Part shown: piece after piece, positions 1 through 64,000 of the stretch | Numbering within the stretch: position 1 is the first letter of the stretch | Layout of the letters: every line of letters begins with the position of its first letter | Assembly (NCBI GenBank): GCA_963809475.1 | Contig: CAWEJS010000001.1 | Span: 1,050,125-1,114,124 of the forward strand | Direction of reading: 5' to 3' | Length of the DNA stretch: 64,000 nt | Source: an uncultured Acidobacteriota bacterium | GTDB lineage: Bacteria; Acidobacteriota; Vicinamibacteria; Vicinamibacterales; JAKQTR01 | Program-made: the position numbers and the translations under genes | Notes under the pieces: generated by a model | What the model was told of the DNA's origin: nothing | Databases searched by the model: none | Seen by the model: the letters and a program-made list of their open reading frames with translations, nothing else

Positions 1-75
1 TGCCATGTTCAGTGGTTCCGCGGTGCAGGTGCCGGCCTCGAGGTTCACGCGAAGGACGTTCTTGGTCCATGCCAT
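1..75 (-). CDS. aldehyde:ferredoxin oxidoreductase (AOR) family catalytic subunit, first 25 codons only (gene runs off left edge)
   Basis: Minus-strand ATG at 73-75 with AAGGAG at 84-89. Translation MAWTKNVLRVNLEAGTCTAEPLNMA resembles the typical AOR N-terminus (..ILRVNLTxG..). It lies 12 nt downstream of a poly-ferredoxin gene. Confidence 0.55.
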   Translation of the reverse strand, partial: MAWTKNVLRVNLEAGTCTAEPLNMA

Positions 76-87
76 GGCAATTGCTCC

Positions 88-564
88 TTACGCCGTCACC
101 GCGTTCGTGTCGGTCTTGCCGGCCCACTGGCGCATCTTCCCGAGGCCGGTCCAGTCCGCGTCCACATAGGTGATGGCGCCCGTCGGGCACGCCGCCGCGC
201 AGGCCGGAGCGCCGTCGCAGAGGTCGCACTTCTGCACCTTGCCCGTCTGGGCCACGTAGTTGATGGTGCCGAAGGGGCAGGCGATCGTGCAGACCTTGCA
301 GCCGACGCAGGTGGGGTCCAGCACGATCTTCGCGCCGGTGGCGGGGTCGACCTGGATAGCGTCAACCGGGCAGGCCGTCATGCACCAGGCTTCGTCGCAC
401 TGCGTGCAGGTGTAGGGGACGAAGCGCCCCTCGTGGTGGAACGTGAACACCTTGATGCGCGATTTCGCGACCGTGAAGCTCCGGTAGTGCTCCCAGGCGC
501 ACGCCATCTCGCACTGGAGACAGGCCGTGCACTTGTTGGGATCGAGGTGGAGGGATTTCTGCAT
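88..564 (-). CDS. 4Fe-4S poly-ferredoxin electron-transfer subunit (AorA-like)
   Basis: Start set at MQKSLHL (ATG 562-564, GGAGGA upstream). Four Cys clusters are present: CTACLQCEMAC, CTQCDEAWCMTACP, CVGCKVCTIACP and CDLCDGAPACAAACP. Confidence 0.8.
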   Translation of the reverse strand: MQKSLHLDPNKCTACLQCEMACAWEHYRSFTVAKSRIKVFTFHHEGRFVPYTCTQCDEAWCMTACPVDAIQVDPATGAKIVLDPTCVGCKVCTIACPFGTINYVAQTGKVQKCDLCDGAPACAAACPTGAITYVDADWTGLGKMRQWAGKTDTNAVTA

Positions 565-712
565 GGCGCGTCCTCCTGCGGGAACCGACTGTGGCCGACG
601 GTCGCAATAGTAGATCGGAAGGCAACCGGCGGGCGGTCTTTCGTTCAGTCGAAGCCGCGAATCCCGGTTAGAATGCCCCGAAACGGAAGGCACAGTCTGT
701 GGGGAGGAACCG

Positions 713-1255
713 ATGAAGCGAATTGCGCTCGTGACGGCCCTCGGTATCGCGCTGGCGATGCTCGCCGCGGCGCCCCGGGCCCAGGATCAGGCCGGGACGG
801 CGATGACGCTGCGGCCGGTGGTTCAGACGCCCGAGTGGCAGAAGCTCCGGTTGCTCGTCGGCCGGTGGGATGGATCCGTCGAAGAAGCCGGGAAGAAGAT
901 GCCTGCCACGGTCGAGGTCAGGATGACCGCCGACGGGTCGGCCCTGATGCACGTCCTCGGCAAGGACACGCCGCACGAGATGGTGACGATGTTCCATCCG
1001 GACGGCACACGGCTGCTGGCCACGCACTACTGCGCCGCCCACAATCAGCCGCGCATGGCGCTGATTGCGGCGCCGGGCGCAAACCAGCTGGCGTTCGAGT
1101 TCGTCGACGGCACGAACATCGGCCCTGGCGACGGCTACATGGGGCGCCTGGTGATCACCTTCACGGACGCCGACCACCACGACGAGGCCTGGACCTTCAG
1201 GGCCGGCGGGAAGGACGGGCCAGCGACCGTCTTCCGGTTCGCGCGGCAGAAATAG
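713..1255 (+). CDS. secreted hypothetical protein (signal peptide; DUF1579-like beta-barrel guess)
   Basis: GGGGAGG RBS at 701-707. N-terminal signal MKRIALVTALGIALAMLAAAPRAQ. No catalytic motif recognised. Confidence 0.55.
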   Translation: MKRIALVTALGIALAMLAAAPRAQDQAGTAMTLRPVVQTPEWQKLRLLVGRWDGSVEEAGKKMPATVEVRMTADGSALMHVLGKDTPHEMVTMFHPDGTRLLATHYCAAHNQPRMALIAAPGANQLAFEFVDGTNIGPGDGYMGRLVITFTDADHHDEAWTFRAGGKDGPATVFRFARQK

Positions 1256-1316
1256 TGGCCAGCGTCTCCAACCAGGGGGCTTGCTCAGCGAGCCCGACGG
1301 GGAACCCGTGAGCAGG

Positions 1317-2384
1317 ATGACGAGCAGGTCCGCTATCGTGACTGTTCTGGCGCCGATCGGCGGCAGGGTGACCGCCGGCCTTACTCTTCTCGCGGTCTCG
1401 CTGCTCGTGACCGCCGGCGCCGCCATGACCGGTGCTGCACGTCCGGTCCCGGTGTTGGGTGACGCCGATCGGATCCGCATCGCCGAGGCATTCCGCCTGG
1501 CCCGCGCACTTGGCGATCGCCTCTGGCCCGGCTGGACCTCGGCGCCGTTCGCCGTGTTGCTGGTGACCCCGGACCAGGAGTTCCTCGTTCGGCACCCGAA
1601 GCCGACGCCGGATTTCGCGAGACTCGGCAACGATGACATGCTGGGAACGGCCGTGTGGTCGCGGCCCCGCCAGTTCGACGTCAACCTCCTGGCTAGTTTC
1701 CCCGCGGTTGGCGATGTCCCATCCATCGTCATCGGTCAACCCGCGAACACCGCGGCGACGACGTCGACGAGGTGGGTGCTCACGCTGCTGCATGAGCACT
1801 TCCACCAGTGGCAGTACTCGCTGCCCGGCTACTATCCGGGCGTAAACGCGCTCGGGCTGGCACGTGGCGGGCAGCAGGGAAGCTGGATGCTCAGCTACCC
1901 GTTTCCCTATGGCAAGCCCGACGTGCAGGCGCAGTTCGCGCTGATGTGTGCGCGTCTTGACGAGGCCCTCACGCAGGAGGCCGACGAGCGCATGGCGTCC
2001 GTGCGTACCTACCTCGACGCGAAGCGTGCGCTCCGACGCCTGGTGTCGGCCGACGACTACAAGTACCTCAGCTTCCAGCTCTGGCAGGAGGGCATCGCGC
2101 GCTACACCGAGTACCGGATCGGCGACCTCGCGGCATCGGGATACGCGCCCCTTCCGGCGTTTGCCAGGCTACCTGACTTTGCGACGTACGCGGAGGCGTC
2201 TCGCGCGATGCTGGAACGGATCCACGCGCAGTTGACCTCCGCGAACCTGGGTGAGGCAGAGCGATCGGCGTTCTATCCCGTCGGTGCTGCTGAGGGCCTG
2301 CTGCTGGACCGAGTGAATCCTGGCTGGCGCGCCGAGTACGCGACGGCGGGGTTCACCCTCGATGGGTTGCTGGATCGCAAGTAA
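1317..2384 (+). CDS. membrane-anchored or secreted hypothetical protein with HExxH (HEHFH) metallopeptidase-like motif
   Basis: ORF 1281-2384. ATG at 1317 gives MTSRS followed by a hydrophobic segment. The LLHEHFHQW motif is present. The start is uncertain (TTG 1281, GTG 1308 or ATG 1317). Confidence 0.5.
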   Translation: MTSRSAIVTVLAPIGGRVTAGLTLLAVSLLVTAGAAMTGAARPVPVLGDADRIRIAEAFRLARALGDRLWPGWTSAPFAVLLVTPDQEFLVRHPKPTPDFARLGNDDMLGTAVWSRPRQFDVNLLASFPAVGDVPSIVIGQPANTAATTSTRWVLTLLHEHFHQWQYSLPGYYPGVNALGLARGGQQGSWMLSYPFPYGKPDVQAQFALMCARLDEALTQEADERMASVRTYLDAKRALRRLVSADDYKYLSFQLWQEGIARYTEYRIGDLAASGYAPLPAFARLPDFATYAEASRAMLERIHAQLTSANLGEAERSAFYPVGAAEGLLLDRVNPGWRAEYATAGFTLDGLLDRK

Positions 2385-2788
2385 CGGAACCCGACGCGTG
2401 CAGGGGGTCTTCGCCGGCAAGGGGAGCCATCCGATCGGGAACCCGCCTTCGTGGGTGTAGTTCACCCCAAGGTCCTGTGCGTCTCGCGCCACGTTGTTGT
2501 TCGCCGGGCACGCCGCCGCGCACAGCGACTGAGGGCGTTCGAGTCTACGCGCGGTCTCCACGCGGTGATGATGGGATGTCCGGCAGGCGGAGGGGGATTG
2601 CGGCAGTGTGCACAACTGAACAGACCCGGCGGGCGGAAGGCCGCCATACTGGCGGCTACGTCGGTTGATCACGAACGCTCCAGCGCCGTGACGCCGTAAC
2701 CCGGCATGGCCGAGAGACGGGTGACCGTCAAATACGCCGCGATTTTCGTGGCTTCGTTGATCCGACGGTTGAAGGAGGAGAACACATC

Positions 2789-3445
2789 ATGCGTGTCATC
2801 ACCGGATTCCAGGCGATTGCCTTGGGCCTCGCGATCACAGTCTCAGGCTGCGCGTCGCCGCCCAAAGCGGACGTGGATGCTGCCAAGGCCTCGATCGACA
2901 AGGCCACCACCGACAGCGCGGGTCAGTATGCCGCCGAGTCGCTCAAGGCTGCACAGGACGCCCAGGCAGCCCTCGACGTGGAGCTGAAAGCCCAGGAAGG
3001 CAAGTGGTTCAAGTCATACGACAGGACCAAGGAACTCGCGGCCGCTGCCAAGGCGGCGGGCGACAAGGCGGCTGCCGAGGCTGTCGAGGCCAAGCAGAAG
3101 GCCGAGGCTATCGCGGCCAAGGCGCAGGCCGACGCCGCGGCCAGGGCGAAGGCCAAGGCGACTGCGGTCCGGGTCGGGGGCAAGATCGAGGCACCGATCA
3201 AGATGAACGACGTCCCACCGGTGTACCCGGCCATTGCGCAGTCGGCGAACGTCACCGGGGCGGTCATCATCGAAGCGACGATTGGGGCCGACGGGAAGGT
3301 CGTCGACGCGACGGTCATCCGTTCGATCCCGTTGCTCGACCAGGCCGCGCTCGACGCCGTGCGGCAGTGGGTGTACAAGCCGACGCTCCTGAACGGCGTG
3401 CCCGTGCCGGTTCTCATGACCGTCACGGTCAACTTCAAGCGGTAG
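2789..3445 (+). CDS. TonB C-terminal-domain lipoprotein
   Basis: Strong RBS GAAGGAGGAG. Lipobox-like LAITVSGC. Ala/Lys/Glu-rich linker. C-terminal TonB_C-like PPVYPAIAQSANVTGAVIIEATIGADGKV..LLDQAALDAVRQWVYKPTLLNG. Confidence 0.75.
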   Translation: MRVITGFQAIALGLAITVSGCASPPKADVDAAKASIDKATTDSAGQYAAESLKAAQDAQAALDVELKAQEGKWFKSYDRTKELAAAAKAAGDKAAAEAVEAKQKAEAIAAKAQADAAARAKAKATAVRVGGKIEAPIKMNDVPPVYPAIAQSANVTGAVIIEATIGADGKVVDATVIRSIPLLDQAALDAVRQWVYKPTLLNGVPVPVLMTVTVNFKR

Positions 3446-3493
3446 CGTGTAGCGGCCTCGCTGCACCTCGCCCTTGCACGCGCAGATGCCGGG

Positions 3494-3594
3494 CCGAGTC
3501 GGATGGTGCCCCTCGACGTGTCTACCGTCGATTGATCGCCAGGGACACCATCCGCCTCGGTCTCATGACGTGTGCCCTGCCTGCGCGAGGGAGC
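3494..3594. repeat. copy 1 of a ~90-nt repeat (core 3505-3550) in the tonB_C / nmrA convergent gap
   Basis: The 46-nt core GGTGCCCCTCGACGTGTCTACCGTCGATTGATCGCCAGGGACACCA has 39/46 identity to 4790-4835 in the same orientation. It is flanked by inverted arms CCGAGTCGGATGGTG / CACCATCCGCCTCGG. Confidence 0.8.
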
Positions 3595-3618
3595 CGCCAG
3601 CCTCGGCTCCGATCGCCG

Positions 3619-4467
3619 TCAGCTCCGCTGCGTGGCTGCCCACGCCGCGAGCGTCGTTGGCGGGAAGCCGAATTCCCGCGTCAACGCCGGAATATCGGCG
3701 TCGTACCCGACACGGTCGAACCACTCGAGCATGAGCGCCATGTCCATGCTGGTCTTGCGGACGTCCTCAATTGGAACCTGCACGAATTCAATCGGCCGGC
3801 CCAGCACCTTCGTGAGCGTAGCGGCGGCCTGCGGGATCGTCACCGCGTCGCCGGCGATGTCGATCTCGCGCCGGTTCAGTGTCGTCGCGTCGGTGAACGC
3901 GCGGGCGCCATATCGGCCGATGTCGCTGACCGCAATCATCTGCAGGATTGTTGTGGGCTTCAGGGCGGCACACAGCGTGTCGCCGTTCAGGAACCAGGGC
4001 GACAGCAGGTTCTCCATGAAGAAGACCGGCCGGAGGATCACATGGGAGGGGAAGCCCAGGCTCCTTACCGTGTCCTCGACTCTCGCCTTGTTGTCGAAGT
4101 GGGGAATGCCGGTCTTTCGATCTGCGGATCCGACGGACTGGTAGACGAAATGCTGCACGCCCGCTTCGCGCGCGATCGTCGCGAATCGCTTGCCCTGTTC
4201 CTCTTCTCTCTCGGCGCCCGCCTCCCACGTGTTCTGCACGGCGAGGGTGCCCCAGGCGCCGGCGAGAGCCGCCTTGAGTGACGCCGCGTCATCGAGGTCG
4301 CCTCTGACAAGCTCCACACCCGCGGCCGCAAGGGCGAGCGCGGCGGAGCTGTCGGTCTTGCGCGTCATGGCGCGGAGGTGGAAGCCCTTGCCCATGAGCG
4401 CCCGGATGACGGCTCCGCCCTGCTTGCCTGTCGCGCCCGTAATGAGAATCGTTCGTTCACGAGTCAT
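3619..4467 (-). CDS. NmrA-family NAD(P)-binding protein
   Basis: Start set at MTRERTILITGATGKQGG (ATG 4465-4467, GGAGGAG upstream). Rossmann TGATGxxG motif and NmrA-like sequence throughout. Confidence 0.85.
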   Translation of the reverse strand: MTRERTILITGATGKQGGAVIRALMGKGFHLRAMTRKTDSSAALALAAAGVELVRGDLDDAASLKAALAGAWGTLAVQNTWEAGAEREEEQGKRFATIAREAGVQHFVYQSVGSADRKTGIPHFDNKARVEDTVRSLGFPSHVILRPVFFMENLLSPWFLNGDTLCAALKPTTILQMIAVSDIGRYGARAFTDATTLNRREIDIAGDAVTIPQAAATLTKVLGRPIEFVQVPIEDVRKTSMDMALMLEWFDRVGYDADIPALTREFGFPPTTLAAWAATQRS

Positions 4468-4541
4468 GCGTCTCCTCCAGGGCAGTGTGCTCTCGCAGTG
4501 TGTCCCCACAAACCACAGTAATTCGATACGAGATGATTCCC

Positions 4542-4572
4542 TATCTATGTACGCTGGCAGCGCCGTTGTCAA
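4542..4572 (-). promoter_or_regulatory. candidate sigma70-type promoter for nmrA
   Basis: The minus strand reads TTGACA (4567-4572), then 17 nt, then CATAGA/TAGATA (4542-4549), about 70 nt upstream of the nmrA ATG. Confidence 0.3.
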
Positions 4573-4661
4573 GCGCCCGCAGTCGGCCAGCGTTGGAGGT
4601 GCTGCTCCGACCGGCATTCGCAACCGCAGCCGACGTCAGTGGGAACCGCACACGATTCGCG

Positions 4662-4692
4662 CACACACAACAAAGGCGCCCTCACGGGCGCC
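4662..4692 (-). terminator. intrinsic terminator ending the gap-pgk-tpiA-secG-tRNA-Leu transcript
   Basis: Minus strand: GGCGCCC GTGA GGGCGCC (4675-4692) followed directly by UUUGUUGUGUGUG. Confidence 0.6.
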
Positions 4693-4789
4693 TCGCGGCT
4701 CGCTCCCAATACCTAGGTTGCGAAGTCGGTGGGTGGCGGTCTGCCTTCGCCATGGTCCGGCTCAAGGGGGACAGGGCCAGCGATGAACT

Positions 4790-4873
4790 GGTGCCCCTCG
4801 ACTTGCTTACTCTCGATTGATCGCTCGGGACACCACTCGACTCAGTCGCATGGCCTGCCACGGGCGAAGGAGC
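4790..4873. repeat. copy 2 of the ~90-nt repeat (core 4790-4835)
   Basis: GGTGCCCCTCGACTTGCTTACTCTCGATTGATCGCTCGGGACACCA, plus a tail that also aligns with copy 1 (..TCAGTCGCATGGCCTGCC..GGAGC). Confidence 0.8.
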
Positions 4874-5013
4874 GAAGTGGGGTGGTCCGCCTTCGCAACA
4901 GTCCGGCGAGATGTCTTCCTCCCGTTGCTTCGGCGAGACAGCCTTCGCCTGTACCCGGCTTGCCGAGCCGTAGCTCACCGGAGGTGAGTGGCAAGCCGAC
5001 GGTAAGCGAAGGC

Positions 5014-5100
5014 TGGTGCGGAAGGGGGGATTCGAACCCCCACACTCTTGCGAGTGCCAGCCCCTCAAGCTGGTGCGTCTGCCAGTTCCGCCACTTCCGC
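5014..5100 (-). tRNA. tRNA-Leu(GAG), CCA encoded
   Basis: The reverse complement folds as a class II tRNA: acceptor GCGGAAG/CTTCCGC, anticodon stem CCAGC/GCTGG with loop TTGAGGG, long variable arm CACTC-GCAA-GAGTG, T arm GGGGG-TTCGAAT-CCCCC, 3' ACCA. Confidence 0.95.
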
Positions 5101-5129
5101 AACGAGGGCGAGCGTCGAACGAACCGCGA

Positions 5130-5432
5130 CTACTTGGCGGGTGTCGCGGGGGCCGTCGGCGAGGCCGGCAACTTCACGCCGCTCACGACGGACGAAGGGG
5201 CCTTCTGCCAGGCGATGGCCAACCCGATCGACCCGACCATGAAGAGCACGGCCAGAACGGTCGTGGCCCGCGTCAGCATGGTCGCCCCCGACCGGGCGCC
5301 GAACACCGTCTGACTGCTGCTGCCGCCGAACGCGCTCGCGATGTCCCCCGCACGCCCCTGCTGGAGGAGAATCGAGGTGAGCAAGAGGAGGCACACCAGC
5401 ACGTACAGCGTCACCACCAAGTAGTAGAGCAT
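5130..5432 (-). CDS. secG: preprotein translocase subunit SecG
   Basis: 100 aa with two TM segments and the typical [14 protein letters not shown] motif. Follows tpiA as in many bacteria. Confidence 0.85.
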
Positions 5433-5439
5433 CCCGCTA

Positions 5440-6201
5440 TTATACAGATCGCGCGCCGGCCACGATCGCGAAAAACGACCTCACGGTCAGACTCGCGCCG
5501 CCCACCAGGGCCCCATCCACGTCCTCGATCGCCATCAAGTCCTTGATGTTCTCGGGTTTAACGCTTCCCCCGTACAGGATGTGGCAGGCCCCGGCCGCCT
5601 CCGCCCCGAACGTGCCGCGCAGCGTCTCCCGGATGTGCGCGTGCGCTTCGCCCGCCTGGGCCGGCGTGGCATTGCGCCCGGTCCCGATCGCCCAGACCGG
5701 CTCGTACGCGATGACCAGCGAGGCCACCTGCGCCGGCGTGAGGCCCGCCAGGCCGGCGTCGAGCTGCCGATCCAGCACGGCCAGCGTCCGGCCGCCGTCG
5801 CGCTCTTCGAGCGTTTCGCCGATGCACACGATCGGCGTGAGATCGGCGGCCAGCACCGCCGCGAGCTTGCGGTTGACCCACTCGTCCGTATCCCCGAAGA
5901 GGCGCCGCCGCTCCGAGTGGCCGATGATCACGTAGCCGGCGCCCGCGTCCTTGAGCATGCCGGTGCTGACTTCGCCGGTGAACGCCCCGTCCTTCTCCCA
6001 GTAGCAGTCCTGGGCCGCGATGCCGACGTTCGTGCCTCGCGCCGCCTCGGCGGCGGCGCGGATGGCCGTGAACGGCGGGGCCACGACGATCTCGGCGCCC
6101 GTCACGTCCGCGGCGAGGGGGCAGAACTCACGCAGATAGGCAACCGTCTCGTCGACGGTCTTGAACATCTTCCAGTTGGCCGCGAGAAAGGGAGTGCGCA
6201 T
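5440..6201 (-). CDS. tpiA: triosephosphate isomerase
   Basis: [16 protein letters not shown] and [11 protein letters not shown] motifs. Confidence 0.95.
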
Positions 6202-6229
6202 GTCACCTCCCCGGGGGCTGAACCCCGGG

Positions 6230-7423
6230 CTACGCGTCTGTCAGGGCGGCCACCCCGGGCAGCACCTGGCCGCCGAGGAACTCGAGCGACGCGCCGCCGC
6301 CGGTAGAGATATGCGTGATCCTGTCCGTGACGCCAGCCTTGGCCACGGCCGACACCGAGTCTCCGCCGCCGATGATCGTCGTGCCTTTCACCTCGGCGAT
6401 CGCCTTCGCCACCGCCGTCGTGCCGGCGTCGAAGGGGCTCGTCTCGAACACGCCCATCGGCCCGTTCCACACCACGGTCCTGGCCGTCGCGATGATGCCG
6501 GCATACATCGCAGCGGTCTTCGGTCCGATGTCGAGGCCCATCCGATCGCCGATGGCCGGGTCGTCCACGGCCAGCGTCTCCGTGGCCACCCCCGGCTCGA
6601 TCTTCTCCGCGACGACGTGATCGACCGGCAACTCGAGGCGGATGCCCTTCTCGGCAGCCTGGGCCAAGACCGCGCGCGCCGCGTCGAGCTTGTCGTCCTC
6701 GACGAGGGACTTGCCGACGGGCAGCCCCTTCGCCTTGAAGAACGTGTAGGCCATCGCGCCGCCGATGAGCAGGGCGTCGACCCGGCCGAGGAAGTTCTCG
6801 ATCACGTCGATCTTGTCCGACACCTTCGCGCCGCCGAGCACCGCGACGAACGGCCGTTCGGGCGACTGCAGCGCCAGGCCCAGGTACTTCAGCTCGTCCT
6901 GCATCAGGAAGCCGGCCGCCGCCTTGGGCAACAGCTTCGCCATGCCCTCGGTCGAGGCGTGGGCACGATGGCTGGATCCGAACGCGTCGTTGACGTAGAG
7001 GTCCGCCAGTTCGGCCAGCTGCTTCGCGAACGCCGGGTCGTTCTTCTCCTCTTCCTTGTGGAACCGCACGTTCTCGAGGAGCACGAGGCGGTTGCCCTGC
7101 GCCTGCGCCTGCGCGATGGCGCGCATCGCCGGCTCGCCCACGCAGTCCGTGGCGAACGTCACCGGCCGGCCCAGCAGCGTCGCGAGGTGCGCGGCGACGG
7201 GCTCCAGGGAGAACTCGGGGCTCGGCCCGCCCTTCGGACGGCCGAGGTGCGACGCCAGGATCACCGTCGCGCCCTGCTCGAGGGCGTACTGAATGGTCGG
7301 CAGCGACGCGCGGACGCGCGTGTCGTCCTTGATGCGTCCCTCCTTGATCGGGACGTTGAAATCGACGCGGATGAAGACCTTCTTCCCGCGCATCTCGAGA
7401 TCACGAATCGACAGCTTCGCCAC
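6230..7423 (-). CDS. pgk: phosphoglycerate kinase
   Basis: GTG start at 7421-7423 ([25 protein letters not shown]) with GGAGGAAT RBS. Pgk motifs throughout. The longer ORF to 7534 is an out-of-family extension. Confidence 0.93.
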
Positions 7424-7437
7424 GGTATTCCTCCGGC

Positions 7438-7462
7438 GAATCCCGAACCCCGAGTCCCGAGG
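7438..7462. repeat. short heptanucleotide array GAATCCC GAACCCC GAGTCCC GAGG
   Basis: Read directly in the 40-nt gap between the gap stop (7464) and the pgk start (7423). Confidence 0.7.
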
Positions 7463-7463
7463 C

Positions 7464-8471
7464 CTAGAGCCCCTTCGTCGCCATGTAGAGCGCCAGGTCG
7501 ATGCAGCGCACCGAGTAGGCCCACTCGTTGTCATACCAGGAGAGGACCTTCACGAAGTCGTTGTCCATCACCTTGGTGTACGCGGCGTCGATGATCGACG
7601 AGTTCGAGTTCCCGCGGAAGTCGATGGACACGAGCGGCGCGTCCTCGACGGCCAGGATGCCCTTGAGCGGGCCGGCCGCGGCCGCGCGGAACGCGGCGTT
7701 GACCTCCTCGCCGGTCGTCTGCTTCTCGAGGATGGCGGCGAGATCGACCACCGAGACGTTCGGCGTCGGCACGCGCATCGAGAACCCGTCGAGCTTGCCC
7801 TTCAGCGCCGGCAGCACCTCGCCGACGGCCTTCGCGGCGCCGGTCGTCGTCGGGATCATCGACAGGGCCGCGGCGCGCGCCCGGCGCAGGTCCTTGTGCG
7901 GGAAATCGAGGACGTTCTGGTCGTTCGTGTAGGAGTGGATGGTCGTCATCCAGCCCTTCTTGATGCCGAACGAGTCGTTCAGCACCTTGGCGAAGGGCGC
8001 CAGGCAGTTGGTCGTGCACGACGCGTTGGAGACGATGACGTGCTTCGCCGGGTCGTACAACTCGTGGTTGACGCCCATGACGAGCGTCGCGTCCGGCGCC
8101 GTCGCCGGCGCGGTGATGACCACGCGCTTCGCCCCGGCCGTGACGTGCTTCATGGCATCGTCGCGCTTGGTGAACTTGCCGGTGCCTTCGAAGACCAGGT
8201 CCACCCCGAGGTCCTTCCACGGGAGGAGCGACGGGTCCTTCTGCGACAGCACCTGGAACTTGTCGCCGCTGACGCTGATCCAGCCCTCGCCGGCCTCGAT
8301 GGTGGCCGTGAGGTTGCCGAGGATTGAGTCGTACTTCAGCAGGTGCGCGAGCGTCTTCGTGTCGGTGATGTCATTGACCGCCACGAAGTCGATGTCCTTG
8401 TGGCTGAGCGCCGCGCGCATGATGTTGCGGCCGATCCGTCCGAACCCGTTGATACCGACTTTGATTGCCAT
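7464..8471 (-). CDS. gap: type I glyceraldehyde-3-phosphate dehydrogenase
   Basis: Start at [16 protein letters not shown] (ATG 8469-8471). Catalytic SCTTNCLAP motif. Confidence 0.95.
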
Positions 8472-8554
8472 GGTCACTCCTTCAGCTGCAAAACCCTGAT
8501 TGTAGTGAAGGGGTTGCGGAGTGGTCAAACCGGCGTGGTATCTTGGAGCGGCCC

Positions 8555-9883
8555 ATGTACCTGCTCTACAGCCTCGCGACGCTGCTGGTCTTCGCCGTCG
8601 CGCTGCCGTACTTCCTCTACCACTGGATCCGGCACGGGAAATACGCGGTCAACCTGCCGGAACGCCTGGGGCTCCTGCCGGTGTCGCTCAACCCCGACCG
8701 CGAACCCTCGATCTGGATCCAGGCCGTCTCCGTGGGGGAGGCGCTGACGGCGCGGGCCGTCGCCGCCGGCCTCAAGGAACGGTATCCCCGCCTGCGCCTG
8801 TTCGTTTCGACCACCACGATCACCGGACAGCAGGTGGCGCGCCAGAACTTCCAGATGGCCGACGGCATCTTCTACTTCCCGATCGACCTGGCCGTGATCG
8901 GGCGCCGGGTGCTCGACACGGTCAGACCGCAGCTCTTCGTGATGATGGAGACCGAGATCTGGCCGAACCTCCTGCGGGAGTGCCGCGCCAGGGGCGTCAG
9001 GACGGTCGTCGTCAACGGCCGGGTCTCGGCGCGCTCGTTCCCGCGCTATCGCCTCGTCCGGCCGCTCTTCAGACGAGTGCTGGCGTTCGTCGATCTCTTC
9101 TGCGTCCAGGGAGAGGAGACCGCCGGCCGGCTCGCCGAACTGGGGGCGCCGCGTGATTCGATCACGGTCACCGGCAGCCTGAAGTTCGACGCGCTGCAGG
9201 CCGCCGCGCCGGGCCGCGGAGACGGGCGCGTCCTGCGCTTCCTCCGCGTGGCCGAGGAGCGGGCCATCGTCGTCGCGGGCAGCACGATGCCGGGCGAGCA
9301 CGAAATCGTGCTGGATGCCTTCGAGCGCGTGCGGACCCTCGCCCACAGCCCGCTCCTCGTCCTCGCCCCGCGCCGGCCGGAGCATTTCGGTGACGCCGAG
9401 GCCCGCGCCGTCGAGCGCGGGTTCAAGACGGCAAGGCGCTCGGCGCTGGCGATCGACGAGGAGGTCAAAGCCGACGTCGTCGTGCTCGACACGATCGGCG
9501 AGCTGGCGCAGGTCTACCAGGCGGCCACCGCCGTGTTCGTCGGCGGCAGCCTGGTGAACATCGGCGGGCACAACATCCTGGAGCCGGCGGCCTTCGGGAA
9601 GGCGATCGTCTTCGGGCCGCACATGCACAACTTCGCGGAGATCGCGTCGGCGTTCCTGGAGGGCCGCGCGGCCGTTCAGGTCCGCTCGGGCCGCGAGCTC
9701 GGAGACGCGCTCATCAGGCTGATCTCGGACACCGCGGAGCGCGAGCGGATGGGGAACGCGGCGCGCGCCATCGTGGAGGCCAACCGCGGAGCGAAGCAGC
9801 GGACGCTCGATGCGATTGCCCGGGTCCTGCCGGTGCCGGATCCGGCGGGCGAACGCGTCCTGCCGTTCCCGGCCGCTCGCTGA
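8555..9883 (+). CDS. waaA: 3-deoxy-D-manno-octulosonic acid (Kdo) transferase
   Basis: Start at MYLLYS. N-terminal TM segment, [10 protein letters not shown] motif and GT30-like C-terminal half. Confidence 0.9.
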
Positions 9884-9894
9884 GGTTTCAACGC

Positions 9895-10923
9895 ATGCTG
9901 GGATCGATCTATGCGGCGTTCGCAGCGGCCCGGCGCCGGAGTTACCGGCGGCCCGGGCGCCGGCGGCGCCTGCAGCGGCCGGTCATCAGCGTCGGGAACC
10001 TGCGGGTCGGCGGCACCGGCAAGACGCCGGCCGTGGCGTACATCTCGCGCCTGCTGGAGGCGATGGGCGAGCGGCCTGCGATTCTCAGCCGAGGATACGG
10101 CCGCCGCGCGGCGCCGGACGGCGTCGTGGTGGTGTCCGACGGCGAGCGCCTGCGCGCCGATCTCGACAGGAGCGGCGACGAGCCCCTCATGCTGGCCCGC
10201 GCGGCGGATCGCGCCCGGGTGCTGGTGTCGGCCGACCGCCACCTCGCCGGCCGCCTCGCGGAACTGCACCTCGGCGCAACCGTCCACGTGCTCGACGATG
10301 GGTTTCAGCACCTCGGGCTGGCGCGCGGGACCGACCTGTTGATCGTGGGGCCTGACGACGTGACGGATCCACGGACGCTGCCGATGGGCAGACTCCGCGA
10401 GTCGCTCGATGCCGCCGCGTTCGCCGACGCGCTGCTCGTGACGGACGCCACCGCGGAACAGGTCGACACGCTCGCGGGTCGGCTCGGCGTGACGACGGCA
10501 TTCCGCCTGGTGCGCGAGACAGGCTCGCCCCGGAGGCTCGACGTCTTCGAGGCAAGCGTCGAGGTCGACGTCGCGGCCGCCGGGCCCGTGCACGGCTTCG
10601 CCGGCGTTGCGCGGCCGGGTCGGTTCTTCTCGGAATTGCGGACACTCGGCTGGGACGTGACGGGCACCACGCCGTTCCCGGACCATCACCGCTACACCGC
10701 GCGGGACGTCGCGGCCCTCGCGGCGGCCGCCAGGGCGCAGGGCGCCCTGGCGCTCGTCACGACCGAAAAGGACGTGATGCGGATCCTGCCGCTCCGGCCG
10801 CTGCCGCTGCCGCTGCTGTGGGTGCCGCTCGTCGTGCGCATCGAGCCCGAGCCGGCGTTCCGGCAGTGGCTCGGCGACCGGCTCGCGGCCGAGCGGGCGC
10901 TCGCGGAAGGCGGCCGGTCATGA
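9895..10923 (+). CDS. lpxK: tetraacyldisaccharide 4'-kinase
   Basis: P-loop VGNLRVGGTGKTP and LpxK-like sequence. Adjacent to waaA. Confidence 0.9.
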   Translation: MLGSIYAAFAAARRRSYRRPGRRRRLQRPVISVGNLRVGGTGKTPAVAYISRLLEAMGERPAILSRGYGRRAAPDGVVVVSDGERLRADLDRSGDEPLMLARAADRARVLVSADRHLAGRLAELHLGATVHVLDDGFQHLGLARGTDLLIVGPDDVTDPRTLPMGRLRESLDAAAFADALLVTDATAEQVDTLAGRLGVTTAFRLVRETGSPRRLDVFEASVEVDVAAAGPVHGFAGVARPGRFFSELRTLGWDVTGTTPFPDHHRYTARDVAALAAAARAQGALALVTTEKDVMRILPLRPLPLPLLWVPLVVRIEPEPAFRQWLGDRLAAERALAEGGRS

Positions 10924-11867
10924 AGCGCCTGCGCTACGCCGTCGAGTACGCGCTCGTCGTGATGATGACGGGCGTCACGCGCATCCTGCCGTGGCGCGCC
11001 GTGCGGGCGTTGGGTACCGCGCTCGGCTTCTGCTTCTACGTGTGCGATCGCCGCCACCGGCGCATCGCCCTGGCGAACGTGAACGCCGCGTTCCCGCGCA
11101 AGCCCGCGCCAGAGAGGCGGGCCCTCGTGCGGCGGGTGTTCGGGCACTTCGGCCGGCTGCTCTTCGAGCTGCTGAAGTTCAGCGGGCTGTCGCGCGAGCA
11201 GATGCTTTCGCGGGTCGAGCTCGAGGGCGAGGATCGGGTGCGCGCCGCCCAGGCGCTCGGGCGAGGTGTGCTCTACTTCACGGGCCACTTCGGCTACTGG
11301 GAGATCCAGGCCATCGCCCACGGCGCGGCCGTCGCCCCGATCGGCGTCCTGGCGCGACCGCTCGACAACCGCCGGCTGCACGTCTTCCTCGAGCGGCTGC
11401 GCGGCTGCACGGGCAACTACGTCATCTACCGGCGGGGCGCGCTGCGCCGCGTGCTGAAGGCCCTCGGCGCGAACCATGGCGTCGCGATGCTGATCGACCA
11501 GCACATCCAGGCCCCGGATGCGGTCACCGTGAACTTCTTCGATCGGCCGGCGGCCACGACGCTGGCGCTGGCCGTCCTGGCGCTGCGGACCGGGGCGCCG
11601 GTCGTCCCGGTCTTCGCGCTGCCGCTGTCGGCCGGCCGTTACCGGCTGATTTACGAGCATCCCGTTGCGCCGCCCGCGGACGACTCGCCGGAGGCGATTC
11701 GCGAATTCACGCAGCGGTGTACCGACGTGCTCGAGATGCAGGTCCGCCGGCGTCCCGAGGCCTGGCTGTGGATGCACCGCCGCTGGCGCGACGCCGCGAT
11801 GCCCGATTCGTCCGATCCCGGCATGTTTCCCCTCGCCGCTCGCGAGGAGGACCGAGACGGCGGATGA
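10920..11867 (+). CDS. lpxL: lipid A biosynthesis (Kdo)2-lipid IVA acyltransferase, LpxL/HtrB family
   Basis: ATGA overlap with the lpxK stop. HFGYWE (Hx4E) acyltransferase motif. Confidence 0.8.
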   Translation: MKRLRYAVEYALVVMMTGVTRILPWRAVRALGTALGFCFYVCDRRHRRIALANVNAAFPRKPAPERRALVRRVFGHFGRLLFELLKFSGLSREQMLSRVELEGEDRVRAAQALGRGVLYFTGHFGYWEIQAIAHGAAVAPIGVLARPLDNRRLHVFLERLRGCTGNYVIYRRGALRRVLKALGANHGVAMLIDQHIQAPDAVTVNFFDRPAATTLALAVLALRTGAPVVPVFALPLSAGRYRLIYEHPVAPPADDSPEAIREFTQRCTDVLEMQVRRRPEAWLWMHRRWRDAAMPDSSDPGMFPLAAREEDRDGG

Positions 11868-12892
11868 CCACCCTGGTGTTCTCGCCGAACTGGCTCGGCG
11901 ACGCCGTGATGGCGCTGCCCGCCGTGGCCGACCTCCGCCGGCATCCGGGAACCGGGCGGCTCGTCGTGGCCTCGCGCCCGAGCGTGGCGGAGTTGTGGTC
12001 GCTGGTGCCGGGGATTGACGACGTCGTCACGATCCCGGCGTCTCGCGGCGTGCGGGGATGGAGAGGCATCCGCGCGAGCGCCGACGCCGTGCGGGAGGTG
12101 CGCGCCGGGTTGGCCGTGGTGCTGCCCAACTCTTTCCGAGCGGCGCTCGTCGCCCGCCGTGCCGGGATTCCCGCCCGACTCGGCTACCGTTTGAACCTGC
12201 GCCGGTGGCTGCTGACCCAGGCGGTGCCGCGGTCGCGCAGACCGGTGCACCAGGCGGACTACTATCGGCGCCTCGTCGCTGCGGCCGGCGTCGAGAACGG
12301 GCCTCGCGAGCCTCGCCTCGACGTGCCCGAGGCGTCGCTCGCTGCGGCACGGGCGATTCTCGCGGAGCACGGCTGGACGCCGGGCATGCCGCTCCTCGGC
12401 TTGGCGCCGGGGGCGGCCTACGGCGGCGCAAAACGGTGGCCGCCCGACCGGTTCGCGGCCGTCGCCGAACTCCTCCGGCAGTCGCGCGGCACTGCCGCGG
12501 TGCTCATCGGGTCTGCGGCGGACCGGCCCGCGGCGTACGCAATCGAGGCCGAACTCGATAAGATCGGCGGAGGAGCCGGCCGGCCCGCGGCGCTGAACCT
12601 CACCGGCTCGACCGGCCTGCGGCAACTCGCCGGCGTGCTGGCGCACTGTGCGGCGTTCGTCTCGAACGACTCGGGCGCCATGCACCTGGCCGCCGCCATC
12701 GGCATCCCCGTCGTGGCCGTGTTCGGGCCGACGGACGAGCGCGCCACCGCCCCTCTGGGCGGTCGCGCGCGCGTGCTGGCCGCGGACGCGTGGTGCCGCC
12801 CGTGCATGCTGCGCGAGTGCCCGCTGGATCACCGGTGCATGATGGGCACCGGCGCCGGCGACGTCGTCCGCGCCGTCGAGGACATGGTGTGA
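11864..12892 (+). CDS. waaF: ADP-heptose:LPS heptosyltransferase II (GT9)
   Basis: ATGA overlap with lpxL. N-terminus MTTLVFSPNWLGDAVMALPAV resembles WaaF (SWVGDMMM). Confidence 0.8.
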   Translation: MTTLVFSPNWLGDAVMALPAVADLRRHPGTGRLVVASRPSVAELWSLVPGIDDVVTIPASRGVRGWRGIRASADAVREVRAGLAVVLPNSFRAALVARRAGIPARLGYRLNLRRWLLTQAVPRSRRPVHQADYYRRLVAAAGVENGPREPRLDVPEASLAAARAILAEHGWTPGMPLLGLAPGAAYGGAKRWPPDRFAAVAELLRQSRGTAAVLIGSAADRPAAYAIEAELDKIGGGAGRPAALNLTGSTGLRQLAGVLAHCAAFVSNDSGAMHLAAAIGIPVVAVFGPTDERATAPLGGRARVLAADAWCRPCMLRECPLDHRCMMGTGAGDVVRAVEDMV

Positions 12893-12894
12893 AG

Positions 12895-13467
12895 ATGAAA
12901 CGACCGGCGGTGTTCCTGGACCGCGACGGCACGATCAACCTCGATGCGGGGTACGTCGATCGCCTCGAGCGGTTCGAGCTGTATCCCTTCGCGATCGACG
13001 CCATCCGCCTGTTCAGGCAAGCCGGCTACCTCGCGGTCATCCTCACCAATCAGGCGGGCGTTGCCCACGGGATGTACGACGAGGACTTCGTGGCCACGCT
13101 CGCGGAGTACCTCTCCAACCGGGCGAAACTCGGCGGCGCGGCGATCGACGGCCACTACTACTGCCCGCACCTGCCCGACGCCGAGGTGGCGAAGTACCGT
13201 GTCGACTGCGACTGCCGGAAGCCGAAGCCCGGCTTGGCGCTCCGGGCGGCCGCGGACCTCGACATCGACCTTCCCCGGTCCGTCGTCATCGGCGACCGCT
13301 GGCGGGACATCAGCGTCGCCCGAGCCGTCGGATCCCGCGGCATTCTCGTCAAGACCGGCTACGGGGCGACCGAGGCGCTCAGACCTCCGCCCGGGATGTC
13401 GGCCGACGCCGTCTGCGAGGACCTGATTGGCGCCGCTGTCTGGCTGTTCGATCACCCGGTGCGCTGA
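12895..13467 (+). CDS. gmhB: D-glycero-beta-D-manno-heptose-1,7-bisphosphate 7-phosphatase
   Basis: HAD motif FLDRDGTIN and Zn-site pattern YCPH..CDCRKP. Confidence 0.85.
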   Translation: MKRPAVFLDRDGTINLDAGYVDRLERFELYPFAIDAIRLFRQAGYLAVILTNQAGVAHGMYDEDFVATLAEYLSNRAKLGGAAIDGHYYCPHLPDAEVAKYRVDCDCRKPKPGLALRAAADLDIDLPRSVVIGDRWRDISVARAVGSRGILVKTGYGATEALRPPPGMSADAVCEDLIGAAVWLFDHPVR

Positions 13468-13471
13468 CGTT

Positions 13472-13942
13472 ATGGCCGCCATCGTCACGCTGGAGCGATT
13501 GCAGGAGGTTGTCGCGGCCGATCGCGCCGCGGGGCGCACGATCGCGCTCGCGAACGGCGTGTTCGATCTCCTGCACATCGGCCACATCCGGTATCTCGAG
13601 GGCGCCAAGGCCGAGGCCGACATCCTCATTGTCGCAATCAACGACGATCGGTCGGTGAGGATGCTCAAGGGCGAGGGGCGGCCGGTGATGCAGGAGGCGG
13701 ACCGGGCTGAGCTCCTTGCCGCCCTGCGGTGCGTCGACTACGTGGTCCTGTTCTCGGGGCGGACGGTCGGCGACCTTCTGCTGCGCCTCAAGCCCGACGT
13801 CCACTGCAAGGGCACCGACTACACCGTGGAAACCGTGCCGGAGCGGCCAATCGTGGAGTCCTACGGCGGGCGCACCGCCATCGTGGGCGATCCGAAGGAT
13901 CATTCGACGCGCGACCTGCTGTCGCGGCTGGCGGGTCGCTGA
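13472..13942 (+). CDS. hldC: D-beta-D-heptose-1-phosphate adenylyltransferase (stand-alone RfaE domain II)
   Basis: Cytidylyltransferase motif NGVFDLLHIGHIRYL. About 156 aa. Confidence 0.85.
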   Translation: MAAIVTLERLQEVVAADRAAGRTIALANGVFDLLHIGHIRYLEGAKAEADILIVAINDDRSVRMLKGEGRPVMQEADRAELLAALRCVDYVVLFSGRTVGDLLLRLKPDVHCKGTDYTVETVPERPIVESYGGRTAIVGDPKDHSTRDLLSRLAGR

Positions 13943-14962
13943 ATGGCGCGATCGATTCTCGTCGTGCGTCTCGGCGCCCTGGGCGACCTCGTGCATGCGC
14001 TGCCGGCCGTCGCGGCCATGCGGGCCGCCTGGCCCGACGCGCGGATCGACTGGTTGGTCGACGCGCGCTACCAGGCGCTGCCGGCGCTCGTGCCCGTCGT
14101 TGATCACGTGATCGTCGTGGGGAAGCCCGGCGGCGGATCGCTGTCCCGTGTGGTGCGCGCGCTTCGCGCCGCGAAGTACGACATCGCGATCGACCTGCAG
14201 GGCCTGCTGAAGTCGGCCGGATTCGCCCGGTCCGCGGGCGCCCGCACGACGGCGGGCTTCGTCGCCGCACAACTGAGAGAGCCGGCAGCGAGCCTGTTCT
14301 ACACGATGCGCGTGCGCGGGGACGACAGCGGCCACGTGATCCGGAAGAACCTGTCGCTCGTGGCAGCGCTCGGCGCGCGCACGGACCGCGTGGCGTTCCC
14401 GCTCGACGTGCCGGCGTCGCCCGCGCTCGACGCGGCGAGGGCGGACCTGGGCCTCGATGATGGGGCGCCGTTCGCCGTGCTCAACCCCGGCGCCGGCTGG
14501 CCCAACAAGCAGTGGCCCGGTGAGCGCTTCGGCGCGATCGCGGCCCACCTTCGCCGACGCCACGGCCTGGCGTCGCTCGTCGTGTGGGGTCCCGGCGAGC
14601 GGGAACGCGCGGAACAGGTCGTCGCCGCGTCCGAGGGCGCGGCACGCGTCGGGCCCGCGACGAGCGTCGCCGACCTCCTGGCCATCGCCCGCGCGGCGGC
14701 CGTGTTCGCGGCCGGGGACACCGGGCCGCTGCAGTTGGCGGCTGCCGCCGGCACGCCAATCGTCGGGGTCTTCGGCCCGACCAACCCGTCCCGGAACGGC
14801 CCCTGGGACCCGGCGGACGTCTGCCTGTCCCGGTTCGACGAGTGCGAGTGCCACCACAAGCGACGGTGCCGGCGCGCGACGCCGTGCATCGACAGCATCA
14901 CCGCCACTGAGGTTGCCGCCGCCATCGATCGCCGGCTGGGAGATGGAGTGCCGCGTGGATGA
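13943..14962 (+). CDS. waaC: ADP-heptose:LPS heptosyltransferase I (GT9)
   Basis: MARSILVVRLGALGDLVHALPAV resembles WaaC (MGDVLHTLPA). The start abuts the hldC stop (TGAATG). Confidence 0.8.
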   Translation: MARSILVVRLGALGDLVHALPAVAAMRAAWPDARIDWLVDARYQALPALVPVVDHVIVVGKPGGGSLSRVVRALRAAKYDIAIDLQGLLKSAGFARSAGARTTAGFVAAQLREPAASLFYTMRVRGDDSGHVIRKNLSLVAALGARTDRVAFPLDVPASPALDAARADLGLDDGAPFAVLNPGAGWPNKQWPGERFGAIAAHLRRRHGLASLVVWGPGERERAEQVVAASEGAARVGPATSVADLLAIARAAAVFAAGDTGPLQLAAAAGTPIVGVFGPTNPSRNGPWDPADVCLSRFDECECHHKRRCRRATPCIDSITATEVAAAIDRRLGDGVPRG

Positions 14963-15479
14963 ACTCCTCGCGCGCCTCGCTCGCGCCCGCGTGCCGCTTG
15001 GGTTCGGGACTGGCGTGCTCGCCCTGCTGCTCGCCCGGCCGACCTGGCGATCGCTCGCCGCCGGAGCCGCCGTGGCCGTTGTCGGACAAGCGCTCCGCAT
15101 CTGGGCGGCCGGGCACCTCGAGAAGAGCAGGGAGGTCACCAGGTCCGGGCCGTACCGGTGGTTCCGCCACCCGCTCTACGTGGGGTCGTCGATCATGGGC
15201 GTCGGCGTCTGCATCGCCGGCGCGAGCCTGATCGTGACGGGCCTCATCTTGTTGTATCTGGCGGCCACCCTGCACGCAGCCATCCGAACCGAGGAACGCT
15301 TCCTCCGCCGGAAGTTCGGCGCGGAGTACGACGACTATTGCCATGGCGTGTCGGGGACCGCGGGCCGGCCGTTCAGCTGGGCCCGCGTGCTGCGCAACAA
15401 GGAGTATCGCTCCGTGCTCGGCGTTGGCGCCGCCTTGGCCCTCCTTGCCCTGAAAGCGTTCCTCCTGCCCCGTCCGTGA
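14943..15479 (+). CDS. isoprenylcysteine carboxyl / phospholipid methyltransferase family membrane protein
   Basis: RSGPYRWFRHPLYVGS..RTEERFLRRKFGAEYDDY motif. Start uncertain (ATG 14943 or GTG 14955). Overlaps the waaC end. Confidence 0.7.
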   Translation: MECRVDELLARLARARVPLGFGTGVLALLLARPTWRSLAAGAAVAVVGQALRIWAAGHLEKSREVTRSGPYRWFRHPLYVGSSIMGVGVCIAGASLIVTGLILLYLAATLHAAIRTEERFLRRKFGAEYDDYCHGVSGTAGRPFSWARVLRNKEYRSVLGVGAALALLALKAFLLPRP

Positions 15480-15487
15480 CGGGCGCC

Positions 15488-15550
15488 GAATCCCGAGTCC
15501 CGAGCCCCGAGTCCCGGTTCCTGGCCCCCAGCCCCCAGCCCCCAACCCCC
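15488..15550. repeat. array of nine consecutive heptanucleotides
   Basis: GAATCCC GAGTCCC GAGCCCC GAGTCCC GGTTCCT GGCCCCC AGCCCCC AGCCCCC AACCCCC, read directly between the methyltransferase stop and holB. Confidence 0.9.
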
Positions 15551-15584
15551 GTTGTGGTAGCATTCCCGTAACTACTTGCCTTCC

Positions 15585-16628
15585 ATGACCTTCCGCGAGA
15601 TCGTCGGCCATCGTCGTTTGAAGCGGTTGCTGACGCGAGCCGTCCAGTCCGGGGCGCTGCCGCCGAGCCTCATCTTCGCGGGGCCCGATGGCGTGGGCAA
15701 ACGGCAGATGGCGTTGGCGCTGGCGCAAGCGCTCAACTGCCTCGACCCTGTGATCGACGGCGACGGCGGACAACGGGATGCCTGTGGGGCCTGCCCGTCG
15801 TGCGGGAAGATCGCCCGCGGCCTGCATCCGGACGTCAGGCTCGTCCAGCCTGAGGACGGCGGGTCCATCACGGTCGATCAGGTCCGCGACGTGGTTGCTC
15901 AGACGGCCTACCGGCCGTTCGAGGGCCGCTCGCGAGTCGTCATCGTCGATCAGGCGGACCTGCTCGGCGAGTTCGCGCAGAACGCCCTGCTCAAGACTCT
16001 CGAAGAGCCGCCGCCCCGGAACGTCTTCATCCTGGTGACGTCGCGGCCCAGCCTCCTGCTGACGACGGTTCGCTCGCGCTGCTGCGTTCTGAGGTTCGCG
16101 CCGCTCGCGGCCGGGGAGATTGCGGCGGCACTGGCCGCGCGCCATGGGTACGGGGAGCACGACGCGAGGCAGGCAGCCGCGCTCGCCGGCGGCAGCCTGG
16201 CGAGGGCGCTCCAGGCAGGGACCGGCGGCCTGGAGGACGTGCGCGCCGTGGCGATGGGGGTCCTCGCGGAGGCGGCGCACGCACCGGACGTCCGCGCGCG
16301 CCTCGCGGTGGGCGCGGCGCTCCTGAAGTCGGCGGGCCGGAAGGGCAAGGACAAGGAAGGCAAGGGGCAGGCCGACCGCGGGTCGCTTGCCGGGTGCCTG
16401 CGGGCGATGGGATCGCTGCTGCGGGACATGACCGTGTTGACAACCCGCGCATCCGACGCGGCGCTGGTCAACCTCGATCTCAGGGCCGACCTGGAACCCC
16501 TGGCGAGGCGCTATGACCGGGACCGGCTCGGGCGCGCGTTTTCCGCTGTCGGGCGTTCGCTGGTGGCGCTGGAGCGCCACAATGCCAGCTCCAAGATCGT
16601 CGTGGACTGGCTCGCGCTCCAGCTCTGA
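15585..16628 (+). CDS. holB: DNA polymerase III subunit delta'
   Basis: MTFREIVGH.., AGPDGVGKRQMA, Zn module CGACPSCGKI, SRC motif VRSRC. Confidence 0.8.
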   Translation: MTFREIVGHRRLKRLLTRAVQSGALPPSLIFAGPDGVGKRQMALALAQALNCLDPVIDGDGGQRDACGACPSCGKIARGLHPDVRLVQPEDGGSITVDQVRDVVAQTAYRPFEGRSRVVIVDQADLLGEFAQNALLKTLEEPPPRNVFILVTSRPSLLLTTVRSRCCVLRFAPLAAGEIAAALAARHGYGEHDARQAAALAGGSLARALQAGTGGLEDVRAVAMGVLAEAAHAPDVRARLAVGAALLKSAGRKGKDKEGKGQADRGSLAGCLRAMGSLLRDMTVLTTRASDAALVNLDLRADLEPLARRYDRDRLGRAFSAVGRSLVALERHNASSKIVVDWLALQL

Positions 16629-16652
16629 CGGCGGCGCCGCCGACGGCCATAG

Positions 16653-17432
16653 ATGCAGGGGCCTATGAGCGCTGGCATTCCCGGCGCCGTCGTGGCGGTG
16701 AGGGCCATCCCGTCGGGATGGACGAGGGTGGCGCTCGCGTGCGCCGCCGAGCCTCCGCTCGCCGACGGCGACCTCGTGGTGGTGCAAACGGACTCGGGGC
16801 CGATGCTGGCGTCGATCCTGGCCCGGCCGTCGGCGCTCGCCTGCAGGTGCGGGAACGCGGAGCAGGCCCCGCGCATCCTCAGGCGCGCCAATCAGCAGGA
16901 TCACTCCCTGCGCCAGCGCCACGAGCAGCGCGAGCGCGAGGCCTTCAGGCTCTGCGTCATGAAGATCCGCGAGCGGGGCCTGGCGATGAAGCTGACCCGT
17001 GTCGAGCAACTGTTCGACGGATCGCGGCTGGTCTTCTTCTTCACGTCGGACGAGCGCGTGGACTTCCGCGAGCTGGTCCGCGAGCTGGCCTCGGAATACA
17101 AGACCCGCATCGAGCTGCGCCAGATCGGCGTGCGCGACGAGGCCAGGCTGCTCGCCGGCTACGGCACGTGCGGGCGGCCGCTGTGCTGCAGCACCTGGCT
17201 GAAGTCGTTCGAGCCCGTGTCGATCAAGATGGCCAAGCAGCAGGATCTGGCGCTCAACCCGTCGAGGCTGTCGGGCCTGTGCGGGCGGCTCAAGTGTTGC
17301 CTGCGATACGAGTTGAACCACACGGCGGTCGCGGCGTCCCGCGACGAATCGTACCCCGGGAGCGCGGGCGACCACGCGGCGCCGCCGGGCGGGTCCATCG
17401 GCGGCGCGCCGGCGCCGGGCCGCGGCCGATGA
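16653..17432 (+). CDS. ricT: PSP1-domain protein (RicT/YaaT family)
   Basis: GTCGRPLCCSTWL and GLCGRLKCCLRYE motifs. Follows holB as in Bacillus. Start could instead be ATG 16665. Confidence 0.8.
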   Translation: MQGPMSAGIPGAVVAVRAIPSGWTRVALACAAEPPLADGDLVVVQTDSGPMLASILARPSALACRCGNAEQAPRILRRANQQDHSLRQRHEQREREAFRLCVMKIRERGLAMKLTRVEQLFDGSRLVFFFTSDERVDFRELVRELASEYKTRIELRQIGVRDEARLLAGYGTCGRPLCCSTWLKSFEPVSIKMAKQQDLALNPSRLSGLCGRLKCCLRYELNHTAVAASRDESYPGSAGDHAAPPGGSIGGAPAPGRGR

Positions 17433-18340
17433 ATCTCCCGCGCATCGCGGTCACCGTGGGCGACCCGGCGGGCATCGGTCCGGAGATCGCCGCGAAGGCG
17501 GCCGAGGATCCTCGCGTCACCAGCGTCTGCACGCCGGTGCTGTTCGGCCCCGCCGGCCTGGCGCGCTTTCCTCCCGGCCGCCTCTCCGCGGAGGCGGGCC
17601 GCGCGGCGTACGACGCGATCGTGGAGGCCGTCGCCGCGGTGACGGCAGGCGGGGTGGACGCCTTGGCCACCGCGCCCATCAGCAAAGAGGCCTTCGCGAT
17701 GGCGGGACTGCCGTGGCGCGGGCACACCGAGCTCCTGGCGCACCTCACCGGCGCCCCCTTCGTCGCGATGATGTTCCACGCCGACGCGATCCGCGTGGTG
17801 CTCGCCACGATTCACGTGCCCCTGGCCGAGGTGCCGCGGCTGCTCACGCGGGCGCTGCTCGAGCAGGTCATCCGGCTGACGGCGCGGGAGCTTCCCCGCT
17901 TCGGGTTCGCCGAGCCGCGCCTCGCCGTCTGCGGCCTCAACCCGCACGCGGGGGAGGGCGGCGTGCTCGGGCACGAGGAACAGCGCGTGATGGGGCCGGC
18001 CATCGCGGCGTGCCGCGCCGACGGCATCGCCGTTTCGGGGCCGTACCCGGCCGACACGGTGTTCGTGCGCGCCACCCGCGGCGAGTGCGACGCCGTCATC
18101 GCGTGCTATCACGACCAGGGACTGATTCCCGTCAAGCTGCTGGCGTTCGGGAAGGCCGTCAACGTCACGCTCGGCCTGCCCATCATCCGGACGTCGGTCG
18201 ATCACGGCACCGCCTTCGATATCGCCGGCACGGGCGTCGCCGATCACGGGAGCCTGGTCGAGGCGATCAGGCTCGCCGCACGGCTGGCCGCGCACCCGCC
18301 GCGTTCCGGCGGGGCGGCAGCCCCCGGAGGCCGGACGTGA
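17429..18340 (+). CDS. pdxA: 4-hydroxythreonine-4-phosphate dehydrogenase
   Basis: ATGA overlap with ricT. GDPAGIGPEI, GLNPHAGE and DHGTAFDIAG motifs. Confidence 0.9.
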   Translation: MNLPRIAVTVGDPAGIGPEIAAKAAEDPRVTSVCTPVLFGPAGLARFPPGRLSAEAGRAAYDAIVEAVAAVTAGGVDALATAPISKEAFAMAGLPWRGHTELLAHLTGAPFVAMMFHADAIRVVLATIHVPLAEVPRLLTRALLEQVIRLTARELPRFGFAEPRLAVCGLNPHAGEGGVLGHEEQRVMGPAIAACRADGIAVSGPYPADTVFVRATRGECDAVIACYHDQGLIPVKLLAFGKAVNVTLGLPIIRTSVDHGTAFDIAGTGVADHGSLVEAIRLAARLAAHPPRSGGAAAPGGRT

Positions 18341-18831
18341 GCGCGAAGGACGCGGGCAAGGCGGCCGACCGGAAGAAGGCCGAGCGCATCATCGCCGAGA
18401 ACCGGAAGGCCCTGTACGACTACCATCTGATCGAGACCTTCGAGGCCGGCATGGCCCTCGTGGGGACCGAGGTGAAGGCGATCCGCGAGGGACGGGTCAA
18501 CCTGCGCGACAGTTTCGCGCGCGCCGATCACGACGAGGTCTACGTCCACGGGGTGCACATCGGCGCGTACAGCAGCCGCGGCTACGCGGACCACGAGCCG
18601 CTCCGCCCGCGCAAGCTCCTGCTGCACCGGCAGGAGATCCGCAAGCTCATCGGCAAGACGACCGAGCGCGGCATGACGATGGTGCCCGTCCGCATGTACT
18701 TCAAGAACGGGCGCGTGAAGATCGCCATCAGCCTCGCCAAGGGCAAGAAGGACTACGACCGCCGGGAGACGATCAGGCGCCGCGAGGTGGACCGCGAAAC
18801 CCGCGCCGCCATCAAGGAGCGGGGACGTTGA
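18337..18831 (+). CDS. smpB: SsrA-binding protein
   Basis: GTGA overlap with pdxA. NRKALYDYHLIETFEAGMALVGTEVKAIREGR. Confidence 0.9.
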   Translation: MSAKDAGKAADRKKAERIIAENRKALYDYHLIETFEAGMALVGTEVKAIREGRVNLRDSFARADHDEVYVHGVHIGAYSSRGYADHEPLRPRKLLLHRQEIRKLIGKTTERGMTMVPVRMYFKNGRVKIAISLAKGKKDYDRRETIRRREVDRETRAAIKERGR

Positions 18832-18892
18832 CGCACCTTGCGGCGCGCTCGGGCCGGATGCTACGCTTCGGCTTTGCCGCATTGGAAGAGGA

Positions 18893-19471
18893 GTGGCTCC
18901 CGTGCTGAACAACAAGAAGGTCGTCGCCGGGTTGGCGGTGCTCGCGATCGTGGTGGCGGTGGTCGCCTACTGGAGGCTCGGGAAGGGCAGCCACGCGGTG
19001 GCCGTCGATCTCGTCAGCCAGCTGGCGGACGTCCAGAAGACGACGACCTGGACCGATCCCGGCGAGGCGCCGTTCACCGTGAAGGACGTCACCCTCGAGG
19101 GCCAGACCCACAAGGCGATCTTCGCGCCGCCCTACTCGCGGATCCGGTGGAAGGTCGAGGTCCCACGCCGCGGCACCCTCCAGGTGTACTTCGCCGTGCG
19201 ACAGGACGCGTGGGACGCCGAGGGCAACGGCGTCCAGTTCCGCGCCGGCGTGTCCGACGGGCGCACCTACGAGGAGTACCTGAGAGAAGTCGTCAACCCC
19301 AAGGGGCGCGAGCGCGACAGGCGCTGGATGTCGGCGACGATCGACCTCTCGGCGTACGAGGGCCAGTTGGTGGAGATCAACCTGAACACCGACCCCGGCC
19401 CGCCGAGGGACGATGCCGACAGGCGGAACGATTTCGCGGTCTGGGGCGAGCCCCGCATCGTCGGGCGCTAG
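18893..19471 (+). CDS. hypothetical membrane-anchored protein
   Basis: N-terminal TM segment (VVAGLAVLAIVVAVVAYW) and no recognised family. The start may be GTG 18902 (GAGGAG RBS 8 nt upstream). Confidence 0.5.
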   Translation: MAPVLNNKKVVAGLAVLAIVVAVVAYWRLGKGSHAVAVDLVSQLADVQKTTTWTDPGEAPFTVKDVTLEGQTHKAIFAPPYSRIRWKVEVPRRGTLQVYFAVRQDAWDAEGNGVQFRAGVSDGRTYEEYLREVVNPKGRERDRRWMSATIDLSAYEGQLVEINLNTDPGPPRDDADRRNDFAVWGEPRIVGR

Positions 19472-19499
19472 TGCGACCCGCGCTCCTGGAGACCGCCCG

Positions 19500-20654
19500 A
19501 TGACGACGACAGGCGCAGGACAGCCGGCGCGCACGGCGGAGGTGCCGATGCTCGACCTGCAGGCGCAGTACCGCCCGATTCGCCGCGAACTTGTCGAGGC
19601 GGTGACCCGGGTCTGCGACAGCCAGCGGTTCATCCTGGGCCCCGAGGTCGAGGGGCTCGAACACGAGCTCGCGGCCTACCTTGGCGTCGCGCACGCGGTC
19701 GGCGTGTCGTCGGGCACCGACGCGCTGCTGCTCGCCATGATGGCCCTCGGCGTCGGGCCCGGCGACGAAGTGGTCACGAGCACCTATTCGTTCTTCGCCA
19801 CGGCCGGATGCGTCGCGCGCCTCGGGGCCACGCCCGTGCTCTGCGACATCGATCCGGTCAGCTACAACATCGATCCCGCGGCGGTGGCCTCGGCGATCAC
19901 GCCGCGCACGAAAGCCATCATCCCGGTCCACCTCTACGGGCAGAGCGCCGATCTCGATCCGATTCTCGACACCGCCGCGCGCGCCGGCGTGCCCGTCGTC
20001 GAGGATGCGGCCCAGGCCATCGGTGCCGCATACAAGGGCCGGATGGTGGGGGGATTCGGCCGCGCCGGCTGCTTCTCCTTCTTCCCGAGCAAGAACCTCG
20101 GCGCGTTCGGGGACGGCGGCCTCGTCACGACGAACGACGCCGCGCTGGCCGCGTCGCTCCGCCGGATGCGGGTCCACGGCGCGGATCGTCAGTACTACCA
20201 CGACGTGATCGGAGGAAACTTCCGCCTCGACGCGCTCCAGGCGGCCATCCTGCGCGTGAAGCTGCCCCACCTCGCCGGCTGGACCGAGGCCCGGCAGCGG
20301 AACGCCGCGCGCTACGACGACCTGTTCGCCGGCGCCGGCCTGGCGGATCGCGTCGTCCGGCCGACCGTGCTGCCCGACCGCCGTCACATCTTCAACCAGT
20401 ACGTCGTGCGCGTGCCGGATCGCGACGGCGTCAAGTCCCTTCTCGAGGCGCGCCGCGTCGGCTGTGCGGTCTACTACCCCGTGCCGTTCCACGAGCTGGC
20501 CTGTTTCTCGTACCTCGGCTACCGGACCGGCCAGTTCCCGCACGCCGAGGCTGCCGCGCGCGAGACCCTCGCGCTCCCCGTCTACGGCGAGCTCGCGTTG
20601 GACCAACAGCGCTACGTGGTGGACGTCATCGCCGAGGCGCTGAACCGGCCGTGA
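19500..20654 (+). CDS. DegT/DnrJ/EryC1/StrS-family sugar aminotransferase
   Basis: MLDLQAQY.., GVSSGTDAL, PLP-lysine context SFFPSKNLGAFGDGG. Confidence 0.85.
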   Translation: MTTTGAGQPARTAEVPMLDLQAQYRPIRRELVEAVTRVCDSQRFILGPEVEGLEHELAAYLGVAHAVGVSSGTDALLLAMMALGVGPGDEVVTSTYSFFATAGCVARLGATPVLCDIDPVSYNIDPAAVASAITPRTKAIIPVHLYGQSADLDPILDTAARAGVPVVEDAAQAIGAAYKGRMVGGFGRAGCFSFFPSKNLGAFGDGGLVTTNDAALAASLRRMRVHGADRQYYHDVIGGNFRLDALQAAILRVKLPHLAGWTEARQRNAARYDDLFAGAGLADRVVRPTVLPDRRHIFNQYVVRVPDRDGVKSLLEARRVGCAVYYPVPFHELACFSYLGYRTGQFPHAEAAARETLALPVYGELALDQQRYVVDVIAEALNRP

Positions 20655-21505
20655 CCCGCCGCCGGCTGCTGGTGACGGGCGCGGAAGGCCGGCTGGCCCG
20701 CGCGATCCGCGACGACTTCGCCCGCGATTCCGATCTCATCGCGCTGACGCACGCCGACCTCGATGTCACCGACGGGCGCGCGGTGGGCGCGCGCATCGCG
20801 GCGGAGCGCCCGGACGTCATCGTCAACTGCGCCAGCGACAACGACGTGGACGGGGCCCAGGACCGGCCGGTGCGCGCGCTGGAGGTCAACGCCTTCGCGG
20901 TGCGCGCCCTGGCCAGGGCCGCCGACGGCGCGGGAGCCGTCCTCGTCCACTACAGCAGCGACTTCGTGTTCGACGGCACGGGCGTCCGCCCCTACACCGA
21001 GGACGACGCGCCGAACCCCCTGAGCGTCTACGCGTCGTCGAAACTGCTGGGCGAGTGGTTCGCCCTCGAGGCGCACCGGGGATTCGTGCTGCGGGTCGAA
21101 AGCCTGTTCGGCGGGTTCGAACGGGGCTCGGGACACCGGGGCAGCCTCGACGGGATCCTCGACGGGATCGAAGCGGGGGCCGAGGTCCCGGTGTTCGTCG
21201 ATCGCACGGTCTCGCCGTCCTACGTGCCCGACGTGGCCGCGGCAACGCGCCAACTGCTGAGTTCCGGCGCGGACGCGGGCCTCTACCACTGCGTCAATGC
21301 CGGCGCCTGCAGCTGGTACGACGTCGCGATGGAGATGGCCCGCCTGCTGGACCGCGAGCCGCGGCTGAAGCCCGTCACCCTGGACGGGATCGCGCTGAGG
21401 GCGCACAGGCCGAAGTACTCCGCCCTCGACAGCGCGCGGCTGCGGGCCGCGGGCATCCTCATGCCGACCTGGCAGGACGCGCTGGCCCGGTACCTGCGCG
21501 CGTAA
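20651..21505 (+). CDS. rfbD: dTDP-4-dehydrorhamnose reductase family (RmlD-like)
   Basis: GTGA overlap with the aminotransferase. LLVTGAEGRLA, YSSDFVFDG, YASSKLLGE (YxxxK). Confidence 0.8.
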   Translation: MTRRRLLVTGAEGRLARAIRDDFARDSDLIALTHADLDVTDGRAVGARIAAERPDVIVNCASDNDVDGAQDRPVRALEVNAFAVRALARAADGAGAVLVHYSSDFVFDGTGVRPYTEDDAPNPLSVYASSKLLGEWFALEAHRGFVLRVESLFGGFERGSGHRGSLDGILDGIEAGAEVPVFVDRTVSPSYVPDVAAATRQLLSSGADAGLYHCVNAGACSWYDVAMEMARLLDREPRLKPVTLDGIALRAHRPKYSALDSARLRAAGILMPTWQDALARYLRA

Positions 21506-21507
21506 CA

Positions 21508-21529
21508 GGGTCAGATCCGCATCTGACCC
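21508..21529. terminator. GGGTCAGAT-CCGC-ATCTGACCC hairpin in the convergent gap (no U tract)
   Basis: 9-bp perfect stem between the rfbD stop (21505) and the lhgO stop (21544). Shares the GGGTCAGA core with the hairpin at 45307-45358. Confidence 0.4.
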
Positions 21530-21543
21530 CACCTTCCGCACCT

Positions 21544-22641
21544 TCAGAGGGCGTCTTCCACCAGGGATGCAACCATCCGTCCCACGGCTAGGCACGCGGT
21601 CAGGCCGGGCGAGCTGATGCCCGCCGCCTGGACGACCCGCGGGTTGACGCGATCACGCCGGATGAGGAAGTCGGCGAAGGGCTGATCCGGCCCGTTCAGG
21701 TTCGGCCGGATGCCGCTTCCGCCCAGCGTCAGGTCTCGAGCGGTGAGCTCCGGCAGAAGGCGCCGCGCCGCCTCCAGGAAGAGGTGCAGCGGCGTGCGCC
21801 CGGATTCGTAGTCATGGCGGCTGACCTGGTGGCGGACGTTGGGTCCCACGAGCACGCTACCCCTGGTGGTTCTTGTCAGGTGCACGCCGAGACCATGGCC
21901 GTCGGGGTTGGGAAGGGGATAGACCAGGGCGTTGACGAGATCGCTCCGCGAGGGCGTGAGTTCCGCATACTCGCCGCGGCAAGGGTGGATGGTGAACGTC
22001 TCTCCCCCGAGCATCGCGGACACCTGGTCAGCGAAGACCCCCGCCGCGTTCACCACCACGCGGGCGCGGATCAGCTCCCGCTCCGTGTGCAGGACGATCC
22101 CGTCCGGCGCCCTGTCGGCACCGACCAACGGCGTGCCCTTGAGCAGATGGGCGCCGGCGTCGCCGCACTCGGCGGCGAGGGCGTGGGCGAGCGCCTCGGG
22201 CTCCACGCGCCCGGTGTCCGGCGAGAACAGGGCCGCCACGCCGGCCGCGTGCGGCTCGCGCCGCCGGATGGCGTCGCCGTCCACGATGGCGAGGCCCTTC
22301 ACGCCGTTGGCCGCCCCCTGCGCCGCCAGCCCGTCCAGCGCGTCCGCTTCGCGCCCGTTGAGGGCGACGATGAGCTTGCCGCAACGGGCGTGAGGGACCC
22401 CGCGCCGGGCGCAGAACGCGTACAGCTCCCGCGCGCCCTCGACGCACAGCCGGGCCTTCAGCGATCCGGGCGGGTAGTAGATGCCCGCGTGGATGACGCC
22501 GCTGTTGTGCGAACTCGCGTCCATGCCGGGCCTGGGGTGCCGCTCGACGACGCAGACCTCACGGCCGCCTGCGGCGATCGCCGCCGCCGAAGCCAGGCCC
22601 GTCACGCCCCCGCCGATCACGACGACGTCGATCGCTTCCAT
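21544..22641 (-). CDS. lhgO: FAD-dependent oxidoreductase, L-2-hydroxyglutarate oxidase-like
   Basis: VVVIGGGVTGLASA dinucleotide fold, SSHNSGVIHAGIYY, DAO-family length. Confidence 0.7.
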   Translation of the reverse strand: MEAIDVVVIGGGVTGLASAAAIAAGGREVCVVERHPRPGMDASSHNSGVIHAGIYYPPGSLKARLCVEGARELYAFCARRGVPHARCGKLIVALNGREADALDGLAAQGAANGVKGLAIVDGDAIRRREPHAAGVAALFSPDTGRVEPEALAHALAAECGDAGAHLLKGTPLVGADRAPDGIVLHTERELIRARVVVNAAGVFADQVSAMLGGETFTIHPCRGEYAELTPSRSDLVNALVYPLPNPDGHGLGVHLTRTTRGSVLVGPNVRHQVSRHDYESGRTPLHLFLEAARRLLPELTARDLTLGGSGIRPNLNGPDQPFADFLIRRDRVNPRVVQAAGISSPGLTACLAVGRMVASLVEDAL

Positions 22642-22685
22642 GTGGACGCCTCATGACCCGGCCGCGGTCGCGCCCCGGGCCCGTC

Positions 22686-22715
22686 TTGCGCCGCCGCGAG
22701 GGAACCTACTACGAT
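22686..22715 (+). promoter_or_regulatory. candidate promoter for gmd block
   Basis: TTGCGC (22686-22691), 18 nt spacer, TACGAT (22710-22715), about 30 nt upstream of the gmd ATG. Confidence 0.25.
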
Positions 22716-22746
22716 AAAACGTTCCCGCCGATAGAAGGACGAAGAC

Positions 22747-23730
22747 ATGCCCAAGCGCGCCATTATCACCGGCATCACGGGTCAGGACGGGTCGTATCTG
22801 GCCGAACTGCTTCTCGACAAGGGATACGAGGTCACCGGCATCATCCGGCGCCTGAGCCATCCCAACTACGACCGGATCGCGCACCTGCTCGATCGTATCA
22901 GACTCCATCCGGCCGACATGCTCGACGAGCTGTCGCTGATCCACGCGATCGAGGAGAACGAGCCCGACGAACTCTACAACCTTGCCGCGATGTCCTTCGT
23001 CCCGGCGTCGTGGGACCAGCCGCTCCTGACCGGCGAGTTCAACGCCCAGGGCGTGACCCGCGTCCTCGACGCGGTGCGCCGGGTGAACCCGAAGATCAAG
23101 GTCTACCAGGCCTCGTCGAGCGAGATGTTCGGCAAGGTGCGCGAGGTGCCGCAGACGGAGCTGACGCCGTTCTACCCGCGGAGCCCCTACGGCGTGTCGA
23201 AGGTGTTCGGGCACTACATCACCGTCAACTACCGCGAGAGCTACGGGCTGTTCGCCTCGTCCGGGATCCTGTTCAACCACGAGTCGCCCAGACGGGGCCT
23301 CGAGTTCGTCACGCGCAAGGTCTCCGACGGCGTCGCCCGGGTCAAGCTCGGCCTGCAGGACAAACTGTACCTCGGCAACCTCGAGGCGCATCGCGACTGG
23401 GGCTACGCCGCCGACTACGTCCGGGCCATGTGGCTGATGCTGCAGCAGCCGACGGCGGACGACTTCGTCGTGGCGACCGGCGTGAGCCACTCGGTGAAGG
23501 ACCTCGTGGAAGTGGCTTTCGCGCACGCCGGCCTCGACTGGAAGACGCACGTCGAGGTGGACCCCCGCTTCCTCCGCCCGGCCGAGGTCGATCACCTGAT
23601 TGGCAATGCCGCGAAGGCGCGGCAGGTGCTCGGCTGGCAGCCGTCCGTCGACTTCGCCGGGCTCGTCGGCATGATGGTCGAGAGCGACATCGAAAAGCTG
23701 TCCGGCATCAAGCCGGCCAAACCCCGCTAG
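22747..23730 (+). CDS. gmd: GDP-mannose 4,6-dehydratase
   Basis: [38 protein letters not shown]. Confidence 0.95.
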
Positions 23731-23739
23731 AGGATCGCC

Positions 23740-25035
23740 ATGAGTCTGCTCGCACGCGTTCAGAACCGGGACTGCACGGTCGGCATCATCGGGTTGGGGT
23801 ACGTCGGCCTGCCGTTGGCGGTCGAGCTCGCGCTGGGCGGGTTCCACGTCACCGGGTTCGACGTGGACACCTGGAAGGTCGGCGAACTGAACGCGGGGCG
23901 CAGCTACATTCCCGACGTGCCGTCGGCGGACCTCGCCAAGGTCTTGGCGTCCGGCCACTTCAAGGCGACGACGAGCATGGAGTCGCTTGCCGAGATGGAC
24001 TGCATCGACATCGCCGTCCCGACGCCGCTCCGCAAGACGAAGGACCCCGACATGTCGTACGTGGTCCAGGCGGTCGAGGCGGTGAAGCAGCACCTGCGCA
24101 AGGGCCAGCTCGTCAGCCTCGAGTCGACGACGTACCCCGGCACGACGGACGAACTGGTGAAGCCGATGCTCGAAGAGACCGGCCTGAAGGCCGGCCGGGA
24201 CTTCTACCTTGCCTTCTCCCCCGAGCGCGTCGACCCGGCGAATCCCCAGTACCTGACGAAGGACATCCCGAAGGTGGTCGGCGGGTTCGACCAGGCCAGC
24301 ACGGACATCGCCTGCGCGCTTTACGGATCGGTCGTGACGAAAACGGTGCCGGTCAGCTCGACCGTCGTCGCCGAGATGGCGAAGCTGCTCGAGAACACCT
24401 TCCGGTCGGTGAACATCGGGATGGTGAACGAGCTCGCGCTCATGTGCCACCGGATGAAGATCGACGTGTGGGAGGTGATCGACGCCGCCCGGACGAAGCC
24501 CTTCGGCTTCATGCCGTTCTACCCGGGGCCCGGGCTCGGCGGCCACTGCATCCCCATCGATCCGTTCTACCTGTCGTGGAAAGCGAAGCAGAGCGGCTTC
24601 GAGGCGCGCTTCATCGAGCTCGCCGGGCAGGTGAACAGCTCGATGCCGGAATGGGTGGTGACACGAATCGCCGACGCGCTCAACTCGGTGAAGAAGGCGG
24701 TGAACGGGTCGCGCGTCCACGTGTACGGCGTCGCGTACAAGAAGAACGTGGGTGACATGCGCGAGTCACCGGCACTGGATGTCATCGAGCACCTGATCCG
24801 CCGCGGGGCGATCGTCACCTACAGCGACCCCTTCGTGCCGTCCTTCAGGACCGACGGCCACACGTTCTCGGCGATCCAGGCATCCGACGCGCTGGCGTCG
24901 AAGCCCGACTGCGTGGTCATCACCACCGATCACGACGTCTTCGACTACAAGGAGCTCGTCGAGAAGGCCCCGCTCATCGTGGACTCGCGCAACGCGCTGA
25001 AGGCGTTCCACGCGCCGCACATTCACAGGCTCTAG
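23740..25035 (+). CDS. UDP-N-acetyl-hexosamine 6-dehydrogenase-type nucleotide-sugar dehydrogenase (WecC/WbpA-like)
   Basis: VGIIGLGYVGLPLA and catalytic Cys context GPGLGGHCIPIDP. Confidence 0.85.
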   Translation: MSLLARVQNRDCTVGIIGLGYVGLPLAVELALGGFHVTGFDVDTWKVGELNAGRSYIPDVPSADLAKVLASGHFKATTSMESLAEMDCIDIAVPTPLRKTKDPDMSYVVQAVEAVKQHLRKGQLVSLESTTYPGTTDELVKPMLEETGLKAGRDFYLAFSPERVDPANPQYLTKDIPKVVGGFDQASTDIACALYGSVVTKTVPVSSTVVAEMAKLLENTFRSVNIGMVNELALMCHRMKIDVWEVIDAARTKPFGFMPFYPGPGLGGHCIPIDPFYLSWKAKQSGFEARFIELAGQVNSSMPEWVVTRIADALNSVKKAVNGSRVHVYGVAYKKNVGDMRESPALDVIEHLIRRGAIVTYSDPFVPSFRTDGHTFSAIQASDALASKPDCVVITTDHDVFDYKELVEKAPLIVDSRNALKAFHAPHIHRL

Positions 25036-26450
25036 ATCCGTTCGGCGACGATCGCGTAGTCCAGGTACGAGAACATCACCGCGTTGAGCTTGGCCACGTT
25101 CTCGTTGAACACCTGGGCGAGGTTCGCCATGCCGAGGGTGTCCGCTTCGGGGGGCAGCCAGAGCGGCTGCAGCTTCGCGTCTTCCGGGTAGGGCGACAGC
25201 ATGCGCACGTCCACGCGCTGGAAGCCCGACGCCACCGTCAGGAATTTCAGCGTCTCGGGATGCAGCGGCCAGGCGTGCGTGATGTCGCGGATGTAGGCGT
25301 CGAAAAACGCGAACCAGCAGGCCGGGTTCAGCGTCTCGAGCACGATGCTGGACCCGGGCCTCAACTTGTGGAACGCCGTGTCGAGCACCCGCACGAGGTA
25401 CGGGGGCTGGAAGTGCTCGACCACCTGCACCGCGATCAGCCCGCCGAGCGACGCGTCCGGAATCGAGTCGAGGTACGCGAGCGCGTCGCCCTCGACGGCC
25501 TCCAGCCCGAGCGCGCGGCAGCTCTCCACCATCTCGTGGTTGATGTCGAGGCCGCGGGCGCGGACGCCCTTCTCGGCGAGCAGCGCCAGGAACTCGCCCC
25601 GGCCGCATCCGACGTCCAGCACGTCCTGCGCGCCGTCGAAGAGCGCAACGTACTCGCCGAGCCGCGCGCGGATGGCCGGCTCCGAGCCCCTAAATTTGTT
25701 CTCGAAGCCGACGTACTTGTACGCGTTCAGGGAGTCCGCCGACACGGACGGGACGGCCGCGACCGGCACGGACCGGGCAGGCGCATGCACGCCTCCGGCC
25801 AGCACCCGCTCGAGCTCCCGCTTCAACACCATCCCGGTCTGCTGCACGCCGCCGATGCTCGTCCGCAGCTCGTCGACGGCCGCGATGTAGCGCTGCTCGC
25901 GCGCCACCATCGCCTCCCAGTCCCGGCGGAACTCGTCCGCGACCGCGCTGAGCCCGGCGCGGGTGATGTTGGCCAGCTTGGCGACGTGCTCGCTCCGGTC
26001 CTTCGTGTCGACGAAGCGCGTGATGTGCTGCAGATAGAGCATCAGCCTGGCGTGGAACGCCTGCAGTTTCTCCAGCTCACCGCGCAGGGTCTCGAGCGTC
26101 GCCGCGATCGACGCCCGGTTCGCCCGATGGGCGGCCACGTTCCGGTTCAGGTGATCGACGAGCGTCGAGTTGAACAGCTGCTGCCGCTCGAAGGCCGGCG
26201 CGAGCAGGTCCCAGATCAGCCGTGTGACGCGCTGCCGCCACCCCCGCTGCCTCGCGGCGGGGTCCGCGGCGAGGATGCCCCACCGCTCGTTGAGCGCCGG
26301 CAGCTGGCTCTCGTCGTACACCACGGGAGGATGCGGCAGATCCGGCAGCGCCGGCAGCGCCTGGTCCAGCGCCGTCAGAGCGTCGTTGTAGGCGCGGTCG
26401 GCGGCCTCGCGGTCGAGGCGCCGGCGCTCGATCTCGTCCTCGGCAAACAT
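25032..26450 (-). CDS. class I SAM-dependent methyltransferase with long N-terminal coiled-coil region
   Basis: Motif I VLDVGCGRGEF in the C-terminal half. The N-terminal ~230 aa are helical and heptad-like with no catalytic motif. Confidence 0.7.
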   Translation of the reverse strand: MFAEDEIERRRLDREAADRAYNDALTALDQALPALPDLPHPPVVYDESQLPALNERWGILAADPAARQRGWRQRVTRLIWDLLAPAFERQQLFNSTLVDHLNRNVAAHRANRASIAATLETLRGELEKLQAFHARLMLYLQHITRFVDTKDRSEHVAKLANITRAGLSAVADEFRRDWEAMVAREQRYIAAVDELRTSIGGVQQTGMVLKRELERVLAGGVHAPARSVPVAAVPSVSADSLNAYKYVGFENKFRGSEPAIRARLGEYVALFDGAQDVLDVGCGRGEFLALLAEKGVRARGLDINHEMVESCRALGLEAVEGDALAYLDSIPDASLGGLIAVQVVEHFQPPYLVRVLDTAFHKLRPGSSIVLETLNPACWFAFFDAYIRDITHAWPLHPETLKFLTVASGFQRVDVRMLSPYPEDAKLQPLWLPPEADTLGMANLAQVFNENVAKLNAVMFSYLDYAIVAERI

Positions 26451-26483
26451 AGGTCACATCCCCTCGGTCAGGCGTCCGGGCGA

Positions 26484-27869
26484 TTACGGGCGATCACGGG
26501 CGCCTTCGCCCGCACGCACGTCAAATGGATAAGGCACCCAGGTCCCGGCGGTCAGCGCGCGGGCCAGCGCCGAGCCGTCTGCGGCCAGGTGCGCGGGCCA
26601 CTCCGCGGGCCTGCGCGGGATCGGCGCCGCGGCGGCTTTCGCCAGCAGCCCCTCATAGTCGCGCGCCATCAGCGCGAGCGTGCCCTGCTCGGCCCAGTAA
26701 CGTCGGGCCGCGCCCCCGAGGCGCTCCCGGAGGGCGGCATCGTCCGTCAGACGTTTCAAGGCGAGGCGCAACATGGGGATTTCGTCGACCAGTTCGACAT
26801 GGACGCACACCGGTTCGGCGCCCGGCTGGCCGGCCGACGCGACGGTCATCGTCCGCACGTCGAGCGACGGCACGTCGGTCTGGTGCACCAGGTCGGTGAC
26901 GATGGTCGGCTTTCCGGCCGCCAGGCAGCGCATCCAGGCCGCGGACGTCTCGCGGCCCGTCGGCCAGCGCAGGTTGAGGCACACGTCGACCGCGGACAGG
27001 TATGCCGCGAGGTCCTCGTCCCTCACGTACCCGGTCTGGATGACGAACTCCGCGACACCCAGTTCGCGGGCCTGCGCCACGAGATCGAAGTACGCCGGCG
27101 CCTCGCCGACGATGAGCAGCCGGAGGCGTGGAACGGCCGCCGCGACCTGCGCCAGCGCCCGCAGCACGGCGGTCAGCCCCTTCTCGGGTGTCACGCGCCC
27201 GAACGACCCGAAGACCACCGCGTCCTCCGGAATGCCGTGAAGGCGCCGGACATCGAGAACCGCCGCGGATGGTGACGCGAGCGGGTCCGGAACACCGAGA
27301 TGGATGCGGACGATCTCAAGGCCGGGGAACTGGCGCGTGAGTTCCCGGGCGAGGTACGCGTTGTGGACGGCCACGACGCGCGCCGACTCGATCGGGATGC
27401 GCACCATCGGCCAGAAGTAGCAGAGCGTACCGCCGAGCCCGGCCACGATCAGGTCCGCGACGAGCGGGGAAACCCCGGGGTAGCAATAACCGAATTCCGC
27501 CGTGTAATCGTCCTCCCGCCGCTGGCGGATGAGGGCCTGCGCGCGCGCCTGGTGGAGCTGGGCGTCGTGCAGGACCACGAGGCCCGGGTACCGCACCATG
27601 TACGGCCACAGGTAGTCGTGGGAGGCGTCGTTGCCCACGTGGTACACGACGACGTCGTATGGCCGCCGCGCCCGACGCCACACGAATTCGTGCGCGCCGC
27701 GGATGTCGGCGCCCGGGACGGGCGTGATCCGGCCGGCGGCGTCCTGCCCGGCCGTGTCGTCGACGAACGCCTCGATGTCGTGCCCGGTCAGGCAGGCGAG
27801 CACCTCGGCGCTGTACGCGGCAATGCCCGAGCGGCTCGGCGGCAGCGGGCTGAACCAGGCAACGCGCAT
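26484..27869 (-). CDS. glycosyltransferase family 4 (GT-B)
   Basis: MRVAWFSPLPPSRSGIAAYS.. N-terminus. C-terminal GT1/GT4-like segment ..FGRVTPEKG..GRETSAAWMRCLAAGKPTIV. Confidence 0.8.
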   Translation of the reverse strand: MRVAWFSPLPPSRSGIAAYSAEVLACLTGHDIEAFVDDTAGQDAAGRITPVPGADIRGAHEFVWRRARRPYDVVVYHVGNDASHDYLWPYMVRYPGLVVLHDAQLHQARAQALIRQRREDDYTAEFGYCYPGVSPLVADLIVAGLGGTLCYFWPMVRIPIESARVVAVHNAYLARELTRQFPGLEIVRIHLGVPDPLASPSAAVLDVRRLHGIPEDAVVFGSFGRVTPEKGLTAVLRALAQVAAAVPRLRLLIVGEAPAYFDLVAQARELGVAEFVIQTGYVRDEDLAAYLSAVDVCLNLRWPTGRETSAAWMRCLAAGKPTIVTDLVHQTDVPSLDVRTMTVASAGQPGAEPVCVHVELVDEIPMLRLALKRLTDDAALRERLGGAARRYWAEQGTLALMARDYEGLLAKAAAAPIPRRPAEWPAHLAADGSALARALTAGTWVPYPFDVRAGEGARDRP

Positions 27870-28025
27870 GTGGCCTTACACCGTACCATAATCGGACCCT
27901 GCCCCCCGAGTCCCGCTTGTCCCGCCGAAGCCGGCCGGCGGGCCGCTTGGCGAAGGCGGAAGTCCCGAATCCCGGTACTTTGTCTTGCCCCTTCAACCCC
28001 TCGTCCGATAGCATGAACGTCACCT

Positions 28026-28385
28026 ATGCAAGGCTGGCTGTCGATTGTCCTGCTGGCGTTTCTCGGCGTGGGTTTTGCCGCCGTGTCCATGGTGGCGTCG
28101 CGCTTCCTCGGGCCCAGGAACCGGACGCCCGAGAAGGCGGCGCCGTACGAGTGCGGCATGCCGCCCGTCGGGGACGCCCGGGAGCGCCACTCGGTGAAGT
28201 TCTACCTGGTCGCGATGATCTTCCTGCTGTTCGACATCGAGGTGGCCTTCCTCTACCCGTGGGCGATGGCCGTCCGCGACTTGCGCTGGCTCGGGTTCGT
28301 CCAGGTGCTGGTGTTCTTCGTGATCCTGGTGGCGGGCTACGCGTACGTCTGGAAGAAGGGCGTGCTGGACTGGAATCGTTCGTAG
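28026..28385 (+). CDS. nuoA: NADH-quinone oxidoreductase subunit A
   Basis: 119 aa, three TM segments, PYECG and FLLFDIEVAFLYPW motifs. Confidence 0.95.
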   Translation: MQGWLSIVLLAFLGVGFAAVSMVASRFLGPRNRTPEKAAPYECGMPPVGDARERHSVKFYLVAMIFLLFDIEVAFLYPWAMAVRDLRWLGFVQVLVFFVILVAGYAYVWKKGVLDWNRS

Positions 28386-28439
28386 GCGGGCCCTGCCGCC
28401 CCGGACGACGGGCGCCGGCGCCTTTGTGACGGATGACTG

Positions 28440-28925
28440 ATGGCACCTGACGCGGACATCCCGGTTCTCACGACGACCGTCGACAAGGTCGTGCAGTGGG
28501 CCCGCCGGTCTTCCATCTGGCCGGTCACCCTCGGCCTGGCCTGCTGCGCCATCGAGATGATGTCGATGGCCGCCTCCCGCTACGACATCGCCCGGTTTGG
28601 CGCGGAGGTGTTCCGCGCCTCGCCGCGCCAGTCCGACCTCATGATCGTGGCCGGGCGGCTGTCGCGGAAGATGGCGCCGGCCGTCCGCCGCATCTACGAC
28701 CAGATGCCGGAGCCGAAGTGGGTGATCTCCATGGGCGCCTGCGCGTCGTGCGGCGGCGTCTTCGACAACTACGCCGTGGTCCAGGGGTGCGACCAGGTGG
28801 TGCCCGTCGATGTGTTCGTGCCCGGTTGTCCGCCGCGCCCAGAGGCGCTCCTGTACGCCATCATCTCGCTGCAGCGCAAGATCGACAAACAGCGGGCGTT
28901 CGGCTATCCCGCGGCCAGGTCCTGA
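28440..28925 (+). CDS. nuoB: NADH-quinone oxidoreductase subunit B
   Basis: [18 protein letters not shown] and PGCPP (N2 cluster ligands). Confidence 0.95.
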
Positions 28926-28930
28926 CACCC

Positions 28931-30061
28931 ATGGACGCATCCGCCATCGTGAGCGCGCTGAACCGGCTCGTGCCGGAATCGGGCGCCGAGGCCGTGCCGG
29001 CGATTGACCAGCCCACCGTAGTCGTTCCCGCCGATCGCCTCGTTCCCGTGTGCCGCGCGCTGCGAGACGACCCGGCGCTCCGCTTCACGGCGCTCGTCGA
29101 CATCGTCGGGGTGGACCAGCAGCCGCGGGAGCCGCGGTTCGAGGTCAACTACACCCTCGTGGCACCGGACGTGCCGGCCCGGCTCCGCGTCAAGGTGAGG
29201 ACGGGCGGAGACGGGCCTCACGTGCCGTCCGTCACCGGCATCTGGGCGTCGGCCGGTTTCCTGGAGCGCGAGGTCTGGGACTTGTTGGGCGTCGTGTTCG
29301 ACGGTCACCCGGACCTGCGGCGCATCCTCACGGCCGACGACTGGGTCGGGCACCCGCTGCGCAAGGACTACCCGGTGCAGGTCAATCTGCCGGTGAAGAC
29401 CTACGAGCCCATGCAGGTGACGGAGGAGCAGTTCAGGGAACGGATTCGAACAGGACCGGCACGCGCGGGGAGGCCGGGACTGATGCCGGACACCTTCGCC
29501 GAGGTCGTTGCGCGCAGGCTGGACGAGGCGGCTCGCCTGCACGCGGGCTGCCAGTCGGCGGTCGCGCCGGCGGCGGCAGCCGCGGAGGCCATGGTGGCGG
29601 CGATCAGGCGGGGCGGGAAGCTGCTCGCCTGTGGGAACGGCGGCAGCGCGGCGGACGCCCAGCACTTCGCGGCGGAGCTCGTCGGCCGCTTCGAGCGCGA
29701 ACGCCGGGCCATCGCGTCGATTGCCCTGACGACGGACACCTCGATTCTCACCGCGGTCGCCAACGACGACTCCTACGCGCAGGTATTCGCGCGCCAGGTG
29801 GAGGCCCTTGGCGAGGCAGGAGACGTGCTGCTCGGGATCTCGACGAGCGGCGCGTCACCCAGCGTCCTTGCGGCGTTCGCCGCGGCCAGGGCGGGCGGCC
29901 TCACCACGGTGGCCCTGACCGGCCGGGACGGCGGCGCGCTCGGCGCGGCCGCGGACATCCACATCAATGTCCCGGCGGCGTCGACGGCGCGTGCGCAGGA
30001 GGTGCACCGCACGCTGCTGCACGCGATGTGCGAGCTCGTCGAACGGGAGCTGTATGCCTGA
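28931..30061 (+). CDS. nuoC: NADH-quinone oxidoreductase subunit C fused in-frame to D-sedoheptulose-7-phosphate isomerase (NuoC-GmhA)
   Basis: ATG at 28931, 6 nt after the nuoB stop. Residues 1-184 are NuoC-like (FLEREVWDLLGVVFDGHPDLRRIL..HPLRKDYP). There is no stop codon before 30059-30061. Residues 185-376 are a full SIS/GmhA domain. Confidence 0.75.
   Translation: MDASAIVSALNRLVPESGAEAVPAIDQPTVVVPADRLVPVCRALRDDPALRFTALVDIVGVDQQPREPRFEVNYTLVAPDVPARLRVKVRTGGDGPHVPSVTGIWASAGFLEREVWDLLGVVFDGHPDLRRILTADDWVGHPLRKDYPVQVNLPVKTYEPMQVTEEQFRERIRTGPARAGRPGLMPDTFAEVVARRLDEAARLHAGCQSAVAPAAAAAEAMVAAIRRGGKLLACGNGGSAADAQHFAAELVGRFERERRAIASIALTTDTSILTAVANDDSYAQVFARQVEALGEAGDVLLGISTSGASPSVLAAFAAARAGGLTTVALTGRDGGALGAAADIHINVPAASTARAQEVHRTLLHAMCELVERELYA
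29483..30061 (+). CDS. gmhA: D-sedoheptulose-7-phosphate isomerase module, possibly also translated from an internal ATG
   Basis: 192 codons from ATG 29483, with GGGGAGG 9 nt upstream. LLACGNGGSAADAQHFAAELVGRF, VLLGISTSGASPSVL. The stop overlaps the nuoD start. Confidence 0.45.
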   Translation: MPDTFAEVVARRLDEAARLHAGCQSAVAPAAAAAEAMVAAIRRGGKLLACGNGGSAADAQHFAAELVGRFERERRAIASIALTTDTSILTAVANDDSYAQVFARQVEALGEAGDVLLGISTSGASPSVLAAFAAARAGGLTTVALTGRDGGALGAAADIHINVPAASTARAQEVHRTLLHAMCELVERELYA

Positions 30062-31235
30062 GCTGCGCACCGAGGTCCTGACGGTCAACATGGGGCCGCA
30101 GCACCCCAGTACGCACGGGGTGCTCCGCCTGGTGCTCCAGCTCGACGGCGAGACCGTGCTGTCCGTCATGCCGACCATCGGCTACCTGCACACCGGCATC
30201 GAGAAGACGGCGGAGCAGAAGAAGTGGCAGCAGGTCATCCCGCTCGTCGAGCGGATGGACTACCTCAGCGCCCACTCGAACAGCCTCTCCTACGCGTTGG
30301 CCGTCGAGAAGCTCCTCGGCCTCGAGATGCCGGATCGGGTGACGTGGATCCGCGTGCTGCTGGCCGAGCTGCAGCGGCTGAACAGCCACCTCGTCTGGCT
30401 CGGGACCCACGTGATGGACCTCGGCGCCGTCACGGTGATGCTGTACACGTTCAACGAGCGCGAGCTCATCCTGAACGTGAACGAGCTCATCGCGGGGTTT
30501 CGGATGTTCCCGAGCTACATCCGCGTGGGCGGCCTGCGCGAGGACCTTCCATCCGGGTTCCACGAGGCCGTCACGAAGATCCTCGATCGCCTGCCGGGCA
30601 AGATCGACGAGTGCGAGGACCTGCTGACCAGGAACGAGATCTTCCTCAAGCGCACCCGCGGCGTCGGCGTGCTGTCCAGGGAGGATGCGTTGGCCTGGGG
30701 CCTGGTCGGGCCGATCGCCCGGGCCTCCGGCGTGGCCTACGACGTGCGGAAGGCGTTCCCGTACTGCGGCTACGAGACCTTCGAGTTCGACGTGCCCATC
30801 GGCGCCGCCGGGGACGTGTTCGACCGGTACATGGTGCGGGTCGACGAGATGCGCCAGAGCGTGCGCCTGTGCCGGCAGGCGCTGGAGCGCATTACGCCGC
30901 GGGGCGCGCATGCGGCGAGCGACACCCGCGTCGTCCCCCCGCCGAAGGACAAGGTCTACACGGAGATGGAAGCGCTCATCCAGCACTTCCTGATCTTCTC
31001 GCAGGGCTTCACCGTGCCCGCGGGCGAAGCCTACGTGCCGGTCGAAGGGCCGCGGGGCGAGCACGGGTGCCACGTCGTCTCCGACGGAGGCAACCGCCCG
31101 TCGCGAGTGAAGATGCGGTCGCCGTCGCTCCTGGCGTGCCAGGCGATCGAGACGATGGCGAAAGGCGGGCTGATCGCCGACGTCGTGGCCGTGATCGGGT
31201 CCGCGGACGTCATCATGGGAGACGTGGACCGGTGA
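30054..31235 (+). CDS. nuoD: NADH-quinone oxidoreductase subunit D
   Basis: MPELRTEVLTVNMGPQHPSTHGVLRL. The start overlaps the upstream stop (ATGCCTGA). Confidence 0.95.
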   Translation: MPELRTEVLTVNMGPQHPSTHGVLRLVLQLDGETVLSVMPTIGYLHTGIEKTAEQKKWQQVIPLVERMDYLSAHSNSLSYALAVEKLLGLEMPDRVTWIRVLLAELQRLNSHLVWLGTHVMDLGAVTVMLYTFNERELILNVNELIAGFRMFPSYIRVGGLREDLPSGFHEAVTKILDRLPGKIDECEDLLTRNEIFLKRTRGVGVLSREDALAWGLVGPIARASGVAYDVRKAFPYCGYETFEFDVPIGAAGDVFDRYMVRVDEMRQSVRLCRQALERITPRGAHAASDTRVVPPPKDKVYTEMEALIQHFLIFSQGFTVPAGEAYVPVEGPRGEHGCHVVSDGGNRPSRVKMRSPSLLACQAIETMAKGGLIADVVAVIGSADVIMGDVDR

Positions 31236-31834
31236 CCTTCCACCCGAAGATGGCGTACGACGCGGCGTTCCACCAGTCGGTGCGCGAGTTGCCGACGCCG
31301 GGCGGGCCCTTCGTGTTCACGCCCGAGCGGCGCGCGCGCCTCGAGGAGATTGCCGGACGGTACCCGCCGGAACGCCGGCGATCGGCGCTGCTGGCGGCGC
31401 TGTACCTCGTGCAGCAGCAGCAGGGGTACGTGAGCGCCCGCGCCATGGAGCACGTGGCGGAGGTCATCGGCGTGACGCCGGCGGAGGTGGAGGACGTCGT
31501 GTCGTACTACACGATGTTCTCGGCGAAGCCGGTGGGAACCTACGTCCTGCAGGTCTGCCGCACGCTGTCGTGCGCCCTGAACGGGGCCGAGCGCGTGACG
31601 GACGTGTTGGCGCGCAAGCTGGGCATCAAACCCGGCGAGACCGATCCGGCGGGCATGTTCACCCTCGTGGAGGTGGAGTGCCTCGGGGCCTGCGATCGCG
31701 GGCCCGTCGTGATGGTGAACGATGACTGGCACGAGTGCGTGACGCCCGAGGGCGCCGGGCAGCTGGTGGACGACCTGCGGGAGAAGGGGATGGCGGGACT
31801 GAGCGGCTGCCATCTTCGCGTGGAAGGGAAGTGA
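31232..31834 (+). CDS. nuoE: NADH-quinone oxidoreductase subunit E
   Basis: GTGA overlap with nuoD (alternative ATG at 31250). 2Fe-2S ligands CRTLSC..CLGACDRGP. Confidence 0.9.
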   Translation: MTFHPKMAYDAAFHQSVRELPTPGGPFVFTPERRARLEEIAGRYPPERRRSALLAALYLVQQQQGYVSARAMEHVAEVIGVTPAEVEDVVSYYTMFSAKPVGTYVLQVCRTLSCALNGAERVTDVLARKLGIKPGETDPAGMFTLVEVECLGACDRGPVVMVNDDWHECVTPEGAGQLVDDLREKGMAGLSGCHLRVEGK

Positions 31835-31857
31835 ACGCGCATTTCTGACTCCTTGTG

Positions 31858-33144
31858 ATGAACATGGATCCAGTCCTGACCCCCTTCGTCCGCGAGCCGA
31901 ACAGCTACACCCTCGAGGTGTCGCGGCGGCACGGCGCCTACGAGGGGCTGCGGAAGGCGCTCTCGATGGAGCCCGGCCAGGTGATCGAGGCCGTCAAGGC
32001 GTCGGGCTTGCGCGGCCGCGGCGGCGCCGGCTTCCCGACGGGGATGAAGTGGAGCTTCGTCCCGAAGGACTCCGCCAGGCCCAAGTACGTGTGCTGCAAC
32101 GCGGACGAAAGCGAGCCCGGCACCTTCAAGGACCACGTGCTGATGGAGCGCAACCCGCACCTCGTCATCGAGGGCGTGGCAATCGCCTGCTACGCCATCG
32201 GCGCGAAGACGGGCTACATCTACATCCGCGGGGAGTTCCTGCATGTCGCCAGCGTCCTGGAAGCGGCCCTCGCCGAGGCGCGCGCGGCGGGGTGGCTGGG
32301 ACGGAACGTCCTGGGGAGCGGGTTCGACTGCGACATCCACGTCCACCGCGGCGCCGGCGCCTACGAGGCGGGCGAGGAGTCCGCCTTGCTCGAGTCGCTG
32401 GAAGGCAAGCGCGCGCAGCCGCGGTTGCGGCCCCCGTTCCCGGCGGTCGTCGGGCTCTACGGCTGTCCCACGGTCATCAACAACGTCGAGACCCTCGCGA
32501 ACGTGCCCCTCATCCTCGTGAAGGGCGCCGAGTGGTTCAGCGCCATCGGGCCCGACAAGAACACCGGGCCGAAGCTGTTCTGCGTGAGCGGGCACGTGGC
32601 GACGCCGGGCGTGTACGAAGCGCCGATGGACACGACACTGCGCCAGCTCATCTATGACTATGCGGGAGGGATCCGCGGCGGCCGCGCGCTGAAGGCGGTG
32701 ATCCCCGGCGGGTCCTCGACGCCCGTGCTCCTCCCGGACGCCATCGACGCGCCGGCCAGCTTCGACGGACTGGTCAAGGCCGGGTCGATGCTCGGCTCCG
32801 CCGCGATGATCGTCATGGACGATACGACGTGCATGGTGTGGGCGGCCGAGAACCTCATCCACTTCTACCGTCACGAGTCCTGCGGCAAGTGCACGCCCTG
32901 CCGTGAGGGCTCGGACTGGATGCTGAGACTCCTGCAGAAGATCGAGCGGGGCGACGGGGAGTTGCGCGATCTCGACCTGCTCGAGAGCGTGGCGCGCAAC
33001 ATCACCGGCAAGACGCTCTGCCCGTTCGGAGACGCCGAGGTGGCGCCGGTGCTGAGCACCCTGCAGCACTTCCGGCACGAGTACGAGGCGCACATGCGTG
33101 AAGGGCGCTGCCCCCTCCACGCGGCGTGGAGACGGGACGCGTGA
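31858..33144 (+). CDS. nuoF: NADH-quinone oxidoreductase subunit F
   Basis: GLRGRGGAGFPTG (FMN) and ESCGKCTPCREG (N3). Start GTG 31855, ATG 31858 or ATG 31864. Confidence 0.93.
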   Translation: MNMDPVLTPFVREPNSYTLEVSRRHGAYEGLRKALSMEPGQVIEAVKASGLRGRGGAGFPTGMKWSFVPKDSARPKYVCCNADESEPGTFKDHVLMERNPHLVIEGVAIACYAIGAKTGYIYIRGEFLHVASVLEAALAEARAAGWLGRNVLGSGFDCDIHVHRGAGAYEAGEESALLESLEGKRAQPRLRPPFPAVVGLYGCPTVINNVETLANVPLILVKGAEWFSAIGPDKNTGPKLFCVSGHVATPGVYEAPMDTTLRQLIYDYAGGIRGGRALKAVIPGGSSTPVLLPDAIDAPASFDGLVKAGSMLGSAAMIVMDDTTCMVWAAENLIHFYRHESCGKCTPCREGSDWMLRLLQKIERGDGELRDLDLLESVARNITGKTLCPFGDAEVAPVLSTLQHFRHEYEAHMREGRCPLHAAWRRDA

Positions 33145-33150
33145 AGCGCC

Positions 33151-33234
33151 GGGACTCGGGACTCGAGACTCGGGGTTCGGGACGAAGTCGCCCTGCTGAC
33201 TACTGGCTTCTGGCTTCTGGCTACTGACGACTGA
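33151..33234. repeat. array of twelve heptanucleotides filling the nuoF-nuoH gap
   Basis: GGGACTC GGGACTC GAGACTC GGGGTTC GGGACGA AGTCGCC CTGCTGA CTACTGG CTTCTGG CTTCTGG CTACTGA CGACTGA, running into the nuoH ATG. Confidence 0.9.
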
Positions 33235-34256
33235 TGCTTCCACTGTACGTCGCCCAGATCGGCATCGTCCTTGTGGTCTTCGTGGGGCTGCTCCTCGCCG
33301 CGGCCGTGATGGTCTACTCGGAGCGCAAGGTGGCGGGGTTCATCCAGCAGCGCTACGGGCCGTACCTCGTGGGGCCGAAGGGCCTCCTCCAGCCCTTCGC
33401 GGACGTCTTCAAGCTGATCTTCAAGGAGTCGCTGCAGCCCGCCGCCGCGGACCGCGTCCTCTTCTACGTCGCGCCGATCCTGTCGGCCACGGCGGCCTTC
33501 GCGGCGTTCGCCGTCGTGCCGTTCGGCGCCGAGACGACGCTGTTCGGGCTGTTGAAGGAGCCGATCTCCCTGCAGGTCGCCGACGTCAACGTGGCCGTGC
33601 TCGTGGTCTTCGCCATCACGTCGATCAGCATCTACGGGATCGTGCTGGCGGGCTGGAGCTCCAACAGCAAGTACTCGCTGCTCGGCGCGCTCCGCTCGGC
33701 GTCCCAGATGATCAGCTACGAGCTGTCCTACGGCATCTCGCTGGCGTCGGTCCTGCTCCTCGCGGGCTCGCTCTCGCTGACGGATATCGTGAACGCCCAG
33801 CAGGGCGCCTGGCTGGGCTTCATCCCGCGCTGGTTCGTGTTCGTGCAGCCGATCGGCTTCGTCGTCTTCATGATCGCCGGCGTGGCCGAGACGAACCGCG
33901 CGCCCTTCGACTTCCCCGAGGCGGAACAGGAGCTGGTGGCCGGCTACCACACCGAGTACAGCAGCACGCCGTTCATGATGTTCTTCCTCGCGGAGTACAT
34001 CAACATGGTGACGACGGCCGCCGTGGCGACGGACCTGTTCCTCGGCGGCTGGCACGGGCCGTTCCTGCCGGAGTCGCTCGGGTGGATCTGGTTCCTCGTC
34101 AAGACGGGCGCCATCCTGTTCTTCTACATCTGGATGCGGTGGACGCTGCCGCGGCTGCGGTACGACCAGCTGATGCGGTTCGGGTGGAAGGTGATGCTGC
34201 CGCTCGCGGCGCTCAACCTGATCCTCACGGCGGCGGGGGTGATCGCCCTTGGCTGA
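33234..34256 (+). CDS. nuoH: NADH-quinone oxidoreductase subunit H
   Basis: ERKVAGFIQQRYGP and RAPFDFPEAEQELVAGYHTEYS motifs. Confidence 0.95.
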   Translation: MLPLYVAQIGIVLVVFVGLLLAAAVMVYSERKVAGFIQQRYGPYLVGPKGLLQPFADVFKLIFKESLQPAAADRVLFYVAPILSATAAFAAFAVVPFGAETTLFGLLKEPISLQVADVNVAVLVVFAITSISIYGIVLAGWSSNSKYSLLGALRSASQMISYELSYGISLASVLLLAGSLSLTDIVNAQQGAWLGFIPRWFVFVQPIGFVVFMIAGVAETNRAPFDFPEAEQELVAGYHTEYSSTPFMMFFLAEYINMVTTAAVATDLFLGGWHGPFLPESLGWIWFLVKTGAILFFYIWMRWTLPRLRYDQLMRFGWKVMLPLAALNLILTAAGVIALG

Positions 34257-34257
34257 G

Positions 34258-34773
34258 ATGCTGCTCTTCTACCTGTTTGCGGCCGGGGCCGTCGCGGCCT
34301 CGCTGGCCGTCGTGCTGGGCCGCAACCCGATGCACAGCGTCCTGCTGCTCATCGTGTCGTTCGCCGCGCTCGCCGGCCTCTACATCGGCCTCGACGCGCC
34401 CTTCGCGGCGGTGGTGCAGATCATCATCTACGCCGGCGCCATCATGGTGCTTTTCCTCTTCGTCGTGATGCTGCTCAACGCGCACCGGGAGGACGACGCG
34501 GAAGCCGGCGCGGGACTCGCGCACGCGCCGCTGCGCGCGGGCGCGGTGCTGGCGGCGGTGCTGGTGGCCGAACTGGGCTGGGCGCTTGCCCGGACCCGCA
34601 GCGTGAGCCGTGCGTGGCCCGGCGGCCCGGCGGCCGACGCGTCCGCGCTCCAGTCCGTGCGGGCGCTGGGCAACGTGCTCTACCGGGACTATTCGCTCGC
34701 GTTCGAAGTGACGTCGATTCTCATCATCGTCGCCATGGTCGGCGCCGTCGTGCTGGCCCGGCGGGAGTCGTAA
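34258..34773 (+). CDS. nuoJ: NADH-quinone oxidoreductase subunit J
   Basis: MLLFYLFAAGAV..VQIIIYAGAIMVLFLFVVMLL. ATG at 34258, 2 nt after the nuoH stop (the track ORF begins at TTG 34249). Confidence 0.9.
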   Translation: MLLFYLFAAGAVAASLAVVLGRNPMHSVLLLIVSFAALAGLYIGLDAPFAAVVQIIIYAGAIMVLFLFVVMLLNAHREDDAEAGAGLAHAPLRAGAVLAAVLVAELGWALARTRSVSRAWPGGPAADASALQSVRALGNVLYRDYSLAFEVTSILIIVAMVGAVVLARRES

Positions 34774-34777
34774 CGCG

Positions 34778-35070
34778 ATGCCTCTGGGTTACTACCTGCT
34801 CCTGTCCGCCATCCTGTTCGCCACCGGCACGATGGGCGTCTTCCTGCGCCGCAACGTGATCACGGTGCTCCTCTCGATCGAGGTGATGCTCAACGCCGTC
34901 AACCTCGCGTTCATCGCCTTCGGCCGGTTCCAGGGGTCGGTGGACGGCCAGGTCATCATGTTCTTCGTCGTCACCGTCGCCGCGGCCGAGGCGGCCGTCG
35001 GGCTGGCGCTGGTCATCGCGCTCTTCCGGCACCGCGAGTCGCTCAACCCGGACGCGTTCACGAGCCTGAA

Positions 35071-35077
<7 letters not shown>
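34778..35077 (+). CDS. nuoK: NADH-quinone oxidoreductase subunit K
   Basis: 99 aa, three TM segments, LSIEVMLNAVNLAF..AAAEAAVGLA. Confidence 0.95.
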
Positions 35078-37187
<2,110 letters not shown>

Positions 37188-37197
<10 letters not shown>

Positions 37198-38792
37198 TGC
37201 CGATCCTCTCCGTGCTCATCGCGCTGCCGCTTGCCGCGGCCGTGCTGCTGCTCCTCGTGCCGGACCGCGATCACGAACGCGACGGCTTCGCCCGGTGGTT
37301 CGCCCTCGGCGCCTCGCTCGTCGAGTTCGCGGCCACGCTGTGGATGTGGAGCCGGTTCAATCCGTCGTCGGCGGACTTCCAGATGGTCGAGCGGGTCGAG
37401 TGGATCCCGTCGTTCGGGATCCAGTACGCCGTCGGCGTCGACGGCATCAGCCTGTTCCTCGTCGTGCTGACCGGGTTCCTCACGCCGCTCGCGCTCCTCG
37501 GGTCCTGGCCGTCGGTGCACAAGAAGGTGAAGACGTTCTCCGTCTTCATGCTGGCGCTCGAGAGCGCGATGGTCGGCGTGTTCCTGTCCCTGGACATGTT
37601 CCTGTTCTACGTGTTCTGGGACGCGATGCTCATCCCGATGTACTTCCTCATCGGGGTCTGGGGCTACGAGCGGCGCGTCTACGCGGCCGTGAAGTTCCTC
37701 CTCTACACGATGGCCGGCAGCGTGCTCATGCTGGTCGCGATCCTGACCGTGGCGTACCTGCACAGCGTGTCGATGGGGTCGTACAGCTTCGACTACGAGG
37801 CTTGGCTCGCGCTCGCGCTGCCGCGGAACACCCAGACATGGCTGTTCCTGGCGTTCGCGGTGGCCTTCGCCATCAAGGTGCCACTGTTCCCGTTCCACAC
37901 GTGGCTGCCCGACGCGCACGTCGAGGCGCCCACCGCCGGGTCGGTGATCCTGGCCGGCGTCCTTCTGAAGATGGGCACGTACGGGCTGCTGCGGTTCGCG
38001 TTCCCGCTCTTCCCGGACGCCGCCGCACGCTTCGCGCCGGCGCTGGCCGTGCTGGCCGTCATCGGCATCGTCTACGGGGCGCTCGTGGCGATGGTGCAGC
38101 CGGACATGAAGAAGCTCGTGGCCTACTCGAGCGTGAGCCACCTGGGCCTCGTCGTCCTCGGCATCACCGCGATGAACGTGCAGGCCGTGCAGGGCGCGGT
38201 GTACCAGATGCTGAACCACGGCATCTCGACCGGCGCGCTGTTCCTCATCGTCGGCATGCTGTCCGACCGGCGCCATACGCGCCTCATCGCGGAGTTCGGC
38301 GGGCTGAAGCACGTGATGCCGCGCCTCGTGGCCGCGTTCTTCGTCGTCACGCTGTCGTCGATCGGGCTGCCCGGCCTGAACGGGTTCGTCGGCGAGTTCC
38401 TGATCCTGTTCGGTGCGTTCCGGTGGAACCCGTGGCTGACCGCCGTGGCCGCGACCGGGCTGATCCTGTCGGCGGTCTACATGCTGTGGATGTTCCAGCG
38501 TGTCAACTACGGGGCCGTGACGAACCCGAAGAACGAGGGCCTGAAGGACATGGACGCGCGCGAGGGGTGGGTGCTCGTGCCGGCCATCGCCATGGCCGTG
38601 TTCATGGGCGTGGCGCCGTGGGTGTTCCTGAACCCGATGAAGCCCGCCGTCGAGCGTATCGTGTCGCGGATGGCCGAGGCCGGCCCCGCGAGGGTGGTGC
38701 GCGTGGCGGCGCCGCCGCCGGCGCTCCATCCTGCGAAAATGGGGTCAGGCACTGTTTCCGAGCAGGGGCCAGGCCCCTCGAGCGGCAGGTGA
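37188..38792 (+). CDS. nuoM: NADH-quinone oxidoreductase subunit M
   Basis: Overlaps the nuoL stop. FPFHTWLPDAHVEAPTAGSVILAG. The last ~15 codons are encoded by a palindromic repeat element. Confidence 0.93.
38764..38778. repeat. AGGGGCCAGGCCCCT palindrome inside the nuoM 3' end
   Basis: Identical to 40277-40291. Preceded by TCAGGCACT (38745-38753), whose reverse complement AGTGCCTGA occurs at 40355-40363. Confidence 0.85.
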
Positions 38793-40243
38793 GCAGCGTG
38801 TCGACCATTGGCCCGGCGCTCAGCGGCATCATTCCGGTCATCTGTGTGGCGCTCGCGGGCCTCGCCTGCATGCTGGCCGAGGCGTTCCGAGCGCGCGGCG
38901 AGCGCATGCCCATCGGCGGCCTGGGCCTCATCGGGCTCGGCGGCGCAGGCCTCAATATCGCGCTGCTCTGGGGCTGGCATGCGTCGAGCTTCGGCGTGGT
39001 GACCGCAGACGACTTCGGGCTCTTCGTCCAGTTCGTCCTCGTGGGCATCGGGATTCTGACGATCGTGTTCTCGTCGAAGGTGATCGATCGCGAGGCGCTC
39101 CCGTCGGGCGAGTACTACGCCCTCATGCTGTTCGCCCTCGCCGGCATGATGCTGATGGCGGTCGCCTCGGACCTGCTGATCGTCTTCCTGTCGCTGGAGG
39201 TCTTTTCGCTCGCCCTCTACGTCATGACCGGCCTGCGCCGGCACGTGTTCGCGAGCACCGAGGGGGCGTTCAAGTACTTCGTTCTCGGCGGGTTTTCGAG
39301 CGCGTTCTTCCTGTACGGCATCGCCTTCACGTTCGGCCTGGCCGGCAGCACGCACCTCGACCGGGTGGCGCAGGCGGTCGTGGTCCGGGCCGCGTCGGGA
39401 GATCCACTGCTTCTCGTCGCGATGGGCCTGCTGCTCGTCGGCTTCGCCTTCAAGGTGGCCGCTGTGCCGTTCCACATGTGGACGCCCGACGCCTACGAAG
39501 GCGCCCCGACGATCGTCACCGGCTTCATGTCGACCGCCGTCAAGGCCGCCGCCTTCGCCGCATTCGCGCGCGTGTTCCTGTACGCGCTCGAGCCGCTCCG
39601 CGGGGAGTGGATGCCGGTCGTGTGGGTGCTGGCGATGTGTACGATGATCCTCGGGTCCGTCGTGGGCGTCGCCCAGACGAACCTGAAACGCATGCTCGCG
39701 TACTCGAGCATCGCGCACGCCGGGTACCTGCTCGTGGCGCTCACGGCGGGGAGCGACATCGGCCGGGCGTCGATCCTCTTCTACCTCGTCGTATACGCGG
39801 TGACGAACGTGGGCGCGTTCGCCGTCCTCGCGCTGCTCGGCACGCGCGACGCGCCAATGGAGAACCTGGACGATTACAGGGGCCTCTGGCACACGAGCCC
39901 GGTGATGGCGGGGATGCTCGCGGTGTTCCTGCTGTCGCTCGGCGGGTTCCCGCCCTTTGCGGGCTTCGTGGCGAAGTGGTACGTCTTCAGCGCCGCCGTG
40001 CACGCCGGGCAATACGGCCTCGCGATCGTCGGCGTCCTGACCAGCGTCATCTCGGTCTTCTTCTACGTGCGCGTCATCGTGATGATGTACATGTCGGACA
40101 GGACCGACGCCCCGGCGCCTCCCCGCGTGCCCCGCACGGCGCTGGCCGCGCTCTGGGTGTCGGCCGGCATCCTGCTGTATCTCGGCGTCCTGCCCACGCG
40201 CGTGCTGGAGCTCGCCTCGCGCTCCGTCGCCGGCTTGTTCTAG
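38789..40243 (+). CDS. nuoN: NADH-quinone oxidoreductase subunit N
   Basis: GTGA overlap with nuoM. VPFHMWTPDAYEGAPT motif. Confidence 0.9.
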   Translation: MSSVSTIGPALSGIIPVICVALAGLACMLAEAFRARGERMPIGGLGLIGLGGAGLNIALLWGWHASSFGVVTADDFGLFVQFVLVGIGILTIVFSSKVIDREALPSGEYYALMLFALAGMMLMAVASDLLIVFLSLEVFSLALYVMTGLRRHVFASTEGAFKYFVLGGFSSAFFLYGIAFTFGLAGSTHLDRVAQAVVVRAASGDPLLLVAMGLLLVGFAFKVAAVPFHMWTPDAYEGAPTIVTGFMSTAVKAAAFAAFARVFLYALEPLRGEWMPVVWVLAMCTMILGSVVGVAQTNLKRMLAYSSIAHAGYLLVALTAGSDIGRASILFYLVVYAVTNVGAFAVLALLGTRDAPMENLDDYRGLWHTSPVMAGMLAVFLLSLGGFPPFAGFVAKWYVFSAAVHAGQYGLAIVGVLTSVISVFFYVRVIVMMYMSDRTDAPAPPRVPRTALAALWVSAGILLYLGVLPTRVLELASRSVAGLF

Positions 40244-40276
40244 GTCTGCTGAGTCCCTCGCCGCCACTCCGCCATC

Positions 40277-40440
40277 AGGGGCCAGGCCCCTCCAGGCACC
40301 CGTTGAGGGGCCTGGCTCCTCGGCCGATCAGAACCCGTCAGAAATGGCCTGAAAAGTGCCTGAATATGGAGCCAGGCTCCTCAGAGCACGCCGCGAGGGG
40401 CCTGGCCCCTCAGACACTGGCGCGAGGAGCCTGGCTCCTC
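40277..40440. repeat. cluster of five GC-rich palindromes (GAGGGGCCTGGCCCCTC family) in the nuoN/selA convergent gap
   Basis: Copies at 40277-40291, 40305-40321, 40368-40382, 40395-40411 and 40424-40440. The last three are spaced 27-29 nt apart and each is followed by TCAGA. Confidence 0.9.
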
Positions 40441-40451
40441 AGATGGAGGAC

Positions 40452-41906
40452 CTACGCGACAGAGAGCAGTCCGGCGATCAACAGCTCGTCCTCGTCCTCG
40501 AAAACGGTCCTGAGATCGAGGACAACGCGGTCGTGCTCGATGCGTGCGATGACGGGCATCCCGAGGCCGCGGAGCGCAGCTTCGAAGGCGTCGGCGGAGA
40601 GGGTGCGATGGGTGAGGGCCAGCAGCGTCGTCGGCAGCGTGAGCCCCGGCGTCGTGCCTCCTCCGATGGTGGAGCGGCCGTCGACGATCTCACAGGCGAA
40701 GAGGCCCGAGGACGCGAGCCCGCCGGCCACGGCCCGCGTCCGGCCTTCGATGGACTCCGGCGTCCGCGTCAGCATGCGCAGCACGGGAATCGACTCGACC
40801 GCGCGGCCGGTCGCGTACTCGGTGAGCGTTCCGGTCAGCGCGGCGTATGTCATCTTGTCGACGCGAAACGCACGCATCAGCGGGTGCCGCCGGATTCGGT
40901 CGAGGCGTCCTCGCGTGCCCAGGATGATGCCGGCCTGGGGCCCGCCGAGGAGCTTGTCGCCGCTCACGCACACCACATCGACTCCGGCCGTGATGCTGGC
41001 CTGAATGGTCGGCTCGTCACGGAGGAACGGCTCCAGCCAGGGCGCACCGCCCGCCCGCAGGCCCGCGAGCTCCGCGGACTGCACGAGCCCTCCGATGAGG
41101 TTGCCGCTGCCGAGATCCTCGGCGACGCCCACCCGGTGCCGCCGCCCGACGTCCACGAGTTCGGCGAGCGTGGGCCGCTCGGTGAACCCTTCGATGGTGA
41201 AATTCGAGCGATGGACGCGAAGGACGAGCGCCGTCCGGTCCGAGACCGCCGCATCGTAATCGCCGGCGCGCGTCCGGTTGGTCGTGCCCACTTCCCGCAG
41301 AATGGCCCCGGACTGCGCCATCACGTCGGGCACACGGAACCCGCCGCCGATCTCCACCAGCTCCCCGCGCGAGACGACGACCTCGCGCCCCGCCGCCAGC
41401 GCCGCCAGCACCAGCATCGTCGCCGCGGCGTTGTTGTTGACGACAACGGCCGACTCGGCGCCGGTCAGGCGGCAGAGGAGATCCGCCGCGTGCTCGTCGC
41501 GCCGGCCCCGGACCCCCGCCGCCAGGTCGTACTCCAGAGTCGAGTAACGGCGTCCGATGCTGCGGACCTGTTCCAGGGCGCTCTCGCAGAGCGGCGCGCG
41601 TCCCAGGTTGGTGTGGACGATGACGCCGGTAGCGTTGATGACCGGACGCAGCGTCGGCTGGAAGAGGCGATTCAGCCGCGGTTCGAGATTCACTTCGATG
41701 ATGGCAGCAGCCTCCTCCGGCGTCGCAGGCAGGATGGACCTGACACCCGTTGCGGAAACAGCCGCGGCCAACTGCCTGCGCAGCGCATCGGCCTCGTCCC
41801 GGAGGGCCTGCACGACCGCCCCGTGGCCATACCGCTCCAGGAGCGCCGCCACGCGCGGGCGCTGGCGCAGGTGCTCGATTGACGGAACGATGCGGAGGTC
41901 GGCCAT
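40452..41906 (-). CDS. selA: L-seryl-tRNA(Sec) selenium transferase
   Basis: MADLRIVPSIEHL.. N-terminus, NNNAAA motif, PLP-lysine context SGDKLLGGPQAG. Confidence 0.9.
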   Translation of the reverse strand: MADLRIVPSIEHLRQRPRVAALLERYGHGAVVQALRDEADALRRQLAAAVSATGVRSILPATPEEAAAIIEVNLEPRLNRLFQPTLRPVINATGVIVHTNLGRAPLCESALEQVRSIGRRYSTLEYDLAAGVRGRRDEHAADLLCRLTGAESAVVVNNNAAATMLVLAALAAGREVVVSRGELVEIGGGFRVPDVMAQSGAILREVGTTNRTRAGDYDAAVSDRTALVLRVHRSNFTIEGFTERPTLAELVDVGRRHRVGVAEDLGSGNLIGGLVQSAELAGLRAGGAPWLEPFLRDEPTIQASITAGVDVVCVSGDKLLGGPQAGIILGTRGRLDRIRRHPLMRAFRVDKMTYAALTGTLTEYATGRAVESIPVLRMLTRTPESIEGRTRAVAGGLASSGLFACEIVDGRSTIGGGTTPGLTLPTTLLALTHRTLSADAFEAALRGLGMPVIARIEHDRVVLDLRTVFEDEDELLIAGLLSVA

Positions 41907-41917
41907 GGCTGGTGCGC

Positions 41918-41990
41918 GTTCTCGGTTCTCTGCCTTCTTGCTTCTGACAACCGTTCGTTGGCGCTTCTGGCTGTTGACTTCTTCTTGTTG
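41918..41990. repeat. pyrimidine-rich short-period repeat tract (CTTCTGG / CTTCTTG units) upstream of selA
   Basis: GTTCTCGGTTCTCTGCCTTCTTGCTTCTGAC..GCGCTTCTGGCTGTTGACTTCTTCTTGTTG. The same units occur at 33207-33220 and 56554-56575. Confidence 0.7.
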
Positions 41991-42062
41991 CCCGCTGTCG
42001 CGGTCTCAGGATACCATCAGCCGTCCGCGCGGTGATGGTCACGGCGCGGCTCCTGCGACCTG

Positions 42063-42530
42063 ATGACGGAACCGCCGCGCCCTTCCGACTCGTCCGCGCA
42101 GCCCCAGGACGACGATCCTGCGGCCACGCCGGCGTTCCGGCCCCGCGATCAGTTCTGGCCGTACGCCGACCTGCAGGAAGAGCCGTCAGACGAGGAGTTG
42201 GCGCGCCTGGATCCGGATCTGCAGGCCGCTCTCTTCGAGCATCCTCCTGCGCGCCCCTTCTCGTTCACGCTGGTGTTTGCACCGTTCGACGGCCCGGACT
42301 ACGCCAGGTCGCTGGAGATGGCCCGCGCGAGCGGCGACTGTCTGGACGTCACCGCCGGCGGCGAATTGCGGCACCGGGCCCGATTCACACCGGAGCAGGT
42401 GCTGGCGCTGCGCGATCTGTGGCAGTTGGTGGGAGGCTTCGACACGAGCGAGGTGCTCGTCGACGACCGGCCGCTGCCCTACGCGCGCGAGCTCTGGCTG
42501 CCGCTCCTCTGGTATCTCCTTCCACGCTAG
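42063..42530 (+). CDS. hypothetical protein (acidic disordered N-terminus, small C-terminal domain)
   Basis: 155-aa ORF with no recognised motif. Its stop overlaps the start of the next gene (TAGTG). Confidence 0.5.
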   Translation: MTEPPRPSDSSAQPQDDDPAATPAFRPRDQFWPYADLQEEPSDEELARLDPDLQAALFEHPPARPFSFTLVFAPFDGPDYARSLEMARASGDCLDVTAGGELRHRARFTPEQVLALRDLWQLVGGFDTSEVLVDDRPLPYARELWLPLLWYLLPR

Positions 42531-43120
42531 TGCCCCGCGGATCCGAACTCGAAGCCGGTCTCCAGAGGCTCGAAGCCGACCTTCGCAAGCTCGAGGCCGA
42601 GTACAACATGTTCTTCGCCGGGCAGCTGCCGCGGCCGCCGTGGGAGACGCGAACCCACGTCGAGCAGTCGGTGACGCGGCTGGAGCGCGCCGGGCTGATC
42701 GCGGGCTCCTATGCGGAGCGCTTCAAGCTGCACTCGCTGCAGTCGCGGCTCGCCACGTTCATCGATTTGTGGGACCGCGGGCTGAGAGCGCGCGAGGAAG
42801 GGCGTCCCGGTCCGTTTTCGCGCAAGGGCCGCACGGAGGCGCCCGCACCGGCCCAGAGCGATCGCGTGGTCTACGTCACCGTGTTCGCCGACCCCGTCAA
42901 CGAACTGGACCGCCTGCGGGAGCTCTACGAGCGCATCACCGACGTGCGCCGCGAGTTGGGGGAGACGCAAGTGCCGTTTCACAAGTTCGCGGGCCTCATC
43001 CGTGATAAAGTCGCCGTCCTCAAGAGGCGCGGCGCACCCGAAGTCGCGTTCCGCGTGACCGTCCACGGCGGCAGGGTCACCTTCAGCGCCCGTGGGCTGA
43101 AGGGCACGCCGGACAGCTAG
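42530..43120 (+). CDS. conserved hypothetical protein, MXAN_5187-family-like
   Basis: GTG start at 42530. The pattern LEAEYNMFFAGQLPRPP..RFKLHSLQSRLATFIDLWDRGLRAREEG recalls that family, from memory and not verified. Confidence 0.5.
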   Translation: MPRGSELEAGLQRLEADLRKLEAEYNMFFAGQLPRPPWETRTHVEQSVTRLERAGLIAGSYAERFKLHSLQSRLATFIDLWDRGLRAREEGRPGPFSRKGRTEAPAPAQSDRVVYVTVFADPVNELDRLRELYERITDVRRELGETQVPFHKFAGLIRDKVAVLKRRGAPEVAFRVTVHGGRVTFSARGLKGTPDS

Positions 43121-43214
43121 GCGGGTACAGGACGCCGGCGGCGCTTCACCCGTCACCAATCGACTGGTTGCCTCTTCGAGATGTTGTCGGGGTGCGCGGG
43201 ATTCGGGGGGAACG

Positions 43215-43241
43215 CCCCGGGGCGGGCGGGCCGCCCCGGGG
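43215..43241. terminator. 11-bp GC hairpin CCCCGGGGCGG-GCGGG-CCGCCCCGGGG downstream of cspA and of the 42530 gene
   Basis: Perfect inverted repeat in the convergent gap. No U tract. Confidence 0.4.
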
Positions 43242-43260
43242 GAAGTCTCGGAAGGAGTCG

Positions 43261-43464
43261 CTAGATCTTCACGACGTTGCCGGCCTGCGGCCCCTTGGGG
43301 CCGTCGACGATTTCGAACTCGACCGCCTGGCCCTCTTCGAGCGAGCGGAAGCCGTTGCCCGTGATGGCGGAGTAGTGGACGAACACGTCGCTCCCGCCTT
43401 CACGCTCGATGAATCCAAACCCCTTCGCGTTGTTGAACCACTTCACCTTGCCTGTGATGCGCAT
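43261..43464 (-). CDS. cspA: cold-shock protein (CspA family)
   Basis: [12 protein letters not shown] (RNP1) and DVFVHYS (RNP2). 67 aa. Confidence 0.95.
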
Positions 43465-43594
43465 GCTTGCCCTGCCTTGCCTCTGTGCGGTGCCGTGCGC
43501 ACCGCGCGTCTTGCCTGCCCCCGGCTGCCGCCGGGGAACGTCCTGCGAACCGCTTGCACAGCGGCCGGTACTGGCTCGTCAGCACCTGATCGGC

Positions 43595-43624
43595 ATGTTA
43601 CCGGCCGACTTTGCGGGGTGTCAA
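43595..43624 (-). promoter_or_regulatory. candidate sigma70 promoter for cspA, giving a ~120-nt 5' UTR
   Basis: Minus strand: TTGACA (43619-43624), 18 nt spacer, TAACAT (43595-43600). Confidence 0.45.
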
Positions 43625-43645
43625 GGCAAGCGGACGGCATATACT
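43618..43645 (+). promoter_or_regulatory. candidate promoter for purH
   Basis: GTGTCA (43618-43623), 16 nt spacer, TATACT (43640-43645), about 50 nt upstream of the purH ATG. Confidence 0.3.
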
Positions 43646-43698
43646 CTCTGGCGGCCGCCGGCGACGGCCAGGTGCATCCTCATCTCGCGGGGGTCGTC

Positions 43699-45303
43699 AT
43701 GCGCGCATTGATCAGTGTGTCGAACAAGGCCGGCCTCGAGGCGTTCGCCCGCGGCCTCGTGCAGCGGGGATGGGACATCGTCTCAACGGGCGGCACGGCG
43801 CGCGCCCTGGCCGAGGCCGGCGTGCCGGTCGTCCAGGTGGCGGACGTGACCGGCGCGCCCGAGATGATGGACGGGCGCGTCAAGACGCTGCACCCGATGG
43901 TCCACGGCGGCATCCTCGCGCGGCGCGATCACGCGAGCGACCGGGAGGCGATGGCGCGGTTCGGGATCACGCCCATCGACATGGTGGTCGTCAATCTCTA
44001 CCCGTTCCGCGAGACCGCAGCCAGGCCGGGGACGAGCTTCGAGGCCCTCGTCGAAGACATCGACATCGGCGGGCCGTCGATGATCCGGGGCGCCGCCAAG
44101 AACTTCAAGGATGTGCTGGTCGTCACGTCGCCCGACGACTACGCGCGCGTGCTGGCCGCGCTGGACGAACCCGGCGGGCCGTTCATGGACCTCCGCCTCG
44201 ACCTCGCGAGACAGGCGTTCGCCCACACGGCCGCCTACGACACCGCGATTGCCAACGAACTCGAGGCGGTGGCCGTCGAGGAGGGCGAGTGCCGGCGCGT
44301 CGCCGTGCGCGAGCCGCTGCCGCCGCGCCTCGTCATCGCCACGAGCCGCTTCCGCACGCTGCGCTACGGCGAGAACCCGCACCAGGCCGGCGGCTGGTAC
44401 GTCCCCACCGACGTGGCGCGCGGGGACCTGCCCGCGGTGCTCCAGGGAAAGGAACTGTCGTTCACGAACCTGCTCGACGTCGATGCGGCGTCGCGCATCG
44501 TGTCGGAGTTCGTCGAGCCGGCGGCGGCCGTCATCAAGCACACCAACCCGTGCGGCGCCGCGACCGGTCTCGCGCTCGCCGAGGCCTACGTCCGCGCGCG
44601 GGACGCGGACCCGCTCTCGGCCTACGGCGGCATCGTCGGCTGCAACCGCGAGATCGACGGCGCCACCGCGCAGGCCATCGCGGCCACCTTCATCGAGGCG
44701 GTCATTGCGCCATCGATCACCGAAGAGGCGCTGGCCGTGCTCGCGGCGAAGAAGAACCTGCGGCTCGTGATCGCTCCGGCCGCCTTCGCGGGCGGCGCCG
44801 GCGTCAGCCGCACGCTCGGCCGGCTCGACCTCCGCTCGGCCCTCGGCGGGATCCTCGCGCAGGAGGTGGACCGCGTGAGCGAAGCCCGGGACGAGTGGCC
44901 GCGCGAAGGCGCTCCCGAGGTCGTGTCGAAGCGGGCACCGACGGCCGCCGAATGGAAGGCCCTGCGCTTCGCGTGGCGGGTGTGCGCCCACGTGAAATCG
45001 AATACCGTGATCTTCACGTCGGAGGACCGCACACTGGCGATCGGGGCGGGTCAGATGAGCCGCGTCGACGCCGTCAACGTCGCCAGGATGAAAGCCGACG
45101 CAACGAAGGCGCCGCTCGCGGGATCGGTCGCGGCGTCCGACGCGTTCTTCCCCTTCCGCGACGGCCTCGATGCCATCGCCGCCGCCGGGGCGACGGCCGT
45201 CGTGCAGCCGGGCGGGTCCGTGCGCGACGCGGACGTCATCGCCGCCGCCGACGAACACGGCATGGCGATGATCGTGACGCGCCGCCGGCACTTCAGGCAC
45301 TAG
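43699..45303 (+). CDS. purH: bifunctional AICAR formyltransferase / IMP cyclohydrolase
   Basis: [17 protein letters not shown].., GRVKTLHP, PurH-like to the C-terminal RRHFRH. Confidence 0.95.
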
Positions 45304-45306
45304 AGC

Positions 45307-45381
45307 GATGGGGTCGGACTCGACCGCCAGCGATCCGGCGGTCGAGTCTGACCCCATCCCCGGCGGTCGAGTCTGACCCCA
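45307..45381. terminator. 22-bp hairpin plus a duplicated right arm in the purH/hldA convergent gap
   Basis: GATGGGGTCGGACTCGACCGCC (45307-45328), 8-nt loop, GGCGGTCGAGTCTGACCCCATC (45337-45358). The right arm repeats at 45362-45381. Confidence 0.5.
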
Positions 45382-45391
45382 CCGACTCCCG

Positions 45392-46384
45392 CTACCCGAA
45401 CTCGGCGAGCAGTTCGGCGGGCGACACGGTGGCCGCCCCGAACTTCCCCACCACGATGCCGGCGGCATGATTGGCGAGCACGGCGGCCTCGGCGAGGGTC
45501 GCGCCGGCGGCGAGCCCGAGCGCGAGCGTCGCGATCACGGTGTCACCGGCGCCGGTCACGTCGGCCACTTCGCGCGCCACGGCAGGGTAGTGGGCCTCGC
45601 CCGCGGCGTCGAGCATCGACATCCCGTGTTCGCCGCGCGTGATCAGCACGCCCTGGCACCGCGCGCTGTCGAGGAACCGCCGGCCCGCCCGGCCCGCGTC
45701 GGCGTCGCTTCGGATGCGCATGTGCGTGGCGGTTTCCGCCTCGTGGTGATTCGGCGTGACGAGCGTCGTGCCGGCGTAGAAGTCGATGTGCGGGATCTTC
45801 GGGTCGACCAGGACCGGGATCGCCCTGCCGCGGGCGAGTTCGGTGACCGCGGCCACGAGCGCGCGTGTCACCGCGCCCTTCAGGTAGTCGGAGACCACGA
45901 TGACCCCGGCCTGCTCGAGCGCGCGCGCGGCCTGGGCGATCAGGTCGCGCTCGACGTCGCCGCCCGCCTCGGTGTCGTCCTCGAAGTCCACGCGGGCCAC
46001 CTGCTGGTTGCGCGTGGTGACGATGCGCTGCTTGGTCGTCGTCGGGCGTGACGGGTCGACGACGAGTCCCTCGCCGCCCAGTCCCCGTGCGGCGAGTTCC
46101 GCCCGGAGCCGATCGGCGGCGGCGTCGCGGCCGACGAGGCCGACGAGGCGGACGCCCCCGCCGAGCGCCCGCACGTTGGCCGCGACGTTCCCCGCGCCGC
46201 CGACCCGGTACTCGTCGTGGTCGTGCTCCACCACCGGGACGGGCGCCTCCGGTGAGATCCGGCTCACGCGCCCGACGACGAAGTGATCCAGCATCACGTC
46301 GCCGACGACGAGCACCGACACCGACGGGAAACGTTCCACGATCGCGCGCGCGCGCCCGGCTGGCAGGGGAGATGGCACCGTCAT
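45392..46384 (-). CDS. hldA: D-glycero-beta-D-manno-heptose-7-phosphate kinase (stand-alone RfaE domain I)
   Basis: Start at MTVPSP (ATG 46382-46384). VLVVGDVMLDHF and the PfkB motif DVTGAGDTVIA. Confidence 0.85.
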   Translation of the reverse strand: MTVPSPLPAGRARAIVERFPSVSVLVVGDVMLDHFVVGRVSRISPEAPVPVVEHDHDEYRVGGAGNVAANVRALGGGVRLVGLVGRDAAADRLRAELAARGLGGEGLVVDPSRPTTTKQRIVTTRNQQVARVDFEDDTEAGGDVERDLIAQAARALEQAGVIVVSDYLKGAVTRALVAAVTELARGRAIPVLVDPKIPHIDFYAGTTLVTPNHHEAETATHMRIRSDADAGRAGRRFLDSARCQGVLITRGEHGMSMLDAAGEAHYPAVAREVADVTGAGDTVIATLALGLAAGATLAEAAVLANHAAGIVVGKFGAATVSPAELLAEFG

Positions 46385-47562
46385 GAAGGGCCCTCCGAGG
46401 GCGCCGCGGGCTCGGCCGAAGCCGTCCGCTCGGCGCGTTCCGCGGCGAATGGCAGCGTCAGCATGACGAGCAGCAGCATCAGGAACTCGGAGTCGCCGAA
46501 GTTGTGCTCGAAAAGCCCCGCCGCCAGCATGGCGGCAAGCGCCCCGAGGCCCGTGGCCGCAAGGAACGGGTGCCGCCCCCGGCGCAGCAGCGACCAGAGG
46601 CCGGCGGCCGCGCTCCCGACGAACCAGAACCAGGCCGCGACGGCGGGCAGACCGCGCTCGGCCGCAATCTGCATGGGCACGTCGTGCAGATGCGGGTTCA
46701 CGCGCTCGACCGCCTCCGGGTCCCGGAACCGGACGTACTCGCGCTCGACCATGTTCGGCCCCATGCCCGTGAGCGGGTCGGCGGCGATCATTCGCAGCCC
46801 TTCGCGCATCATCGCCACGCGGTCGCGGCTCGTCGGGTCGTTCAGGCTGAACATCGAGTAGAACCGCTGGGTGACCTGCGGCGGCGCCAGCGCGATCCCG
46901 ATCGCGAGGACCACGGGCAGGGCGCCGACCAGCCGGAAGTCCTTCAGCAGGAGCAGCGCCGCAATCCCGACGCTCGCTCCCACCCACGCGCTCCGCGTGA
47001 ACGTCAGCCCCAGCGCCACGAGCAGCGCCGGCAGCACGAGCGCCGGCCAGACGCGATCCCGCTTCTCGAAGAGCACGCGCGCGACGGCGGCCGTCGCCAC
47101 GAGCATCAGCAGGCCCGAGTAGGTCATGTAGTGCCCCATGGACCCCTGCGGACGCTGGCCGAGGTGGTTGTAGTGCAGGACGCCGTACTGGATGATCCCG
47201 AACGCGGCGCTGGCGGCTCCGACGCCGATGATGACGCTCACGACCGTCCGGGCCCGCCCGCCCCTGGCGATCTCGTAGGTGGCGGGGACCGCGAGCAGCA
47301 GCAGGAGCTGCTTGTCGTCGATCAAGCTTGTCAGCGGATCCACCGAGAACACCGTCGCGACGAGCGTCAGCACCGCGTACACCATCAGTGGCCGGAAGAA
47401 TGGCGGCACGGCGACGCGGGCGCGCCCGGTGGCGAGGAGCGCCGCCCAGGAGGCCAGGACGACGGTGAAGAGCACCTGCGCCGCGGCGATCGAGACCTGC
47501 AGCGCGCCCACGAAACCGAAGAGCGACCAGAGCGCGATGCGTTCGAGGGGAACACGCTTCAT
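46381..47562 (-). CDS. waaL: O-antigen ligase family membrane protein
   Basis: Polytopic, about 10-12 TM segments, Wzy_C-like central loop. Its stop overlaps the hldA start (ATGA). Confidence 0.7.
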   Translation of the reverse strand: MKRVPLERIALWSLFGFVGALQVSIAAAQVLFTVVLASWAALLATGRARVAVPPFFRPLMVYAVLTLVATVFSVDPLTSLIDDKQLLLLLAVPATYEIARGGRARTVVSVIIGVGAASAAFGIIQYGVLHYNHLGQRPQGSMGHYMTYSGLLMLVATAAVARVLFEKRDRVWPALVLPALLVALGLTFTRSAWVGASVGIAALLLLKDFRLVGALPVVLAIGIALAPPQVTQRFYSMFSLNDPTSRDRVAMMREGLRMIAADPLTGMGPNMVEREYVRFRDPEAVERVNPHLHDVPMQIAAERGLPAVAAWFWFVGSAAAGLWSLLRRGRHPFLAATGLGALAAMLAAGLFEHNFGDSEFLMLLLVMLTLPFAAERAERTASAEPAAPSEGPS

Positions 47563-47565
47563 AGG

Positions 47566-48648
47566 CTACCCGAGCCGCGAGGCCCGGCTCCGCTCGATGG
47601 CGCGGCCGGCGGCGGCCACGACGGCCTCGGCGCCGATCCGGCGGAGACAGCGGAAGTCACCCGGTTCGCATACCCGCTGATCGCACGGCCGGCATGGCAG
47701 CGCGCCGGCGTCCACCGTCTCGGTCACGAGCGATGGCGCGCGCCACGGCCCCCACACGTCCGGTGTCGTCGGGCCAAAGACGACGACCATCGGCGTCGAG
47801 GTCGTTGCCGCGATGTGAGCCGGCCCGCTGTCGCCCCCGATGAAGAGGCGGGACCGCGCCACCAGATTCCGCAGTTCCCCGAGATCCAGATCGCACGCCA
47901 CCGCGAGGGCCTCCGCCGGCACGCCGCGCTCCTGCGCCAGGCGCCGCACGTCCTCGGCCCGCGAGGCTTGCGCTGGACCGGTCGTGAGGATGATACGACG
48001 ATTCGCCGGTCCGGACGACAGGGCAGCGGCCACGCGGGCAAACGCGTCCTCGGGCCATCGGCGGAACTCGTTGCCGGCCCCGACGTGGATGATGATCAGT
48101 TCGTGCCCCGCCCCGATGCCGAGGGCCTGCAGCCGGCCGTCGACACGGCTGCCCGCCGAGGGGTCCTCGGTCATCTCCACCGGGTCGGTTGCGGGAGCGG
48201 GCCGCCCGATCTCCGGCAGCAGCGCCTCGGCCAGGTCCCACTGGTTCTCGACCGAGTGGCGCGGCCGGTGCGCGCGGGGCCTCGGGACCTGCCGCGTGTA
48301 CATCCACCCGCGCCCCGCGATCGTGTAGCCGATCCGGATCGGCGCGCCCGTCGAGAACGCCAGCAGCGAGCTGCGCGGGCCGCCGTGCAGGTCGATGACC
48401 GCGTCGAATCGTTCGCGGCGCAACGTCCGCGCCAGCGAGGCGTCCTCACGCAGCCGCGCAAGCCCGTGCACGAGCGGCGTCACCAGCACGCGATCGAGAT
48501 GCGGATTGTGCGCGACCACCGCCGCGGCCTGCGTCTCGACGAGATAGCTCACGCGGGCGTCGGGCCTTGCGCGGCGGATCGCCCGGATGATCGGCGTCGT
48601 CAAGACCACGTCGCCGATCAGCCGGAGCCGGATGAGGAGGATCTTCAG
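47566..48648 (-). CDS. glycosyltransferase family 9 (heptosyltransferase-like); 5' end uncertain
   Basis: The track ORF starts at GTG 48609 (VVLTTPIIRAI). The conserved GT9 N-terminus LKILLIRLRLIGD continues in-frame upstream to CTG 48648, with no ATG/GTG/TTG in between. Confidence 0.7.
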   Translation of the reverse strand: MKILLIRLRLIGDVVLTTPIIRAIRRARPDARVSYLVETQAAAVVAHNPHLDRVLVTPLVHGLARLREDASLARTLRRERFDAVIDLHGGPRSSLLAFSTGAPIRIGYTIAGRGWMYTRQVPRPRAHRPRHSVENQWDLAEALLPEIGRPAPATDPVEMTEDPSAGSRVDGRLQALGIGAGHELIIIHVGAGNEFRRWPEDAFARVAAALSSGPANRRIILTTGPAQASRAEDVRRLAQERGVPAEALAVACDLDLGELRNLVARSRLFIGGDSGPAHIAATTSTPMVVVFGPTTPDVWGPWRAPSLVTETVDAGALPCRPCDQRVCEPGDFRCLRRIGAEAVVAAAGRAIERSRASRLG

Positions 48649-48658
48649 AGGGCGTGCC

Positions 48659-48844
48659 TCATGCCTTGCCCGGCGGCTCGATCGCGGCCTCGTCGATGAG
48701 CATCACCGGGATGTCGTCCTTGATCGGGTAGACCCGGTGGCACCGGCTGCACTTGAGCGCCGTGTCGTTGTTCACCAGCACGACGGGGACGTCCTTGCAG
48801 GCGGGGCAGACGAGGATGTCGAGCAGTTCCGGGTTGACGGCCAT
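48659..48844 (-). CDS. Trm112/YcaR-family small zinc-ribbon protein
   Basis: LLDILVCPACKD..LKCSRCHRVYPIKDDIPVML. 61 aa. Confidence 0.85.
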   Translation of the reverse strand: MAVNPELLDILVCPACKDVPVVLVNNDTALKCSRCHRVYPIKDDIPVMLIDEAAIEPPGKA

Positions 48845-48932
48845 CGCGGGACTCCTTCAGCGAGCTACGCCACTATAACAGAGGTGCGGCAGGCCAGCTG
48901 ACAGCCCCGGGCAGTTGTGAAACAATCGGCGT

Positions 48933-50951
48933 GTGATCCCGTTGATGCTCGCCGCGGCGCTTGGAGTGGCGGCGCTCCCCCAATCGGCCGCTCCGGATGC
49001 TCCTGCCGCGCCGCGCCAGGATCGGCCCGCCGCCGTAGCCTCCGCCAGACCCGCGCCGAAGACGGCCGATCCCGTCGCCGAGGCGTACTACCAGTTCATC
49101 CGGGGCTGCCAGCTCGAGGACGACGGCGACGTCGACGGCGCCATCGCCGCGTTCCGCCGGGCCATGACGCTCGACCCGACGTCGGCGGACGTGCCGGCGG
49201 CCCTCGCGGGACTCTATGCGCGCCAGAACCGGGTGCAGGACGCGATCGAGCTGGCGAAGTCCGTCATCGCGGTCCGGCCGACGCACAGCGAGGCGCACCG
49301 CGTACTCGGGTTCATCTATGCCAGCCTCGCCGAGCGCGAACCGAACGCCGCCGGAACGCAGTCCGGCGCCGCTGCCGGTTACCGCGAGCAGGCCATCGAG
49401 CATCTCGAGTCGGCCTTGAAGGAGGCCCGCCAGGATGTCGCCGCGCCGATCCGGCTGGCGCTCGGGCGCTTGTACATGCAGGGCGCGGCCACCGGCAAGG
49501 CGATCCCCGTCCTCCGGCAGTTGTTGGCCGACGAACCCTGGCTGCCCCAGGGCGTGGCAATGCTCGCGCAGGCCTACACCGACGCGGGACGCAGCGCCGA
49601 CGCGATCTCGCTGCTGAAAGAGGCCGTCTCGGTGGAGCCCTCGTTCTACGAGGCGCTGGCGTCGGCGTACGAGAAGGACAAGCAGTGGGAGGAGGCTGCG
49701 GCGGCCTACGGAAAGGCATCCGGCCTGAGCCCCAACGACACCGACCTGAAGACGCGCTGGGCCTTCGCGCTGCTGAGCGCGCCGGGAGACGCGGGCGCCG
49801 CGCAGGCGCGCGACCTGCTGCTCGGCGTCACCAAGGCCAACCCGACGGCCGCCTGGCCGCTCTACCTGCTCGCCCGCGCCCAGCGGGCCGTGGGCGACCT
49901 CGACGGCTCCGAGGCGAGCGCGCGCCGTCTGATGGCCGTCAATCCGTCCGGAACGTCGGGCGCCCACGCGCTCGCGCAGGTGCTCGAAGAACGCCGCGAC
50001 TGGGCCGGCCTCATCGAGGCGCTCGAGCCGGCCGCCGCGGCGCCCAAGCAGAGCCGCGAGACCGACCGGGCGGTCATCCTCTCGCATCTGGGATTCGCCT
50101 ACATCGAGATCGGCCGGCCCGCCGATGCCGTGTCCGCGTTCGAGCGCGCCGCGAAGCTCGACCCCTCTGACCGCGCCCTTCGCGTCTACCTGGCGCAGGC
50201 GCTCGTGGCCGCGAAACAGTACGACCGCGCCCTCGAAGTGGTCCGGGCGGAGGGCCCGGCCGGCCTGACCGACTCGCGCCTCGCGCGGATCCAGGCCGAC
50301 GCGCTGCGTGGCCTCGGGCGATTCGACGATGGGGCGGCGGTGCTGAGGACGCTCGCAGACGCCGCGCCGCAGGAGGCGCTCACGACGCAGTACCTGGCCG
50401 AGTACTACGCGGCCGCGCACCGGTACGCCGAGGCGGCGGCGCTGCTCAAGCCCGCCGTGTCGCGCTTTCCGGACGATACCGGCGTGCGGTTCCAGTACGG
50501 CGCGATGCTCGAGCGCCAGTCGCAGCACCGGGAGGCCGAGCGCGTCTTCCGCGAGGTGCTGGCACGAGACCCCGCTCACGGGCCGGCCCTCAACTATCTC
50601 GGCTACACGCTCGTCGAGCGTGCAGGCCGCCCGGACGAGGGCATGGCGCTCATCAAGCGCGCGGTGGCCCTCGACCCCCACAACGGCGCCTACCTCGACA
50701 GCCTGGGCTGGGCCTACTTCAAGCTCAACCAGCTCGATCTCGCGGGGCCGAATCTCAAGGCCGCCGCCGCGCAGCTGCCCCGGGACTCGGTCGTGCAGGA
50801 CCATTTCGGCGACTTCCTCGCACGGACCGGCCGCTACGCCGACGCCGTCGACGCGTGGCGCCGATCGCTCGCTGGCGACGGCGACGACATCGAGCGGCCG
50901 AAGATCGAACGCAAGATCCGCGAGGCGCTGAACAAGTCCGCCAGGGACTAG
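48933..50951 (+). CDS. secreted tetratricopeptide-repeat protein
   Basis: Signal-like N-terminus and many TPR-like units (AIAAFRRAMTLDP.., AVSAFERAAKLDP.., ALNYLGYTL). The start may be ATG 48945. Confidence 0.75.
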   Translation: MIPLMLAAALGVAALPQSAAPDAPAAPRQDRPAAVASARPAPKTADPVAEAYYQFIRGCQLEDDGDVDGAIAAFRRAMTLDPTSADVPAALAGLYARQNRVQDAIELAKSVIAVRPTHSEAHRVLGFIYASLAEREPNAAGTQSGAAAGYREQAIEHLESALKEARQDVAAPIRLALGRLYMQGAATGKAIPVLRQLLADEPWLPQGVAMLAQAYTDAGRSADAISLLKEAVSVEPSFYEALASAYEKDKQWEEAAAAYGKASGLSPNDTDLKTRWAFALLSAPGDAGAAQARDLLLGVTKANPTAAWPLYLLARAQRAVGDLDGSEASARRLMAVNPSGTSGAHALAQVLEERRDWAGLIEALEPAAAAPKQSRETDRAVILSHLGFAYIEIGRPADAVSAFERAAKLDPSDRALRVYLAQALVAAKQYDRALEVVRAEGPAGLTDSRLARIQADALRGLGRFDDGAAVLRTLADAAPQEALTTQYLAEYYAAAHRYAEAAALLKPAVSRFPDDTGVRFQYGAMLERQSQHREAERVFREVLARDPAHGPALNYLGYTLVERAGRPDEGMALIKRAVALDPHNGAYLDSLGWAYFKLNQLDLAGPNLKAAAAQLPRDSVVQDHFGDFLARTGRYADAVDAWRRSLAGDGDDIERPKIERKIREALNKSARD

Positions 50952-50972
50952 CCGGTGACGGGAGACGGGGTC

Positions 50973-51872
50973 ATGACCAGCGCCCGGCCCGGAAGCGCCG
51001 TGAACACGGGTCTTGGTACCGTCCTCCTGGCCGGCGCCCTCGCCTGGGCGCTGGCGCTTGCCGCGTCGGCGTGCGCGGCAGGGGCGGCGTTCCGGGTGCC
51101 CGACGGGCCGTGGGTTCCCGACCCGTCCGGTGCCGAGGCGTTCGCGGCAGCCTCGGCTCCCTGCCGGGGCGTGCGGACCATGACGGCCGAGCTGGCCGTC
51201 CGGGGGCGGGCCGGCTCCGCGAGGATCCGCGGACGCGTGATCGCGGGGTTCGAGCGCGGCGGGGCGCTGCGCCTCGAGGCTCCGGCGCCATTCGGCGCGC
51301 CGATCTTCATCCTGGTGGCCCGCTCGGACCGCGCCACGCTGTGGCTTCCGCGCCAGCGACAGGTCCTGCGCGACGCGCCGGTCGAGGACGTGCTGGAAGC
51401 GCTCACGGGCCTGCGACGATCGAGCGACGACGTGCTCGCGCTGCTTTCCGGCTGCCTGGCGAGCACCACGGCGCCACCTGCCGCCGCGCAGCGCAATGCG
51501 CGCGGGTGGCTGATGGTGGATCTCGGTGACGCGACGAGCGCCTTCGTGCGGCGTGACGGGGCTGCCTGGCGCGTGGTTGCCGGAAGGCGCGATGCGGCCG
51601 GCGCCGGCCTGTCCTGGTCGGTGTCCTACGAGGATTTCGCCTCGGGTTTCCCGGGTACGGTCCGTGTCTGGCAGGCGCCGGTTCCGGCGGGCTCATCGCC
51701 GGCGGCCACGTCGTTGACCCTGCTCGTGTCGCAAGTGGAGGCGAACGTGGCGATCGTTCCCGCGGCTTTCGATCTCGCGGTGCCGCCGGACGCTTCGTCG
51801 ATCACCATGGACGACCTGCGCCAGGCTGGCCCGCTGGCCGACCGGGACGCCGGCCCCGGGAGCGGCCGATGA
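50973..51872 (+). CDS. putative outer-membrane lipoprotein, LolB-like by position
   Basis: Signal peptide ending ALALAASAC. Sits immediately upstream of ispE-prs, like lolB in E. coli. Sequence-level assignment is weak. Confidence 0.45.
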   Translation: MTSARPGSAVNTGLGTVLLAGALAWALALAASACAAGAAFRVPDGPWVPDPSGAEAFAAASAPCRGVRTMTAELAVRGRAGSARIRGRVIAGFERGGALRLEAPAPFGAPIFILVARSDRATLWLPRQRQVLRDAPVEDVLEALTGLRRSSDDVLALLSGCLASTTAPPAAAQRNARGWLMVDLGDATSAFVRRDGAAWRVVAGRRDAAGAGLSWSVSYEDFASGFPGTVRVWQAPVPAGSSPAATSLTLLVSQVEANVAIVPAAFDLAVPPDASSITMDDLRQAGPLADRDAGPGSGR

Positions 51873-52783
51873 CGGCCCCGCGGACGTTTCGTCTCCGGGC
51901 CCACGCGAAGCTGAACCTGGAGCTGAGGGTCGGCCCTCTTGACGCAGACGGATTCCACCCGTTGCGCACGGTGTTCCAGTCGCTCGCCCTGCACGACACG
52001 CTGCAAGTAACGGCCCGCCGGGGCCCGTTCGAGCTGACGTGCGACGATCCGGGGGTGCCCCTCGACGGGCGCAACCTCGTCACGCGCGCGGCTGAGCGGT
52101 TGTGGGCGGCGCTCGGGCGGTCCGGCGAGCCCGGTGGCGTCGCGATCCATCTCATGAAGCACATCCCGATGCAGGCGGGACTTGGCGGCGGCAGTTCGGA
52201 CGCCGCGTCGGCGCTCGTCGCGCTGGCCCGGGTCTGGCGGGCCCGGATGGAGTTGGCGGACCTCGTGCCGGTGGCCTCGCGCGTCGGGGCCGACGTCGCG
52301 TACTTTCTCGTCGGCGGGACCGCGCTCGGCCTCGGGCGCGGCGATGAGCTCTACCCGCTGGAGGACCTGGGCCCGTCGCACGTCGCGCTCGCGTTCCCCG
52401 GCTTCGGGGTGTCGACCGCGGACGCGTACCGCTGGTTCGACGAGGATCTGGCCGGCGGGGCGGTGCCGGCGGCCCCGGCCGCGCGCGCGTGGCCGGGCCG
52501 CGATCTGCGCGTCGTCAACGACCTCGAGGCGCCGGTGGCCCGCCGCCACCCCGAGATCGCGTCCCTCCGGGCCGTGCTGGCGGGCGCGGGCGCCCGGGCG
52601 GCGGCGATGACGGGCAGCGGCTCGGCGGTGTTCGGGCTCTTCGGGACCCGGGCGGCGGCCCGACGGGCCGCCCGGGCCGCGGCGGAGGCGGGGCACGCCG
52701 CCTTGGTCACGCGAACCGTTGACCGGCGCACCTGCCAGCGTGTACACTTTTCGATTGCGTCATCCTCACCGCGCCACGCCTAG
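51869..52783 (+). CDS. ispE: 4-diphosphocytidyl-2-C-methyl-D-erythritol kinase
   Basis: AHAKLNLEL.. and GHMP motif PMQAGLGGGSSDAA. ATGA overlap with the upstream gene. Confidence 0.9.
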   Translation: MTAPRTFRLRAHAKLNLELRVGPLDADGFHPLRTVFQSLALHDTLQVTARRGPFELTCDDPGVPLDGRNLVTRAAERLWAALGRSGEPGGVAIHLMKHIPMQAGLGGGSSDAASALVALARVWRARMELADLVPVASRVGADVAYFLVGGTALGLGRGDELYPLEDLGPSHVALAFPGFGVSTADAYRWFDEDLAGGAVPAAPAARAWPGRDLRVVNDLEAPVARRHPEIASLRAVLAGAGARAAAMTGSGSAVFGLFGTRAAARRAARAAAEAGHAALVTRTVDRRTCQRVHFSIASSSPRHA

Positions 52784-52859
52784 CGGTGGACACCTTGCCA
52801 GACCACTGGGATGAGGCGCCTTGGTGTTCGGGCGCGGGCAAGGGCGGGAATCACGGTGG

Positions 52860-52935
52860 TGGGGCGTCGCCAAGCTGGTAAGGCACGGGACTTTGAATCC
52901 CGCATTCGAAGGTTCGAATCCTTCCGCCCCAGCCA
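52860..52935 (+). tRNA. tRNA-Gln(TTG), CCA encoded
   Basis: Acceptor TGGGGCG/CGCCCCA, anticodon stem CGGGA/TCCCG with loop CTTTGAA, T arm GAAGG-TTCGAAT-CCTTC, 3' GCCA. Confidence 0.95.
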
Positions 52936-52979
52936 GTCTACGTGAGGGTATGAGGCAATTCCGGGCGGCGAGTGGGGAC

Positions 52980-53912
52980 ATGAAGATCTTCTCGGGGAGC
53001 GCGCATCCGGAGCTGGCACGCGGCATTGCCGAGATTCTCGGGATGCCGATCGGGCAGGCGAAACTGCGCCGGTTCCCCGACACCGAAGTGTCCTTCCAGA
53101 TCGAGGAGAACATCCGCGGCACCGACGTGTTCGTCGTGCAGCCGACCTCGCCGCCCGTCGACCAGCACATCATGGAACTGCTCGTGATGATCGACGCGTT
53201 CCGCCGGTCGTCCGCGGCCCGGATTACCGCCGTGATCCCGTACTATGGCTACGCGCGCCAGGACCGGAAGGACAAGCCGCGGGTGCCGATTTCGGCCAAG
53301 CTCGTCGCGAATATCCTGAGCGCCGCGGGCACGAACCGGGTGCTGACGATGGACCTGCACAAGGCGCAGATCCAGGGGTTCTTCGACATCCCGGTCGATC
53401 ACCTGTTCGCGGCGCCGGTCATCATCGACTTCCTCGCCCGCCAGCAGTTCAAGAACCTGACGATCGTCTCGCCGGACGCGGGCGGCGCGGAGCGGGCGCG
53501 CGCGTACGCGAAGCGGCTGGACGCGGAGCTGGCCATCATCGACAAGCGCCGCGCGCCCGAGGACGGCCACCCCGAGGTCATGAACGTGATCGGCGAGGTG
53601 AATGGGCGCACCTGCATCATCCAGGACGACATCGTCGACACCGGCGGGACGATGCAGAACGCGGCGCAGGCGCTGATGGACAACGGGGCCGAGCGCGTCT
53701 GGGCGTGCGCGGTGCACGGCCTGTTCTCGGGGCCGGCCATCCAGCGCATCGAGCAGTCGGCGATCGAGCGGTTCGTCGTGACCAACACAATCCCGCTGTC
53801 GGCCGACAAGGCGTCGTGCAAGAAGCTCGCGTCCCTCTCGGTGGCCCGGCTGCTCGGGCAGGCCATCAAGAGCATTCACGAGGAGACGTCGGTGTCGTCG
53901 TTGTTCGTCTAG
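52980..53912 (+). CDS. prs: ribose-phosphate pyrophosphokinase
   Basis: MKIFSGSAHPELA.., DLHKAQIQGFF, IIQDDIVDTGGT. Confidence 0.95.
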   Translation: MKIFSGSAHPELARGIAEILGMPIGQAKLRRFPDTEVSFQIEENIRGTDVFVVQPTSPPVDQHIMELLVMIDAFRRSSAARITAVIPYYGYARQDRKDKPRVPISAKLVANILSAAGTNRVLTMDLHKAQIQGFFDIPVDHLFAAPVIIDFLARQQFKNLTIVSPDAGGAERARAYAKRLDAELAIIDKRRAPEDGHPEVMNVIGEVNGRTCIIQDDIVDTGGTMQNAAQALMDNGAERVWACAVHGLFSGPAIQRIEQSAIERFVVTNTIPLSADKASCKKLASLSVARLLGQAIKSIHEETSVSSLFV

Positions 53913-53972
53913 ACGTGACCTCGGGCCGGCGGGCGGCCCGGCGCCCTGAAGCGGGAAGCAAGGACAGAAGGT

Positions 53973-54656
53973 ATGGAAGCCAGACTCGACGCGGTGAAGC
54001 GGGACACATTCGGCAAGAACGAGGCGCGCCGGTTGCGCGTGAAGGGTAGCATCCCGGCGGTGCTCTACGGCGGCGCGACCGCAGACGGCAAGCCGCAGGC
54101 GACGCCAATCGCCGTGGATCCGAAGCGCCTGATGGGCATTCTCCACGGCGAGTCGGGCGTGAACACCCTCATCGGCCTGAAGGTGGGCGACGAGGAGGTC
54201 AGGGTCCTGATGCGCGAGTACCAGGTCGACCCCCTGACGCGCCGGCTGCTGCACGTCGACTTCTACCGCATCGCGATGGACAAGCTCCTCACGGTGACGG
54301 TGCCGATCACGGTCAAGGGCGAGCCGAAGGGCGTCAAGCAGCAGGGCGGCTTGCTCGACTTCGTGCATCGCGAGATCTCGATCGAGTGCCTGCCGGCGGA
54401 CATCCCCGAGCACATCGAGATTGACGTCAGCGAGCTGATGCTCGGCCAGGCGATTCGCCTGCGCGACGTGGCGACCAGCCTGACGTGGAAGCCGGTGACG
54501 GACCCCGACGTCATGCTGGTGCACGTCGTCGCGCCGCGCGCGGTGGTGGAGCCCGAGCCGGCCGAGGGTGCGGCGGTGGCGGCGGCGGCGCCGGCGGCGG
54601 CGGAGCCCGAGGTCATCAAGAAGGGCAAGCCTGAGAAGGCTGACGAAGAGAAGTAG
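53973..54656 (+). CDS. rplY: 50S ribosomal protein L25 / general stress protein Ctc
   Basis: RDTFGKNEARRLRVKGSIPAVLYG. Long Ctc form with an Ala/Lys-rich tail. Confidence 0.9.
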   Translation: MEARLDAVKRDTFGKNEARRLRVKGSIPAVLYGGATADGKPQATPIAVDPKRLMGILHGESGVNTLIGLKVGDEEVRVLMREYQVDPLTRRLLHVDFYRIAMDKLLTVTVPITVKGEPKGVKQQGGLLDFVHREISIECLPADIPEHIEIDVSELMLGQAIRLRDVATSLTWKPVTDPDVMLVHVVAPRAVVEPEPAEGAAVAAAAPAAAEPEVIKKGKPEKADEEK

Positions 54657-55234
54657 TGAGGATCGTCGTCGGGCTCGGCAATCCGGGGCGCCGCTACGAG
54701 GGGACGCGGCACAACATCGGGTTCGCCGTGGCCGACGAGGTGGCGCGCCGCCACGGGATGGCGTTCGAGAGCGGCCGGGCGGATACGCTGACGGCGAGGC
54801 GCGGCCGCGGGCCGGCGTCGTTGCTGGTGGTGAAGCCGCTGACGATGATGAACCTGAGCGGCGAGGCGGTCGCCCTCGTCGCGGGGTTCTACAAGATCGA
54901 TCCGCCGGCCATCCTCGTCGTGGCCGACGACGTGAACCTGCCCCTCGGCCGGCTGCGCCTCAGGGCGCGCGGGACGGCCGGCGGGCACAACGGGTTCCGG
55001 TCGATCATCGCGTGCCTCGGCACGGGGGAGTTCCCGCGGCTCCGCGTGGGCGTCGGGCGCGGCGACCCGCGCCGGGACCTCGCCGACCACGTGCTGGCGC
55101 GGTTCGATGGCGACGAGCGGGACGAGGTGGAGCGGACGATAGCCCGGGCCGCCGACGCGGTGGACACGGTCCTCGCGGAGGGCATCGAGGCGGCCATGAA
55201 TCGGTACAACAGAGCGGAGGATTCGTCCTCCTGA
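54656..55234 (+). CDS. pth: peptidyl-tRNA hydrolase
   Basis: VVGLGNPGRRYEGTRHNIGF and GGHNGFRS. The GTG start overlaps the ctc stop. Confidence 0.92.
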   Translation: MRIVVGLGNPGRRYEGTRHNIGFAVADEVARRHGMAFESGRADTLTARRGRGPASLLVVKPLTMMNLSGEAVALVAGFYKIDPPAILVVADDVNLPLGRLRLRARGTAGGHNGFRSIIACLGTGEFPRLRVGVGRGDPRRDLADHVLARFDGDERDEVERTIARAADAVDTVLAEGIEAAMNRYNRAEDSSS

Positions 55235-55285
55235 CTCCTTGCCACCGCGGGTGCGCGGTGGCCGTCATGTCCAGAAGGAGCATGC

Positions 55286-55726
55286 ATGAGCCAAGGCAGA
55301 CAGTACGAACTCATTTACATCGTGTCGCCCGACGCGACCGAGCAGGAGGTCACCGATCTGCACACGCAGATCGAGTCGATCGTCGGCCGGTACCAGGGTG
55401 AAATGATCAAGACGGAGAATTGGGGGCGCCGCAAGCTGGCGTATCGCATCGGCAAGCACCGCGAGGGCACCTACGTCCTCGAGGCGTTCACGGGCAGCGG
55501 CGAGCTCACGAAGGAGCTGGATCGCCGCCTCAAGGTGATCGACAGCGTCATCCGGCACCTCTGCGTCCGCGTGGACGAGGACCTGCGTCTCGCCGAGCGT
55601 ACGCGCGCGCGCCGCGAGGCCGACACGCAGCGACGCGTCGCCCGCGGGCTGCCCGTCGGCGGCCGGCCGCGCCGGTCCGACGACGAGGGCGGGGACGAGG
55701 ATCAGAATGATCGGGCGGAGGTGTAA
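55286..55726 (+). CDS. rpsF: 30S ribosomal protein S6
   Basis: [10 protein letters not shown].., [10 protein letters not shown]. Acidic C-terminal extension. Confidence 0.92.
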
Positions 55727-55728
55727 CG

Positions 55729-56031
55729 ATGGCTGACGAACGACACGGACGGGGATCGTCGGGACCGAAGGGACGCGGCAGCGCGAGAGGCGGCGAGAAG
55801 GGCGCCCCGCGCCGCGGCATGTTCCGCCGCCGCAAGGTCTGCAAGTTCTGCGCGGACAAGATCGACTACATCGACTACAAGGACGCCAAGATGCTGCTGC
55901 CCTTCGTCCCCGAGCGGGCGAAGATCCTGCCGCGGCGCATCTCCGGCGTGTGCGCCATGCACCAGCGCAAGCTGCAGACGGCCATCATGCGGGCGCGCCA
56001 GCTGGCCCTGCTCCCTTACTCGACGGATTAG
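55729..56031 (+). CDS. rpsR: 30S ribosomal protein S18
   Basis: [20 protein letters not shown]. Gly/Arg-rich N-terminal extension. Confidence 0.92.
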
Positions 56032-56041
56032 GTGGACTGCC

Positions 56042-56503
56042 ATGGAAGTCATTCTTCGTGATCACGTCGAGAATCTGGGCCGCCGCGGCGACGTCGTGAA
56101 GGTCGCGGACGGCTACGCGCGCAACTACCTGTTGCCGCGCAAGCTCGCGCTCCCCGCCACCCCGGGCAACATGAAGGTCGTCGAGCGGCAGCGCAAGATC
56201 GGCGATGCCCGGGAAGCCGCCGAGAAGTCCGGCGCCGAGGCCCTCGCGGCCCGGCTGGCCCAGGCCGAGTGCGTCCTGGCGCGGCGCGTCGGCGAGCACG
56301 ACACGCTGTACGGCTCGGTCACCTCCGCCGACATCGCCGACGAACTCGCCGCGAGGGGGTTCGAGATCGACAAACGGAAGATCCAGCTGGACGAGCCGAT
56401 CAAGCAGGTCGGGGAGTTCACCGTGGCGATCAAGCTGCACCACGACGTCGTCGCGCACGTGCCGGTGAAGGTCACGCCGCTCGCAGACGCCCCGGAGGCG
56501 TAG
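56042..56503 (+). CDS. rplI: 50S ribosomal protein L9
   Basis: MEVILRDHVENLGRRGDVVKVADGYARNYLLPR. Confidence 0.93.
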   Translation: MEVILRDHVENLGRRGDVVKVADGYARNYLLPRKLALPATPGNMKVVERQRKIGDAREAAEKSGAEALAARLAQAECVLARRVGEHDTLYGSVTSADIADELAARGFEIDKRKIQLDEPIKQVGEFTVAIKLHHDVVAHVPVKVTPLADAPEA

Positions 56504-56534
56504 GCGGGACCGCGTCAGAAGAAAGTAGCAGGAC

Positions 56535-56583
56535 GCAAGAAGCAAGACGGCCCTTCTGGCTTCTTGCTTCTTCTCGCTCTCTC
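56535..56583 (+). terminator. candidate intrinsic terminator after rplI, built from the CAAGAAG/CTTCTTG repeat units
   Basis: GCAAGAAGCAAGAC-GGCC-CTTCTGGCTTCTTGC (12 bp with one mismatch) followed by the pyrimidine run TTCTTCTCGCTCTCTC. Confidence 0.4.
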
Positions 56584-56612
56584 GGCTATTGTCACGAGTC
56601 CCGAGCACGCAC

Positions 56613-57953
56613 ATGGCCGATCCCGCTGTCGACCGTCCGCTCCCGCACAACCTGGAAGCCGAACGCGCGGTGCTCGGCGCCGTCCTGCTGAACGCCGAGG
56701 CCATCCAGCGGGCCGTCGAGTTCATCACGGAGAAGGACTTCTTCCGCGACGCCCACCGCCGCATCTTCGCCAAGATGATCGAGCTGATGGAGCGCGGCCA
56801 GGCCATCGACTTCATCACCATCAAGGACGAACTGGCCCGCGCGGGCGACCTGGACCCGGTCGGCGGGCCGGCGTACATCGCGTCGCTCGTGGACGGCCTG
56901 CCGCACGGCGTCAACGTCGCCGACTACGCCCGCATCGTGAAGGAGAAGGCGTCGCTCCGGAGCCTGATCCAGTCGGCCAACCGCGTTCTCACCAGCGCGT
57001 ACCAGGCCGAGGACGACGCCGCGGTCATCATCGACGAGGCCGAGCGCGAGATCTTCGCCATTGCCGAGGGCGCCGTCCACGGCGGGTTCGTCTCGATGCG
57101 CGAACTGGCGAACGCGAGCTTCGCCGTCGTCGAACAGGCCCACACCCGCAAGCAGCTCGTGACCGGCGTGCCCACCGGATTCCTCGAGCTCGACGAGTTG
57201 CTCGCCGGGCTGCAGCCCTCGGACCTCATCATCGTCGCGTCCAGGCCGTCGATGGGGAAGACGAGCCTCGTCCTGAACGTGGCCCAGCACGTCGGCACCA
57301 AGACGGGCCTGACTGTCGGGTTCTTCAGCCTCGAGATGTCGAAGGAGCAGCTGTTTTTGCGCATGCTGACGTCCGAGGCGGGCATCGACGGCCATCGGCT
57401 GCGGACCGGGTTCCTGGGAGAGCGGGACTTCCCGAGGCTGACGCAGGCGATGGAGACCCTCGGGCGGGCGCGGGTCTACATCGACGACTCGGCCTCCATC
57501 GGCGTCCTCGAGATGCGGGCCAAGGCCCGGCGCCTGAAAGCGGAGCACGGGCTCGACCTGATCATCATCGACTACATCCAGCTGATGCAGGGCCGCGGCC
57601 GGTTCGAGAACCGCGTCACCGAGCTGGCGTCGATCTCGCGGGCGCTCAAGGGGCTCGCGAAGGAACTCGCCGTGCCGGTCGTGGTGTTGTCCCAGCTGAG
57701 CCGGGCGCCCGAGAACCGGCCGAACAAGCGGCCCCAGCTCTCGGACCTGCGCGAGTCCGGCGCCCTCGAACAGGACGCGGACGTCGTCGTCATGATCTAC
57801 CGCGAGGACATGTACGAGCAGACGGAGGAGAACCAGGGCCTGGCCGAGCTCATCATCGCGAAGCAGCGCAACGGCCCGACGGGCACCGTCCGGCTCGCCT
57901 TCATCCGGGAGTACACGCGCTTCGAGAACCTCGAGCGCGGCGGGCCGTCGTGA
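56613..57953 (+). CDS. dnaB: replicative DNA helicase
   Basis: PHNLEAERAVLGAVLL and Walker A ASRPSMGKTS. No intein. Confidence 0.93.
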   Translation: MADPAVDRPLPHNLEAERAVLGAVLLNAEAIQRAVEFITEKDFFRDAHRRIFAKMIELMERGQAIDFITIKDELARAGDLDPVGGPAYIASLVDGLPHGVNVADYARIVKEKASLRSLIQSANRVLTSAYQAEDDAAVIIDEAEREIFAIAEGAVHGGFVSMRELANASFAVVEQAHTRKQLVTGVPTGFLELDELLAGLQPSDLIIVASRPSMGKTSLVLNVAQHVGTKTGLTVGFFSLEMSKEQLFLRMLTSEAGIDGHRLRTGFLGERDFPRLTQAMETLGRARVYIDDSASIGVLEMRAKARRLKAEHGLDLIIIDYIQLMQGRGRFENRVTELASISRALKGLAKELAVPVVVLSQLSRAPENRPNKRPQLSDLRESGALEQDADVVVMIYREDMYEQTEENQGLAELIIAKQRNGPTGTVRLAFIREYTRFENLERGGPS

Positions 57954-59083
57954 GCCGGCCAACCCAGACGCACATCGACCTCGGCGCACTCGCGCACAAC
58001 GCGCGGGCGATACGCGCATTCCTGGCCGCGGGCCGGGCCGGCGCGGCTCCGGCGCTCGCCGGTGTCGTGAAGGCCGATGCCTACGGGCACGGCGCCGTGC
58101 AGGTCGCCCGCACCCTCGTGGACGAAGGGGCCGGCATGCTGGCGTGCGCGGACGTCGAGGAGGGCGCGGCGCTCAGGGCCGGAGGCCTCACCGGCCCGAT
58201 CCTGGTCTTCGGCTCGGTCAGCCTCGGCGACCTCGACGGCATCTTCGAGTGCGGCCTCACGCCGACGGTGTTGTCGCCGACCGCCGGGCGCCGCCTCCAG
58301 GAGGCCGCGGCGAAGCGCGGCGTGCGGCTCCGCTACCACCTCGGGATCGACACCGGCATGAACCGCGTCGGCTTCAGACACGACAACCTGCCGCGCACGA
58401 TGCCGGAACTGCTGGCGGCGCCGAACCTCGAACTCGCAGGCGTCTATACGCACTTTGCCACGGCCGATCAGCCGGGTGACGACCTGTTCACGCGCCAGCG
58501 GCGGAACTTCGAGGCGGCCGACCTGGCCCTCGCCGCGCTCGGCGCGAGAGGGTACGTCCGGCACGCCGCCAACAGCGGGGCCCTGCTCGCGGAGCCATCC
58601 ACGTGGTTCGACGTCGTCCGTCCCGGCCTGCTCATGTACGGCGTCGCCCCGCCGGCGTTTGAGGGACGCGTACCGGTCCGGCCGGTGATGAGCGTGCGCA
58701 GCCGCGTGGCGGCCGTGAAGGGCGTCCGGACGGGGGAGAGCATCGGCTACGGCGGCCGGTTCGTCGCGCGCCGCCCGACGACGATGGCCGTGGTGCCGGC
58801 GGGGTACGCCGACGGCCTCGACACGCGCCTGGAGGGACGGGGCTTCGTCCTGGTGCGCGGCCGCCGCGCGCCGATCGTCGGGTCCGTGTCGATGGACGTG
58901 ATCGCACTGGACGTCACGGGCATGGGCGTGGAGCCCGGCGACGAAGTCGTGATCACCGGGCGCCAGGGCGGCGAGGAGATTACCATCGCGGAGATAGCGG
59001 GCTGGGTCTCGACGATTCCCTACGATGTGCTGTGCCGCGTCGGAGCCCGAGTCGAGCGGGTCTATCAGCCACCGGTGCCCTGA
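57950..59083 (+). CDS. alr: alanine racemase
   Basis: GTGA overlap with dnaB. PLP-lysine motif VVKADAYGHG. Confidence 0.9.
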   Translation: MSRPTQTHIDLGALAHNARAIRAFLAAGRAGAAPALAGVVKADAYGHGAVQVARTLVDEGAGMLACADVEEGAALRAGGLTGPILVFGSVSLGDLDGIFECGLTPTVLSPTAGRRLQEAAAKRGVRLRYHLGIDTGMNRVGFRHDNLPRTMPELLAAPNLELAGVYTHFATADQPGDDLFTRQRRNFEAADLALAALGARGYVRHAANSGALLAEPSTWFDVVRPGLLMYGVAPPAFEGRVPVRPVMSVRSRVAAVKGVRTGESIGYGGRFVARRPTTMAVVPAGYADGLDTRLEGRGFVLVRGRRAPIVGSVSMDVIALDVTGMGVEPGDEVVITGRQGGEEITIAEIAGWVSTIPYDVLCRVGARVERVYQPPVP

Positions 59084-59120
59084 CCGTCAAGGAGAGCCTC
59101 GCAGTGACGTGGCGTTCAGC

Positions 59121-60497
59121 ATGAAACCACCCAAGACCATCTTCGCCTGCCAGGCGTGCGGGTCCCAGTCGCCGAAATGGCTCGGCCGGTGCCCGGACTG
59201 CGGCGCCTGGAACACCTTCGTCGAGGAGCGCGCGGCCGAGCCGCCGGCCGCGTCGGCCAACCGCTACGTCGCGCCCGCCGGGGGCGGCGCGCGCCTGTAC
59301 GCCGACATCGTGTCGTCCACCGAGGCCCGGATGACGACGGGGATCGACGAGTTCGATCGGGTGCTCGGCGGCGGCATCGTGCCGGGTTCGCTCGTGCTGC
59401 TCGGCGGCGAGCCCGGCATCGGCAAGTCCACGCTCCTCCTGCAGACGGCCGCCTACGTCGCCCGCGCCTCGGGCCCGGTGCTGTACAGCTCGGGCGAGGA
59501 ATCGGAACACCAGGTGAAGTCCCGGGGCGAGCGGCTGGGCGTCGGCGACGCCCCGCTGTATCTCCTGGCCGAAACCTGCCTCGAGCGCGTGCTGGAGGAG
59601 ATGGCCCGGCTCGAGCCGGCGCTCGTCATCGTCGACTCGATCCAGACGGTGTTCTCGCTGAAGATGCAGTCGGCGCCGGGCAGCATCGGCCAGGTCCGCG
59701 AGGCGGCCACGCAGCTGCTGTTCGCCGCGAAGGCCCGGAACGTGCCGACCTTCCTCGTGGGCCACGTGACGAAGGAAGGCAGCCTGGCCGGGCCGAAGGC
59801 CCTCGAGCACATCGTCGACACCGTGCTGTACTTCGAGGGCGAACGCCAGCACTCGCACCGCATCGTCCGCGCGGCGAAGAACCGCTTCGGCGCGATTAGC
59901 GAGCTCGGCGTGTTCGAGATGACGTCGGCGGGGCTCAAGCCGGTGCCGAACCCGTCGGCGATGTTCCTGGCGGAGCGTTCCGCGGGCAGCCCGGGGTCCG
60001 CGGTGCTGTGTTGCATCGAGGGCACACGGCCGATCCTCGTCGAGGTCCAGGCCCTCGTGAGCGCCAGCTCGTACGGCTACGCGCGGCGGACGGCGGTCGG
60101 GCTCGACCAGACGCGGCTGGCGCTGCTCCTCGCGGTCATCGAGAAGCGGGCCGGCCTGGCCCTGGGCGGAGACGACGTCTACGTGAACCTGGCGGGCGGC
60201 ATCAGCGTCGACGAGCCGGCCCTCGACCTCGCGGTCGTGGCGGCCGTCGCGTCGAGCGCCCGGAACCGGGCTATCGCCGCGGGTACCGCGGTGTTCGGCG
60301 AGGTGGGGCTGGCGGGCGAGGTCCGCGCGGTGTCGCAGGCGGCGAGGCGTGTCCGCGAGGCGGAGCAGATGGGGTTCTCGCGGTGCGTGCTGCCGGCCGC
60401 CAACATCGACGCGAAGGATCCGGGGTTCGCCGGCGCGGCCTGCACGCTCGTCGGCGTCAGGACCGTGGCGGAGGCCCTTGAACATCTCCTTGCGTGA
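59121..60497 (+). CDS. radA: DNA repair protein RadA
   Basis: Zn finger CQACGSQSPKWLGRCPDCGAWNTF, Walker A GGEPGIGKST, KNRFG motif, Lon-like C-terminus. Confidence 0.93.
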   Translation: MKPPKTIFACQACGSQSPKWLGRCPDCGAWNTFVEERAAEPPAASANRYVAPAGGGARLYADIVSSTEARMTTGIDEFDRVLGGGIVPGSLVLLGGEPGIGKSTLLLQTAAYVARASGPVLYSSGEESEHQVKSRGERLGVGDAPLYLLAETCLERVLEEMARLEPALVIVDSIQTVFSLKMQSAPGSIGQVREAATQLLFAAKARNVPTFLVGHVTKEGSLAGPKALEHIVDTVLYFEGERQHSHRIVRAAKNRFGAISELGVFEMTSAGLKPVPNPSAMFLAERSAGSPGSAVLCCIEGTRPILVEVQALVSASSYGYARRTAVGLDQTRLALLLAVIEKRAGLALGGDDVYVNLAGGISVDEPALDLAVVAAVASSARNRAIAAGTAVFGEVGLAGEVRAVSQAARRVREAEQMGFSRCVLPAANIDAKDPGFAGAACTLVGVRTVAEALEHLLA

Positions 60498-60541
60498 TCC
60501 GGGCGGGACGCCGGTATAGTGCAGTCATACACGGAGGCCGC

Positions 60542-61618
60542 ATGGCCTGGCTCATCCTCGCCCGGCTCGTCTTCCTCGTCGGCGTCACCTACGCCGCGGC
60601 GGTCCTCCAGCCCTTCGGGGCCTCTGGCGCCCCGGCGAACGCGGCCTTCGGAGGGATCCTGGCGCTGGCCGCCATCGCCCTGGAATGGCGGATGCACGAC
60701 GTCAGCGTGCCCCACCTGCTGGGCGCTCTCATCGGGGCCGCCCTTGGCCTGCTCTTCGCCGACCTGGTCTCCGCAGCCCTGATGGCGACCGGCGACCCAC
60801 GGTGGACGTTTTTTCGCCGGGTGGTGCTCCTCGTCTTCCCGTACATCGGGCTGGTGATCGGTGCGCGCCGCGGCGAGTGGCTGGAGCCCGCCCGCCTGGT
60901 GACGCTCTTCCGCTCGACGGGGCCGGCGCGGCGCCACACGATCCTCGACACGAGCGTCATCATCGACGGCCGCGTCGCGGATATCTGCGAGACGGGCTTC
61001 CTCGACGGCACGCTCGTCGTGCCCCAGTTCGTGCTGAAGGAACTGCAGCAGGTGGCGGATTCCGCCGACACGATGCGCCGCAACCGCGGCCGCCGCGGCC
61101 TGGACATCCTCCAGAGGATCCAGAAGATGACCGGCGTCGAAGTCATGGTGTCCGACATGGACTTCCCCACGGTGCGGGAGGTCGACCTGAAGCTGATCGA
61201 ACTGGCCCGGGCGCTGCAGGGCACGATCGTGACGAACGACTTCAACCTGAACAAGGTGGCGCAGCTGCGCGGCGTGAAGGTGCTCAATATCAACGACCTC
61301 GCCAACGCGATGAAGCCCGTGGTGCTGCCGGGCGAGGTCATGAAGGTCCTCATCCTGAAGGAAGGCAAGGAATACAACCAGGGCGTCGCGTACCTCGACG
61401 ACGGCACGATGGTGGTCGTCGACAACGCGCGCAAGCTGATCAGCCAGACCATCGAGGTCACCGTGACGAGCGTCCTGCAGACCACCGCCGGCAAGATGAT
61501 CTTCGGCCGGCACATCGACGCCGGGCCCGCTCCGCAGGCGGCGGCGCCCGAGCGCGACGACGCGAGGGGCCGGCCGCGGCCCGGAACGCCGCCACCGGCG
61601 GCGCCACAGAACCCGTGA
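60542..61618 (+). CDS. yacL: PIN/TRAM-domain membrane protein (YacL-like)
   Basis: Four N-terminal TM segments, PIN ILDTSVIIDGR, C-terminal TRAM (EVTVTSVLQTTAGKMIFG). Confidence 0.8.
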   Translation: MAWLILARLVFLVGVTYAAAVLQPFGASGAPANAAFGGILALAAIALEWRMHDVSVPHLLGALIGAALGLLFADLVSAALMATGDPRWTFFRRVVLLVFPYIGLVIGARRGEWLEPARLVTLFRSTGPARRHTILDTSVIIDGRVADICETGFLDGTLVVPQFVLKELQQVADSADTMRRNRGRRGLDILQRIQKMTGVEVMVSDMDFPTVREVDLKLIELARALQGTIVTNDFNLNKVAQLRGVKVLNINDLANAMKPVVLPGEVMKVLILKEGKEYNQGVAYLDDGTMVVVDNARKLISQTIEVTVTSVLQTTAGKMIFGRHIDAGPAPQAAAPERDDARGRPRPGTPPPAAPQNP

Positions 61619-62351
61619 ACATTCCGTCGCGCCACTGGTGGCGCACCGTCTTCTACCTGATCCCGGCGGTCGCGGGTCTGACCGCCGCGGCCGGCACGAT
61701 CACGGTCGCCTCCAGCCTGTTCGACCGCACAGGCCGGTTCGCCAACTCCGTCGCGCGCTGGTGGGGCCGGGGCGTCCTGGTGGTGACCGGCGTCAGGGTC
61801 CGCGTGCGGGGAATGGAGCAGCTGGTTCCCGCCACGACCTACGTGTTCGTCGCGAACCACCAGAGCTTCTACGACATTCCCGTGCTGTTCTGGTCGCTGC
61901 CCTACCAGCTTCGCATCATCGCCAAGGAGTCCCTCGGGTCCGTGCCGTTCATCGGGTGGCACCTGCGCCGCACCGGCCACATCCTGGTGAACCGCCGCAA
62001 CCCGGACCGCGAGGCGATCCTGCGCCGCTGGTGCGCACTCGTCGCTGACGGGCTCTCGCTCATCATCTTTCCGGAAGGCACGCGAAGCCGTGACGGGCAC
62101 GTGGCGCCGTTCAAGGCCGGCAGTTTCACGCTGGCGCTCCAGGCGGGCCTTCCGGTGGTGCCGATCACGATCGTCGGCACGAGGGCGGTCATGCCGAGGG
62201 GACGCCTCACCGTCAGACCAGGGGCCGTGACGCTCACCGTCCACCCGCCCATCGTGAGCCGGGGTCGCGTGGCGGCGCCGGGCATCGACGACGCCCGGGC
62301 GTTCGCCGCGGAGGTGCGGGAGATCGTGAGCGTGGCGGTGGATGAACTGAC

Positions 62352-62361
<10 letters not shown>
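61615..62361 (+). CDS. plsC: 1-acyl-sn-glycerol-3-phosphate acyltransferase
   Basis: GTGA overlap with yacL. NHQSFYD (HX4D) and FPEGTRS motifs. Confidence 0.85.

Positions 62362-64000
<1,639 letters not shown>

Follow-up and report, generated by a model that had tools for sequence, protein, structure and literature searches.

The 89 nt between the stop codon of nuoF (TGA, 33142-33144) and the ATG of nuoH (33234) are, in the reading that we consider the probable one, two abutting members of a genus-wide intergenic heptanucleotide repeat family, inserted at a place where the two genes ancestrally overlapped as ATGA. The repeat class is a known one, although unexplained, and the tract is an ordinary example of it rather than a device dedicated to nuoF and nuoH. 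It lies within the window (i.e., the whole 64,000-nucleotide stretch of DNA that was analysed), which belongs to a 4.75 Mb genome (hereafter G000) in two contigs, with 68.8% GC and 100% completeness, from a soil acidobacterium placed by its NuoH relatives in the Acidobacteriota, order Vicinamibacterales. Gene calls made for the analysis comprised 3,639 genes (87% coding), and 12.8% of the genome was counted as intergenic.

Two heptamer arrays between nuoF and nuoH

Directly after the nuoF stop codon the sequence reads AGCGCC and then twelve 7-nt units spanning 33151-33234, with the final A of the last unit (33234) being the A of the nuoH ATG. The parse into twelve units, made in an earlier sequence-only reading of this DNA, is exact as read from the sequence. 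Its period of 7 nt holds, but its treatment of the tract as one array does not, as both TRF and a lag-7 self-match scan of the gap recovered two. TRF placed them at 33150-33183 (period 7, unit CGGGACT, 4.9 copies) and at 33203-33226 (unit CTGGCTT, 3.4 copies), with scores of 47 and 41, and the lag-7 scan placed them at 33150-33172 and 33196-33234. Parsed manually, the layout of 33151-33234 is 5 G-tract units, 1 junction unit and 6 CU-rich units. The features of the junction are as follows:

31855-33144, plus strand: nuoF (NADH dehydrogenase subunit F; PF01512, PF10589, SLBB), ending in its TGA stop codon
33128-33132, plus strand: GGAGA within the nuoF codons Trp-Arg-Arg, about 100 nt 5' of nuoH
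33146-33176, plus strand: predicted local RNA hairpin, -16.9 kcal/mol (quadruplex-aware ViennaRNA fold)
33151-33185, plus strand: stop-proximal G-tract heptamer array, GGGACTC GGGACTC GAGACTC GGGGTTC GGGACGA (TRF, lag-7 scan)
33186-33192, plus strand: degenerate junction unit AGTCGCC, outside both TRF arrays
33193-33234, plus strand: start-proximal pyrimidine-rich heptamer array, CTGCTGA CTACTGG CTTCTGG CTTCTGG CTACTGA CGACTGA
33234-34256, plus strand: nuoH (NADH dehydrogenase subunit H; PF00146)

A Pfam search of the nuo locus confirmed NuoE, NuoF, NuoH and NuoJ, and the nuoH start is confirmed by an N-terminus (M-L/I-P-L/V-Y) that is conserved in the aligned relatives. The gap itself matched no family in an Rfam search and held no sigma-70 promoter-like or intrinsic terminator-like site; it would be transcribed inside the nuo operon.

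The sequence-only reading had also pointed to a G-quadruplex motif formed by four G3+ tracts with loops of 4, 11 and 3 nt on the sense strand. The tracts and loops are as described (33151-33153, 33158-33160, 33172-33175 and 33179-33181). The 11-nt loop is present because one tract is broken (unit GAGACTC), and with these loops the canonical motif (G3+N1-7G3+N1-7G3+N1-7G3+) is not satisfied. The tracts have a G4Hunter score of 1.23, and the quadruplex-aware minimum-energy fold does not contain a quadruplex at 33151-33181, preferring the -16.9 kcal/mol hairpin, which is built on a CTCGAG palindrome that the same variant unit creates. We thus regard the predicted quadruplex motif as marginal.

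The suggestion that the tract acts as a defined RNA structure was not supported. On neither strand did the gap and its flanks fold better than their dinucleotide shuffles (z = +0.91 and -0.20); the fold of the gap was weaker than those of its shuffles, and minimum-energy folds left the two arrays unpaired. A search for a palindromic unit or a terminal-inverted-repeat hairpin (REP/BIME or MITE type) gave no significant fold on either strand, and the homologous versions of the gap have spacers without a shared conserved core, on which two grounds we rejected REP/BIME or MITE membership. A GGGACUC-GGCUUCU wobble hairpin between the two arrays (6 of 7 positions, counting G-U pairs) was also rejected, because its arms never pair in minimum-energy folds.

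As noted in the sequence-only reading, nuoH is not preceded by a Shine-Dalgarno sequence: GGAG, GAGG and AGGA are all absent from the 25 nt 5' of its ATG. GGAG or GAGG occurs at positions -18 to -5 in about 34% of the predicted starts of this genome, compared with 10% in a control window. Shine-Dalgarno sites are thus in use in this host, and the one of nuoH has been lost. The nuoH region from -40 to +20 has a predicted fold of -8.8 kcal/mol, making it less structured than 96% of genes, and the 20 genes with a pyrimidine-rich array no more than 25 nt upstream have a mean of -10.7 kcal/mol, compared with -18.0 kcal/mol genome-wide (p = 7e-7). On this predicted unstructured, pyrimidine-rich leader nuoH would be translated by Shine-Dalgarno-independent initiation, and leaders of this kind may be favoured by ribosomal protein S1. 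The start-proximal array may act as a standby or unstructured landing site, as predicted folding would allow.

The heptamer family and its strand polarity

A lag-p self-match scan of the genome detected 111 intergenic and 26 coding arrays of period 7, while periods 5, 8, 10 and 11 yielded 0-4 intergenic arrays at the same threshold; 81% of the period-7 arrays thus fall in the intergenic fraction, which makes up 12.8% of the genome. At a stricter score there were 56 period-7 arrays and none at other periods, and TRF found 65 period-7 arrays scoring at least 50, compared with 0 for periods 8 and 10. The enrichment of period 7 on which the sequence-only reading had made its interpretation depend is therefore present. 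By contrast, the enrichment in intra-operon gaps that it had also envisaged is not: co-directional gaps hold 66% of the arrays and make up 67% of all gaps, i.e., arrays follow the number of gaps in each gap type, and we rejected intra-operon enrichment.

The most frequent unit, ACTCGGG (equivalent to GGGACTC), was found in 37 intergenic arrays, and further frequent units were ACTACTG, AAGCCAG, AGCCCCG, AAGAAGC, ACTCCTG, ACTGGCT, AGCCCCC and ACTGGGG. The window contains three more members of the family:

7437-7470, plus strand: CGAATCC CGAACCC CGAGTCC CGAGGCC (TRF)
15486-15550, plus strand: (CCGAGTC)4.4, the reverse complement of the unit at 33151, followed by (GCCCCCA)3.9 (TRF, lag-7 scan)
56517-56572, plus strand: (AGAAGCA)n with its complement (CTTCTTG)n after it, an inverted pair in purine-then-pyrimidine order (TRF)

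The heptamer units are lineage-specific. This genome contains the word (GGGACTC)3 at 18 places, and 300 other Acidobacteriota together contain it only once. An arbitrary control word, (CTCAGGG)3, had 40 and 63 matches in two other genomes. The units of this genome are common to same-genus genomes. In a 400-kb sample of one of these (G314) we found 27 period-7 arrays compared with 0-1 at other periods, and the nuo loci of Vicinamibacterales relatives (353 kb) contained 32 compared with 0-7.

We found that the arrays obey a strand polarity rule. Specifically, in 89 of the 111 arrays the purine-rich strand starts at the nearer gene boundary (odds ratio 16, Fisher p = 2e-10), and the median distance of an array to its nearest gene boundary was 7 nt, compared with 22 nt when arrays were placed at random in these gaps. 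In co-directional gaps, G/A-rich readings (GGGACTC, AGTAGTC, AAGAAGC, AAGCCAG, CGGGGCT) stand 0-10 nt after the upstream stop, and the complementary C/U-rich reading stands directly before the downstream start. The rule is also valid in convergent and divergent gaps, and 23 of the 27 arrays in the G314 sample follow it (p = 4e-4). For individual families, the G-rich strand of ACTCGGG is the sense strand in 15 co-directional gaps and in 12 of these lies no more than 8 nt past the stop, and the CTGGCTT and ACTACTG families precede start codons genome-wide in the orientation that they have before nuoH. With a G-rich stop-proximal and a CU-rich start-proximal array, the nuoF-nuoH gap conforms to both halves of the rule. 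The same pair of units is found in a twin gap (C1:1119556-1119693), and a G-type array was combined with a CT-type array in 5 of 13 multi-array gaps inspected.

We rejected a replication-strand cause of the polarity, since the arrays were patternless along both contigs. We also rejected the idea that arrays are oriented so as to leave the initiation region free of structure: flipping the start-proximal arrays in silico did not significantly raise predicted structure (p = 0.11), and the predicted fold for nuoH was -21.7 with the native array and -19.0 with the flipped one. As reversing the arrays adds no significant structure, low structure does not explain the polarity; low leader structure is, on these predictions, a property of the repeats in either orientation. 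The polarity may instead be the orientation that selection tolerates near starts and stops, rather than a function tuned to nuoF and nuoH.

History of the junction and competing explanations

Among relatives, nuoF and nuoH overlap as ATGA in five same-genus genomes (G311-G315) and in L001-L004, L083, L084 and L086-L089, and as TGATG in G310; six of the eight other same-genus genomes have no nuoF-nuoH gap at all. The relatives with an overlapping junction carry GGAGG 8 nt 5' of the nuoH ATG, within the nuoF codons Trp-Arg-Arg. At the position that matches GGAGA (33128-33132) in the window their sequence is ctGGAGGcgcggcgcATGA, and by alignment GGAGA reads as the decayed counterpart of their GGAGG.

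Six relatives (L081, L082, G316, G309, L090 and L085) carry a G-tract array together with a CU-rich one, built of other units, in gaps of 82-127 nt, and none of their gaps contains a Shine-Dalgarno sequence or complementary arms. L081, at 96% DNA identity, has (GGGGCTG/GGGACTG)6 followed by (CTACTGG)5 in a 94-nt gap, i.e., the same two-part layout as the window. In L082, CTACTGA/G units directly adjoin the nuoH ATG; G316 has (TGGGGGC)5 and (CTTCTGA)7 in a gap of 127 nt; and G309, L090 and L085 have (GGGATTC)5 with CTACTGG or CTGGCTT units in a gap of about 82 nt. The edges of the insert in these last three read gcgcATGA ... gagcgATGA, a candidate target-site duplication that is not clearly present in the window, L081 or G316. 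No contig on record encodes an identical NuoH.

Judging from this distribution, the ancestral nuoF/nuoH junction was evidently a 4-nt ATGA overlap. The tract is a recent, labile insertion, because most same-genus relatives have the overlap and the others carry differing arrays. The aligned junctions show that this insertion ended the stop/start overlap and the translational coupling of nuoF and nuoH, and that it displaced the nuoF-embedded ribosome-binding site of the GGAGG type to about 100 nt from nuoH. They also show fast remodelling of the arrays, which have other copy numbers and other units even where the flanks are 96% identical. In orthologous intergenic regions of G314 and G000, arrays with altered units were kept in 5 of 8 cases and G000 was empty in the other 3. 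The sequence-only reading had suggested a slippage-prone tract of variable length, and the variation agrees with it (a 94-nt gap with other units in L081; versions of 82 and 127 nt, or none, within the genus). We infer that slippage is the motor of array change: replication slippage, together with the spread of unit variants, would drive the turnover, and the pattern seen between species is the one expected.

In trees of both nuoH and nuoF, the window, L081 and L082, together with G316, share a clade (support 100/100) with the overlapping L003, L083 and G311, and G309 and L090 are nested elsewhere among overlapping-junction genomes. Array-bearing lineages thus form at least two clades that are interleaved with overlapping-junction lineages, implying at least 2-3 array gains, or gains and precise losses, or recombination. 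Unrelated heptamer arrays were also found at nuoF-nuoH in distant Vicinamibacterales (L009, L013, L019, L025, L034, L040 and G304), which have such arrays at nuoE-nuoF as well. The same two-part layout in at least two clades counts against our preferred reading, as it would be hard to derive by undirected slippage from a 4-nt overlap; its recurrence hints that an element already formed was inserted, or that strains recombined.

The tract could alternatively be a cis-element in which a G-quadruplex of the RNA (or of the non-template DNA) just past nuoF and a CU-rich standby or S1 site jointly set the translation or stability of nuoF and nuoH, a reading close to the earlier proposal that the array sets their translation ratio. 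The four sense-strand G tracts and the unusually unstructured nuoH leader without a Shine-Dalgarno sequence speak for it, as do the quadruplexes that related Xanthomonas and Nostoc units form in vitro (PMC4692102) and the ribosome-binding position of the Beggiatoaceae TAACTGA repeats (PMC4679880). Moreover, at least four G tracts are stop-proximal in all four same-genus versions in which that side was recovered (window, L081, G316, G309), with canonical short loops in L081, G316 and G309, which leaves room for some selection for G tracts after nuoF. Genome-wide, runs of at least four G3 tracts at exact 7-nt spacing number 74, compared with 3-10 at spacings of 5, 6, 8 and 9. Yet the counts by tract number fall monotonically (154, 41, 22, 8, 3), and with no peak at four we rejected a preference for exactly four tracts. 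In the window, the tract broken by GAGACTC with its 11-nt loop, the G4Hunter score and the competing hairpin weigh against a quadruplex; arrays occur in all gap types in proportion to gap number; and the six gapless same-genus genomes argue that there is no conserved requirement. Because the element is not conserved at the junction, a dedicated setter of the nuoF/nuoH ratio is disfavoured, and we consider the cis-element quite unlikely; the tract would have no locus-specific regulatory role. Chance periodicity or an assembly artefact might be suspected from the shortness of each array (about 5-6 units). We give this a negligible probability in view of the two TRF scores and of the 0-4 intergenic arrays that other non-triplet periods yield genome-wide, and it is refuted by homologous arrays at nuoF-nuoH in independent assemblies and metagenome contigs.

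A further explanation concerns the origin of the tract and is compatible with our preferred account of its present behaviour: the tract may be an ORF-less relative or remnant of a heptamer-armed cassette carrying a PF05635 gene (23S_rRNA_IVP; the 23S rRNA intervening-sequence protein, a four-helix bundle), with the two arrays as its former arms. PF05635 genes are present in 87 of 121 genomes of the order, at 1-17 copies each, including the same-genus G311, and their cassettes sit between a neighbour's stop and the next start. In at least 15 of the 19 loci inspected, a purine-rich array precedes the gene and the complementary pyrimidine-rich array follows it, which is the polarity of the nuoF-nuoH gap. 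In G302 and G301 such a cassette separates atpA from atpG; in G000 these two genes overlap as TAATG. At one G311 cassette junction G000 keeps only sequence that can be aligned, base for base, to the cassette's downstream arm, and at another it has a short, ORF-less purine-then-pyrimidine pair. In addition, the inverted repeats that flank S23p-encoding IVS elements are cut by RNase III (PMC4990558). On the other hand, this 100% complete genome has no PF05635 match and tblastn returned only a spurious match inside carB, so that we rejected a resident gene making the arrays its cassette arms; nevertheless, arrays of near-perfect repeats number more than 100 in the genome. A PF05635 gene is absent from the nuoF-nuoH junction in all of the roughly 170 loci of relatives, and the gap is only 89 nt long, with neither an ORF nor an ORF remnant. 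The GGGACTC and CTTCTGG/CTACTGA arms are not complementary, nor are the arms of any same-genus version, and predicted folds leave them unpaired; because of this non-complementarity there is no stem for RNase III at nuoF-nuoH. Considering that no relative has PF05635 at this junction and that the arms are non-complementary, we keep the ORF-less cassette as a rival for the origin only, and an unlikely one. A wider conjecture, which we regard as rather improbable, is that some insertion process targets gene junctions and that heptamer arrays are its working ends or its footprints. Such a process may place purine-then-pyrimidine armed elements, whether or not they carry a PF05635 gene, exactly between stop and start codons, and may split even overlapping, coupled genes of essential operons (nuo, atp). 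The polarity may then be a mechanistic signature (e.g., of avoiding free C-rich, Rho-loading nascent RNA whichever way the region is transcribed, or of a processing requirement), and ORF-less elements may persist and be remodelled here without a resident PF05635 gene.

Comparison with known repeat classes

Read as two abutting members of the heptamer family, the nuoF-nuoH tract is a natural experiment on an unexplained repeat class, even though the locus is ordinary for its genome. Within one genus, a coupled, essential ATGA junction has repeatedly been replaced by 80-130 nt of repeats without a ribosome-binding site. Since the complex I genes are intact in the array-bearing lineages, these must be able to initiate translation efficiently, and independently of a Shine-Dalgarno sequence, on leaders made of pyrimidine-rich repeats.

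Several known systems resemble the tract in part. 23S rRNA IVS and PF05635 cassettes share with it the heptamer-array arms in purine-then-pyrimidine order (inverted in the cassettes), and PF05635 cassettes share the insertion between the stop and start of adjacent genes and are frequent in the same order and genus; they differ in that the tract has no ORF and its host genome no PF05635 gene. The TAACTGA repeats of marine Beggiatoaceae, Cyanobacteria and Bacteroidetes adjoin starts that lack a Shine-Dalgarno sequence, and S1, Csp or CsrA have been proposed to bind them (MacGregor 2015, PMC4679880). Like the start-proximal array, they are forward heptamer direct repeats that end within a few nt of the start codon and occupy the ribosome-binding-site position, as is the case at nuoH. 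They also occur in essential operons and have the core ACTGA in common with CTACTGA and CGACTGA. Their unit, however, differs at two positions from the units found here (CTACTGA, CGACTGA, CTTCTGG), and this genome has many units, a stop-proximal partner array and a high GC content. The STRR heptamers of heterocystous cyanobacteria (Calothrix; ref. 39 in PMC4692102), as far as they are described through that citation, are tandem intergenic heptanucleotides with several unit families per genome, as here, and include STRR1-3 (CCCCAGT, TTGGTCA, CAACAGT). The complement of STRR1 as given there, ACTGGGG, forms three arrays in this genome and is also found in the L081 array at nuoF-nuoH; on the same description, the host phylum is another one and the nuoF-nuoH units are not STRR1-3.

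The closest known class, among the heptanucleotide intergenic SSRs (Mrazek-type long SSRs; Rehm-type GGGNATC repeats), is that of the Xanthomonas GGGAATC and Nostoc GGGGA(C/T)T heptamer repeats, whose function is unknown (Rehm 2015, PMC4692102). Their G-rich strand lies no more than 50 bp after a stop, or is the non-coding strand upstream of a start (PMC4692102), and the G array at nuoF-nuoH, starting 6 nt past the stop, follows this positional rule. Both sets of repeats have a period of 7 and one G3-4 tract per unit (GGGACTC and GGGATTC in this genome), occur in hundreds of copies that are nearly all non-coding, vary widely in length and sequence among close relatives at the same gene pairs, and have no tie to gene function. 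Xanthomonas, like the present host, is a high-GC diderm, so that the sequence-only reading's remark that no such repeats were described in a host of this kind is outdated (PMC4692102); no paper on heptamer repeats in Acidobacteria turned up in our literature search. As cited in the same source, a 2007 study found heptamers to be over-represented among long simple repeats, and polymerase slippage has been suggested to favour the 7-nt unit size (via PMC4692102).

Unlike the Xanthomonas and Nostoc repeats, the arrays described here occur in the Acidobacteriota (Vicinamibacterales), lack a sharp preference for four units, are on a per-gap count no scarcer in divergent gaps than in others and, at nuoF-nuoH, have a weakened quadruplex motif. 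A further difference is that units without G tracts (CTTCTGG, CTACTGA, CTTCTTG and their complements) share the polarity in this genome. If found, the cause of the polarity would explain why, among the long simple repeats of many bacterial genomes, those of 7 nt predominate. The strand rule known from Xanthomonas and Nostoc is extended to a third phylum and to units that lack G tracts, and the arms of PF05635 cassettes obey the same purine-then-pyrimidine polarity as the heptamer arrays.

Gene content of the nuo cluster and the ribosome-binding site embedded in nuoF

The nuo cluster of the window (28026-38792) runs from nuoA to nuoF and continues with nuoH, J, K, L and M; nuoG and nuoI are absent from it. 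Related genes lie elsewhere in the window's genome (G000):

G000 C1:41533-42411, NuoG-like N-terminal region on contig 1 (41% identity over 295 aa)
G000 C1:1732164-1732631, NuoI-like gene on contig 1
G000 C2:1186966-1194018, second nuoH/J/L set on contig 2

In a comparison with relatives (loci L167-L172), those in which nuoF and nuoH share the ATGA stop/start overlap retain GGAGG 8 nt upstream of the nuoH ATG, within the nuoF codons TGG AGG. The array-bearing window (33128-33132) and its 96%-identical relative L081 carry the synonymous TGG AGA. This substitution may reflect relaxed selection on a ribosome-binding site made useless, although GGAGG persists in two further same-genus genomes, G316 and G309.

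PF05635 cassettes at gene junctions

At the atpA-atpG junction of two same-family genomes (L210, G302:C8; L212, G301:C1), a PF05635 gene is inserted exactly between the two genes, with arms of (AGGTTAC)n and (CCTGTAA)n. The same junction in G000 (C2:1941836-1941874) is a TAATG stop/start overlap. Elsewhere in G000, a 40-nt gap (C1:1520679-1520719) matches, position by position, the downstream arm and flank of a PF05635 cassette in the same-genus genome G311 (L205, G311:C13), the aligned stretch reading CTAGCGCC CAGCGCC TAGTCCC ... The gap has the appearance of an allele that lacks the cassette, its break falling at the CTAG common to both arms. In another cassette of G311 (L204, G311:C14), the repeat unit of the arms is 9 nt long (AAGGTAAAG and its complement) rather than 7 nt.

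Heptamer repeats in other genomes and at nuo junctions

The reversed control word (CTCAGGG)3 had 40 matches in one same-order genome and 63 in another Acidobacteriota genome (G086 and G289), and all 63 lie on the same strand. Evidently a different heptamer predominates in each of these other lineages, and in one case it appears to be strand-biased. Around the nuo genes of unrelated phyla (Bacteroidota and others; L056-L080, 163 kb), period-7 arrays numbered 14 versus 0-1, and 7 was the only non-triplet period enriched.

Within Vicinamibacterales, heptamer arrays also recur at a second site, the junction of nuoE and nuoF, often as inverted pairs; in the window this junction spans only 20 nt and carries no array.

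Loci with nuoE-nuoF arrays
L001, L002, L009, L012, L025, L026, L032, L037 and L043, at locus positions ~1400-1700

The nuoF-nuoH gap of a same-family genome (L164, G304) holds eight AACTGAC / GACTGAG units, the last of which stops 4 nt short of the nuoH start codon ATG, and one stretch of the gap is exactly TAACTGA, the Beggiatoaceae repeat.
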